Source of the DNA: Obrimoposthia wandeli
Taxonomy: Eukaryota
Direction of reading: 5' to 3'
DNA length: 64,000 nt
NCBI GenBank assembly: GCA_977020255.1
Contig: CDROCS010001306.1
Location: 310,001-374,000, forward strand
Shown here: positions 1 through 64,000 of the stretch, one piece after another
How positions within the stretch are numbered: the stretch's first letter is position 1
Layout: each line of letters starts with the position of its first letter
Notes under the pieces: model-generated
Databases searched by the model: none
What the model was told of the DNA's origin: nothing
What the model saw: the letters and a program-made list of their open reading frames with translations, nothing else
Program-made: the position numbers and the translations under genes

Positions 1-10817: not shown

Positions 10818-10850
10818 TGCTTATATACTATACATCTGAAATCTGATTGG
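10818..10850 (-). promoter_or_regulatory. Putative promoter heading the ATPase-to-capsid gene run: CCAATCAGATT plus TAGTATATAAGCA
   Basis: CCAAT at 10850-10846 and TATA 13-mer at 10830-10818, ~30 nt upstream of the ATG at 10789. The motifs match the polB promoter and 51923-51950. Confidence 0.65.
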
Positions 10851-10860
10851 TTAATAAATA

Positions 10861-11010
10861 CACTGACTAATAAAGACACTAAAGACACTGACTAATAAAG
10901 ACACTGACTAATAAAGACACTGACTAATAAAGACACTGACTAATAAAGACACTGACTAATAAAGACACTGACTAATAAAGACACTGATTAATAAAAACAC
11001 TGATTAAAGA
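10861..11010. repeat. 16-bp tandem repeat (CACTGACTAATAAAGA), ~9 units
   Basis: Six perfect consecutive units at 10886-10981, one at 10861 and two degenerate units at 10982-11010. Confidence 0.95.
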
Positions 11011-11026
11011 TAAAGACGAATAAAAT

Positions 11027-11761
11027 TTACACATGATAACGATTAAAAATACGTATTTGATGAAGCATAGCTTCATTAGGAGCAGCAATAGTCCGTTTAG
11101 CTTTAACAAGATTCGAAGCAGCAGTAACACCAATCGAATGAGATAAAAATGCAATAACAATGCAAGCAGCATGTAAACTACCATAATGACCACATACTAA
11201 AATCTTACCACCATTTTCGATAGTTTCTTTAATTATATTATTAGTCTGTTTATAATACTTCATTATTGTTTCTCCTAATTTTGAGTTTACAAAGACAGAA
11301 GTATATTTTAATTCCTTATAAGATATTTTATCCAGTATATATGTATTGATTACATGAGTGAAATTGGAGTTCAAAAGATTAGTTTCATCAAACCCATCTC
11401 TATAATTACCAATATATAATTGATTTACTAAAATCTCACTCATCGCTGTTTTGTTTAACTTTTCTACATTAAGTTGAGTAAATCTAGCACTAAACAAACT
11501 ATCAAAAAGATGGGTCATGTGGTTCATTTCCATACTCGAAGCATGAGCTATTATGGGTTCCATAAAAGCCAAAGCATTTAAAAAATCTATCCGTCTCTTA
11601 TCTTCAATAATTGGATCTATAATAATTTCTTCTTCTGTCGTCACTTCATCAATAGTTTCTTCTCTTCTTATAACTGTTGTTGTTGTTGGTGGTGGTGATG
11701 ATGTTACTGATGATGTTGCTGGCGATGATGTTGCTTCTGGTGCTGAATTGATTTTCTCCAT
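11027..11761 (-). CDS. Dual-specificity phosphatase-fold protein, predicted catalytically dead (pseudophosphatase)
   Basis: SEIL..QLYIGNY...L....FTHVIN, GGKILV..., IVIAFL and V.AKR..AAPN...QI match the DSP fold. The signature HCxxGxSRS reads CGHYGSLHA. The N-terminus is a Ser/Thr/Pro-rich then acidic extension. Confidence 0.85.
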   Translation of the reverse strand: MEKINSAPEATSSPATSSVTSSPPPTTTTVIRREETIDEVTTEEEIIIDPIIEDKRRIDFLNALAFMEPIIAHASSMEMNHMTHLFDSLFSARFTQLNVEKLNKTAMSEILVNQLYIGNYRDGFDETNLLNSNFTHVINTYILDKISYKELKYTSVFVNSKLGETIMKYYKQTNNIIKETIENGGKILVCGHYGSLHAACIVIAFLSHSIGVTAASNLVKAKRTIAAPNEAMLHQIRIFNRYHV

Positions 11762-11794
11762 TTTATCAATTCCGAGTCAATTTAGTCTTATATA

Positions 11795-12038
11795 TTAAAC
11801 AAGGTTAGATTTCATTGGAGCATCAGTTTCATCATATGATTTGATTGGAGTATTATTCAATCTTTCCATTGTACTTAACATCTCATGTAAATGTAGTTGA
11901 TGACGTAACCTAAAGAGTTAAATAAACTACATATAAATATTACTCATGATTATTTTTCCTAATTAAAGCATTGAGAATAACTGAAGCAAGATCTTTTAAT
12001 GCATCCTGAACCTCTTTACATTCAATAATTTCATCCAT
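11795..12038 (-). CDS. Hypothetical 69-aa two-exon protein
   Basis: Exons 12038-11944 and 11909-11795 are joined in phase by a 34-nt GTAATA...CTTTAG intron (MDEIIECKEVQDALKDL...NNHE/LRHQLHLHEML...SNLV*). It is not in the ORF track. Confidence 0.45.
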
Positions 12039-12079
12039 TTTATGATAAAGCAAATCAAATATTGTTTATAACCCATGAA

Positions 12080-12280
12080 AAATCTATTTTTAGACCACAA
12101 CTATTTGCAACATTACAACGTTTGCAACTATTTGCAAGTAATGACATGTGATGTCTTTGTCTCTAAGATAAATCTATTTTTAGACCACATTACAACTTTT
12201 GCAACATTACAACTATTTGCAACTATTTGCAAGTAATGACATGTGATGTCTTTGTCTCTAAGAGAAATCTATTTTTAAAA
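12080..12280. repeat. ~90-95-bp tandem duplication (~2.2 copies) with internal TTTGCAAC sub-repeats
   Basis: AATCTATTTTT recurs at 12081, 12171 and 12266, and GCAAGTAATGACATGTGATGTCTTTGTCTCTAAGA occurs twice. Confidence 0.85.
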
Positions 12281-12805
12281 CTATTTGATTTAGGAAATAA
12301 ATAACACAAGTGTGAAGATCTATATTAAACAAAATACATTCAATCAGATACTCATAGTTTAAAGATTTAACACCGAGTATCATAATCTTCCCGCTAGCAA
12401 AAATGTTCACGCATAGGGGATTGTATTTGACGTATCGAAGTCCTGGGAAGATTTCTGGCTCGTAAACAGCTTCCGATCCCATACTCTTGCTCATCTTGTT
12501 TAGGTTTATTGATGTTTCTAGATTGCTGCTGAGACTGATTGATTAGATTCTTTCGATTTTTATATCAAAAGGAAGACTGCTTTCATCCAGCACTGTTTTA
12601 CAACCCATTATTCTGCATGTCTTTAAATTGTAATTATATATAAATGTAAAAATAAATTACCAGATTTAAAAATGATAATAGTGTAACCTTCACACTTGAG
12701 TCGATACTGATGAGGCTTTGAAGTCCGAAATGGTAAGTGTTGAATGTTACTTACAACCATTCCCTTGTAATTAATATTCACTAATTTGATATTGTGAAGT
12801 AGCAT
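12258..12805 (-). pseudogene. TATA-binding-protein (TBP)-like gene, two exons, with an in-frame TAA
   Basis: Exon 1 has KLVNINY...TIIIFKSG. Exon 2 has CRIMGCKT...ERI*SISLSSNL..SINLNKM...YEPEIFPGLRY...VNIFASGKIMILGVK, i.e. both TBP repeats. The TAA at 12543-12545 is at an expected Gln. The GTAATT donor is at 12660, but the nearest AG gives an out-of-frame join, so the junction is unresolved. Confidence 0.8.
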
Positions 12806-12862
12806 TTCTGATTATTATAAATTATTATTTTTAGATTGCATGTCTTTGTTTAATTGCCTATG

Positions 12863-13213
12863 CTATGTAAATCTAATATTTCTTACTCGTCTAATGATAA
12901 TTGTCTTGCAATATGGACATGTAATAAAACGATCTGAACATTTAATACACGTGTTTAAGTGTCCACATGGTAAAAATGCCACGGAAAACGCATCGCTCAT
13001 GCAAACAACACATTCGGGATTAGGTAAGAGGTACTCCAGATAATTTATACGTTGTTTTGGTTCAGATTTTATTTCTAAAGATTTTAAATCCGTTATATAC
13101 TCATATATAGAATCATATTTGTTACCGAATGTTTTAAATCTATTAACTAAAACGGCTTTGATTCTATCATGGCTATAATCACGTTTCAGCAAAACTATTT
13201 GACGAGTTTCCAT
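12863..13213 (-). CDS. IAP-type RING finger protein preceded by an IAP-like UBA region, with no BIR domain
   Basis: CVVC...FLPCGH..C..C.....CPYC...I is a C3HC4 RING at the extreme C-terminus. The upstream DYSHDRIKAVL..RFKTFGNKYDSIYEYITDL resembles the XIAP/cIAP UBA. ATG at 13213 (the ORF is open to 13297). Confidence 0.8.
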   Translation of the reverse strand: METRQIVLLKRDYSHDRIKAVLVNRFKTFGNKYDSIYEYITDLKSLEIKSEPKQRINYLEYLLPNPECVVCMSDAFSVAFLPCGHLNTCIKCSDRFITCPYCKTIIIRRVRNIRFT

Positions 13214-13393
13214 CTGAGCATCAATTTCATTATTACTAATATGTGAGCCCTTTAAGGATATGACTAATACTAGACGATAAACAAGAATGTTAACCAATTG
13301 AGACTAATCAATTTTCATAAACAAGAATATCGACCAATTAGAATCGAGCTTTAGAGGATAAACAATTGAATATTTCAATTTATAATTGTCAAT

Positions 13394-13783
13394 ATGAATT
13401 TCGAAAAGCTATATCAACCTATGCATACATATTATGGATATGAGATGGACTTTTTGAAGAAAGCTCATAACTATAATTTTATTTTTCCTGTCAACATCGA
13501 GCCGCTTAAATTTGATTTTGAAATATCAAATTTGACTTCTGTGGATAAAGAGAGAATCAATATTCTCTTGACTCAATTCGGAATCAACTATGCGCTTCAG
13601 GAAAACAAATTCGTAATCAAAGGATCAACTGCCACTTTCAAGCATGAGAATGGAACAATATACGAAGCACCTCCTCCTAAGCTAGAATGGATTATCTCAA
13701 TCAGAATTCAAGGATGCAAGATCGGGCCCAGTGGATTGGAAACACCGATATGGAAAATAATTGATGCTGTTAGAGTTGACTAA
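13394..13783 (+). CDS. Hypothetical 129-aa protein, divergently transcribed
   Basis: Intact ATG-to-stop ORF with globular-looking composition and no recognised family. Confidence 0.6.
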   Translation: MNFEKLYQPMHTYYGYEMDFLKKAHNYNFIFPVNIEPLKFDFEISNLTSVDKERINILLTQFGINYALQENKFVIKGSTATFKHENGTIYEAPPPKLEWIISIRIQGCKIGPSGLETPIWKIIDAVRVD

Positions 13784-13850
13784 TACATTTTTGTGTCTTT
13801 ATTTGTATTATTTTATATATATAAACAATAGTGATACTTTAATATTTATT

Positions 13851-14201
13851 ATGAAAATGACTAAAAAACCTACTAAATCATTAAAGACTAAGGTTAAAAA
13901 GACTATGAGTAAAAAGAAAATCATGGAGGGTTTGGGTATTCATATGATGGCAGCAAATCTTTTAGGTAGATGGTTTGGCGGAGTTGATAAAAAAGCTATA
14001 AAGCACAAAAAAAATGTGGATTATTTGAGAGGTATACAAAATCAGAAACGAGTGCAAAAAGGAGATGGTATACAAAAAGGGGATGGTATGCTTGATATTT
14101 TTGTAAAATTAGATAAACTTACAAAAGCATTTGAAAAGGATCCTAGTGCCTATCTTGGTCCAAAACTAAACTTTTTAGCAAACCAACCAAAAACTTTGTA
14201 A
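13851..14201 (+). CDS. Lys-rich core-like protein with adenain-type sites
   Basis: Basic N-terminus with MEGLG, WFGG and two QKGDG motifs. The ATG at 13851 is preferred over the ORF-track start at 13761. Confidence 0.6.
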   Translation: MKMTKKPTKSLKTKVKKTMSKKKIMEGLGIHMMAANLLGRWFGGVDKKAIKHKKNVDYLRGIQNQKRVQKGDGIQKGDGMLDIFVKLDKLTKAFEKDPSAYLGPKLNFLANQPKTL

Positions 14202-14410
14202 TTACATTGCAATATAGATGCAGAGTGTCTTTGTTAGACACTCACGAATAAATATATATATGTATAAGAATAAATGTTACTATTGATTACATAAAGATGC
14301 AAGTATTTGCAATATAGATGCGTGACTGTCTTTGTTAGATAGATGATTTTCAAAGTAATGATTTTCACAATGATTTTCACAATGATTTTAATAAATGTTT
14401 TTATTTCCAG

Positions 14411-15836
14411 GACTGACTTTCGCGAGTGCTTTCAAATCCCTGCTTCGTCCGGCTTCTTCTTCTTCTCCCGTTGTGCGAGTCGAGCTAATACAGGATCCAG
14501 AAATGTACCGACTCTTCCGGTCTGGGATTCGCGGGGGTATGACATTTGTTAATGGACACCGCGTTGACGCCATCAATGGTACAGAACTTTTGTACATTGA
14601 TGTAAATAATTTGTACGGGTGGGCTATGTCCCAGTTTTTACCTTGTGGTAACTTTTCCTGAGTGACTGATCGGTTAGAGTTGGGGAATATTATTTCCAGC
14701 TTAAAATCAGCAGATTTATCCTGTAGTCGTTTCGCTCATTTATTGGAAATAGATTTATCCATTCCCAACGAGCTTCATAATAAATTCGACGATCTTCCCC
14801 TTGCTCCCATTAAACAGCGTCCACCAGGGTGTAAGACTGAAAAATTGTTATTAACGCATTACCCTAAGAAACATTATGTTGTGCATTCTAGATTGCTACA
14901 AATGTACGTTAGACTTGGTGCTAAGGTAGATTTTGTATATAGAGCAATACAGTTTGAACAAACTAATGTTTTTTCAAAATATATTGAGGATAATTCTCTC
15001 AAAAGAGCTGCAGCTACAACAGATTTCGAGCGGGATTACTACAAACTGAAGGTGAATTCTTTATTTGGAAAACTCATTGAGAATCTGATGAAAAGAATTA
15101 ACCTCCGGATTTGTAATACTCCACAGAAGCTGGTTACCTATTGCAGTAAAGCCCACTTTCGTAGGACAATCGAAATCGATACGGACCTTATTGCAGTTTT
15201 ACTGGATAAGGAAAATATTGTTTTGGATCGTCCTAGTTACATGGGCCAGGCAGTATTAGATTTAAGCAAACTTCGTATGTATGAGCTACAATATGAGCAG
15301 TTGGAGAAATATCGAGTTCAATTTAACTGCGACATTAGAATTATAGCGGGTGACACTGATAGCTTTTTCTTAAAGTGTAATAATGTCAATGTTCAAGAAT
15401 CACTGTTACCTGCTATGATTGCTGATGGACTGTTGGATACCTCGAAATTTCCAAAAACCCATCCGCTTTATACGACGCTTAATACAGCGATAGGAAAATT
15501 TAAAGATGAGAGTAAGGGATTATTTAGTTATAGGCAAGGGATTTTCTACGACCAAAATCATATAGCCTAGAGACTACAGAAGGTGAATCTCAGATGAGAG
15601 CGAAAGGTATTAGTCTCCGACAAACGAGTATTAGGCACTCTAATTACTTAGCCGTATATGAGAGTGGCGTTAGCGAGCGTGTACAACAACAACGTATAAG
15701 CTCGCTAAATCATCAAATTTTTACTGTAAGGTTAAGTAAAATTGCCTTAAGTAGTAGTGATGATAAGCGCAAGTGGGTGGAGAAAAACCGTTCAGTCGCC
15801 TATGGTCACTTTTTATACCCGGACGAGGTTGTATAA
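14411..15836 (+). pseudogene. polB: Second copy of the pPolB polymerase-domain exon inside the right TIR
   Basis: Protein sequence matches the left copy, with the splice acceptor TTTCCAG retained (14404-14410). It has the same TGA (14659-14661) and a private 1-bp deletion at 15542-15545. No copy of the large upstream exon is present. Confidence 0.93.
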
Positions 15837-16225
15837 ACTTTTTATATGTGTTGTACATATTTTTATTCTCCTTTGTGATTTTAAGGAATATATGTGTTTG
15901 AAATACTTGTCTTTATTTACATAAATTTGCAGGTTTTTGCAATATAGATGCAGTACGTGACTGTCTTTGTTAGATCGATATAGGAACGTTTAAACATGAT
16001 TATCAAATTATATAATACTTTATTTTATAAGTAGATAGTTTAATTTAATTTAGTTTAAATAAATTTATCAAATTATATAATACTTTATTTTATAAGTAGA
16101 TAATTTAATTTAAATTATATAACACACACACACACTAGATGTATTTTGTTGAAATGGTGTTAATACAGTCTTTAGATAAAAAAGATATATAGATTTAAAG
16201 AATGTTACTAAAAATAGATTATTTT

Positions 16226-16648
16226 TGACCTCACCGTGACCTTAAGTTGTCCTCATGACGTCATGACCTTAAGTTGACCTTAAAGTACATTGACCTTAAC
16301 TTGACTTGACCTCATGAGGTCATGACCTACATATTGTCCTCACCGTGACCTTAAGTTGTCCTCACCGTGACCTTAAGTTGACCTCATGAGGTCATGTCCT
16401 CACCGTGACCTTAATCTGTGCTCAAGGGGGGGGGGGTATGCTCAAAATGTCTTTGTCCTGAAAGACACACATCCCCCTACTTGATGTGTGTCTTTCAGGA
16501 CAAAGACATTTTTCCTGAGCATAGGGGGGGTCATGACCTCATGAGGTCATGACCTAGATTTTTCCCATGACCTCATGAGGTCATGACCTACATCTTGACC
16601 TCACCGTGACCTTAACTTGACCTACATTTTTTGTCCTCAACTTGACCT
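16226..16648. promoter_or_regulatory. Subterminal array of TGACCT/AGGTCA hexamers and palindromes
   Basis: By eye, ~19 TGACCT plus 4 AGGTCA in ~425 bp. AGGTCATGACCT is at 16317, 16544 and 16578, a 26-bp perfect palindrome at 16529-16554, and TGACGTCA at 16256. Function is inferred, not shown. Confidence 0.7.
16437..16523. repeat. Perfect 30-bp hairpin with 9-nt loop, flanked by G-runs
   Basis: 16444-16473 is the exact reverse complement of 16483-16512. An outer stem TATGCTCA/TGAGCATA is present, with G11 at 16426-16436 and G7 at 16524-16530. Confidence 0.95.
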
Positions 16649-19331
16649 TAAAAATTTTGTCCTCAGGAGGGGGGGCTTTGTGCCAGAAGTGCTACATCTA
16701 CCTACTCACCTAGACGGATACAGCAAGCAGTGGCGAGGAAGACGAAAAGGGCTGGGAAGTCTACCACCAATATGCTCACATCTGCCGAGGTGGTGAATGA
16801 AACGACAGGAGATTTTCCCATCTCTAATGGTCGACGGGCCCATATTGTACGAGAGGATCCCAGTCTCTCCGATTGAATTTAGTCTTCTTCCCAGCCGACG
16901 TCGCCTTCAAGAGACCTCATTTACGCTCCCTATAGTTCAGCAGCCATCGAGCCTCAGTCAAAACTAGGCGAGAGCTTGAGAGGCTGCGTCTTCTCTTCCT
17001 ATGGCATTATTAAGCCAGAATTTGAAGATGGCCTAACTCGATGCTGGGTTGCATGAGCTCCTGGCAGTACTGGAGACTCCATAACAACCGGTCGTGTATC
17101 TAGTTTCAAATAGGCAAGAGGATACGGTGGCATGTAGGCTGGAGCGTGAAAGAAGGAAAATTAAGAAAGCTCCATGGAAGAGGAAGGCTTCAATACCATC
17201 ACCTTCGTCTGGACCATCTACATCGGCTGCACCGCCTCCACGTTGCAGGAACTCCTGCCAAAACCGCCAGAGACGGCAATTGATGCACAACAACCAGCAG
17301 TTGTACAGCCGAATAAGAAGGAGCCAGTACCGCTCCCGCCAATACCACTACGTCGGAAGTATATATATTTTATACTTTAATTTTATGATAAAAATATTTT
17401 TTAAATATGCATTTAAAAAAATTATTTAATAGTAGATAATTGATTTTTCTTTTAATAAACAATATTTATTAAAAAAATTTAAGTCTTTTTCATATTTTTT
17501 AAAATTAATTTATAATGAAGACATAAATTTTAGTTATAATGCTTGTAACTTAAAGATGCTTTCTTAATTAATTTAACTACATTAATTAGTTATTGATTTA
17601 ATAAAGTGTACCAGAGATATAAAATTGTTAGTTAAATAGAATATATTCTTTTATAGGAAGTAATTGGATTAAAAAAATCTCAAATTTATATAAATATGTT
17701 CAACTTTATTTATCACTTCATTATTAAAAAAAGGAATTTACTCAAATGAAGAAGCTTGTGACAACGATAGAGGAGAATGTCCGAAAGGATACAAAGACAG
17801 GTGGAGATTCAGTAGAGGAGACAAACTGAACGAAGAAGGCGGAATTGGAGAAACGACAATTGGCCGAAAAAAAGAAAGGTGGATATGGAAAATAAACATC
17901 GAGCTGAGAGAAAAAATATCCTTCAAATTCAAACAGAAAAAGGGCCTTCTGGAATTTTTTTTATAAAAATATTTTTTTGATTTTATTTATTTGTTACAAT
18001 TATTTTTATTAAATAAATATTTGAAATAACCAAACAAAATATAAACAATTTTATATATGAGGATTCCATAAGATGAATGATGAGTTTTTTTGAATAACTT
18101 ATACATTAAATTGTCTCCTGACTTAGTGGAAGATTACGTTATTTTTTTCAATAAACGACACTCCAGAAAGTGTTGCAAATAAAATTACCAATTTACTTTC
18201 AAACTATTTAGGTAGAATTACATTTCATATAATATTCTTAGGATAATTAAAAATATATAACAATATTAACGAGAAAAAATTAATTGCGATCCTGCACGCG
18301 TTAGTCCTCAGGTGGCCCCTCAGGTATTTTCTCACTCTGTGAGTGCACTATGATATTTTCAGTTTTAAGGGGTCTTAAATGGAGTTAATTTGTATTTTAT
18401 GGTTGTGGGGCGCAGAGTTGTAAAAAACACTTATACATTACTTTATGTAATTCATAAAGTCCTATATAATGATTTAGTGGCTGTAGTATGGACAAATTGG
18501 GGAATTTCAGAAACTATACGGTAAGCCATAAGTCGTAGGGACGTGCTCAAAATCGCGTTTGATGAAATTCAAGTATCCTATGCGCTTAATCTTCGAATTT
18601 CAGTTCGCCACCTTGACCACTGTACCATCCACCGCCTAAAAAACTGCACTTGTACATTTGAAAAGTGTATATATGCCTGAGGACATATTTAGATTTCAAT
18701 CTCACTCCAAACACATGCACGAAATTTCACTCAACACACATGCACGGTTTTAAAGGACAGTGGTACCCCATGGGAAAGAGGCGGTGGATTAGACCAGACA
18801 TATTCACCTACTAATGTTTAAATGTTATTTAATCATATACACTTATTTTGATTTTGACTTGTTTTTGTAGTCCCAAGTCTATTTCAGTATGTAGAATTTG
18901 ATGACATAATAAGGGTTAAGGAGACAGCATTTGTCTACATGTACCGAAATGAATGGCATCTTTTGTGATAGTCAAGAAAACTCTGACGCACAAACATTGC
19001 AAATCTTTGAGGGCCATGTACAAAACAACTTTTAATATAACTTAAATTTTGTACTGACAATTGATGTATCAATTACAGGGTTGTTTAATTAATAACTTAC
19101 AAATGTTCATTTTAGAAACATTGAATTTTACAATAAAACAAAGGTAGGTACTGAGTCGTGTATTAATTTATATACAGTTTTCTATAAGCATACTTATTAT
19201 AGAAGATACAAAATTTGAAGTACATGAGTATCGATATTTGTTTTGTGTGCTTCATCACTTCTTTTTTTTCAGCTCAGCAACTTAATTATTTTAATGGGTT
19301 ATTTACATTTTGATATTGTTAGCCGATACCG

Positions 19332-19697
19332 TCACAAAGCTGTAGGAAAGTGTACCTGGAAGGTGGTGCTGCCTACAGACTCTGACAAGATTTTCTTTCG
19401 ACTATTGCGATGTCTGTGCTGGCGCTGCTGCGGCTGCTGGTTGGCATGGCGACGCCGGATGTGGTGATGGTGGTGACTGTGACTTCTGCTGTTGCCAGGC
19501 AACAAGAATGGCGGTAGGGAGTCAGAGTCATTGTCATCTGGCAGACTTAGGTCACAGCTGCTGCTATTGCCAAGGTGGTTGTGGCTACCATTGGGACAGT
19601 CGCCCTCGTCATCCGAGTACGGTAGACTGGTGGGCTTGTACCGGTGGCAATGACAGGCAGCTAAACGTATTTGCTTCTGCACCGCTCCACAGAAACC
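19332..19697 (-). CDS. Ionotropic glutamate receptor (kainate-like), final coding exon, cytoplasmic tail
   Basis: Acceptor CTAG at 19698, phase 0. GFCGAVQKQIRLAAC resembles the kainate C-tail SFCSAM..ELR...C. It ends PTAL*. Confidence 0.7.
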   Translation of the reverse strand, partial: GFCGAVQKQIRLAACHCHRYKPTSLPYSDDEGDCPNGSHNHLGNSSSCDLSLPDDNDSDSLPPFLLPGNSRSHSHHHHHIRRRHANQQPQQRQHRHRNSRKKILSESVGSTTFQVHFPTAL

Positions 19698-22109
19698 CTA
19701 GCAGTAAAAGCAAGTCACCGATCAATACAATAAACACGAGAATACTAATTAGACCATATACCCTTATTCCATATTTAAAATGTAATTTTGTGTGTTGAAA
19801 ATGATTAAAAACTCAACTAAAAGTTTATTGACATAAAACGGAAACTAAAACATGGAATTGAAAATCCATGAGCCAAAATCTATGGATATAGTCGCATATA
19901 TTAAAAACACAAAGATAAATCTATTCAAAATAATAAATAAATAGATCTCAACGTAATGTTTCTCACCAACATAATAAAATCATTTGTTAATTTTACTATG
20001 CCAACTGCTATAGCAGATAATGAAATATATGAGTATAGGCCAACACATATTTTGATGATTTTGAGTAATTCTGATATGGTAAATTTAAAAATTATATATG
20101 ATTTGATCTATCGAGTTTAGCTTTTGTACAAATATTTTTACCATATTTTATATTTATTATAAAAAAAAAATTTACCTTTAGAATGTTGTTTAAATACTTC
20201 GATTAAATCAAATTAAGTATTATTTAAACAATCTGAAAACACTTACCTGGTCAGCTGCTGGTCAGAAATAAGAAAGTTCTTAACTTGAAGTAAATAAAGA
20301 TTGAAATAAAAGTCTGGCGTCTGCTTTGTGATTTAGCCGCTGCGACGAGGCCTTAATTATGTAAAAAAAGTTACGAATTAATGACTATGGAAGGTTATGT
20401 TTGTAGTATAAGCACCCACAAGAAGAGAGATTGTGGTAGTCGGTGAAGGAAGTGATTATGTACATTTGTATTACACAATTACGCCTGCATCTAATTTTTG
20501 TGCGGGTGATCACTTGTTATGTCATCATTTGAGAAAAATAGAAAACGATAACATGTTTGCTTATTAATAAAGACTGCAATTCAATTGCTGGTGGATATTA
20601 AGAAACGCACACCTTGACACGCCCTTAAATCAGAGTACAATGTACGGCACAGTACGATAAAGTATATAAAAACCGAGGTGAAACAAATGGCAGACATCTG
20701 GGAAACGTCACACTAAGTACCATCAAGAATTAATGACAAAATAATATCGAAAATGATTGAAGAGTCAGGATACACAGAAATTGCTCAATTGTTGAACGCA
20801 TTCCATGGCGACAAACATGCATCCAGAATATGTACATGCAAGGCTAGATACAGACCATCAGAAGATATGATTGACGCTGGCATTATGACAGCAGTTATTG
20901 GAGACGATCAAGAAGAAAATGAATGGCCGGATGAAAGCGTTCCATCCCATCGCGAGAAAATGGTGTATATATGGACAAATGAATCCAATGATCCTAGTAA
21001 CAACACGAACACACATCGGCAGGATTGCAGGATTGAAGACTTTACACAATATGAAGGAGTTGGGTGTGAAAAAGAGACTGACCTCTTTGAAACAAAGATA
21101 CATACCCTGATACTTCAGAGGACAAAACGTTTGGTGTCATTGTATGTGGTTTGTTGAGTAGACGAGGTGGTGTGCTGCATGTCGGACATGCTTGGCCTAG
21201 ACATTTCCCTTTATATTTATTATACCTTAAAAGTTGTAACCAATTCACTTATGGATAACTGTGTTCAAACTCTTCCGGGTTAATGCAGATAAACTAAAAG
21301 TATAATACTGCTTGCTTATACCGGTTAATTTAATTGACATTGCGATTTGTGGTCATCCTGAAAATTGTCAAGGCATGATGTAAATATTGGTTACCCTGTA
21401 TTGGATTCCATTGATTATATTGTTGCTATTGATATTGTTATTAAATAATTGATTTATGAATATTTGAGAACCTCATAACCCATGCAAGGAATGTCTCATC
21501 ATAGCTGTTCATTTATTGTGTCTATATTTTCCCAACCTCTAGTACTGCAAGTTAAGTATTATCATGAACGATGTTTCCTTTTTTCTGTTAATCCTCCATA
21601 AACTGATATTTAATATAGGACATAAAAAGCGATTACAATGCATAATATACTTTTTATTTTCCCCTTTAATGAAATAGTATATTTCTCGTTAAAACTACAA
21701 ACATGTCATCTTGTCAGGATTTTGAGATTTTTTATATGTATAGTATTTAAAGTTATGTAATCAGAAACCTGATTTAGAATTTTTTTGTTTAAGTATTACT
21801 ATTAAAACTTGTATAAAATAAATTGTGTTTTGGAATCTAACTCTTGAATTATGCCTACGATAGAAAACATAACTGGCTACCAAATGTTCATAATTTAAAA
21901 GTACACCTTGAGATACAGTAGACCAATGATATACCAAATATAAAACAATGCCCGCTTTCATTCATGACTGAAATATCGATTTAAAAACTGATGCTATGTT
22001 GATAAATCGCCAACTACAATAAATAAAACATTGACATAGTTGATATGTTTATTAACAGAGTTGTAATATATTTTTTCCATTTTTCTTTAACAATTTATTA
22101 ATTATTTAA

Positions 22110-22503
22110 GTTATGTAATCAGAAACCGGAATTATCTTACTTTCAATAATTTGTTTAAGAACTGATATTTAATAATCAGGATATAAATTATGCTGTGAAA
22201 TCGAAGTCTTGAATTATGTATACGATAGAAAACATAACTGGCGACCACGCTGAAATAAATGTAGTGACGAGAAGTCAATCAAATAAGAATATCCTCGAGA
22301 CTATGCCTAAAGAACAAAGAATGATGTTCCAGTATAACATAAGAAGATACGACGAAATGAGTTCAAAGGGAGGTGAAAAATGGTTAAAAGATATTGGAGA
22401 ATGGGTTGACGCAAATCAGATTAATATTGGGGATGCATTTGAGTTGATGTTGACCGAAGAAGCTGGGTTATTATGGAAGGATGTCAGTGAAAGTTTAAAT
22501 TGA
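22110..22503 (+). mobile_element. Ty3/gypsy fragment: LTR-like segment plus gag N-terminus
   Basis: MYTIENITGDHAEIN...QYNIRRY is homologous to the decayed gag at ~34980-35280 (minus). The upstream TTATGTAATCAGAAA...GAATTATG repeat is also at ~21751, 31045 and 35273. Confidence 0.65.
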
Positions 22504-25500
22504 AGAAAATTGCCTAGAAATGAAATCCATGGTTGACAAAGTTTGCAAACTCGCAAAAGTGAAGCAAGTTTGAAGCTAACGTTTCTCAACATTCAGCATA
22601 AGAGTGAGAAAGCTCGTTGAGGCTATGATAGAAAATAATGTTAGCAAAGATGATCTGCCTGACGCATTTATTAAATATATACTGAAGTATCAGTTCTTAT
22701 TAAATGGTCATGGTCAGCTCCGTCAATTTGTGACTCTCTAATAGTTTATATAGTCCATGTAAGTATCTGAAAAATCACGTTTTAGACTTAAAATGAAATA
22801 GAAAACGTTTTTTTGGATGTAAACCTATTTAAAATTATATTTATCGTAATCAGGATGTAAAACTATTTAAAAAAAACATTTATTTAGTTTTGAGAAAAAA
22901 TTTCATGTTGCGCTGTGTTATTAAACTCTTTAATTATGTATAAAATTGTTTTATCTTATTTTTTTGCCCTAAATGTGTTTCTACTTTTGAAATTTTCCAT
23001 ATTTATTGTTGTACCGGAAAGCAATGATTCGGAGAATATATTTTCTAGCCTATTGAACCTTTTATGGTCTCGTGATTCAAAGTAGTTTTTTTTTGTTCAG
23101 TGTAATTTGAAATCCATCTTTGTGAATCTGAGTACACATAATGCACTCGTTAATGAAATTGTAACAAATGAAATTAAAGTAGTCTTATCATTTTAGTTTA
23201 CTTAGAATTTCTGTAAATTAATAGCATGATTTCAAGTAGAAAAGCTTGTCTGCTTCAAACACAACTTATATTGATTAGTTATTAGTGCTTTATTTCATTT
23301 CTTTCATTCCTATTTAACACATATTTGAGGTAAGTACAAATTATTAAAAAAAATATAGATTTATTTCTTCTAACTTGGACGTATTAAACATCTGTCAAAA
23401 CTAAAAAAATATATTTTAACCCATTAATCAAGTTTTATTCGGATTTATCATTTAAATGATTTTACAACAATGTGCATGAAGTTAAACTCACAAGAAAAGG
23501 TTTCCAACAACATAAAAGAATATAAATATTTTGTAAGTAAAATAAAACCTAATATTTGTGGGGAAAAATAAATAATCTTAATATATAAAATTATATAAAC
23601 AAATAATAAATATAAAACGTAAATAATACATTTTGTTAAAATTTGCCGTGGATGCACTATAACTAAATAATTTGTAACAATTTTCAATTTAAAAAATGTT
23701 TTTGTCATTATGTAAAAATGTCAGAGATCACTTATGTGTTGATGTTTATTGAAATAAAAATTGCATTAAAGTTTTGTTTAAATATACTAATACAAATAAA
23801 TATAAAAAAATTGAATTGTCCCTATGACATAACTCTGGTCCCAACTTTTGCATTAAATATTCTTATTTCTGAAAATTTTTATTATCAAACAAACTTTGAA
23901 AATTATAATCCCTATAAACTTTCTAATTTATTTATCAGTAATTAATAGACTTAAAGCAAACTTTAGTGAAATACATTTACGAATTATAGTAAAACTTCAT
24001 TTAATATTATATTTAAATTTCAAATTAATTTAGTATAATATTGAAACGTTGAAGGGGGGAAATTTAGATAGGGAGATCTTTTGGTAAACACTATATTTAA
24101 AATTGTGCATATAGCCAAATGTGCAGCTTGGTATGAAAATTTTGGAAGTGTTTTTCAGTTCAAAGAAAATATAGATCTATGTATGATAAAAAAGTGCAAT
24201 TTCTTCATGAAAGAAGTATTAAGAAGTGGCATAATAGGTGTGTTTTAGATACAAAAAGGGAACGAAAAAAACAAGGAATTCAGTTGAGTCTTTAGATGAT
24301 ATTAAAAATCAATTTATTGATGATCAGCACATTTCTGGAAACGTACTGCCCTTGCCACTGGTGTCAGTTGTGAAACTGTGTGAAAATGTTTCAATACCCT
24401 GAAATTTCATTCATATAAAATGCAAACCGTGAGCTACTAAATGAAGAGGATAATGTTTGTAGTACAATCGTGAATTTGAAGAAAATAGAAAACATAGCAT
24501 TCCATAATATAAAGAAAAGCCAATGCTAAATGTTAGGTTTGATAAAAATAAAATGGTTTTTAAAATTTGTTCTTTATTTTTTTATTTATTACATTTTTAA
24601 ATCTCTATCTTTGGAGTTGTCAACCTGTATTTAAAATTGATTTTTAGTAAAGTTATAGCTTCTGAATTTTCCAATGAATCCACGCTGAAGCCTACAATAA
24701 GAATATGATTTAATTTATTAAAATGATTAATTGGAAAACTTTCACAGTCATATTACATATGCAACGGTGTGTATGTATGTTACTGGAGCTCTGTAAAAAA
24801 CAAGACAAAAGTTTCTGCAAGCAGACTTATATTTTTTGTTTTCGCATTAACTAAGTTGTCTGGAATTGGAAACTTGAAACTGAGTGCGTCGGATTTCCTC
24901 CAAACATCGAAACACAGATGTCTCCGCTCATACTAAACGGATGCTAATGAGTCGTATCGGTTATAATTATCAAAACATCGTCTCAGCAGCACCATATCCA
25001 ATTTCAATCCATTTTCTGTGTCGAGAAAAATATTATTTTGACTTACATAGTTTTGAATATTACTGTTTTGTTCATTTTTATTTGTAAACACTGCTTTGTA
25101 AAAGTAAACCATTTTATTCGATATACATTAATATTTGAATTAGTCAAAAACAGCGTTACGACCTTTCTTTCTAAACAGTCACCATATCGTTCTGGGCAAA
25201 GTCTGTTCATTTTATATCTTTAGTCAAAACATTTTGTATAAATCATATATATAGAGAATAACGGAGAATCTCAGAAGAGCGTGGCAACTTCGAAAGCCAA
25301 TATCAAAAGAATTATAACGAGCACATACCGTGAGACTACATTTGGGCGTTGAACCGTGGAAGTGATGTAGAATAGAATAGAAAATCTCGCCATAATATTG
25401 ACCTCAAATTAATTGTATTTGATGTAATTCACTATTCTAAATACATGTTAATTTCTATTTGCAGCTTTTGTTTGACTTTGGCCAATGGGTAAAGATAGTT

Positions 25501-28500
25501 TCACCCACTCTCCATCGAAAAAAATCCATCACGTTACAAAATCAAAGTCTGAACAGGCAAATTGGTTTTTCTATACTTGTTGACAACAAGGAATAACGGT
25601 TATAATACTGATTACCTAGGCACAGCATTTTGTTACATGTCGCAAGCAATATCTATAAACTATGTTTTAGAAAATACCGTACAAATATATAGTTGCTTAA
25701 ATCAGTAAATAGCATAAAAGGTTTATAATTTCAAAGAATATAATAACATTTGAAGTGGGTCATTGTACTTTCTTGTAAGCAAAAACAAGAAAGTAGCTAT
25801 AACAAAAGAAAAAACCTTCCAATTGTCAGTTCTATTTAATCTAAATAACAGGACAATCAAATTTGAAATATTGTTCAATCAGTTCAGGTTTTGTTTAAAA
25901 CAACTTCCGGTTACAGTATTTGATGCCCAACGTTTAGATTTTTGTAAAGTTTAAATTTAGATTTTTTAACCCCTCATGAAAAAAAGGGTTTGAGGCCATT
26001 GGAAAAATTGTTTTGCAGGAAAATAGTGATACGATGTTCCAATATGTGTTTATTTTGTTGTTGTTAAACTACATACTTGTTCATACATTTTTATTACATA
26101 CTAATGAACCCAACCAAATGTTACATCATGAAAATAAATTAAATAAAGAAACTATTCAGAGTTCAAAACTTATCGTACATATACCCACATCATATATTTG
26201 GGCCACCGTGGGCCCAAATGACTCCCACCTGTGATCAGTATACATTTCACACTCTGGGAGGGGGGTGGGTGTTGAGGCGTTTGGAAATCATTGTGTTTTC
26301 TAACATTTGTAAAAACGCTTAGACCTTATTTGTTTTGCACATAATATATTTTACAAAAGTCATGTTTAGTGCAGTGATATGGTAAATAGTAAACGTGAGA
26401 GATCTGTCAGCAAGTTTAAGAGAAAACATTTTCACTAAAAACGCTTTAATTACAATGTCGCCTTGATACATTGGCTGCAAAATTCCCATTACGTTATGTG
26501 TCAAACATCTCATCTTAAATTACATCAATATTTTATTTTTAAAATTCATGATTGTTTAGTATTTTAATTTATCAATTAATTCATTCGCTAAAAGCTTTAG
26601 ACAAAGCTGCCAATATTATTTTCAAATTAAAGAAAAATGCTAGCACATGTTCATATTTAATGATCAGTGCCAAAATTGAATTCCATGTCCTACTGGTAAT
26701 CAAAATATGTATTCCCAAACATAAGCCCAAATATTTATATGATCTTCTCGAGCCTCGTGCTGTGAGCATGTATATGTATATTAACAGCAACGATGACTGT
26801 AGATTGGTTAAAAAATTCTCAAATAACAAACATGGTGGTGGAATTTTTGAAATTTATACTCTGAATCTTTACAACAATTTACTTTACAACAATTTAAAAG
26901 AAACTAGAACAATGTTGAAAAGTTCAAATAAGTGCTGAAGAATTTACTACTTAGAAAATATTACGAATAATAATGGCAAACGGGAAGTGCCTTTTAGGAA
27001 TAAATGATAGATTTACTAGATATTAGTGTTATATTAAATGTATTATTGTTAAAATTTTCATTCAACTGAAGTTTGTGTCTAAGTCAAAGTTACATGTTTC
27101 TTTTTTCTTCAAAACTGGGAAATATTTTTGCTTTGAATATCAACTTCACGCGTTTGGTGTCAGATTCAAAACTCTTCTTAATTATCTCAATAATAATCTT
27201 ATAAGTAAGAATACCCTTTCCATTTGATTGATTGTGTTAAAACAAAGTTATGGGCTTTGGGAACTTCTTATTGCTTTTCGATAATGTTTACCACCTTGAT
27301 TCACTAGAGTCCGGGGTGCTAAAATAATGTTTCTGAATTAGTGTTAATATCAGAAATAGAGAAGATAATTACATATTAAATTTATCCGCTAAACTGCATC
27401 TAGATTCCATTTTTTAAAGTATTAATGATGTTTAGTTTGTCAGAAAGACACATGTTAATCCATTTTCTCGTAAACAAAATGAAATAAACATTATCCTTAA
27501 GAGGGAACTAATTGGGACCGTTTTCAGATAAATTTTAATCTAGCCAGTATATGCTAATCTAAAAAATTCTCTCATACCTTAAGACATATATCCAGGGTAT
27601 ATTTCCATGTAATGTTTCTCTCATATATATTCATGTATTGTTATAGTTCCATTTATGTAGCTGTCCCAAGTAGCACGACGGTGGGGCTACTTAGGACAGA
27701 TTGAAAAATGTATTAAAGACACTGTTCAAAACATATTGATTGGTCAGTTATTGCATTGAGAGATCTTAGAAACAACTAATAATATACATGTAAGCTTTGT
27801 AAACTCAAGAGAATTCGAGAATTCCAATAGTTTGATCAATTTCAATTTTATAATTTTCTGCAACATTGGGCCAGATGAATTCATTGACTGTATATCAACA
27901 TTGACGAAGTAATATAATTTCTAATTCTTTTGGCAGAGATGCCTCCTTACATTCAATCAGATTTATAACACAAATTTGTTCTTATTGGTAATAAAGAGAT
28001 TACATTTTTGGATTCCAGTTCATTCATGGAAGTTTACATTAGCACTAAGATCACAGCAATCATCCCAAGAAACTCAACTGTAGAATTGTCAATTAATTTA
28101 ATTTTTAGTTGAGATCTCTTTCTTGGCCAGTTTCTTTTTTAATTTGGGATATCATGCACTACTTTTTGTTAATTTTAATATTTTTTCTTTCTGTTCTATC
28201 TGACATTTGTGAAGGAAAGTTGAATCCATTTATGACTTTTTTACCAAAAAGAGTCTGTTCTAGTGTAATGCCATACGGTCAAACCAGTCTTCAAGCGAGG
28301 AACTGTCAAACCATTCAGTTTTGATAATGCCAATGAAATGTGGTGAATGATAATTAACATCCTAATGAGTATTTGAAAACAATGATAAATAAATATTGTA
28401 GCATATATAATTATATAAATATCATTTTTTGAAACAAATTATGCTCGTTGTGTAACTTGGGACAATGAAAAAATGAAATAATGAAAAACTGAATATGCTT

Positions 28501-31044
28501 TTATTTGATTATTACTTATGTCATTTTTCTATTATATTGCTATATTTTTTTCTTCAAATTTTATCCAGAAGATAGTCAATTTCCTATTTAATGGTCCAAT
28601 TCCATTAAACAGAAAAAATATATTGTTCCCTAAATTTTGTGGTAAAATAAGAATTTTTATATTTGACACTAAATTATGTTGTAAACAATTAAATTAACAA
28701 TAACGTATTAAAATACAGATATCCTTTTATACATTCATAATTTCTCAAGGACACAACAAAATTGGACTTAGATCACGATAAAAATAACTATATTGAAACA
28801 CCCCCAAGTTACGGTAATAATAATAAATAAAATTGAATAACTATTAAAGTACATTTAAGAAATGAAATGTATGTAATATGTATGCTTTTAATAATAACTA
28901 TGTTAGTACTTTTGTTTCAGTTCAAAATACGAACACTATCTAAGGTTGTGTTCCTTTATAAACTCCTAATTAAAGTTGTTTATTGTGATATTTATTGTAA
29001 ATGTATATTTGAAATTTGTTTATTTATTACTTTATTTAATGAATTGATTTAAACTTTCCAAACAAAAAATATAGCATGAAAAAGGCATGAAATAAGTATA
29101 AATAAGTTTTGTAAAGCGTAAAATCAAAAAATCTAAGAAGAGTGTACGAAATTACAAATAAATATATCAAATGTAACGAATTTTTTAAAAACATGAAAAT
29201 ATATTTAGAGAACAAAATATAAATTAGAATAATTGTAAAATAAAATATACACTTTGTAATATTTTTATTGGATATTATTATATTGTTTGCTGTTATTTGT
29301 ACTTGACTCAAATCTAGCTATAGTTCCACAAATAAACAAAATAGTAAAAATGTGTAATTAAAATGCGAGGAAAATATCGAAAATACGCATATAATTGTCA
29401 AAACAAACAACAATATTAATGACACAAAGCATTTTATCATCTTAAGTATATTTTCAAAATTTAATCGTATACAATACTCTGAGTGGTTGGTTATCTATTA
29501 AAGAAAGAATAAATTATAAAATCATGAGAATTGTAAAGTGTTTATTAAAGAAACAGCCAGTATATGTGTGTAATCTAATAGCGGAATATGAGATTCAGAC
29601 TGCAATGAATTTAAGAAATGTTAGAACAAAAAGTTACTTTGAAATGATAATTTCCACACCAAGTAGAGAAAAATATTTTCAGACTACCTAAATAAATTCG
29701 TTCTAATTCCAATGTACAAAACTTCAAGAGGCATGTTAAATCCCATTTATTCCCATAGTCCACGAATTATTCAATGTTCAAAGATTTAAAAATACATTAC
29801 TTAGTTAGTTTGCATTGAAATTAACTACTTTTTTAGTACATATTAGATAATGAATATAATTGACGCAGGTATTTAAGAAATATCACCTTCAAACCAGTAA
29901 TCTTATCATCTGTAAACAATTATTAATTATTTTTGAATTTGAAATAAGCCGGAAAAATAAAATCCAACGATAAATAATTATGATATGAAGATGGTGACTT
30001 CAAATAATATATTTTGCAAACTGTTAGGTTTATGTGATTAAATTACATTTTTCATGTTAAATTATATAAAAAGAAAATATTGATTAAATAAACAAATATT
30101 AAAGTATCATATTTTTTTTCAAATATATTTTAACATAAAGTGGTAGATATTTTTAAATACTAATAATAATTAAAATTGTTAACAATGTATTTCTATTAAT
30201 TTTGGCAGACATTTAGATAATGGTGTAAAAATTAATCCTAATCATAATTTGAGGCTTATTTTTTAATAATATCAAATTGGAAATTGAAATTTAAAATTAT
30301 TTCAAAATTTAGCCTGCTTTACTTATACTTTTGAAATTCTTGATTATCTTTTGATCCAGTGATCCACATTGTTTCGTTCACACTCCACACAAACTTCTCA
30401 TTATTCCGCTACATTTGATAAACTTTTTTAGATTGCAATTTTATTTTATCTTTCATTAATCTATCTTGATCTAGGATAATTTTCAAATATCTCCAATTTT
30501 GAATGTTAATTTTTCTACATCGTCTTTCTTCTGTTTTTTTCTTCCTTTATTCAATCTTAAAATTATAATTACAGTAAATTTATTGTAATTCTTGGGATTA
30601 AAAATCTTATGGCAAATTAAATAATTTGGAAAAATACGAATATAAAATAAAAAATAAACAAAAAAAAAATCAAAGTAAAATCTATTCAATTAAAAAAAAA
30701 ACTTAAAAATTCCTCTATGTACCTTTTCTTTCTTCTGTTTTGTGATATTACATATAAAAATTTCCTCCTTAAAATTTAAATCATATTCGTCTCATTACTT
30801 TTTATAAATTTTATAAACACTCACATTTTTGCAAACAAACTAGTTTTCTCATCAATTACCTTTTCTTCCAAATCTGAATTTTCTTTAATTGGATTGAATT
30901 CGTAATTTTCTCTATAATGTCGTAATATTTATTTTAATCAATTTTAAACTTCATCATTAATCGTAAAAATGCATCTTTTCGTAAAACATGGCAACTTTTA
31001 GGAGTTAATTTTTTTGAAGTTGATGATACAAGTTGTGTTTTACA

Positions 31045-34000
31045 ACGTATACATAATTCAAAAGAGTCAGATTCTACAAACACAATATATAGTTATACAT
31101 GTATATAGCTAGTTTATAAACATATAATATCGGTAGGAAATTTCCGATTTCTGATTACATAACTATCTACTTCACTATTCAAACTTTCACTTCCTCAGAA
31201 ATTCGATTCTCATGGGGAGGATTCCTTTTGAAAACTGAATTAATACATGTCGTGGACTTAAAAACTATATTATTCTATATGGACCTTCATCCAGCTCGTT
31301 ACGCTAACTTCTTTGGATTTAATTCTTTTTAACAAGAACATTTTCATTAACTTCAAATATCCTTTCCCCTCTTCTTTAATTATTTAACTTTTCTGACTTT
31401 TCAGCAGCGATTTGTTGGTTCTTTCTTACGTCTTGAATGATACTTTCTTTATTGATGTTTGAATTTTTCTTTATCTTCCTTAAATGATTTCAAATTATGA
31501 ATGTTATGAAGAACTATTTATTGTTGCATTTATAAAAAATTTAATTTGTGGCAATATATCGTGCCAGCATTTTCCTATTTTAGTAGATACTATTGTCGTA
31601 ACAAACATATCTCTTACCAGGAGTATAACTCTTTCTGCTAGATCGTTAGCTTGATGTTGGTATGGTGCTTAAATAACAAATTTTCGTAGCCAATTCTGAG
31701 AGTAATTTTCATTAAATATTTGTCCCCTATTTGTTAAAATACTCCAAAGTTTCTAAAATTTATATATCCCATTCGTCTCGAGTGTAAAATTGTTATTTCA
31801 TTTTTTGTAGTTACTGATATTGATACAAGTTTACTAAATCAATCGATTACTATCAACATATATTTCATTTTAGATCTCTTTCCTTAATCTGGACTATATC
31901 GACAACTATTTCATCTAAACTTTTTTGACAAAGATTATATATTTATTTTGTTCTGGTATTTCAATTTTTCTTTTTGCACAATAAACACATTTTGATATGC
32001 ATTCTTTTATTTCTTGAAATATTTCTTTCAAATATAAATTATCTTTCATATATGTAGTTATAAAGCTTTTGCATTCCTAGGTGAAAAATATATTGAATTT
32101 CATTATTGATTTTATTAGCGTTCTTCGGATATAAAATAAATAATTCTGTAGATTTTGATTTAAATAAAGGATATCCTCACAGAGTTTAAGTTTCTTTTGT
32201 CTGTTAAATCGAACTTCTTTAGCATTCTTCTGATAAATCTCTACTTTTTAGTGGGAGAAAAACTTTCATTTCTTTTACGTGAATAACGTTGTTATATTTT
32301 TCTAATCTTGCTCAAGAAGCTTTCTTCATTTAGTGAGTGAATATATATGTATTTTAGATCTTTTCTCTAGTGCGTCCATATGTTTAGTTTAACACTGATC
32401 ACAGACAGTTTCATTCAATCTTGTTCTAACTTAAAATTAGATTCTGATAAATTTGCCAACCATGTTTGAAATTAAGGACTAATTGGTTTTTTTGTTGTCG
32501 TCAAAAACACTAATGCTTTATTATCTGTTCTTGTCAAATATTCTGTTTCATATAAATATTGCTTAAGCGCATAATAAATTCGTATGCTGTTTAAAATTAT
32601 TTTCCGATAAAACAATAGCCTTTTTCATGAAAAGTCAAATGACTTGAAGCGTATATAATCCCTTTTTCGTTTCTCATTTCATCCAGTTGGCTCAATACTT
32701 TTACAATCGAAAAAGCTTACGTTTGTATCAGTTATAACTTTTCGATTTCGCCCTGGAAAGTCTATTATGGGAGCTGTTGTTGATTTTTCTTTGAGGAGTG
32801 AAAAAACTTGTTTTACAATCCGGTGCCCATTGTATTGACTTCTTATCTCCAGAACGCGCCACATAAAGTGAAGCGGCAATTTTGGAATAATTTTTAACAA
32901 ATTACAAATAATAGTTTTTCATTCCTAAGATTTCCGCTACATTTTGGTTATTTGAAATTTTTAATTTAGTTCACTTTTGACTGATTTGTATATATTCCGC
33001 TTTCTGTTATGGTATGACCTAGGAATTTTAACTGTTTCTGATAAATACAGCATTTATGAGGGTTTATTTTGATGCCTGCAGCTGCAATTATTTGAATACT
33101 TATCTTTATAATTTATAATGTTCTTCTTGGTTGTTACTATAAACAAGGATACCATCTAGATATATAATTGTGCCTTTGAACAACAAACCATCCAACATTT
33201 TATGCACCAGACTCTGGAATGTTGCTGATGCTGTAGTCAACCAAAATGGCAACCGATTGAAACAAAATCGTCTGAGTTTTGTACAGGAAGCAGTTTTTGT
33301 CAGAGACCCATTCTCTATGTCTACCTGATAATAAGATTGTTCATTATCTAGTGTCGTAAATATTTTTGCATTACCCAGACAATCGAACAAGATTTGTGCA
33401 TCCGGTATTAGAAATGTAAACTTCTTGGTTACAGCATTTAGTTGTCTGTAGTAAACACATATTCGAATTGTATATTCTGGCTCCTTCACAATGACCAATG
33501 GCAAGTTCCAAGAACTTTTACAATGCCTAATTATGTTTAATTTCAGTAAATTTTCATCGATTTCTTCAATTTGGATTTCTAATGCACTGGTTGCCGTCTA
33601 GTATTTTAACAAATTGAATCAACAATAGTCTCAATTTTATGGGAGATAATTTTGGTATATCCTAGATCACATAAATCATTTCCCAACTCCTCAATATAAT
33701 GTTCTAGAATTGAGTCTCTATTGCATTTTAAAGAATTACATATTATACCTGTTCTTTCTTTCGAGGAAAATCTTTTAATCATGCTAGACAAGTCCAAATT
33801 AAATAATTTCTGCAGCTTTATCCCAACTGCTTTCATTATATCGATTCCATCAATAAAATCTTATTTAATTTCTTCTACAACGATTATTTCCAAAGTTTGA
33901 TCCTTTCCATTCCAAAATACTTTACTATTAAACCTACCCATTGTTGTTGATGACTACTCGAAAAACTCCACTCAGATATAAATTACTATGTCTCATTTTG

Positions 34001-35400
34001 TGACATCCTACTTTCTTCCAAAAATCCATACTCATTACAGTAACTGATGTTCTCTAGCCAACATAATTTCAACATTTACATTATTAATCCTCATTATAAT
34101 CGATTCACAACCATCATTCTTCATATACATATTTTTATTCCGTTTTGGTCTATATGTTTGATCTCACATACGAAATGTGAGCAGTTGGATCGCGCGCGTT
34201 TCGCTGACAAACGTCAGTATTACCATGTCGTTACTATTACAATCTTATAAATCTTCATTATTTTCTCCCACTGCTTCTGTTATACAAAGTACACTTGAAG
34301 TTTTATGTGGGTTCTTTAAAAGTTAGCAGCTGTTGAAATTTTGACCTTTTTCCACAAATCAAACATTTGTGATTGAGAGGACATTGATTTCGGAAATGAT
34401 TTTTTCACCACAACAAAAACATGCTCCTGGTCGAAGTTCTTCACTTTGTTTTACAGATAATCCCTTGGCTAAGTTATATTTCCTTTTAGCTATTTGTTTT
34501 AAGAGAATTCTTAGCATTTGTCTTCTATTATTTTGGTTTTATGCATATAATTTTTTTTTCTTCAGTAACATATCTTTTTTCTTTGTGATGTACTGGTACT
34601 GAGTGTTTCTTCCTATTGTTTAAAACGTGAGGAGGGTTGTAACCTTTTTTTAATGCATTAGCATATGTATTCTGAACTTGTGCGATCTCAGTTTTCTTTC
34701 TCTCAAATTCACTAGAAAACTTTACCAATGCCTCTACTTCTTCTATTTGGCATCTTCAGTTTTAATTAAAAAAAACGTTCCTTCAGTTTCCCGCTTCTTA
34801 CTCTATCCTTAATAAAAGTATCAGTCAGTTCATCTTTGCTAAAATTATTTTTCACCATGACATCACAAAAGTTTCTTACTCTAATTCTGAACGCTGAGAA
34901 ACATTTGCCTTCTACTTGCTTCAGTTTTGCAAGTTCACAAACTTTATTAAAATTTTTAAATTTTCTTTAAAACCATTTTTTGACTTCAACTTCTGAATTT
35001 ACCGCTTCACTGGCATCCTTCCATAATAATGCACTTTCATCGAACAACAGCAAATCAAATGCATCCCGATATCAAGGTCATTTGCATCGATCCATTCTTC
35101 TATATATTTTAACTATTTTACGCCCTCCTATAAACTCATTCATATCTCTATATCTTCTTATGTTGTACTGCAACATCATTTTAGTATCTTTTGGAAGAGA
35201 CCAGATAATATTCTTTGCTTAATTTATCGTCACTCCATTTATTTCAGCGTTGTCACCAGTTATGTTTTCCATCGTAAACATAATTCAAAAGAGTCAGATT
35301 CTACAAATACAAGATTTATTCATGTATACAAGAATTTTATGAACAGATATTCTCGATAGGATATTTCCAGCTTCTGATTACGTAACTATACCCATGAATA
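31045..35400 (-). mobile_element. Decayed Ty3/gypsy LTR retrotransposon
   Basis: RT remnant at 33106-33504 (RICVYYRQLN, RLPFWL..ASATFQ, IYLDGIL), RNase H remnant at 32679-32900 and gag remnant at ~35280. Diverged direct repeats CATAATTCAAAAGAGTCAGATTCTACAAA at ~31052 and ~35279. Many stops. Confidence 0.8.
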
Positions 35401-36869
35401 TCAAGATGGAACGAAGGTAAAGAAGACGGTATATAAAATTAATAATGTTTACCCTAATTCCACCTAAGAATCAACAAAAAATTCAAAAATAGTGACAGTC
35501 TGGTCGACACGGATAGGCCAGGAAGTTCGACAGTTTGATGAGTACGTTTTAAAAAAATAATGAATAATCGATCGGGTAATTCGTGTACAAATTGAAATTG
35601 CACAGGAAACCTTTACAAGCATGAAGACAAGTTCCTCATGAATTACCAAGGGAAGTAACGAGCAGCACTACAACACGAATTAGAACCATTTTCAGTAAAA
35701 TGATTACTTGACATAAAATAGATACACTAAAAAAGGTTTTGTTGATTGTATAGGAAATAGTTTATTACAAATTATTAAAAGTTGATCAAACAATAAACGT
35801 TATCTTTTATATTCAACAATGAAATCGGTTGAAAGCTGCAGTGATCATCAAACACCCAGCAATTGCGAATAGCAAAGAAGTTATCATTCAGAATATAGCC
35901 GGTATGCGAACTTTAAAAAAATACTAAACATCATTTGAAACAATTGCGTGTGTAAGTTCTCGCCTGACTCTTTCGCATCATCACTTATTCCAATCAATGA
36001 AGGATTATCGCAAAAGGGAAATAAGTCAGAAATGAGCTTTTGACGTATTTTGGTTCTTAATCAGAGAAATGGTTTCTAAAAATTGATCAGAAAGTGTGAA
36101 TGACTTGCTGACAATGGTGGAAATTATTTTGTTTACAAGACTTATCGGTACCTCTCAGAGAAACAATTTAATAACAAAATTGCATTTTTTGAATATGTTT
36201 CTTTACGAAATAGAGAATAATTACTGTATGTATACCCTCATCAATTTCCTCCAGGCACCTTTGAATATTTCATTGAAATAAATGTATCCAAATTATTAAA
36301 TAAGTGTATGTCAAATAAAAATACAGAAAATATTAAATGATTTTTTTTAAAATTCCTTATAGCAACTAGAGTCGAATTAAAATAGCGAAATAATAAATGA
36401 TAAAAGTACAATGGTTTAATTATTTTCATTATAACTTGAACTATAAGCATTATATGTAAAAATCTATTATGTATCTAAATATGAAATTACATTAAGAATT
36501 CGATAACGTTTCTGTATATTTTCAGTCTTTTTTATGAGAATTGTATAATTTTTCAACATTGATCGAATATGTAAACAAATCTACTACATCAAATTTACAT
36601 TTTCGACTAATATACAAGAGAAAGTAACTACAGAAAAATTGAAGAAATACTATTTATTATATTACAAATATATTTTACACAAAATTGTAAAATTAAATAA
36701 TTGGAAAACAGCAAAGAAAAAACATTCAAACGCAAACATTCTAGAAATAATTCTTGCATAACATGTAAAATTTAAGAAGTGAAATTTGTTTTCATTTATT
36801 CGTTAATGCTAACTGAAAATTTATAGGTATAAGAGATTTTAGTATTTTTATACATATTTAGTGGCGGCA

Positions 36870-37100
36870 GATTCCAGAGGATTAACTGGCCAGTGCACCC
36901 AATTAAATTGAAAATGAACCTAGAGTAGGTGGATGTGTCCGGTCTAATCCATCCACCACCTAAGGGGTAGCTGGCACCCTGTCCTGTGAAACTGTGCAAG
37001 TGTGTGTGGAGCGAAATCTCATGCATGTGTAAAAATCTACACATGTCCAGAACCTTTCAAAGCGAGACCTACATACACTTTTCAATTGCACAAGAGCTGC
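36870..37100. repeat. Copy of a short interspersed (MITE-like) repeat, also at ~18560-18810 and ~57800-57906
   Basis: Shared GGATTAGACC.GACA.ATCCACCTA and CACACATGCACGGTTTTAAAG segments occur in both orientations. Confidence 0.6.
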
Positions 37101-38255
37101 TTACTGGGCGCGGATGGTACATTGGTTAAGGTTACAACCTGAAATTAGAAGATGTTTTATCCCATTTTAAAATCTTTAAAACTAAAAATTTCATAGTGCA
37201 CCCATAGAGTGCTGACGAGGGAGGGGTGGATTAGAGCGGACACATCCACCTATCAGTATATTTGCTTTCTACATAGAAGTAGCCTGCAATATTATTGATT
37301 TTTCATTATAATCGTCAATATCTGTCATATCTATCATAGGAGTGAATTATTATTAAAATCTAATAGTGAAAAAAACTATTAAGAAATATTACTTACCCAG
37401 TTTAAATAACATTCCAGAAGTCAATTTTATCTTTATGAATATTTGTCCTTATAAATTCCCTATGTTTTCTTTTGAAAATTTGATCTTCGTAAATCTCAAC
37501 TGATATTATACTTCATCAAATTTTGAAATAGAAGGAATTTTTACTGTTAATAAACAACATTTTATATAAAATATAGAATAAAAACTATAATGGTGCTAAA
37601 TCAAAATTTGTTCATTTTTCAAATAAGCCAAAAAAATTATCCTATTAATAATACAGAAAGTGTCACTTAGGAACCATTTAACATCAGAAATATTAGTTTT
37701 ATTCACTTATATCAAAACAAATGTAAACAAAAATATGATACGTTCTTTCTAATTTTAAAAAGCAAAATAAGGTACGTGATAAATTTAAAAATAAGGAAGA
37801 AATACAAAAAGTTCAATTTTAATGAAATATAATTTGAGCTGTTCTTCAAATATTCTTTTAAGCACGCATAACCGTACATCTCATGCATGTTGGGCTTAAG
37901 AAATGTTTTTCTATTTTTGCTTTTACCATTTTATTTGTAATATTCGTTTGATGACCATGAATGGCGTTTAAAATACACGCTTTAAGTTTAATAAAAACTG
38001 CAGGAAAATGGAAAATTGTGTTGCCTTATTTTGCATCAGGTATAATTATGAGAAATTTTGGAGAGAAAATAAAAAAAAACTGAATGTAATATTTTAGAAT
38101 TATTTTAAACTTTAAATGTTTTGTCATATATATCGAGAGAAGAAACTGCAAAGCGTCATTGTGGTACTGTTTCTGATAAGTCTCAAATATGAAGCTGCAA
38201 TTTTCTTTAAAGTGACCTCTAAATGAGCCCTTAATGACCTTGAGACGTCACTTAC

Positions 38256-38569
38256 CTCGATGTTGTTGGCACGTACGGCTGTTGGAGCTGTGGCAATGTT
38301 GCGTCTATAGGTGCGGCGTACTGCCCAGATAATGACCTCCATACAGGACACCATACAAGAGGCCACCAATCCAAACAGAAGTCCGAAAAAGGCGCCACCC
38401 ATCTTTTCGAGACCCAGCTGATTGCGAACAGTGGAAGAGTGAGAGTTGTGCTCGAAGCAGGACTTTGTCAGGTTGAACTTCATGAGCCACTCTCGACGGA
38501 ACTTTTCTAACAGCTGATCCTTTTGCAGCCTCAAGATGCCCTCCGAGAGAATGTCACGCAGAACATTGT
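38256..38569 (-). CDS. Ionotropic glutamate receptor exon: end of S2 and M4
   Basis: LRDILSEGILRLQ...W...C...LGLEKMGGAFFGLLFGL. Acceptor GCAG at 38570 (phase 1) and donor GTAAGT at 38255 (phase 0). Confidence 0.88.
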
Positions 38570-38833
38570 CTGCACAACGCACCGAAGACCGGTGATTTGG
38601 CAAATATTAACAAATAATGAAAATATAGTAGGTGTCATAAAAGATGAACAACCGTTTTTATATCGTTTTAAAGTTATACTAAAAGTTTTATCCAAAAATG
38701 ACACTGAATTTGATGACAAAAAAATCGATAAATTTAATATCCCTTTATCATTTTCTCTAATGAATACGTCATTCCAAATTTTGTCGTTAATGTCGTTTTC
38801 TAGAGAAAAGAAAATCTGCACTCTTAGGAGAAG

Positions 38834-39110
38834 GTGGATGCATTATTGCAATGCACTACTTTCAACTACTATAATTGGAGTTTTTGTTCTCCCTGTGCAT
38901 GTTCACTGCACAGTGGATCACCGGTACACATAGCCAAAAGCATACGAGGCTTTCTAAACAAACATTTCCCCGAAATATGGGCCAGAAAAGATGGCTTGAC
39001 TCCTTTACCAAGCCGGGACCCTGACTTCACGTCATGTCATAATTCCTTCCGGGGTATAGTGAATAGGAATGTACGTTCACAAAGCCAAGTTCATATGATG
39101 AACTGAAGTT
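38834..39110 (+). mobile_element. Tc1/mariner-type transposase remnant
   Basis: FLNKHFPEIWARKDG..LPSRDPDFTS..F.G.V matches the FP.RWIGR.G..WP.RSPDLTP.D motif in degenerate form. Confidence 0.65.
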
Positions 39111-42100
39111 GTTAATGGACCTGGGAAATTAAATGGCGATATTCTGCGACAGTTCCATTTGCGCACATTTCGTAGGCTTCAACTTTTCCCTCCTTTTATA
39201 TTAATATGTTAAATTTAAATAGAAGATAAATTAAAACAGGATTATAGTTTAATGTCACCATCGCTTATAGATATATTGAGAAGCCGATATCAGTGCAAGA
39301 TTCAAGGATCATGTAGTTACATACAGTATTGTTTACTTGATAACTTACTTATTCAACCTACATATTCTCAAAGCGTCTCGATTTGAATAGAACTTTACAT
39401 ACAAGTAGTTATGGATATTCTTCATCTGTTGTCCAAGTTTCGACAATATTTAAACTGAAAATCGACACTATCAGGAATATTTATATTTCTGCAACAATAT
39501 ATTCATAACTAGTTGCTTTCTAAAATTGAAGGCCACGGCTGAAAATTTGAGTTTTAGTTTATTTGGAAAATATATCGAAATTCCTGATCGTGTTTACTTT
39601 CAGGTGAAATATGTCCGAAATTTCTAAACCCGATTTTGTTGAAACTTGCACAACAAATTAAGAATATCCATAACTATTTGTATGCAAAGTCTTCTTTAAA
39701 TTTGACCTTATTTCGAAAAATTAGAAAACATCGAATCTCGGCTGAATCTCAGTAGGGAAAGATGATATCAGGTTCCAAATATTTTCAATATTAGTATAAT
39801 CTGGACACGACTATTGTACCATTTCAAATTCACTTGCATTAAGATATTCTTGTTTGGTATAGTTTTTATGTCAATATATAAATTATTACTGAACTTTCCA
39901 ATAAGTTTTGATATAATATCATTTTCTAACAATGAAGATAACACTTTCCATTGATAGTTACTTTAATCCATCATAACCAATTGCTCCAAATATTTTTACT
40001 GAAACAGCTACAAATTTTATTTCTAATTAGTCAACTTTGTCAGCAACTTATTTAATTAAATAGTAGTATGTAGGTATAGAAGTATGTACATTTATTTGAT
40101 GTCACTCTTATAACGAAAATAATCGGTAAAACATTTAATGTCAATAGATTCACATTGTGCGAACGGAATAACTGGATTCGCCACAGGGCCGTATTGTTAA
40201 TACCGATGGTTGTAATAACAGTAATCGGTGCCATTGACCTTTCCTGAGTAATGAGTGAGTCAGAGGGATCTGCTTTACGTCTTCGAACATCAAATGGATA
40301 ATTCTAGACAGAATCTACGACTTTGAATATTATTGTATCACCAACATCAATATAAATTTCGTGAATGTCGTCATACATTTTGAACTTCCATATCAAATAG
40401 AATTTATTCGCAACATATCTAGATAAGGAATTTAGAGTAGATGGTATAGAAACTTGTACCAGTTGTGATTTCTCTGGATTCAACAAAATATACTGAAATG
40501 TTACATTATATGTAAATTCACATATTTCATTTAACCTTCCTTCTCCTATATCATCTTTATACCATAAACCAAACTCCTTCATTGAATATAATATTAGTTC
40601 AGTGTCTTGTAATATTTACTGTAAGGACATCTTCAATACCTATACAAAATCTTATGAATCAACAGTAACAAGGTCAATCCTTCTTCATACCTTTTTATTT
40701 CATCAACAGCATTAATAATTACTATTAACAATCCAATTCTGTCAGGATATTTTAGAGTTGAATCATCGAGTTGAATTATGGATTTAATAATGTAATTTTT
40801 GACACCATTTCTTTTTATACTATATGAAGACAAATATAACCGTTTTCACAATATTTTATATCATAGTTGGTTCAACTTACAACGCCAGTTCTGCTTACCA
40901 AAACGGTCTGTTAGGCATTCGTATTAAATCGGGGATTTCAACGAAGAAAACCACAAATCATACCTTTAATAATGAGTTATGGAAGTAAAGTCTGGATATT
41001 TTCTAAAATGAGTTTCAGTGTCTTTTTTGCTGTTGATTGTCTCGAATATTTTAATTCATTGTCAAGAAAAATAGGCCAAATAAACAGTTACCTTTACGTA
41101 AATTCTAAACATAATAATTTACATTATTATTTTGAAAAAGCATAAAAATAGTTCAAAATAGTTCTTTTAGTTCAAAATGAAAAAACTGTTTTCAATCGTC
41201 CATTAGTGAATTTAATCCCCAACGAAAAAAGCATTTTAAATCGGGTTAAATTAAGTGCAACAAATAAACATCATAGTTTAGCTTCAGTGATTAATCAATT
41301 TTACTGATCAATATGTCAATATGACAACCTTTAATACCCATTTCCTTTCTTCCACATGTTTTTCTTATCACATCTGAATTCTTAGAATGCCGAATGTACT
41401 TACTTTAATGAAATTTCCACGTTTTACTTCTTATTCTAGTTCAGCGTTTCTGGACCTCTTTACTCAGTGCACCTTCTCAAAGCTATCATAAAGTTAACGC
41501 CCTAAATACAAATGATGATGAAAACACCATTAAGAATTTGCTTATTTTAAAATACCTACGCAGAAAATATACTTTCACATAGTATATACCACGATAATCA
41601 CTAAATGACATCTTATATTATATCTGTGAGTAACTGATCTTTATAATGTACATACAGCAAACATGTGAATGAAGTGCCAATGGAATCTTCGTGGTTGATG
41701 GCGGGTTTGTTAAATTATTTATATCTGGTTGCATATGTGAGAGCTTCAACCTGAGATCCTCACTATCCGTAATTTGTTGTCAATTCCCTTCTTTGATGAG
41801 GAGCTGGTTCAATGCACTGAAGTCTTAGATCAGGTAGGATGACGTCAATGCGATAAACAGTAACTTAACATTGATCCACATAACGTGATATTTTCCAAAC
41901 TCTAGCATCCACACATCATAGCCACCCTTGACCTAAAATAATGCTTTTGACTACACATTGTTCTGTAGCTCTATCGGTGATTCTTGGATATCTGTAACTT
42001 GTGATTCCACATCCCACACGAATGGTTTGGTCACCCAATTGAGTATAATGAAACGTGTCACGTCATGAAAGTGCTCATCGAATTAATTTTTCATCAAGTC

Positions 42101-42489
42101 CAGATGATCGCAGGATATCATCAGATCGAGATCTGTAATCTTACCTCGAGGGCTGCATATAAAAAGAAACTGTATAAAGCATCTACATCCAATTTTACAA
42201 AAAACTTACCTGTATATGAAATTTTCCATTTTAGAAAATAGCCCCCTTGAAACTATTTCATATTTTATAAATTTATGTTCAGAAATTATTTATGTTATGA
42301 TATGACTCCCAAAGTCGAAAGTAAGATTTGAATACTTTTTTTTTCAATATAAAGATATTTACACAAAATCCGACTTTTTTTTTACAAATTATGACATTCT
42401 TTCGCTACTCTCTGTGTATGATAGGAAATTTCCAATCTCTTCTTGATCTGCTGATTGCTATTTAGCTAGTTGATTGTCATGCTCTAATC

Positions 42490-43922
42490 CAAGGCTTCTT
42501 AACCTTTTCGAAATTATGGACCCCTTTAATAATATGGTGTAAGCTATGTGATCCCTAATAAGAATGAAGACTCAGATAACGGTTCATTTTAAACAAGATA
42601 TTTTAAAATGCTAAATGTGTACTGAGGAATACAAAATATATCAAGAAATTTCAATTTTTTTGTTTTTATTTGATAATCCATATATTACTTTAAATAAGGA
42701 CAATTAAATTATAATCTAATATTAAAAAAGAAGATTTTTAACTCATTAGTGTGAAGGTTGTTTATTTGGGGAGCCGGCAAAGAAAATATAGACTGCATGA
42801 GATCTTAACTTTCAAAAATAACTTTTCATTTTCCATAACAAATTTTTGAGGTCATTTCTTACTCTTTTAATCAATTAATTTTTAAGACCATCACCTTCAC
42901 CATTATTTTCATTGCCCCACCCATCATCATCATCAAAATTATTACTATTATTTTAATATTTATTTTATTAATTAAGATATTTTAATATGTAACTTTATTT
43001 TTTAGATAATCACATGCTTACTTTTCTTATTGAGCATGTGCTTATCTAGATCCTTCACATTCAGCACTTTCCGTAATTCTGTTCCAAAATATTGTTGTTT
43101 TCGATAAGGCAACACACATGCCATGTTGAACATCCAAACGATTTCTACTTTTGGTCTTGATTGTTACCAATGTAGAAAACTCCGATTCGCAGAAGTATAC
43201 CATGGTAAAAGGAAATATAATTTCCATATCACGCTGCACAAGGCATGGGTGGGCTACTTTTAAGAAAAAGAAGAATTCTACATGTGTTTTTGAGTTAAAC
43301 TAAATTTGTGGCAAGGCTTTTCTTCTAAGATCGATGAGTTCATGAGAGTATTCAGATGCTGTATCAATGTTGCTGGTTTCATACTTCCGTTAACTAGAAC
43401 ATTTCCGCATAGAACACAGCGTGGTTTATCTCTCTGACCAAGTTACCTCATGCCACAGAAACTGTAAAATACGTAATTTTCATCATACCTTATTTTCAAA
43501 CATTTGGAATTAAATTGAGATGCAAAAATATTAAATAATCCCAGCTGATGTTCTTTTTATGAAATAACAGAACTCAAAGAATTCAAAATTAAATTAATCA
43601 AAACTACAGTAAATAAATATACATAATATCGCTAATCAATCATTTACAAATTATTTATAATTTAACACCAAGTACAGTTTCAATTTACTAATTGCTTTAC
43701 AGTGGTTGAATTAGTATGTGGGTTGAAATTCTTATTTGATCAAAATTTAAAGCATATTACGGTTTTTTTTAAGCGCAATTATTAAAATTTTAATTAAAAA
43801 TCTTTTCATCTTTTTGCATGAGTTAGTTTCTTGACTAGAACATTTTCTTCTCCAAATTGACGGACCCTGAAATCTATCGATTGACTTCAAGGGGCTCATG
43901 GACCACGGTCTAAGGAACCCTG
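42490..43922 (-). mobile_element. Non-autonomous hAT (Charlie-like) DNA transposon
   Basis: Termini CAAGGCTTCTTAACC and GGTCTAAGGAACCCTG, with an 8-bp TSD CTCTAATC/CTCTAATA. The dimerisation-domain remnant YFCESEFS.L..IKTKSRNRL is at 43042-43239. Confidence 0.8.
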
Positions 43923-44328
43923 CTCTAATAACATGCTCTTTTGTTCAGAAAGTTCAAAATTAAATAAAATGAAAATTAATGATATATTAATGTTAGATGT
44001 ATGGAAAAAATTACAGAAATTACGTATTCTTCAACTGAAGCAAACAAAGAAAAGATTTCAGTACATAACTTCTGTGAAAAAAATGTTGATAAAATAAATT
44101 AAGCACCATTAGTTAATGATCCAAAAGAAAAAAACGTTATGCAAATATGAAAAACTGAAAAATCACGAGTAATAAATCCGAAATTGAGAGAAAATTGTGT
44201 CGTTAACTGTGGGTCAGATTTGCAGCTTGTGTGTTGAATCAGTATGACTTTTGTTGGTGTGCATAATGTGTCATCTGTGCAACAGCTGTATTTCGTAATC
44301 GCGTAATACTATATAAGAGTGTGTAGAG

Positions 44329-44810
44329 CAGTGGTTTTCAATCAGGGTTCCGCCAGTACAGTCCAGGGGTTCCGCATTTTCTAAATTTCTAAATTAGAAC
44401 AACGAACAAATAAACGACATTTTAAATTGACCTTCTGTTTGCAAGAAAATCTGAAAGACTTTGTAGAATGTTTGAGTGATGACCATTGGTGTTCGAAGTT
44501 AGCATATCTTGTCGATATATTTCATGAACTAAACCTCTTGAACAATAGCATGCAGGGCAGAAACGAAAATATCTTGTCTTCTACTAACAAAATAAATGCT
44601 TTTCAGAAGAAATTGACAATATGGAAGAAACGCATAGCTGCAGGAAATTTGGAAATGTTTCCAAGTGTTTTTAAAAGGAATTGTCAAGAAAATTTTATTA
44701 ATTAAATGCTGTTTTTTGCACAAGACAATTAAATTATTGCACAGGGGTTCCTCCAGCCAGTGGAATGTTTCCATGAGGTTTCGCTCCAGCAAAATGGTCG
44801 AAAGGCATTG
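44329..44810 (+). mobile_element. Internally deleted hAT (Charlie-like) element, 482 bp
   Basis: Perfect 8-bp TSD GTGTAGAG (44321-44328 and 44811-44818) and a CAGTGGTTTTCAA terminus. Transposase remnant W..KLAYLVDIF..LN.LN.SMQG..N at 44427-44705. Confidence 0.88.
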
Positions 44811-45448
44811 GTGTAGAGGCTACTTTAGTTTGTCGTGTTTTTGAATAAAATTTAGTATCATATTGTTCCAGTCTTACATTAACATAATTTGTTAATATGA
44901 TGTAAATTAATATATGTTTTATGTAATTTTGTGTTCTTTCTTTTTAATATTAATCTAAATTGTAATCTACAATTTTAATATGCGAAACTGTTATAATCTA
45001 TCGTTTGTAACAACATTTACATATTTTGAATCTGTATTAATTTCTGCACGTTTAAATACCTAACCCGATAACTCTAAACAAACATATATTTTGTAGCATC
45101 ATATATGTCTTTTACATGTACTTTGTTTATTTTAAGTTATTGTTGCATTTCTTAAACAAAGGGTTTTGAAATAAAAGTATTTATTATGTATTATTAGTTC
45201 TAAATTAGCTTCATTATTATCTTATAATAAAATAAAAACTATTATATATTACATTAATTAAGAGATAGAAATTTTACAATTCTAAAAAAATATAATAACA
45301 CAATGTTTCAAACAGTAGGTGATAAGTATAATTTATTCTGGTTAGAAATTCAAAAATGTATTCGCTGAATATGGAATGAATGCGTAACCCAGAATTTATG
45401 CGATTCGATTAGATGCCTTTTCGCATATATCTACAAAGTGTAACTTAC

Positions 45449-45674
45449 TGCCGGAAGCGAGGCCTATGGCATATCCTCTTGAATCGAGTAGTCCGCCGAG
45501 TGGCATGAGGCTACACTTTCGCTGTGTGTAGTACTCGTTGAGGGAAGACTCTAGGATGAAAGCGTAATTTCCCTCGAGCGCTCGTTCGATCCCATCCTTA
45601 GTCGAGTCTACGAACACACTACGGTCGTTGTTCATGAAGTTCCACATCCGCTTATACGTGCTGATGTTGGAGTT
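45449..45674 (-). CDS. Ionotropic glutamate receptor exon: S2 ligand-binding segment
   Basis: YKRMWNFM...VFV.ST.DGIER...NYAFILES..NEYYTQRKC.L..LGGLLDSRGYAIG. Acceptor ACAG at 45675 (phase 0) and donor GTAAGT at 45448 (phase 1). Confidence 0.93.
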
Positions 45675-48600
45675 CTGTACACAAACAAAAGTCAAGTAAA
45701 GTGAAATACGTGAATTTTTATGAAAATTATCATTTTTAGAAATTCCTCCAGATTAGTGTAATTAAATACCAGAGTAGTTATTTCAATTTTCAAACAGATG
45801 CATGATCTGTACTAGCATCTGTAGATTGTGGGTGAGAGTGGCGTATAAATTCCAATATATGGTAGATGGAATAAGTTACAGGTTCTCCGTTGGAGAAATT
45901 TTCCTTGAAAATATGTTCAGTCACTCAACTTAACTCATCCTCAAACATAGAGACAAATGGTACCCCCGACAATTTTCATCTTCCTCATAATTTGCTTACA
46001 ACTTAAGTTAAACTTGGTCAACATGAAAATGATGAAATTCAAATTCCAGAAAGGATAGAAGTAAAGTTAACGTTCCATCTTACTCTATGATACATCATTA
46101 CAACTGAACAATTGGATGATTGGATAGACTTGAGGCCAATGTTAATTTCTGCAAGACCTCAATTAGAGGTAAAAATGGTCTTTTTCCATATTCATTATTA
46201 ATGTATCACTAGTGAACAACTATTAACAAACAGATGGATCTCAATGTATTCAAAACACAGAAAGAACCTTTTACACACCTGCCTGATGATGACTAATATA
46301 TGTTTAGTTAATTAAAATTCAATTTGAATTTGGAAAATTGGGCCTTGAGGTTTTATGTTGCACCTTAGAAATGGTAAACGGTATTTTGGCATCGTTGTTT
46401 TTATGCGTACTTATTGTTGGGTTTCGAATAAAAAAAATAAAAGACTGAATTGTACCAATTTTAATTCTTGAAGATGTCATTAGAAACTAAAGATCAGAGA
46501 AATCATACAACCACTATCTTTATCATTACAAGTTTATCATGTTAGTCATTTTATTGACCTTATTGAGTCAGAAGAGGTGTCGCACGAATGCAAAAAGGGT
46601 TTAAAAGAAATTCATATAAAACATGTTTTCTTAGATTTCATACAAATTTGAAAGCTTGAAATTTTTTAAAATATTTTCATGATGTAAATATTGTAAACTT
46701 TTTATTTCAAATTATATTCATACAAGAAACAATATAACACATATTTCAGTTTAATACATTATTTTTGATAGCGAAAATGAATGGGTTAACATATTAAAAA
46801 TAGGAGTTTGAAAAACTTTGCGTCAGCCCCTAAATAAAAAAATATAATTCCAATATCTTTATTGTGTAAAATGTACTATTTTTTATTTATCAGTAATACA
46901 TTTCTGTATAACGTAACATTAACCTCTCAATATTTTTGCTTAAACAACAAAGTTTGTTATATGAAAAGAAAAATGAAGTTAACTGAATAAATATTATTTA
47001 TATCGAAATAATGTTGACATGTACTTCTTGCAAAAAATATTTAATTTATATGAAAACATGTTAAATTTATTTTTATTTTATTTAGTCCTTCGGATGTGTA
47101 GCAGGTGGCCAGTTCCAACTCTGATACATTAGCGTGAAATACATTGATAAGATGTCAAATAAAATTGATAAATTAATTAATATATAAATATATTTTGAAA
47201 ATAACCAATAGTTAGAGCAGAAATTTAGGCACTAATCCTCTTTGACGTTTCTTTGATCTGACTATTCTCGGTTCAGAAACTGAAATATTAAGCTATTTGA
47301 ATAAATGTTTCTTCAGCCTTATTTCCAGTATTTTGTTATTTTTAAACGTTAGTCTACAATTATAACTTACCAGGGAACATTCTCCGTGGCAAGTCTTGTT
47401 AAATTCAATTTTTGTAACGTTTAAAACAAAATATTATCAGCGAAAATTTAAAAAAATCTTCTCATGCAATCTGAAACCCCATGGAATATCTTGACATCAT
47501 ATAATTCTCCACTATTATATAAATATCTAAAGTAAAGGATTACATATGCATTAAATTACCTGTTATAGGAAAGATCCTTCGTTGTATGTACACTCAAAGA
47601 AACTTACTGGCCAACAGTCCTCAATTACAGAAAGGGCAAAACGGTAGGTAAGATAATCGATGACTAACATTACAATGAGTCTTAATTTAAAAAGAAGTAA
47701 GATAAAATGTCTACCAAAGTAAACAACACTAAAATAGGTCAGAAAGTTCTAAAAATATTTAAAAACAAGGTTTGACTTTCCCGAGTGCATTTGGGATTTT
47801 TCGATCAAAATATATTTTGAATTGATGCTTCTAATCACTACCAGTATTACCGACGCGTTTTTCCTTCGGGCATTGTCTGATAGTAATGAAATACATAATG
47901 TTGATAACCTTCTTCTGAACTAGAATAAATTCTGAAGTTTAAATGTGTGAAACGATCGACATCTGAACTGATCTGCATTTTCTCCCAATCTAAATGTAAA
48001 TGAAAACATTTGGGGTTTACTTATTTATATGATTCAATTTTGAAAATAATTATGCCTGATATATCTTTTCTGATTTGAAATCTGAATCCTCATCATATTT
48101 GAACATACAAATATTCAAAAATTAGTCAGTTATTAATACTTGAAGATTGAAAGCACCGATCAAATCACTTTAACATGCTTCTTGGTTCAACATTTTGGTA
48201 AATAATTTGATTACAGTTCAAGCTACAAAAAACTGCTTGCATAAGGTTCTATTCTGAGAGGTCCTTTAAAACAGTGTTTCTCTGAATAATGTTTGATTAT
48301 TAGACTCCTGCACTATATTAATAAATGCTTTCTTATCTTGTTATCTTCATTTTATTTATTGGCATATCTTGATTTAAAAGAAGTTCAAATAAATAAAAGA
48401 AGGCGTATACAATGTGTGAACAATTTATGAAAAAATCCCGAAATTGAGATACTGTTAGTTAAGTGCAAATTACTATTGGTACATGTAAAATGTAAAAATA
48501 AACCTATGAATATTTCTAGTAATCTGATATGTTAAAGTTTTTACTTCGTTTTCCACTCTAAACTAACCGCGATTTTAGTAAAGATAAAACAATAAATCGA

Positions 48601-51049
48601 TTTATCGATTTATAAATGTAAGCAAAATTTTCCAGGTTACAATTTATAAATTTTCTGCATTTATTTAAAGTTTGTCAACATTAACATGGTGTGTGTTTCC
48701 GGGAATTTTATTGTTTGCAATTCATTTGTTATAGTCAATAAATAAACCAATTTCCTTGGAAATATTAGGGCAAGCAATTATGATGAACGTTACAATTTTA
48801 TTGATAATCTTTTATGAATTGAAATGTACATGAGTGTTATTATCCTTTAAAGCTTGAGATCAGTTGAACACGGGGATATGATGGCAGTTATTATGGTGGA
48901 GTTAACTACTCACAAAAGATAATAAATAGAAAATGTCTATTGCGATAAATATCGTTTAAAATAAATTTTGAATTTTTCGGTTTTTCTTAAATTTTTTGAA
49001 GCATTTCATTTCTATTTTGTCGGTTTTTCAAAAGTAAAGTATATTTTACTGATAAAAAGTAATTTTTACATGTAATTAATTAAATGTTTCAAAAACTAAA
49101 TCCGATTAATATAACTTATAAACGTATTTGAAATCAATGTAAAATTTCGACCAAGTAAAGTTAATATATTCAATAAAAAAAGTTCTAAATTGAATGGTCT
49201 GTGTAATTAGAAATAAATTATAGAAATATGATAAGCATTTACATTTTTATTTTTTCACATTCTATATTTAATAAAGTTTAAAGATTTACAAATTAAATTT
49301 TAGTCAAAATTGTATTTTTCAACTTGTTTTGATTATCAGCTAAATGAAGCTTAGGTGATCATGCAAAAGAAAGAAACTGATAAAATGGGTCAACAAACTG
49401 AAATTCTAAACCAAACTTATTAATTGCTCACAATGAATGAAGAATTTAATTTCCTCGTCAGATTTTACGACAGGATAAAGATTTTATTAAATGAGGTAGC
49501 TTTCTGATAAAAGAAAAGTAACTTAGATGAGCCATATAAGTACCGTTACTACTGACACAATTTGCTAAATGATGGGAAGAGAAATTAAGTTATAAAAAAA
49601 TATGGAAGGTAGTTTATTGGCCATTTATTAGTTTTGAGAAAATTGGTTACAATACGATAGTAAATTAAAACAATATGTATTGTGTATCAAAATATATTAA
49701 ATCAAGAATTGCTATCATTTTATATCCAAAATAGTGTGAGAAATTAAAACAAAATTTAAACATAATTTAAAGAATGAAAATAAATTAAAACTTGTAATAA
49801 ATGTATATAAAAAATTTCCATTTTCCATATCCCTTAAATACGAAATAATTCAAATCTTTTACTAAGATTAAAGAGTCTTTTCAACAAATATATATTTATT
49901 TTTGATCTAAATTCAAATCAAATATGTGATTTCTAATCACATTATTAAGACAAACTTCTTCACCTCCCCAGCTCGTGGCTGTTGTCACGGGCTCAAAAGT
50001 TTAATATCCAGTCACTGGATTCTTGCCAGGAGGGACGGCGAGAATTCCGATGGGGCCGCGTAGGGGTGGTTATTGTTGGTTGATCGGCTGAGCGTGGAGT
50101 TGTCGATTGAATCAGGGTCGTCGACAGGATTGGTGGGACCTCAACATGAATTTTACAAGGAGTGGCTTTTACTGATGGCAATATTGAGGATGTAGATTCT
50201 GCGGTTGACTGCAACGTCGGTGCAACCTCTCTGTTGATTGTTTTACCGTCATGTTCCACGATCACTGGCGGATTATTTCTCGGAAGTGAGGCTGTGTGCT
50301 GACTGACACGCACTTCATGCAATGAAGACGAAGAGGACCTCACTATATCTGTGGAGAAGGAAATGAACTGACGGAGGTATTTCCGATTTCTAATAGTGAC
50401 TCGCCGGATCCATCGATTTTGATGCAATACTTGTCATGATCTTACACTTCCGTCACCATGCCTGTTCTATCCCAGCTTTTGGTGTTATTACGACTCGATC
50501 CATATACATGACGGCGCCATCGGATACATATAGGGCCTCGCGGAATTGCCATTATAGTGCAGCACGAGACAAGTTCTTTTCAGTCTCAGGGAAATCATTT
50601 TCAACGGTTTGTAGGAGCGCGCGCATCTGAGAATCCTTAAACTTTTCTCGGAAATCCTGGACCATGGGAGTGACGCAATCTCAGCCGTTTCCTGTTGGAT
50701 TGCAGCGGTGAGGGCGTGTTTCAGTTGATCGTCAAGACCGATTGGGTCAAGTGAAGTGGAGGGCGATGGATGTCGAGACGTGGCATCGGCGGTTAGGTTT
50801 GATTTTCCTGGCATATGCATGATTGAGAATTGCCACGGAAGAGTGCGTTGCTTGAGTCTGAAAAGTCTGGTATTGCTGATCTCGTCGAGTGTGCGGTCAC
50901 CGAAATTTTTCACTAATGGTTTGTGGTCAGTGACGACCAAGAGGTCGTCGCATCCTTGTGTGAAGAAACGGGTTTACTCCACACCACACGCGATGGCAAG
51001 CGCTTTGAAATTATGTATCAGAGAGAAACCGGAAGCCGGCCAGAATAAT

Positions 51050-51698
51050 GAATCATCATTGATATTTATAATGTAGCATTTCATGAAGCAATGCAAAGTA
51101 GAAGAAGATATTACGAAATATTTAGGAGATTTCAGAAGAGAAAATATACCCTAAAAAAAGTTGAGGAATAATTCAAATATTGTGATGTATGACGGAATAT
51201 TAAGAAAGTTTTAGAAGCAACTCTAAAAGGACTGCATACAAATCATCACGATAATAACATGTATTGCATGACGAAATCTTTACATAACCTCATATATTAT
51301 TGATTATTTTCAAAGATAGTTATACCGAAATTATATAGATTTAACTAATATCCAAAGACTACTTCCAAAGTCAATATTCAAGCATCTTATCTACATTCAT
51401 TTCATCAGCCAGCCTTGAATCATCATTGATATTTATAATGTAGCATTTCATGAAGCAATGCAAAGTAGAAGAAGATATTACGAAGTATTTAGGAGATTTC
51501 AGAAGAGAAAATATACCCTAAAAAAAGTTGAGGAATAATTCAAATATTGTGATGTATGACGGAATATTAAGAAAGTTTTAGAAGCAACTCTAAAAGGACT
51601 GCATACAAATCATCACGATAATAACATGTATTGCATGACGAAATCTTTACATAACCTCATATATTATTGATTATTTTCAAAGATAGTTATACCGAAAT
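51050..51698. repeat. Near-identical 282-bp direct duplication, period 367 bp
   Basis: 51050-51331 versus 51417-51698, with one mismatch noticed. Confidence 0.9.
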
Positions 51699-54600
51699 GA
51701 TCAATAATGTATGTATTGTATCAATATTATGCACAAGATACATTCATTGTTACACCATCATCTCTTCACAATATCATAATCTTCATTACTTCGATCCATC
51801 TTCATTATCACAATCCTTCTTCTCATCAAAGCAATCACTCATCTTCAACCTTCATTATCACAATCTCTATTCATTCATCTTCATTATCACAATTAATTAA
51901 AATAATCAATAAATTGTATTTATCCAATCAGATTTTAGTTGTATATAAACAGTCAACGTTTAGACCATACGTCATTATAATGTCTATTCATAATTATTTC
52001 AAACAAGATGTCAAACAAACCAGGTATAATTCATAATTTCCTCACATATATCAATTCTTTAACACTATTCTTCATTATTGCATCTAAATTTCAATAAGAT
52101 ACTTCAAATATTATCTTTAAAAAAATAGCATACCTAGCTTTGATTTTAATTGAAGGAATGTAGAAGGAATAGATAAAATGCTTAAATATTGGCTTTGGAA
52201 CGATAATATTGATGACTTCGATAAAACTCTCTTTGAAAATAACTTATTTACTATGTATTAATGAAATCGTTAATTTTCATTCAATGTCTTAATATTAATT
52301 GATTAAAAGTATTTTTTATGTCTAATGAAGATAGAATCCATTTATATGAATCAAAACTATTAATAGTAATCATAAAGATTTCACCCGATTTTTTATAAAA
52401 ATATGATGACATTATCAATACTCAGAAGTTGTTTCTTTAAGTTTTCCTTAATACCTATTGACTTATAAGTAGCTATTTACAACATCATTGATTATTTTCA
52501 ACTATAAAATCAATAATTGGGAATATGCACACTAATCGTTATTACTCAATATCTAACCTAAACCTCTAACTTATAATACTCTAATTCTAATATTCTAATT
52601 CTAACACTAACATCATTTTCCAAAATATATGCGAAAAATTTACAAGAAGATGGTAAAAGTTTGAATAATATCTCTGCTTTTTGTAAAATTGTCTTCGTTA
52701 TGACCGAAATATGAGTAAAATACTTATGATTAATTTTTGGTATAACTCGCTTTGAAGCAGTATAAAGCTGAAATTCAATATGATCGCTTATATCATAATC
52801 TTAAATGAAATGACCGGAATTTTGATAAAATACGATTTCACTACAGTTTTAGAACAGTAGTCTTATTTCCCTTCTAAACCACCTAAATATCTTCTAACTC
52901 ACATTAAATTTCCTTTCAAAGTAAAATATATCCTATATTTTTTCTTTTGAATCCTACTAACCTTATATACATCGCTTTTATTTTCATTCAATCTAGCTAT
53001 CTAGGCTATATTTACCAAAACCTCCTAAACATCCCTGCTAAATCTTTTCTAAACCCTTCAAAGCTTTAATCTGAACCATCTAAACATCATCGTTAAATTT
53101 CCCTCTAAATTCATCTAATTTCTTCTTCTGAAACCTCTTGAACTCCCTGTTAAATCTCCCTCTAAATTCCTTTAATTTCTTCTGAAACCTCCCCATATAA
53201 ATTCTCCTCTGAACCAATTTAAGTTATATTTCCTCTTCTGAAACCTCTTGAAATATCTGTTTAATCCTCCTTTTATCTCCTTTAAGGATATATTTTCTCT
53301 TCTGAACTCCTCGGTTAAATTCTCTTTGGAACCCTTTAATTTCCCCTATGAACCAATTTTAATTTCTTTTTTCTGAAACTTCCTAAATACTCCTTTTAAA
53401 TACTTCTCTAAACGCCTTTTAAGGCTATATTTTCTTATACCTCCTAAACATTCCTGCTAAATCTTTTCTAAACCCTTCAAATATATAATATATCTTCTGA
53501 AACCTCTTGAACACTTTTTCAATTTGTCTTTTATAACCATTCTATGCATTAATATTTCTTCTATAACCTTCTAAATACCTCGTAAATTTCCTCTTCTATG
53601 TAATAAACTTCCTAAATTCCATTCCTAAATCTCTTAAATAAATCACATCAATTTCACTTCATAATCCAATCTAGGCTATATTTTTGATACCTTCTCAAAG
53701 TATCGTTAATTTCTCCTCTGAACCGCTACTTATCTTTCTATGTATTAATTACTCTTCTAGAGAACCTTTTGAACAAATCGTGAGTTTCTCTTCTAAAACT
53801 CTATCCATTATTTTCTATTCTTAAACCTTATAAACACCCATGTCATATCTCATTTAAATGTAACAAATCTCATGCATCTTCTTAATTTCTCTTATAGAAC
53901 CTTTTATGTATAATTTCTTTACTAAACCGATTTATTTGAAGTAATAAATCGACTGGTTGTTGATGTTTGAAAATAAGTTTCCATAATATTGATAACATCA
54001 ATAAGCTTGTAGAGTTTTGCAAGAATTTTCTTGTTTGATATATCGATCAATGAAAAATTATGTTTTTAGAATATAGTTATCAATAGACTCAAGTAATATG
54101 AATAAATTATGACTGAGATAAATACATACTCTAAACATTATTGAATAAATTATATCAATAAATGATACTTGAAAATAATTTTAGGTTTAAATGAATCGAA
54201 AGAGAGAATATAATTTAATCCATTTCTAGTCCTGATGTAATAATTTCTAAACAAAATATTCCAATATAGTATTGATATATTTAATTAATTATTTATTACA
54301 TAGATTAATTTCCTTAAATAAGCTAATCTTCAAACAATATTCTTTGAAACTAATCATTTTTTAGTAACAAAACTTTTACAGATTCTTTTACAAAAAAACT
54401 TTTTAAAAGAAAGTAGAGAACATTTTAGATTTAATGAATCATTTTGAAAATTTAATAAAATTCTTAGTTAAAGATGCAGATTAATAATATACTCTTGATT
54501 GTAAATTGACTAATTGATCAAAGTAATCTCTCTAATTATCCGTATAATTGTCCGTAATAAACTCTCACTTATTGATCATTATATACTCTCTTCAAATTAT

Positions 54601-55082
54601 ATCTTTATTACACGGAGGAATCCTTTAAATATGTTGAAGAGAAATCCAATTAGTGCATCTACCATATAAGAAACCATGAAAACTTTATTGACGCGTTGGC
54701 ACATAAGAATCGTCAGTAAATACAACTTATTTGTTCTGAAAGTAATTTTGTCCTTAAACTAAAATCAAAGAAAATTTATAGAAATATGGGTAAATTCATT
54801 GAAAAATGATCAATTATTTACATTATTCTAAAAATCCTTGGTAAATTTATCTTCTAATCTATAAATTGACTGAAAATCGAACTTTCTAATTCGAAATTTA
54901 CATTATTCAGAAAAATTACACAGTAAATTCATTTGTCAACTAAAATCCTTATAAATGATATAAGATTCAACTTTGCATCTTAATTTACATTATTCTGAAA
55001 TATACACGATATAAAGTATTCTAAATCCATAAATATAAACATAAAATGATTAAAAATCGAATTTTTATATCCAAATTAGAAT

Positions 55083-55541
55083 TTTTTTCTAAAGTGTCAT
55101 AATGTAGACTTGCAAGCTACACTGTTGTTTGCAATGATTTCAGATGGATTATTAGACACATCAAAATTTTCTATAAACTATCCTTTAGCCAATACTGCGA
55201 TAGGCAAGTTTAAGGATGAGAGTAAGCAATGTAGATATAAGCAATGGGTATTTTTACGCTCCAAATCATATAGCTTAGAAACTATAGACGGAAAGTCCCA
55301 GATGAAAGCAAAGGGAATTAGTGTTAAGCAGACTGTGCTACGCCATGCGAATTATTTAGCTGCATATGATAGTGAACGAGTGCAACAACAACGCATTAGT
55401 TCAATTAATCACCAGCTCTATACCGTAAATATGAGTAAGATCGCATTGAGTAGCAATGACGATGAGAGAAAATGGGTAGAGAAAAACCGGTCAGTTGTCT
55501 ATGGAGATCATAGATATCCAGATGATTTTTCACTTGAATAA
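55083..55541 (+). pseudogene. polB: pPolB C-terminal fragment of the second Maverick
   Basis: FFLKCHNV...DGLLDTSKF...NTAIGKFKDESK...LRSKSYSLE...KAKGIS...ERVQQQRISS...KWVEKNRSV is roughly two-thirds identical by eye to 460-900, and is truncated just after the DTDS motif position. Confidence 0.92.
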
Positions 55542-55629
55542 TTGTTTGAATTTATATGTCACAAATTTATTGTACCTAATTTTCTCTTTGGTTTAATAAA
55601 TATTTGTATCCAATTCGTCTTTTCTAAGT

Positions 55630-56290
55630 TTAAAATTCTAAAGTATAAAAATTCTGTGGAAAATTTTAATTCTAAAGTATAAAAGTTCTGTGTAAAATTA
55701 TTTTTTTAAACTATAAAAATTGTTATAAAAAATTATGTGGAAAATTTTATTTTTAAACTATAAAAATTGTTGTAAAAAATTATGTGGAAAATTTTATTTT
55801 TAAACTATAAAAATTGTTGTAAAAAATTATGTGGAAAATTTTATTTTTAAACTATAAAAATTGTTGTAAAAAATTATGTGGAAAATTTTAATTCTAAAGT
55901 ATAAAAGTTCTGTGTAAAATTATTTTTTTAAACTATAAAAATTGTTATAAAAAATTATGTGGAAAATTTTATTTTTAAACTATAAAAATTGTTGTAAAAA
56001 ATTATGTGGAAAATTTTAATTCTAAAGTATAAAAGTTCTGTGTAAAATTATTTTTTTAAACTATAAAAATTGTTGTAAAAAATTATGTGGAAAATTTTAA
56101 TTCTAAAGTATAAAAGTTCTGTGTAAAATTATTTTTTTAAACTATAAAAATTGTTGTAAAAAATTATGTGGAAAATTTTAATTCTAAAGTATAAAAGTTC
56201 TGTGTAAAATTATTTTTTTAAACTATAAAAATTGTTGTAAAATATTATGTGGAAAATTTTATTTTTAAACTATAAAAATTTTGTAAACAA
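55630..56290. repeat. AT-rich compound tandem array (47-bp and ~80-bp units)
   Basis: Unit AAAATTTTATTTTTAAACTATAAAAATTGTTGTAAAAAATTATGTGG at 55741 and 55788, interleaved with a longer variant containing TAAAGTATAAAAGTTCTGTGT. Confidence 0.9.
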
Positions 56291-56641
56291 TTTTATTTTA
56301 ATTTTTAATTTTTTTTTTTAAAAGCCATTTAAAGTTTTTTTTTTTTGTTTAAAAGACATTTTGAAAATTTAAATTTTGCGCAATAAAAATTGCGTCTTAT
56401 TCAAATAATTTTTGTAATGTTTTTCGTGCCTAAAGATCAAGAATGAAGCCCGCCCCGATGGGGCGGGTGGTGTATGTTAGGGACTGGTGTGTGACATGGG
56501 TCGTTTACATGTGTAGTTGTGAGAGATAAAGTGATACGCATGTTTTCGTAGTTATTTTCGCGAGAATGGAGCACGGGGGGCGAGCGGTGGGTGGAGTGTT
56601 TCGGTGGTGTTGTTTGGGGTGTGGTGTGGTGTGGCGTGGTG

Positions 56642-56883
56642 NNNNNNNNNNNNNNNNNNNNNNNNNNNNNNNNNNNNNNNNNNNNNNNNNNNNNNNNNNN
56701 NNNNNNNNNNNNNNNNNNNNNNNNNNNNNNNNNNNNNNNNNNNNNNNNNNNNNNNNNNNNNNNNNNNNNNNNNNNNNNNNNNNNNNNNNNNNNNNNNNNN
56801 NNNNNNNNNNNNNNNNNNNNNNNNNNNNNNNNNNNNNNNNNNNNNNNNNNNNNNNNNNNNNNNNNNNNNNNNNNNNNNNNNNN
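56642..56883. other. Assembly gap (242 N) within a (GTGGT)n simple repeat
   Basis: N-run flanked by GTGGTGTGGTGTGG. Confidence 0.99.
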
Positions 56884-57002
56884 GCGTGGTGTGGTGTAGA
56901 GAATAGAGCCCGCCCCGATGGGGCGGGTGGTGGTCGGTTGGGTGTTTCCATTCAACACCCATCGACTTTCACCCATCACCCGAGGTAGTTAGTGATATAC
57001 AC

Positions 57003-57357
57003 GAGAGCGAGACATTCGTACATCGCCAAGCTAGTCTGTGACATATATGAGAGCGAGACATCCGTACATCGCAGAGTTAGTCTGTGACCTATATGAGAGC
57101 GAGACATCCGTACATCGCAGAGCTAGTCTGTGACCTATATGAGAGCGAGATATCCGTACATCGCAGAGCTAGTCTGTGACCTATATGAGAGCGAGACATC
57201 CGTACATCGCAGAGTTAGTCTGTGACCTATATGAGAGCGAGACATCCGTACATCGCAGAGCTAGTCTGTGACCTATATGAGAGCGAGACATCCGTACATC
57301 GCAGAGCTAGTCTGTGACCTATATAAGAGTGAGATATCCGTACATCGCAGGGCTAGT
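57003..57357. repeat. 46-bp tandem minisatellite, ~8 units
   Basis: GAGAGCGAGACATCCGTACATCGCAGAGCTAGTCTGTGACCTATAT at 57003, 57049, 57095 ... 57325; no unique spacers. Confidence 0.95.
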
Positions 57358-57360
57358 AAT

Positions 57361-57795
57361 GAAATAATGAGCAAAAAATAGAAATTTCCTTTATGTTGAC
57401 AGTTTTAAAGATAAATATTTTGTATCCTAACAAATTAGTTTCGACATTTTCTTTTTTAAATCGAGGAATCTTCATAGAAAATTCAACCGCAATAATTCTC
57501 AACGGAATATAAATTAAATGTTTTTCAGAAACTCTGAATTTACATTTGACTCAAATGCTTTAACAGTTTTATTTTAAAATAAAACATATATATATTGATA
57601 TATTGATATAAACATTAGAATCTTGAGACATTTTAAAGTTAGCTTCTTCATAGGATGTACACTGTAAAAGTGAACTACAGAAGGTTGTCAACCGAATATT
57701 CCAGTTTTAGCATTCTTTCATACTGAATATCGATTTGATAATTTTTTGACTGAAGATATTTACTTTGATTTGAGAATTTTTCCATACTGAATTGA
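57361..57795. repeat. 435-bp direct repeat, copy 1 (copy 2 at 61950-62384)
   Basis: GAAATAATGAGCAAAAAATAG...CCATACTGAATTGA; no differences noticed between the copies. Confidence 0.9.
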
Positions 57796-59464
57796 CCTAT
57801 GTCAGTCCCGAGCTCTTCACGTTGAAAGGCGCGAAAATTTGTTAGGGGGGGTACCCCCCCTGTTCTTTAAAACCGTGCATGTGTGTGGAGTGAAATTTCA
57901 CTCCACGAAGAGCTGCAAGGGAGCTGATGCCTCATCGATGCCAGATCTATGACAGAAGATATTCCAACGCTGCTCGAAAGCATTCCACGTCTCTCCATCG
58001 ACTCCCACGGCCGCTTTAGTCTCGGAAACTTCAGTCGTGTGGTGGTGTTAGCATTATCCTAGATGGTGAGTTGATGGACCATATTGTGGTTGCTTAGTAG
58101 GGCAATACCTACGGCTTCTGAGCTCTTCATCGCATGGAAACAGCAACTGTGAATTCTGCACTCGAGGACAACCATTTTCTTGATATATAGTTTTGATTTG
58201 AATTTAGATAAAGAGTCTTTTCAACAAATATATATTTATTGTCAATCTAAATTCAAATCAAATATGTCAAACTTCTTCAAAGATTCATATTCAAAATATA
58301 ATATAAAAGAGAAGAATCATTCAGTGATAATGATAAAAAGCAACGATTTATATATTATTCGACATGTAATTAAACTACAATATATTTATAAAGATGTTTC
58401 GCTAGAATCAAGCTAGTAATGCAGAAATTTACCAAACAACATTTCAATTTATTTTGTTTTAAAAAAGTGTTTAAACGTGTTATGTACGTTCCTAATAAAT
58501 GTATCATACAATTTATATTTAAATAAAAATTATTATAAACTGTTTTTTAAATTCTGAACAACAAATTACTAAATCAATAAATTTTAATGAAATTTGAAAG
58601 AAGTTTTATTAATTTTTTAATGAATTTAAGATCTAAGTTTTCCACATTATTAGATAAATTAAAGGAGAAAACTATTATAAGACATTATAAAACAGAATTT
58701 GATGATTAATCTTTTCAAGAAGTTCTGTAAAATTTGAAGATTTCCTTCAGCACCTCAAAATAAAACTGAAAAGTGATTTTACTTTTTTCATTATTATTAA
58801 TATTTATATATTACTATCTAAAGATCTAAAAAGTAAATAGTAAAATCTGATCAAATTTTATTAATTCGTAGTTTAAGGTATAAAAATCCTTGTTGTTATA
58901 GTGTTAATTTACTTTATCACACAAAAATAAATTGTTTCAAAATAAAATTAGTTTATGAAAAAATATATAATAACTTAAACATAGCTATTTTAAATTTGAT
59001 AATGCATTCATCGCAAATCCATCTTTTAAAAATATAATTTGTATTGAAACTTGTAATTCTAACGTATGTTGAGCAAAAAAATATAAATTTAACTTTAAGT
59101 CTATAAGCCACACATCCATGAACGAGGTATAAATAAATTATATTCAATTACAATCAGATAAAATTTTGCTACAAATAACTCATGTAATTTATGCTAATAT
59201 TTATTATTTATTGAATAATCTAAATAGAATAACTCTTTCACTTTGACTGTTTCTCATTTTTAATTGAACAATGGTAATTAATGGACCATTTTATTTTATA
59301 ATTAAAATACAACAAAATAAATGGAAGCACGGGTTCAGTTTTATGCTGTTTAGCCCTAAGAGTTAAATAGGGTATTAATTATATTATAAGATACTGATTG
59401 TGAAATTTCCTTTCTGGATTCAAAAATTAATGGCACAAACTGATATTTTTGACATTCAACTGAC

Positions 59465-59682
59465 CTTGAAGAAGGAGTAGGTGGAGCCGCCAATCAGAGT
59501 GCCGTACTTGACCTTGGTCTGCCTAGAAAGTTCCTCAACGCTCGTAATGTCCGACTGCAGACGCTCTATGGTGAGAAAGGCGGCGAGATTGGCGGTGTAG
59601 GAAGAAATCATGATAAGGATAAAGAACCACCACACCGTACTGATCATCCGTGTAGATGTGGCCTTGGGCGATATGTCGCAGC
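59465..59682 (-). CDS. Ionotropic glutamate receptor exon: pore exit, M3 and start of S2
   Basis: [38 protein letters not shown] (SYTANLAAF gate) and KYGT..GGST..FF. Acceptor CCAG at 59683 and donor GTCAGT at 59464. Upstream exons lie beyond the window. Confidence 0.95.
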
Positions 59683-61369
59683 CTGGATAATGCAGAGAAA
59701 TAAATTAATTTTATTACTGGATGAAATCGATGTCATATGTCATTTAGCGGGAGTCATAACTCATTTTAAAACTTGATAAATGAATAGCAACTATATATAT
59801 CATAATAGATGGATCCTTACAGAACTTGTATCAATAAATATATATTGTTGAATTGAAAGGTGTATTTTTGTATTTAAATGAAAATTTAACACATGTTTTG
59901 ATTATGCTTAAGAAGTGATTTCATTTAAAAAATCTGGGATCTCTCAGAAGTTAGCGAAACGTCCATCTAAAGCTTGTGAATTGGAGTATATGCACAATAT
60001 TTATCAATATAATCTGTGTAATAAGCTCCCATTGTTATACTGATACTAAAGATTATATCATTCAAACAAAGCGATTGTTAACTGAGATGGCGCATAATGC
60101 ATAATAGTTTCTCAGTGAAAAAGGAAAATCATTCTACTCTCAGTCAAAAAAAATGCGATGAGCACTTGACCGACAGTTTCAAAACCATTGGAGCCACTTG
60201 ATACCGATATTTTCCCACTGGGATTTGCTCATTGACCTCGTCAACATATGCATTCTGTAAAACTGTGTAATCGCTACTTTTGTTGTCCCCTTTCGTTGTA
60301 GAATATGCTTCTAGTCATTGGCATATGGATTTATTACATTCTCTCTACAACAACAATTTTATATGTCAATAGAATTTGGTCATGAAATAGTGTATTAATC
60401 TTTCTTTACACATATAAATAAATACTACGCAACGTATCGATATACCAGAATCCACCAAATGCCTGATTTTTGTTTAGCCAAAATAAACTCCCAATGTTTC
60501 CAAACGAGATTTAAAATGTGAGCCAGAATAACTATCTCAGCATTGAACTTATATATTCACACAACAATAACGGAGTATTAACTGAAGTTCACAACTATCA
60601 CACACTACTCAATGAACATTTGTACAATTTAAATATAAACCAGAACGTTTTAAATTCAGAGTAAATGAAGAAAAATCAAACTTTATTATTTTCGTATCGA
60701 TAGTTAAAACACTACACAAACGTCAGTAACTGGGAGATTTATGCAAAATATTCGGTAATTTTATATTATTATTTACCTCTAGGATTAGTAAAATTTAAAA
60801 ATAATTTATCAAAAGAAACTACTACCAAGTTTGATAATGATATTGCCACTTCTTTATGGTACAATCTCTTACAAATTATCCAATCAAATTCAATTCTTAA
60901 GATATCTCTTTCTAATAAAAATTAATCTCACAAAATCAGAGTCCATCAAACGTTACCTTGAAGAAAATCCCTCAACAAGTGTCAGAAAATATCAATTGTG
61001 TTGGAACTCATAATCACAAGCATTTTTAGAGAATTAAAAGACCATGGAAATAAAAGATACGTTGCCGATAAGTTCCTTTTAGTTTGACAAATGAACAAGC
61101 ATTTAAGAGAATGAATATATGCAAAACGCTGCTTGAGTATCATATTCATGAAGGGTTTTACAGATTAATATTAAAATCAGATGATAAATCAGAGGAGGGG
61201 GTAAACAGTGGACAGAAAATAAAGTTTGAGAAAAAACTATTGCTATATGTGTGATGGAATTTTAAGGTATTATATATTATGAACTACTTCAAAGTGGGGA
61301 GATAATTAATTATGGCATATATGTCAATCAATGGGAAACGTTCATTCAAATATGATCAATCAGTGTTCC

Positions 61370-61785
61370 GCATTATTTAATCGAAAAAGAGTTTTACTGC
61401 AACATGACAATGCAAAACCTCATACCTTAAAAATTACGTCAAACACATTGAAAATATCGACAACTTTGAATGAATTTCTCATCCAGCAAATAGTTTAGAC
61501 TTGGCTCCTTCTGACTTTCATTTGTTCAGGTCCATGGCTCACTTTCTTGCTGGAAAAACATACCAGAGTGACGAACATGTATACAATGGCATTGCCAAAC
61601 GTTTTCGTGTCTAAATCAGCCGAATGGCACCGTTATTGAATCAAACAGTTGGCATGTAAATACTTGAATTGCATCAATAATGAAGGTTTTTATATTAAAC
61701 ATTATATTTCTATTTTAGTTTTTTTTTCTTCAAAGTTTTCCTAAAATTAACAAAAAGTACATTTCTTTTGAAACAAACTAATACA
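61370..61785 (+). mobile_element. Mariner transposase remnant with 3' TIR
   Basis: LQHDNAKPH and HPA.S.DLAPSDFHLFRSMAH motifs; TIR-like CATTTCTTTTGAAACAAACTAATA at ~61761-61785. Confidence 0.8.
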
Positions 61786-64000
61786 AAAGCTTTTGTTACA
61801 TTCAGCACTAAAATAGAGTACAACTCTGTCCATACAATTGGGTAGAAATAAATTCTAAAACTGCCAATGGTTTCGTGCAAGTCCAGATGTTTTTCCTAAT
61901 CCAGTATTACTTGCTCATTCCTATTTACAAACCACTCTGTATAAACTCGGAAATAATGAGCAAAAAATAGAAATTTCCTTTATGTTGACAGTTTTAAAGA
62001 TAAATATTTTGTATCCTAACAAATTAGTTTCGACATTTTCTTTTTTAAATCGAGGAATCTTCATAGAAAATTCAACCGCAATAATTCTCAACGGAATATA
62101 AATTAAATGTTTTTCAGAAACTCTGAATTTACATTTGACTCAAATGCTTTAACAGTTTTATTTTAAAATAAAACATATATATATTGATATATTGATATAA
62201 ACATTAGAATCTTGAGACATTTTAAAGTTAGCTTCTTCATAGGATGTACACTGTAAAAGTGAACTACAGAAGGTTGTCAACCGAATATTCCAGTTTTAGC
62301 ATTCTTTCATACTGAATATCGATTTGATAATTTTTTGACTGAAGATATTTACTTTGATTTGAGAATTTTTCCATACTGAATTGATAATCGACTTGGGACT
62401 CAATGTCAAATGACGACCACACAGCAAACTTTCCATTGCCAATGAAGTAATATTGGGTCGAATATTGAAGCTAAACTGGAATTTCCGGAATACAAAACCT
62501 CATTAAAATGTCCCATGGCGTTTTACAGTGTAGGCCACGGCAACCCATCCAAACGTTCTAGTTAGTTAGTGGGTGCTATTTTTCAATTCATTGATAACTG
62601 ATGTTTTTCAAAACAATCTTATGCATCTTTTAAAATTGACTAATTTAACTCAACAAATTTTATATGTTTGGTTACGTAAAGAGCCTCGAACGTTTTCAAA
62701 GATATTAGGAAGATTATAGATCATACGTCAACCTCAACGAATCCTTATGTCATGAAAAGTTTGATCTAAATAACTAATGTAGATAAACATCAAGTAGATC
62801 TGCATTTTTTACGTCTGAAACATTTCATTTTCATCTAAGGTTGCTGAAAATAGTCAAAGGAGAATTTTAATATCTAGTCTTCGAGATAAATCTTACTAAA
62901 GCGAAATCAACTAAGCAGGAATAGTTTAGATTATGTCTCTAATGAAACTTAAGTAACTGAACTTACAAGTCAAGCAGTGACTTTGGGTTTTTGTTTTAAT
63001 TTTGAGATTTTTCTTCTTTCAAAATTTTAAAATGTCTGAGAAACTATTTCTTTAAAAACCAAATTAAAGGTTATAAATGATATTGAAGGTGGTAAAACGC
63101 AAATTTATAGTGACTTCTCATTTCTCAAATCAATGGTATCTAATATCTTAAAGATACATACAAAAAAAGCTACCTAAGGACAACAATAGGTAATGATTAA
63201 AAATAAATTTAGATATCCATCTATATGAAATAGAAAAGTGTTTAAAATGATTTAGGGAAGCAAGAGCTCATAATTTATGCTTATCAGGAGCCATATTATT
63301 GGAAAAATCGAATTGATTAATGTTTCACTCTATTAAGCAAATATTAAGCATATATTCATAGTCAATTTAATATGATTAACCTATAGAAATAAAATAAAAT
63401 ATATTGAAGGATACAGATTAGGATTATTCCTTTTTCAATTTGCACTTGAACGTAATTTAGATATTTGAATGAATTATAAAAATACATTTAATTTTACTTA
63501 AAGTTTAAATAGCAAAAACATTTAAAGCATCCACTTAGAATTTTCACTGTTGGTTTTATACAATATTTTCAAATATATTTATTGAAGCAAGAAACATATC
63601 ATTAATGTATTAAGATTTTCACTTTTCATTGTGGGGAATATGTGCGTATGAGTATGTAATATTTAACAAAAACCAACCAAGTGCAAACTGCGTTTTTGCT
63701 TCATTAATTTAAGCTAGGAGAAAAGAAAGGAAATGACTACTTCACCTGCAGTATTTCTATTTCTGTTGATCATCATCGGATGCCTATCGATTACTGATCA
63801 TGCAACCTCAAGGTTGTTTTTGTTCAATAGAAAATATATTAAAAAAAATTGTTACTATTTATAAATTTTTATACAGTTTTGTAAATTTTATGATAGGATA
63901 ATAAATTATTCTCAAAGTATTAAACTAAATTTAATATAGTCAAGATTCATTTCATAAAATATACTTAAAATTATTTATTATATCTGCAAAAAAACGTATA

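Follow-up and report, generated by a model that had tools for sequence, protein, structure and literature searches.

The co-oriented gene block at 11,027 to 13,297 in the 64,000-nucleotide stretch of the Obrimoposthia wandeli genome analysed here (the window) is probably the variable region of a decayed Maverick, in which a TBP-like protein found lineage-wide (mini-TBP), likely a late switch, stands beside unrelated cargo that was likely exchanged with a giant Gypsy retrotransposon. The original prediction had described a compact host-takeover cassette of ubiquitin ligase, TBP-like factor, microprotein and pseudophosphatase; as a unit this cassette fails, and the two features of it that stood out most reflect damage to the window copy. 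The lasting interest lies in a lineage-wide viral TBP, a promoter box that matches it, a conserved intron, and cargo held in common with a giant retrotransposon.

The host element, a Maverick/Polinton copy of 16,938 bp, starts 232 bp ahead of the window. It has terminal inverted repeats with AG..CT ends (AGTAG..CTACT) and a 6-bp target duplication, CACCTA, at both flanks, and its protein-primed PolB (PF03175) and retroviral-type integrase (PF00665) both score above cut-off. The packaging ATPase has a P-loop and a weak Pox_A32 match, and the putative capsid and protease genes, which gave no Pfam match, are named from their position and motifs. At least 150 sister copies of the 16.9-kb element are present in the host genome, where a DNA search with 11027-13300 as query gave 49 matches from 40 scored candidates, and of these matches 41 are long, at 95-100% identity. 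The inverted repeat of the window copy reaches ~2.2 kb (338-1952 and 14345-15960) owing to a duplication of the 3' part of PolB at its right end; in L065 and L174, the two sisters compared, the repeat at that place is short. The features of the element lie in the window as follows:

1 to 16706, no strand: Maverick/Polinton host element with pPolB, integrase, ATPase, capsid genes and protease, several core genes frameshifted
6923 to 6928, minus strand: ATAAAC box upstream of the major capsid gene, inside upstream coding sequence
10496 to 10501, minus strand: ATAAAC box upstream of the packaging ATPase
10852 to 11007, no strand: tandem array of ten 16-bp units that separates the DSP gene from the 92-aa gene
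11027 to 11761, minus strand: pseudophosphatase of DSP fold, 244 aa, PF00782 E 1e-12, ORF intact in the window copy
11787 to 11794, minus strand: canonical TATA box TATATAAG of the DSP gene
11795 to 12038, minus strand: candidate 70-aa microprotein (exon 12038-11944, possible 34-nt GT..AG intron 11943-11910, exon 11909-11795)
12064 to 12069, minus strand: ATAAAC box upstream of the candidate microprotein
12080 to 12277, no strand: 95-bp tandem duplication, non-coding, part of which resembles sequence upstream of the IAP gene in sisters
12258 to 12622, minus strand: mini-TBP exon 2, complete C-terminal TBP repeat, with an in-frame stop in the window copy
12623 to 12660, minus strand: mini-TBP intron, 38 nt, phase 1, acceptor lost in the window copy
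12661 to 12805, minus strand: mini-TBP exon 1, remodelled N-terminal repeat, dN/dS 0.08-0.13
12863 to 13243, minus strand: 3' remnant of the IAP gene (UBA-like region and C3HC4 RING), with BIR, start codon and TATA box deleted in the window copy
13243, no strand: junction of a ~925-bp copy-specific deletion, from sister alignment and contig ends
13358 to 13363, plus strand: ATAAAC box preceding the divergent 129-aa gene, which often neighbours mini-TBP

The co-orientation stands, as the RING, TBP-like and DSP ORFs are all on the minus strand, bounded by the divergent 129-aa gene on one side and the 16-bp array on the other, with the microprotein a candidate only. It was also correct to see here accessory genes of a Maverick, among them an IAP-type RING, a factor resembling TBP and a pseudophosphatase; the idea that the IAP is a stripped-down derivative does not hold. 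The 116-aa RING ORF (12863-13213, minus strand; PF13920, E 5e-12; IAP-type) had been taken for an IAP without BIR, and alignment to sisters places the ~925-bp deficit of the window copy, which removed the BIR domain, at 13243. The distance from the divergent gene to the RING start is 188 bp here against 1,068-1,178 bp in 17 measurable sisters (2 of the 19 lack the anchor), and BIR DNA is kept in 19/19 sisters, with an unbroken 333-aa BIR..RING ORF in seven of them. In sister L003 both BIR (PF00653, E 2e-13, with Cys/Cys/His/Cys ligands) and RING exceed the Pfam cut-offs. DNA contigs (four runs of one sample, kind unrecorded) end exactly at 13243 from both sides and run into the missing sequence; that none among the matches listed bridges the junction is uninformative about this single copy. 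With BIR DNA in the sisters and a deletion in this copy, a ligase that evolved to be BIR-less is rejected. The TATA box that belonged to the IAP lies within the deleted part, so the remnant is likely silent in the window copy, and the divergent promoter that had been placed at ~13300-13390 is just one edge of an intergenic stretch. In two inspected copies (L173:5660-6200 and L174:6060-6590) the IAP is missing entirely, with TBP and DSP kept; in such variants, of which match patterns indicate four, the mini-TBP gene stands behind the IAP's TATA box.

The second break affects the TBP-like gene: it has two exons, and in the window copy it is a pseudogene because the intron acceptor is lost and exon 2 carries a stop at 12545-12543. 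The pieces on the minus strand of the window match PF00352 at E 5e-8, the sister gene at 6e-13, and among the 19 sisters exon 2 is open in 18, the donor GT present in 18 and the acceptor AG in all. A phase-1 GT..AG intron of unrelated sequence interrupts the same Gly codon in family 2 (L177), in family 3 (four loci and L178), in a fourth family (L055, L058, L060) and in metagenome contig L077; the exceptions are L057, which has no intron, and L053, which is deleted there. Intronless homologues of 150-160 aa are colinear across the site. An assembly frameshift as the cause of the split is ruled out by this identical intron site across families. Judged from the sequence, the conserved short intron indicates that these genes would pass through host Pol II and the spliceosome.

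The residue pattern was surveyed in 108 members of the mini-TBP family, with positions in yeast TBP numbering. The equivalents of F116, F190 and F207 are kept in 103, 107 and 107 of the 108, F99 is missing in 107, and the replacements are V122 to Arg (102/108), T124 to Met (107/108) and L205 to Asn (106/108), with Ser or Thr at N159 in 107. The two full repeats, four intercalating Phe and two Asn of a canonical TBP are not all found in mini-TBP, which shares with cellular TBP/TRF2 the C-terminal repeat with its YEPE stirrup; the acidic TFIIB stirrup is retained, its Glu residues being kept in 97 and 106 of the 108. The numbering agrees with Table 1 of PMC12529657, where the stirrup is given slightly differently (E184/E188). 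In the subclade of the window the N-lobe helix is shortened, and the AlphaFold model of mini-TBP is of middling quality, with a pLDDT of 74 and a TM of about 0.37 to TBP.

A profile search returned 52 clusters at E<=1e-30; at E<=1e-10 there were 509, cellular TBPs among them. The tree comprised 76 proteins, of which 61 came from the 108 family candidates and 15 were cellular or other TBPs (animal TBP, TRF2 and herpes proteins lie outside the sample); 60 fell on one side of a 100/100 branch and P0138 grouped with the canonical TBPs. On this tree mini-TBP is a clade of its own outside the sampled cellular clades and not a recent host capture. Phylogenies against host paralogues had been suggested gene by gene, and the TBP tree speaks against a recent copy from the host. 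A recent copy of host TBP was also rejected on gene structure, as the host TBP is canonical and its observed introns lie at other sites; one host TBP gene has a 46-nt intron. This short intron, the Burro-like elements and a GC content of about 30% make a planarian-type flatworm the probable host. At least four TBP/TRF-type loci (L151-L156) are present in the host itself, and two of these form a head-to-head pair within 2 kb. One distant Polinton contig, which sits in a bacterial MAG (L225:10650-11200), encodes a canonical-like 183-aa TBP, probably a separate TBP capture, and, judging by a motif, a dUTPase-like ORF.

The genes of the window fall into two promoter classes: TATATAAG precedes the IAP (in the sister), the DSP and the 92-aa gene, and ATAAAC precedes the ATPase, PZ, MCP, exo169, the 129- and 145-aa genes, the microprotein and PolB. 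We counted the box at 23 hand-picked loci, dropping starts without ATG and near-identical upstream regions and excluding the integrase, penton and 120-aa gene, where it is less regular or further upstream. ATAAAC lies at -28 to -50 in 26 of 27 upstream regions of ATPase, MCP, PZ and exo169 and in 0/17 of the mini-TBP gene itself, and it is the top hexamer without prior choice. By gene the counts are 11/11 for the ATPase (all distinct mini-TBP-bearing elements), 7/8 for MCP, 5/5 for exo169 and 3/3 for PZ, each reached by 0/2000 shuffles. The box persists in elements whose ATPase is just ~40% identical. The PZ and MCP boxes sit in upstream coding sequence (YKQ, INK), so that protein constraint may help to keep them, and the ATPase and exo169 boxes are mostly intergenic. 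TATAWAWR was found in 6/17 mini-TBP upstream regions (shuffle mean 0.63), a strict TATA box being missing from the tested interval of the other 11, the window family among them. The early/late split is not clean, since the family-3 IAP and the family-2 92-aa gene carry ATAAAC. Five distant Polinton contigs without mini-TBP, one with a canonical-like TBP, lack ATAAAC before the ATPase (5/5), a small, non-independent control from one distant clade in which three contigs come from one MAG, some are short or broken and a mini-TBP may have been missed. A sixth, L228, is rearranged and was set aside, and scans of viral contigs for further Maverick controls gave none usable, with one short contig and five distant TBP loci.

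A box before the structural genes and not before the TBP gene suggests a late-promoter switch of herpesvirus type, and on balance we favour one that is encoded by the element itself and still uses host TFIIB. In TBP the 3' half-site, in which C is disfavoured, is read by the N-lobe, and L205 is one of the positions that set specificity (PMC1636458); the reading draws on the fact that in mini-TBP the N-lobe is the remodelled one, and the invariant C of the box falls in that 3' half. From these patterns we infer an order of expression in which host TBP and Pol II would transcribe the TATA-box genes first (IAP, DSP and, in many families, mini-TBP), the canonical TATA boxes of IAP and DSP fitting early expression. 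Mini-TBP would then bind the ATAAAC boxes, whose 3' half holds a C unfavourable to normal TBP; with its acidic stirrup still in place it would bring in host TFIIB and switch on the ATPase, capsid and core genes. The TBP-like factor, which had been thought to act on host transcription initiation, looks aimed instead at the element's own promoters. It would be a natural altered-specificity TBP, and together with its matching box would make a concrete, testable switch from silent passenger to particle production, which argues that Mavericks may be autonomous nuclear viruses with staged gene expression.

The best surviving alternative, which we consider unlikely, is that recognition of the box falls to a host factor (TBP, a paralogue of TRF type or a Forkhead protein) or to a helper virus, and that mini-TBP has another job. 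Most boxes read TATAAACA, and the TATAAAC of 20 of the 26 is a sequence that host TBP or a paralogue could perhaps use, the host has its several TBP/TRF loci to draw on, ATAAACA fits the Forkhead consensus, and the promoter motifs of virophages are tied to helper giant viruses. However, 6 of the 26 boxes lack the first T, position 1 of the box is A in 26/26 where Forkhead sites prefer G, the box is missing in the five contigs without mini-TBP, and the changes in mini-TBP map to the lobe that faces the altered base.

The self-encoded switch has a close parallel in the beta- and gammaherpesviruses, which use a viral TBP and a TATT box for their late genes (PMC4893493). There too (EBV BcRF1, KSHV ORF24, HCMV UL87) a virus-encoded TBP fold is paired with a non-canonical TATA box before structural genes, and both proteins are substituted at the positions of V122, T124, V161 and L205 (PMC12529657, Table 1). 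The Maverick protein differs in being a stand-alone chain of 150-170 aa with clear TBP sequence similarity, in keeping the TFIIB-binding acids that ORF24 lacks and losing the F99 that ORF24 keeps, in its box, (T)ATAAACA, and in that no five-protein vPIC is evident. It thus falls outside the herpes family, whose members are large multi-domain proteins of a six-member complex with the acids lost, and its origin is probably independent.

Less likely again is a single early host-takeover module in which mini-TBP would act as a decoy, titrating TFIIB or obstructing the promoters of the host. It is favoured by the retained TFIIB-binding acids, by the TATA boxes of IAP and DSP, by the adjacency of IAP and TBP in three families (IAP-TBP-DSP in two), and by selection: between families 1 and 2 pairwise dN/dS of natural copies is 0.30 for the IAP, 0.32 for the DSP and 0.08-0.19 for the TBP exons, comparable to 0.155 for the ATPase, with 0.31 for the 92-aa gene and 0.77 for the 129-aa gene, values that decay after insertion biases upward, and on these estimates all three genes are under purifying selection. 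The predicted co-occurrence and synteny break down, however. All four genes are together in the window family only; family 2 (~75% identical; 12 loci inspected, several with deletions) has IAP-TBP-DSP without the microprotein; family 3 has TBP-IAP in swapped order (IAP 41%) without DSP; and TBP stands without IAP or DSP in 9/9 further loci of the host genome, about four families. The best 20 of the 80 metagenome TBP loci returned, many of 1-7 kb, show no IAP or DSP match (20/20). The TBP-like gene is thus spread lineage-wide, the IAP in 3 families and the phosphatase in 2, the IAP being also gone from the two inspected copies above and two more by match pattern. A decoy, moreover, would need neither new DNA-contact residues fixed across the family nor a matching promoter box. 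The 129-aa gene (13394-13783), of no known family, adjoins mini-TBP in many elements, its dN/dS coming from one pair, and is a possible mini-TBP cofactor.

The description of the DSP as lacking catalysis proved right: where an active dual-specificity phosphatase has HCxxGxxR, the loop reads CGHYGSLH in the window and 18/19 sisters and YGHYGSLH in the remaining one, the catalytic Cys and Arg positions are replaced in alignment to DUSP19, and the dead motif recurs in family 2 under the purifying selection given above. The protein has an N-terminal extension of ~110 aa and matches the STYX chain 2r0b (E 6.5e-7); a single-sequence structure model (pLDDT 34) was uninformative. In the STYX pseudophosphatase the catalytic Cys is replaced by Gly, as in the Maverick DSP, which differs in lacking the Arg too; an active Gypsy DSP is closer to it than any chain in the PDB. 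The microprotein consists of frames of 32 and 38 codons that can be joined in phase across the 34-nt GT..AG stretch; it gave no Pfam match and was not found in family 2, so the predicted gene is family-specific and a candidate only. The DNA upstream of it matches the DSP start of family 2, and it is weakly colinear with the DSP N-terminal extension (exon-wise shuffle p 0.0125, 0.04, 0.19 and 0.0025 in four comparisons); it probably arose by partial duplication of the 5' end of the DSP gene and has since drifted.

The closest relatives found for the cargo lie in a giant Gypsy polyprotein of the same genome, present in at least 150 copies (L261/L262 = G000:C399:421001-441000, L167, L170) with Env, an IAP block, and DSPs after the integrase. 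An ORF of up to 4,309 aa combines a zinc knuckle and a fusion glycoprotein with BIR, RING, protease and RT, and a 4,633-aa copy carries the IAP block (97% identical) and an active followed by a degenerate DSP. IAP residues 4-329 align to the BIR..RING block of this Gag-Env-Pol polyprotein at 32% identity (E 1e-45), scoring 147 bits where the best PDB chain reaches 71 and a survivin-like exon of the host 35, and the DSP scores 61 bits against a copy of the polyprotein and 42 against DUSP19. The Gypsy domains thus outscore PDB chains and the two host BIR exons seen, in a comparison that barely samples host IAP and DSP genes, transposon copies having saturated the searches. Word-index homologue searches for DSP and IAP returned nothing at E<=0.001, which is not evidence of absence. 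The family-3 IAP scores 256 bits with the window family and only 147 with the Gypsy block, which is consistent with one gain in a Maverick ancestor. IAP and phosphatase were likely exchanged, in either direction, with the giant Gypsy of the same host, and would indicate that genes pass between an LTR retrotransposon and an element of DNA-virus type. As cargo, the IAP would serve cell survival, and the pseudophosphatase would hold phosphoproteins that it does not turn over. Least probable of all is that the cargo is kept for a benefit to the host cell (stem-cell survival) while the element is chromosomal, and not for virus production: the planarian Burro retrotransposons have BIR, RING and BCL2 domains (PMC6431247) and the DSP gene alone has at least 150 copies 98-100% identical, but the IAP ORF is broken in 12/19 sisters, as neutral decay after insertion predicts, and the selection is seen between families.

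Going beyond the block, we put at slightly better than even the proposal that a large animal Maverick lineage runs its own early-to-late cascade, independent of herpesviruses, by one re-specified 150-aa TBP and an ATAAAC promoter, and swaps anti-apoptotic and phosphatase cargo with giant retrotransposons in the same nucleus. Adintoviruses and other animal Mavericks (Starrett et al. 2021, PMC8502044) likewise have pPolB, integrase, ATPase, capsid, protease and terminal repeats, and IAPs in these viruses are already published there (section 3.2), together with Bcl2 homologues. TBP occurs as a label in the legend of Fig. 5, which may or may not be the mini-TBP family; the portions of text considered here describe no TBP family, promoter box, intron or phosphatase, and the supplement, whose remaining parts may bear on novelty, has no match for 'TBP' in the part considered. 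In the open-access literature as far as covered, Maverick, Polinton and TBP came together only in Starrett et al. (two versions), as that figure-legend label, and a 2026 preprint on these viruses has 0 matches for TBP or TATA. Burro, a giant Gypsy of planarians, has a polyprotein with Gag, in-frame Env, BIR/RING, protease and RT (PMC6431247), as in the host's element; the Maverick IAP and DSP differ in being separate genes, with TATA boxes, of an element that resembles a DNA virus. The word 'phosphatase' has 0 occurrences in PMC6431247, and PMC11410931 gave one passage on Burro and none on Mavericks.

Some smaller observations concern the element and its surroundings. At about 4520-4590 (minus strand) the PolB gene appears to begin with an ATG that a short GTAAG..TAG intron follows immediately, with an ATAAAC box upstream, and L050 and L221 are similar. 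The motif WAAAGACA is not clearly enriched window-wide (19 versus 11.8; 5/100 shuffles). The word ACAAAGACA occurs 11 times in the element (positions including 326, 1962, 12152, 12247, 12841, 14226, 14327 and 15962), often beside CATG or TTGCAA words, against once in the other 47 kb, and is a possible host-factor site. Outside the element lie remains of other transposons (33106-33597 and 50488-50973), a PolB fragment (55080-55541) and, at 38124-38606 and 45396-45752, exons, identified by motifs, of a host ionotropic glutamate receptor-like gene.

Follow-up and report, generated by a model that had tools for sequence, protein, structure and literature searches.

The window examined here, a 64,000-nucleotide stretch of the Obrimoposthia wandeli genome, begins inside a Maverick/Polinton element. 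The gene of interest in this element encodes a DSP-family protein in which the catalytic residues have been replaced. The features of the element and of this gene are as follows; related copies elsewhere in the genome fall into subfamilies A to D.

1..16706, no strand: Maverick/Polinton element of 16,938 bp, with its left end 232 bases before the window (G000:C1306:309769) and ends AGTAGG
2081..4516, minus strand: N-terminal frame of protein-primed PolB, with further pieces at 1636-1902 and 460-1395
8271..9299, minus strand: rve integrase with chromodomain (Pfam)
10267..10467, minus strand: N-terminal piece of the packaging ATPase, interrupted here (Pox_A32 match in an open subfamily B copy)
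10852..11007, no strand: 16-nt tandem repeat, 10.2 copies, just 3' of the DSP gene and before the next ORF
11027..11761, minus strand: DSP-family pseudophosphatase ORF (P0001), 244 aa (Pfam and PDB sequence matches)
11042..11446, minus strand: DSP domain, residues 106-240 (dN/dS 0.24-0.35 between subfamilies)
11168..11197, minus strand: degenerate P-loop VCGHYGSLHA, residues 189-198, with the proximal half fixed and the distal half variable and without Arg
11267..11293, minus strand: D-loop without the general-acid Asp, residues 157-165 (2 residues shorter in subfamilies B and C)
11393..11419, minus strand: first strand and the loop after it, residues 115-123, near-invariant in protein sequence across subfamilies
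11447..11596, minus strand: N-terminal extension, residues 56-105, common to all subfamilies (dN/dS 0.42-0.66)
11597..11761, minus strand: Thr/Ser/Pro-rich and then acidic N-terminal arm, residues 1-55, of variable length in subfamily A
12258..12805, minus strand: TBP-like gene (two short frames), which in subfamilies A-D lies next to the DSP gene on its upstream side
12863..13213, minus strand: BIR-less C-terminal fragment of an IAP with a RING (C3HC4_3), missing from some copies
14275..16706, no strand: right terminal inverted repeat, ~2.3-2.4 kb, mirror of 1-2022 plus upstream bases

Terminal inverted repeats, a 6-bp target-site duplication (CACCTA on both sides), protein-primed PolB, an rve integrase and a packaging ATPase identify the element as a Maverick/Polinton, which bears out the context suggested by an earlier reading of the sequence alone (the sequence-only reading). 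The Maverick also has an adenovirus pX-like (PX) match. In the window copy the PolB, ATPase and putative major-capsid frames are interrupted. The capsid proteins and the cysteine protease gave no Pfam match in the window, where no protease ORF was recognised; the ORFs at 5658-6887 and 7246-8274 are presumably capsid-like. Further ORFs on the plus strand (13394-13783 and 13764-14201) and on the minus strand (10511-10789, 6887-7249 and 4703-5212) have no Pfam match and are conserved in other copies and families. The terminal inverted repeats, in which the PolB 3' end recurs in inverted form, are unusually long and near-identical, and another subfamily A copy (L269/L270) has shorter ones. At 16444-16512 in the terminal repeat, perfect 30-nt hairpin arms lie 9 nt apart amid GC-rich short repeats. 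A 95-nt duplication is found at 12080-12277, upstream of the DSP gene.

The Pfam DSPc model (PF00782) matches residues 115-240 of the window protein with an E-value of 1.3e-12 and 48.1 bits (cut-off 33.5), the match covering positions 1-131 of the 133 in the model; the subfamily B and C proteins score 40.1 and 46.1 bits. A search of PDB sequences returned DUSP19 (E 5e-10) and DUSP22 (E 2e-8) as the best matches, and the 55 sequences matched at E<=1 include these two as well as DUSP15, STYX and DUSP10. The language-model features of the protein also match DSPc best, at 0.93. The window protein is a member of the DSP family, with a fold predicted from sequence profiles and language-model features. 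The DSP domain that the sequence-only reading placed at 11027-11761 was recovered in this way, and the fold that it called intact is so by sequence profiles only. The composition of the N-terminal arm was also as it had described, with Thr, Ser and Pro making up 19 of 31 residues and Asp and Glu 10 of the following 24. In-frame indels change the T/S/P arm within subfamily A, and the proteins of B and C have a short arm or none; it is thus subfamily-specific and was rejected as a conserved functional part of the protein. The extension at residues 56-105 gave no family match, and all scores were below 0.85 in an atlas search with residues 48-110; it is likely to be helical.

The P-loop of active DSP enzymes, H-C-x-x-G-x-x-R-S/T, and the general-acid Asp have been defined (PMC13577060, in the sections consulted). 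VCGHYGSLHA departs from this pattern. In both pairwise and multiple alignments V189-C-G-H-Y-G-S-L-H-A198 aligns to V-H-C-x-x-G-x-S-R-S without gaps, placing Gly191 at the position of the catalytic Cys and His197 at that of the phosphate-binding Arg. These are the two substitutions that the sequence-only reading had proposed. Two more were found: the catalytic-loop His is also replaced, with Cys190 at the buried His position by all aligners used, and the general-acid Asp of the D-loop, a loss overlooked by that reading, is present in none of the eight Maverick rows and in all nine other rows of alignment A1. The substitutions are shared among copies. Gly191 and His192 are each present in 81 of 81 open frames and Cys190 in 79 of 81. 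The residue in the Arg column is H, L or T depending on the subfamily, and that in the Ser column before it is L, D or H. There is no Arg at residues 191-199 in any of 72 distinct open frames from subfamilies A, B and C, so CX5R is found in neither register. With the Cys in register, the Arg and the Asp all absent, PTP chemistry cannot run, as is established (PMC13577060).

The gene is abundant in the genome. Degenerate DNA patterns for VCGHYG found 2,780 and 385 coding sites (~3,165), compared with 0 and 2 for reversed-pattern controls. In a protein search of the genome all 150 scored matches were 98-100% identical, and the same loop was present in 30 of the 30 that were examined. A motif outside the loop occurs at 2,770 sites, and among 30 of these loci 23 carried VCGHYG, 3 were one residue off, 2 were damaged and 2 did not span the loop; none had HCxxGxxR. 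Four syntenic subfamilies, all with the gene order TBP-like, DSP, ATPase, were distinguished, and their proteins are 55-75% identical to the window protein. Subfamily A is the window type. Subfamily B is ~60% identical, with a loop ending in IDLS; subfamily C is 55-62% identical, with a loop ending in IHTA and ~140 older copies; and subfamily D is 70-75% identical, with ~135 copies. A related Maverick in the same genome (L241) also has the TBP-like gene, and nothing DSP-like lies between it and the ATPase. The DSP gene is therefore an accessory gain of one lineage, and it is dispensable in the wider Maverick clade.

Patterns for the canonical V-H-C-x-x-G-x-S-R-S loop, which miss loops with other flanking residues, found 13, 61, 16 and 5,916 sites. 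Among 59 loci from the three smaller sets, one had Maverick DNA in its flank, with its DSP in an LTR-type frame, and the other 58 proved to be host genes, LTR copies or chance matches. An LTR-type loop is present in all of the 30 best Pfam matches in the genome. A variant pattern and a screen of 272 loci found no further family, although a more distant one could escape them. In contigs from four sequencing runs of one sample and study, which may share their source with the assembly and so are not independent of it, pieces down to ~80% identity to the gene were recovered and none of the 40 variants listed (of 116) fell in the P-loop codons. No RNA run was among those listed as containing the gene, which says nothing for or against its expression. 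The sequence-only reading had allowed that homologues might keep an intact HCxxGxxR and this copy be simply decayed; the loop was intact at none of the 30 outside-motif loci, and the loop Arg was missing throughout the distinct open frames. A single decayed copy was rejected in view of the ~3,165 sites, the four subfamilies and the absence of Arg in 72 of 72.

The dN/dS comparison among homologues that had been suggested reveals purifying selection on the gene. When natural open copies are compared across subfamilies, the NG86 dN/dS is 0.29-0.46 at a dS of 0.54-0.88, with bootstrap upper limits of 0.45-0.57, and the LWL85 values are 0.38-0.47. The claim of a pseudophosphatase retained without catalysis is upheld by these values together with the loss of the catalytic residues. 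The control genes have lower ratios (ATPase 0.07-0.12 and PX 0.13-0.19), that of the DSP gene being 2-4 times higher. Within subfamilies, for copies picked for open frames, dN/dS is 0.30 in A, 0.47 in B and 0.79 in C. The changes are unevenly distributed. Between subfamilies, codons 188-194 have non-synonymous differences in 2% of codon comparisons and synonymous differences in 29%, and the non-synonymous share is 3% at codons 115-123, 84% at codons 195-200 and 37% elsewhere in the domain; the D-loop has 33% plus 23% gaps. Subfamilies B and C were first found through the very motifs that make up the two frozen patches, and only three independent lineages were compared, so the contrast between frozen and variable codons is inflated by ascertainment. 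V189, G194 and G118 are conserved in active DSPs too, and the frozen patches may have been kept for folding alone. The protein is a real, selected pseudophosphatase of the viral or mobile kind, and it is not of the STYX type.

The same genome contains a giant Gypsy-type LTR element (L062-L064, G000:C929:54001-84000) that encodes an intact DSP, and there are 5,916 intact-DSP-motif sites genome-wide. The order of its genes is gag, a mononegavirus-type fusion gene, an IAP (BIR and RING), protease, RT/RNase H/integrase, a DSP frame and RING-H2. In the frame after the integrase an intact DSP comes first and a degenerate one second. The same pair stands directly after the integrase in a second LTR lineage (L236-L243), which is older. 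The Burro elements of planarians are likewise giant Gypsy elements in which env stands between gag and pol and a BIR domain is present (PMC6431247), an arrangement that the LTR element here shares. It differs from them in its intact and degenerate DSPs, since no phosphatase is included in the description in that review, in the sections consulted; a phosphatase in Burro-like LTR elements was not found in the literature searched.

The best match to the Maverick protein is the first DSP of the LTR element, at 68.0 bits; the 150 top-scoring public proteins among 1.84 billion representatives reach at most 64.0. By BLASTP the scores are 81.6 for the LTR DSP and 73.6 for the best public protein. Identity between the Maverick and LTR DSPs is 31-38%, and the DSP of the second LTR lineage is 35% identical to the Maverick protein over 143 aa. 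In the region before the domain, LTR lineage 2 ranks at the top with a score of 32, where none of 92 public proteins exceeds 30, and lineage 1 is outside the top 8. The RING ORF of the Maverick is 46% identical to the LTR IAP over 100 aa, and its match to cIAP1 covers the RING only. A quick tree of 85 rows joined the Maverick and LTR DSPs weakly, with an SH-aLRT of 81. A more careful tree of 38 rows again joins them weakly, at 89/64 and not starred; it includes only 3-4 host DSPs, and the rows left out of it were P0031-P0070, the two second LTR domains, a long row from the host and four public rows that were long or multi-domain. A host DSP as sister of the Maverick protein was kept by the AU test (p-AU 0.126), and another pair was rejected (0.006).

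Outside this genome, no relative was found at E<=1e-3 among 577 candidates from a 5.8-billion sequence set, the 1.84 billion representatives held only generic DSPs at 23-36% identity, pattern matches in viral contigs (66) and metagenome contigs (80) gave no confirmed case, and phages gave none; the libraries searched hold few animal transposon proteins, so this absence of outside relatives is weak evidence. A search with the LTR DSP region gave 10 generic matches at 30-45% identity, and in a weak search with the RING fragment none of 29 candidates scored. Taken on these sequence comparisons, we lean towards the view that the DSP was captured from a Burro-like LTR element of the same genome.

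We propose that the Maverick protein is a non-catalytic, phosphate-independent binding module whose DSP-class partner would probably be a protein of host signalling or stress, and we give this reading a probability of roughly one half. An ancestral Maverick would have acquired a DSP that was still active, with the Burro-like LTR element as its most plausible source, and catalysis would have been lost before the subfamilies split. By the DSP topology the proximal P-loop would be adjacent to the loop that follows the first strand, both of them at the rim of the former active site. Selection may have held these two segments constant as a binding surface, with drift in the phosphate-binding half of the loop, and the pseudophosphatase would then compete with or sequester its partner during replication of the element. 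Because the gene has been kept by selection despite the loss of its catalytic residues, a binding decoy or adaptor is more likely than an enzyme, and the selective retention of the core, the proximal loop and the first-strand loop favours phosphate-independent binding. Viral PTP-fold proteins that act without catalysis provide precedents (PMC12912956 and PMC3320614, as far as consulted).

The explanation that comes nearest to this in probability is a structural or assembly role, in which the protein would be a component of the virion or replication complex. It fits the position of the gene, which in all four subfamilies immediately precedes the ATPase, PX, integrase and putative capsid genes on the same strand, and it has a parallel in the PTP of the baculovirus BmNPV, a structural protein of the virion with no need for catalysis (PMC3320614, in the parts consulted). 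We consider it unlikely, since the related Maverick L241 has no DSP at that position, the DSP gene evolves faster than the core genes, and no relative was found in the other Mavericks or viral contigs searched. A conflict between elements, in which the dead DSP and the BIR-less IAP are dominant-negative copies acting against the active DSP and IAP of the LTR element, would explain why both accessory genes match the domains of that element best and why both lack their business end (the catalytic triad and the BIR), and the LTR family, with its thousands of intact-motif sites, is very abundant. The low identity to the LTR DSP (no more than 38%) and the absence of the RING gene from some copies make such a conflict rather improbable, and common capture from host genes would also explain the likeness. 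About equally doubtful is a broader form, in which the Maverick took both phosphatase and IAP from the giant retrotransposon of the same genome and, with the active parts stripped, these were selected as dominant-negative decoys against the signalling and anti-apoptotic proteins of the rival element or the host. If true, it would amount to pseudoenzyme warfare between two transposon classes.

The remaining explanations keep some function in the old pocket or none in the protein at all. A STYX-like trap that binds phosphorylated MAPK or STAT there would be consistent with the Gly that STYX likewise has at the catalytic position and with the retention of Gly194 and the proximal loop, and a His or the conserved Arg121 might supply positive charge. 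The freely varying Arg column (H, L or T, next to a Ser column of L, D or H) makes a phosphate trap unlikely, and the Asp in the subfamily B loop would be expected to repel phosphate; additionally, the Asp loop is lost, STYX is only 13th of the 55 PDB matches, and no KIM-like docking motif was found in subfamilies A and B. This last result gives no support to the MAPK/STAT target put forward by the sequence-only reading, although STYX itself has no docking domain, and we hold such a trap to be improbable. Different chemistry, with the fixed Cys190-Gly-His192 as a shifted nucleophile or a metal or redox site, seems more improbable still. Cys190 could be the original nucleophile after a deletion of the His and a later insertion in the loop, and the near-complete conservation of Cys190 and His192 stands among neighbouring codons that vary synonymously; however, no subfamily has an Arg six residues past Cys190 or a general acid, and every aligner used gave an ungapped alignment with Cys190 at the buried His position. 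A neutral relic, that is, a decayed phosphatase carried along by a prolific element, would agree with the several broken core genes of the window element and with the dN/dS of 0.79 in old subfamily C. The open frame has nonetheless been kept across a dS of 0.54-0.88 with dN/dS limits below 0.6, and decay inside subfamily C is the post-integration pattern of inserted copies, so that a relic is very improbable. The binding module described above is the reading that we carry forward.

Among known proteins, STYX, which binds ERK, has a Gly for the catalytic Cys and becomes active again through a single substitution; in MK-STYX the Arg is retained, as FSX5R (PMC8622459, in the parts consulted). The Maverick protein is like both in having a DSP domain with the catalytic Cys replaced (by Gly in STYX), and STYX and MK-STYX function by binding (PMC8622459). 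It differs in that His, Cys, Arg and Asp have all changed and in being encoded by a mobile element. The label STYX-like, given by the sequence-only reading, holds for the Gly and fails for the rest of the active site, where the His, Arg and Asp are gone; with the Gly alone shared, membership in STYX was rejected. STYX (2r0b) also ranks below DUSP19, DUSP22 and DUSP15 among the PDB matches and is mid-table in a second comparison, and these rankings show no sign of orthology. The bracovirus protein CvBV_22-9 is likewise a virus-derived member of the PTP superfamily, proposed to bind Rad9A without dephosphorylation, but it belongs to the classical PTP family of a domesticated wasp virus and its substitutions are in other motifs (PMC12912956, in the parts consulted). 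BmNPV PTP (PMC3320614) and poxvirus VH1 (PMC13577060) are captured DSP-fold genes of DNA viruses, and the N-terminal dimerisation helix of VH1 is a possible parallel to residues 56-105 of the Maverick protein (PMC13577060); in contrast to the Maverick protein both keep an intact HCX5R in the portions of these sources consulted, and no specific sequence link to it was found. Nematode Mavericks carry WASP proteases and KRMA kinases, which are also accessory cargo of a signalling type but keep their catalytic residues (bioRxiv 10.1101/2022.07.12.499685, in the sections consulted). The word 'phosphatase' is absent from the consulted sections of that preprint and of PMC8502044 and PMC8097293. No DSP encoded by a Maverick or LTR element was found in the titles and abstracts searched, which do not extend to subscription journals or Repbase, and the sequence-only reading likewise knew of no such protein described in a Maverick.

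These results provide a clean natural example of a pseudoenzyme that arose and became fixed within a mobile element, and its thousands of copies in four subfamilies show which surfaces selection kept after catalysis was lost. A pseudoenzyme of the phosphatase family is a new class of cargo for Mavericks and suggests that these elements carry host-directed effectors like other DNA viruses. The likely active counterpart in the same genome makes a comparison of enzyme and pseudoenzyme directly testable, and the relationship between the two suggests that genes have passed from a giant retrotransposon of class I to a virus-like element of class II.

Follow-up and report, generated by a model that had tools for sequence, protein, structure and literature searches.

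A TBP-like gene in a Maverick element

The window, a stretch of 64,000 nucleotides from the genome of Obrimoposthia wandeli, carries at its left end a Maverick/Polinton element, and within this full-length element lies a two-exon gene of the TBP family on the minus strand (12805-12258; Table 1). The gene set of the element comprises a protein-primed DNA polymerase B (pPolB), a protease, putative major and minor capsid genes, an integrase, an A32-like packaging ATPase, a phosphatase and a RING gene. The polymerase and the rve integrase exceed the Pfam cut-offs, and the weak matches of the ATPase (E 0.02) and the protease (E 0.01) are accompanied by homology to the genes of related elements. The putative major capsid protein (MCP) corresponds to a conserved ORF of 408-436 aa at the expected place, which has no Pfam match and whose double jelly-roll is putative. 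These core genes, the inverted repeats and the 6-bp target duplication bear out the Maverick context that a preliminary description of this DNA had assigned to the TBP-like gene. The insertion itself is dead: the pPolB, capsid and ATPase genes are broken in it, as is the TBP gene.

Exon 1 finds no match when searched alone against Pfam, and corresponds to the N-terminal 42 residues of an intronless relative with 54% identity. Exon 2 starts at about 12622 and reads CRIMGCK ... YEPEIFPGLRY ... IFASGKIMILGVK; with X at the stop it scores 46.5 bits against the Pfam TBP family (PF00352, cut-off 22.9), and TBPs account for 35 of its 38 PDB sequence matches, these being the 35 best. Both halves of the TBP saddle recognised in the preliminary description are present, on the minus strand and split over two reading frames. 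The same description had noticed a nonsense codon, which we find at 12545-12543, and a splice junction that it could not place, which the intact copies of the gene now settle. In the 20 fetched copies, on which the intron and stop counts rest, a phase-1 intron of 37-38 nt with canonical ends is seen in 17 and splits the Gly codon of IFKSG, the acceptor is non-canonical in three (the window copy, L005 and L007), and the nonsense codon occurs in the window copy and L005 only. Because the stop is found in two of 20 copies and the canonical intron in 17, the window copy is to be read as doubly broken and the junction as an intron; the existence of an intronless form (family B, below) fixes the exon junction independently. 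The window copy, with its premature stop and non-canonical acceptor, is thus a dead gene. L005 (G000:C1306:286154-286859) lies about 36 kb from the window copy on the same contig and is inverted relative to it; since it shares both lesions, the two are likely related by local duplication or conversion.

The TBP gene is flanked by cargo, namely a dual-specificity phosphatase-like gene and a RING finger gene (11027-11761; 12863-13213 (-)). The conserved neighbouring ORF at 13394 has no significant Pfam match, nor did the Atlas yield a usable one, and the fold of a family member from a related element (L058:1788-2135, pLDDT 92) is predicted to be an OB-fold of the T7 gp2.5/Enc34 type of single-strand DNA-binding proteins (SSBs), with Z 8.1-8.6 to phage SSBs. 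On the strength of this predicted fold we rejected the ORF as a transcription partner of the TBP-like protein.

Table 1. Features of the Maverick element and its TBP-like gene, in window coordinates
Feature	Position	Strand	Remarks
Maverick/Polinton element	1-16706		Begins 232 nt left of the window; ~2.25-kb terminal inverted repeats; 6-bp target duplication
Protein-primed DNA polymerase B	460-4516	-	Broken; 3' half repeated in right inverted repeat
YATAAACR before pPolB	4581-4588	-	
TAGTATATAAGCA, canonical TATA before pPolB	4616-4628	-	Likely read by host TBP
Two YATAAACR words before ORF 5212-4703	5240-5260	-	
YATAAACR before protease	5655-5662	-	
Putative major capsid protein	5658-6887	-	Interrupted by one stop; identified from location, size and homology; without Pfam match
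YATAAACR before major capsid gene	6922-6929	-	42 nt before ATG
YATAAACR before ORF 7249-6887	7341-7348	-	
rve integrase with chromodomain	8271-9299	-	Pfam
YATAAACR before putative minor capsid gene	8335-8342	-	~70 nt upstream of integrase stop
YATAAACR before small MG ORF and integrase	9388-9395	-	
A32-like packaging ATPase	9816-10480	-	Frameshift and stop in window copy; upstream end approximate
YATAAACR before pX-like gene	9844-9851	-	32 nt before the gene, inside ATPase frame
YATAAACR before ATPase	10495-10502	-	
TAGTATATAAGCA, canonical TATA before ORF 10789-10511	10818-10830	-	Putative role
TBP-like gene, exon 2	12258-12622	-	S5 and complete C-terminal lobe, YEPEIFP stirrup; Pfam and PDB matches
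TBP-like gene, premature stop of window copy	12543-12545	-	Common to 2/20 copies
TBP-like gene, intron	12623-12660	-	38 nt, AT-rich, phase 1; acceptor non-canonical in window copy; canonical ends in 17/20 copies
TBP-like gene, exon 1	12661-12805	-	Reduced N-terminal lobe, S1-S4; ends IIFKS/G
YATAAACR before first plus-strand gene	13316-13323	+	No upstream gene on that strand
Neighbour of TBP gene	13394-13783	+	Predicted T7 gp2.5-type single-strand DNA-binding family, from fold of relative L058

Distribution, phylogeny and selection

A DNA search of the host genome returned at least 40 long matches to the gene at 94-100% identity (the best 40 of 3,946 candidates were scored). The PF00352 search of the same genome, in which the best 150 of 19,768 candidates were scored, led to 30 fetched TBP loci, ten of host type and 20 adjoining element genes. 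The element loci of this genome belong to at least four Maverick families. Family B (nine loci) has no intron, and its complete members encode 144 aa; families C and D have 39-nt introns that differ in sequence and interrupt the same codon as in family A (read by eye in five loci for family C). Introns of 36-39 nt and of unrelated sequence are thus seen at one codon in three host Maverick families (L002-L020, L031-L045, L050), and in family B and the metagenomic homologues that codon is uninterrupted. We read this as an intron gain that took place within the virus-like element.

With the intronless form as query we obtained 43 clusters at 90% identity, and a search with its profile at E<=1e-30 yielded 63 representatives. 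Confirmation succeeded for 98 of the 330 metagenomic candidates, of which 80 loci were retained; another element gene lies beside the TBP gene in 50 of these 80 loci, including all 17 that are longer than 4.4 kb. From 49 IMG/VR candidates the TBP alignment yielded a single locus, on a contig that resembles a giant virus and has an ordinary TBP, and three capsid or ATPase scans of IMG/VR found none. In a tree of 77 rows, a quick LG+G4 run with long branches, 52 element-type rows fall on one side of a single branch (SH-aLRT 99), apart from the cellular, host and giant-virus TBPs and with two unplaced rows outside; among them, the 29 rows of the short form group together as a subclade (SH-aLRT 98).

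The dN/dS ratio is 0.13-0.14 between the subfamilies of family A, which supports purifying selection. It ranges from 0.06 to 0.45 in 16 metagenomic pairs with dS of 0.05-0.7, and no listed metagenomic pair exceeds 0.50. Near-identical copies (pooled values of 0.39 and 0.54) and four pairs within family C (0.27-0.73) gave higher values, as expected from decay after insertion. The preliminary description had named a recently captured, decaying host retrocopy without purifying selection as the finding that would speak against it. The broken state of the window copy and the weak selection among near-identical copies (the pooled 0.54) might suggest such an origin, in which the gene would nest with host TBP and evolve neutrally. 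The element proteins, however, form a long-branch clade of their own, while host and animal TBPs are five-fold closer in the tree; selection between the families is purifying, and the intron position is absent from the host TBP reading frame L021. We regard a recently captured, decaying host copy as virtually impossible: the element TBP is an element-borne clade under purifying selection. The host itself has several TBP paralogues, which include a head-to-head pair and a pair of divergent single-frame copies, as well as several Brf-like genes (L021-L030; L156-L159).

Predicted structure of the element TBP

The fold of a natural intronless relative of 144 aa (P0001; 35 sequences) is predicted with pLDDT 94.4 as a ten-strand sheet with only two helices, both in the C-lobe, whereas H1 and H2 of the N-lobe are absent. 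TBP is the top structural match of the model in VIA-align (Z 13.6, rmsd 2.4; next non-TBP Z 6.8), with 144 of 144 residues covered over human TBP 164-336, and TBPs are also the top matches in Foldseek. The model of this relative thus argues for the TBP saddle fold that had been proposed for the window gene.

The predicted two-lobed ten-strand saddle is shared with cellular and archaeal TBPs (PF00352; 5fur_A, 7o4i_O, 1mp9_B), and so are both L5.1 Phe, the Phe-Pro of the C-lobe stirrup and the TFIIB-binding Glu pair at C.L3.2/C.L3.4. In contrast to cellular TBP, the element protein has about 145-170 aa with 24-28% identity, the short element subclade lacks H1 and H2 with a gap at the basic cluster of H2, a short P-x-Q loop takes the place of the first N-lobe Phe, and polar changes are fixed on the DNA face. 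Three of the four intercalating Phe are therefore kept and no N-terminal extension is present, both as the preliminary description had it; the absence of both N-lobe helices goes beyond it. As one intercalating Phe is lost, DNA bending may be weak. The newly fixed strand residues are Arg and Met in S5 and Ser and Thr in S1', and an Asn is fixed two residues before the C-lobe Phe, all at positions that, from TBP structures, we take to face the DNA. The stirrup motif E-x-F is found in 173 of 185 proteins, its first position being E in 147 and D in 15 (162/173). Longer members of the clade (~165-185 aa) keep helix-length segments and have the P-x-Q loop.

Searched with a profile built from only three TFIIBs, neither the window element nor any of 14 element loci gave a TFIIB homologue; the host positive control was found. 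No RNA polymerase gene was found in the elements, and to our knowledge Mavericks encode none.

An oriented word before element genes

A de novo search recovered ATAAAC, which precedes 70 of the 126 gene starts examined where chance would give 9.4. Across 19 core-module stretches ATAAACR occurs 145 times in the sense and 9 times in the antisense orientation (36 expected); the corresponding counts for GTAAACR are 27 and 11. In 28 TBP-bearing loci, which are related to one another, the word YATAAACR, or (T/C)ATAAAC(A/G), stands before 85 of the 195 ORF starts. Its distance to the ATG has a median of 44 nt and a 5th percentile of 32 nt. The word is found before most packaging and capsid genes (ATPase 26/29, MCP 13/14, minor capsid 8/11), before the integrase (11/15) and the counterparts of ORF6887 (9/9) and ORF4703 (9/11), as well as before pX (3/3), the protease (3/5) and the SSB-like gene (5/12). 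The TBP gene is never preceded by it (0/65), and has a canonical TATA-like box, by a pattern of our own, in only 23 of 65 cases. C at position 7 is seen in 66 of 116 cases in elements with the short TBP and in 36 of 54 with the long TBP, against 64 of 541 in host flanks.

Two controls bear on the association of word and gene. Nine distant Polinton contigs without a detectable TBP have the word at one of 71 ORF starts; as these contigs are partial, the absence of TBP applies to the DNA examined. In a second Maverick family of the same host, which has pPolB, rve, pX and a double jelly-roll, no TBP was found in 20 stretches (five of five positive controls were found), and the word stands at three of 67 starts, one of them belonging to a nested gene of the first lineage. 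Such nested first-lineage ORFs within the second-family stretches have the word in six of 11 cases. With only two TBP-less lineages compared, shared ancestry can explain the co-occurrence of gene and word.

The preliminary description had named TAGTATATAAGCA for a test of binding by the protein. This is a canonical TATA box with only two exact sites in the window, where four matches with up to two mismatches compare with 3.9 expected; it is the word (T/C)ATAAAC(A/G) that tracks the gene. Both TAGTATATAAGCA and TATATAAG were rejected as targets, since they are not above chance in the window and stand before only seven of 195 ORF starts. More likely, TAGTATATAAGCA is a TATA box read by host TBP.

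A possible late-gene switch

What could be the role of a stripped-down TBP in these elements? We consider it probable that the protein acts as a switch for late genes, binding YATAAACR and recruiting host TFIIB and Pol II. The TBP gene would be transcribed early, from a promoter read by host TBP, and its transcript spliced. The family-fixed changes on the DNA face would then accept C at position 7, which is avoided by canonical TATA boxes. This position, where the word departs from the canonical box, presumably lies in the half read by the N-lobe, and the N-lobe is the remodelled one. The stirrup that has been kept would bind host TFIIB and bring Pol II, and the loss of helix H2 would free the protein from control by Mot1/BTAF1, TAF1, TFIIA and Brf-type factors. 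As an outcome, the capsid, packaging and integrase genes would be driven via YATAAACR. The loss of helices is not what sets the specificity, because the longer members keep both and yet share the word. For the residues concerned, Ravarani et al. (2020, PMC7221094) describe the Glu pair as binding TFIIB and the basic H2 cluster as serving TFIIA, Mot1, Brf and TAF1. Capsid genes of a coral polintovirus form an expression cluster of their own (PMC11131425), which fits a staged programme.

The word could also be read by a host factor, either TBP, one of its paralogues or a forkhead protein, with the element TBP being accessory or acting elsewhere. ATAAACA fits a forkhead site, the usual forkhead core being GTAAACR, and the host has several TBP paralogues. 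By its title, PDB entry 1qn3 is a crystal structure of wild-type TBP with a C(-25) TATA variant, so host TBP may read YATAAACR, and the contrast between lineages is small. Nevertheless, the strict sense orientation of the word counts against a host factor, as does its complete exclusion from the TBP gene; GTAAACR is not enriched and stands before only eight of 195 starts, and the second Maverick family, exposed to the same host, is without both gene and word. We therefore take a host reader to be rather unlikely. Competition with host TBP, which the preliminary description had offered beside the redirection of host Pol II to element promoters, persists only as a minor rival to that redirection, which we consider likely. 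A protein acting as a decoy on TFIIB or on TATA boxes would form no productive complex and would damp host transcription. Retention of the Glu pair together with the loss of one Phe and of the TFIIA-binding surface would suit such a decoy. It would, however, leave unexplained why a private, oriented word lies at TATA-like spacing before late-type genes and is missing before the TBP gene, and we find it quite unlikely.

Another possibility is that the protein bends DNA in replication, packaging or 3'-end formation, and that the word is a terminator or a packaging mark. The frequent adjacency of the TBP gene and the predicted single-strand DNA-binding protein gene could be taken in this sense. 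The word is often near stop codons, and it is about as common at the heads of gene runs (17/58) as at their tails (17/67); downstream of many tails lie short or broken ORFs. Conservation of the TFIIB stirrup stands against such a function. The spacing to the next ATG has a floor of about 32 nt, 25 of the 44 sites within an upstream ORF lie at least 40 nt before its stop, where a poly(A) signal would come too early, and in the window element the word also precedes the first gene on the plus strand. We take such a role to be very unlikely.

Returning to the late-gene switch, we lean, if only slightly, towards a wider reading, in which a large lineage of animal Mavericks would run a two-stage programme through one small gene. 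An early minimal TBP, a private late promoter YATAAACR, direct use of host TFIIB and the loss of the regulator surface would make this a third viral solution beside the herpesvirus vTBP and the TBP-TFIIB pairs of giant viruses, built on what may be among the smallest natural two-lobed TBPs.

Comparison with other viral TBPs

The TBPs of giant viruses resemble the element protein in being encoded by a virus, in keeping the L5.1 Phe and in having lost the N-lobe regulator signature (PMC7221094). According to the same source (Ravarani et al. 2020), the Glu pair of Nucleocytoviricota TBPs is variable, with about 40% at C.L3.2, and mostly lost, and almost all Nucleocytoviricota with a TBP have a viral TFIIB. 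The elements, in contrast, keep the Glu pair, and neither a TFIIB nor an RNA polymerase was found in those searched. The herpesvirus vTBP (KSHV ORF24) would be a functional analogue, as a viral TBP mimic with a polar DNA face that uses a non-canonical late TATA word and host Pol II. The late word of beta- and gamma-herpesviruses is TATTWAA, and ORF24, the viral TBP mimic, is a large protein that binds the Pol II CTD directly through an N-terminal domain, is without the TFIIB acidic residues and requires five partner proteins (PMC12529657, PMC7498053). Unlike ORF24, BcRF1 and UL87, the element protein consists of the saddle alone, with no N-terminal extension and with the acidic pair kept, and the herpes proteins are only weak structural matches to its model (E>=1e-3).

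Viral TBPs are thus known, and a Maverick TBP was found in print only as a figure-legend label. The MELD virus maps of Starrett et al. (2021, PMC8502044) have a 'TBP' legend entry, for an element with an adintovirus-like PolB; the entry belongs to the section of the paper on non-animal datasets, and the text portions of the paper give no family, structure, motif or mechanism for it, nor does the text of one supplement contain a match for TBP. This legend label was the only mention in the freely accessible article texts covered, and the terms TBP and TATA are absent from the text portions of PMC8097293, PMC11131425 (with one supplement) and bioRxiv 10.64898/2026.06.19.733378. The resolved intron, the selection on the gene, the absence of the word before the TBP gene (0/65) and the TBP-less control in the same host were examined directly here. 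The timing of capsid gene expression bears on whether Mavericks are true viruses, and a defined factor with a defined promoter word makes the question of timing directly testable. Having kept the TFIIB stirrup and dropped the regulator-binding helix, the element TBP is also a natural deletion experiment, which would reveal the minimal requirements of TBP and the ways in which its specificity can be altered.

Other features of the window

The inverted repeats of about 2.25 kb (window 1-2022 and 14275-16706) are unusually long and duplicate the 3' half of pPolB. Their inner boundary lies inside an interruption of pPolB of about 185 nt, which is absent from the relative L058. In most related loci the integrase is preceded by a small Met-Gly ORF with Cys-Cys (window ~9369-9290 (-)), which overlaps the integrase start in many elements; its product is possibly a lipid-anchored peptide. 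The second Maverick family (L162-L181) has a PLA2-like domain fused to the integrase, and copies of either lineage are often found inserted within the other. Unrelated to the TBP gene, tandem arrays with units of 34/47 nt and 46 nt surround a stretch of N at 55600-57400.
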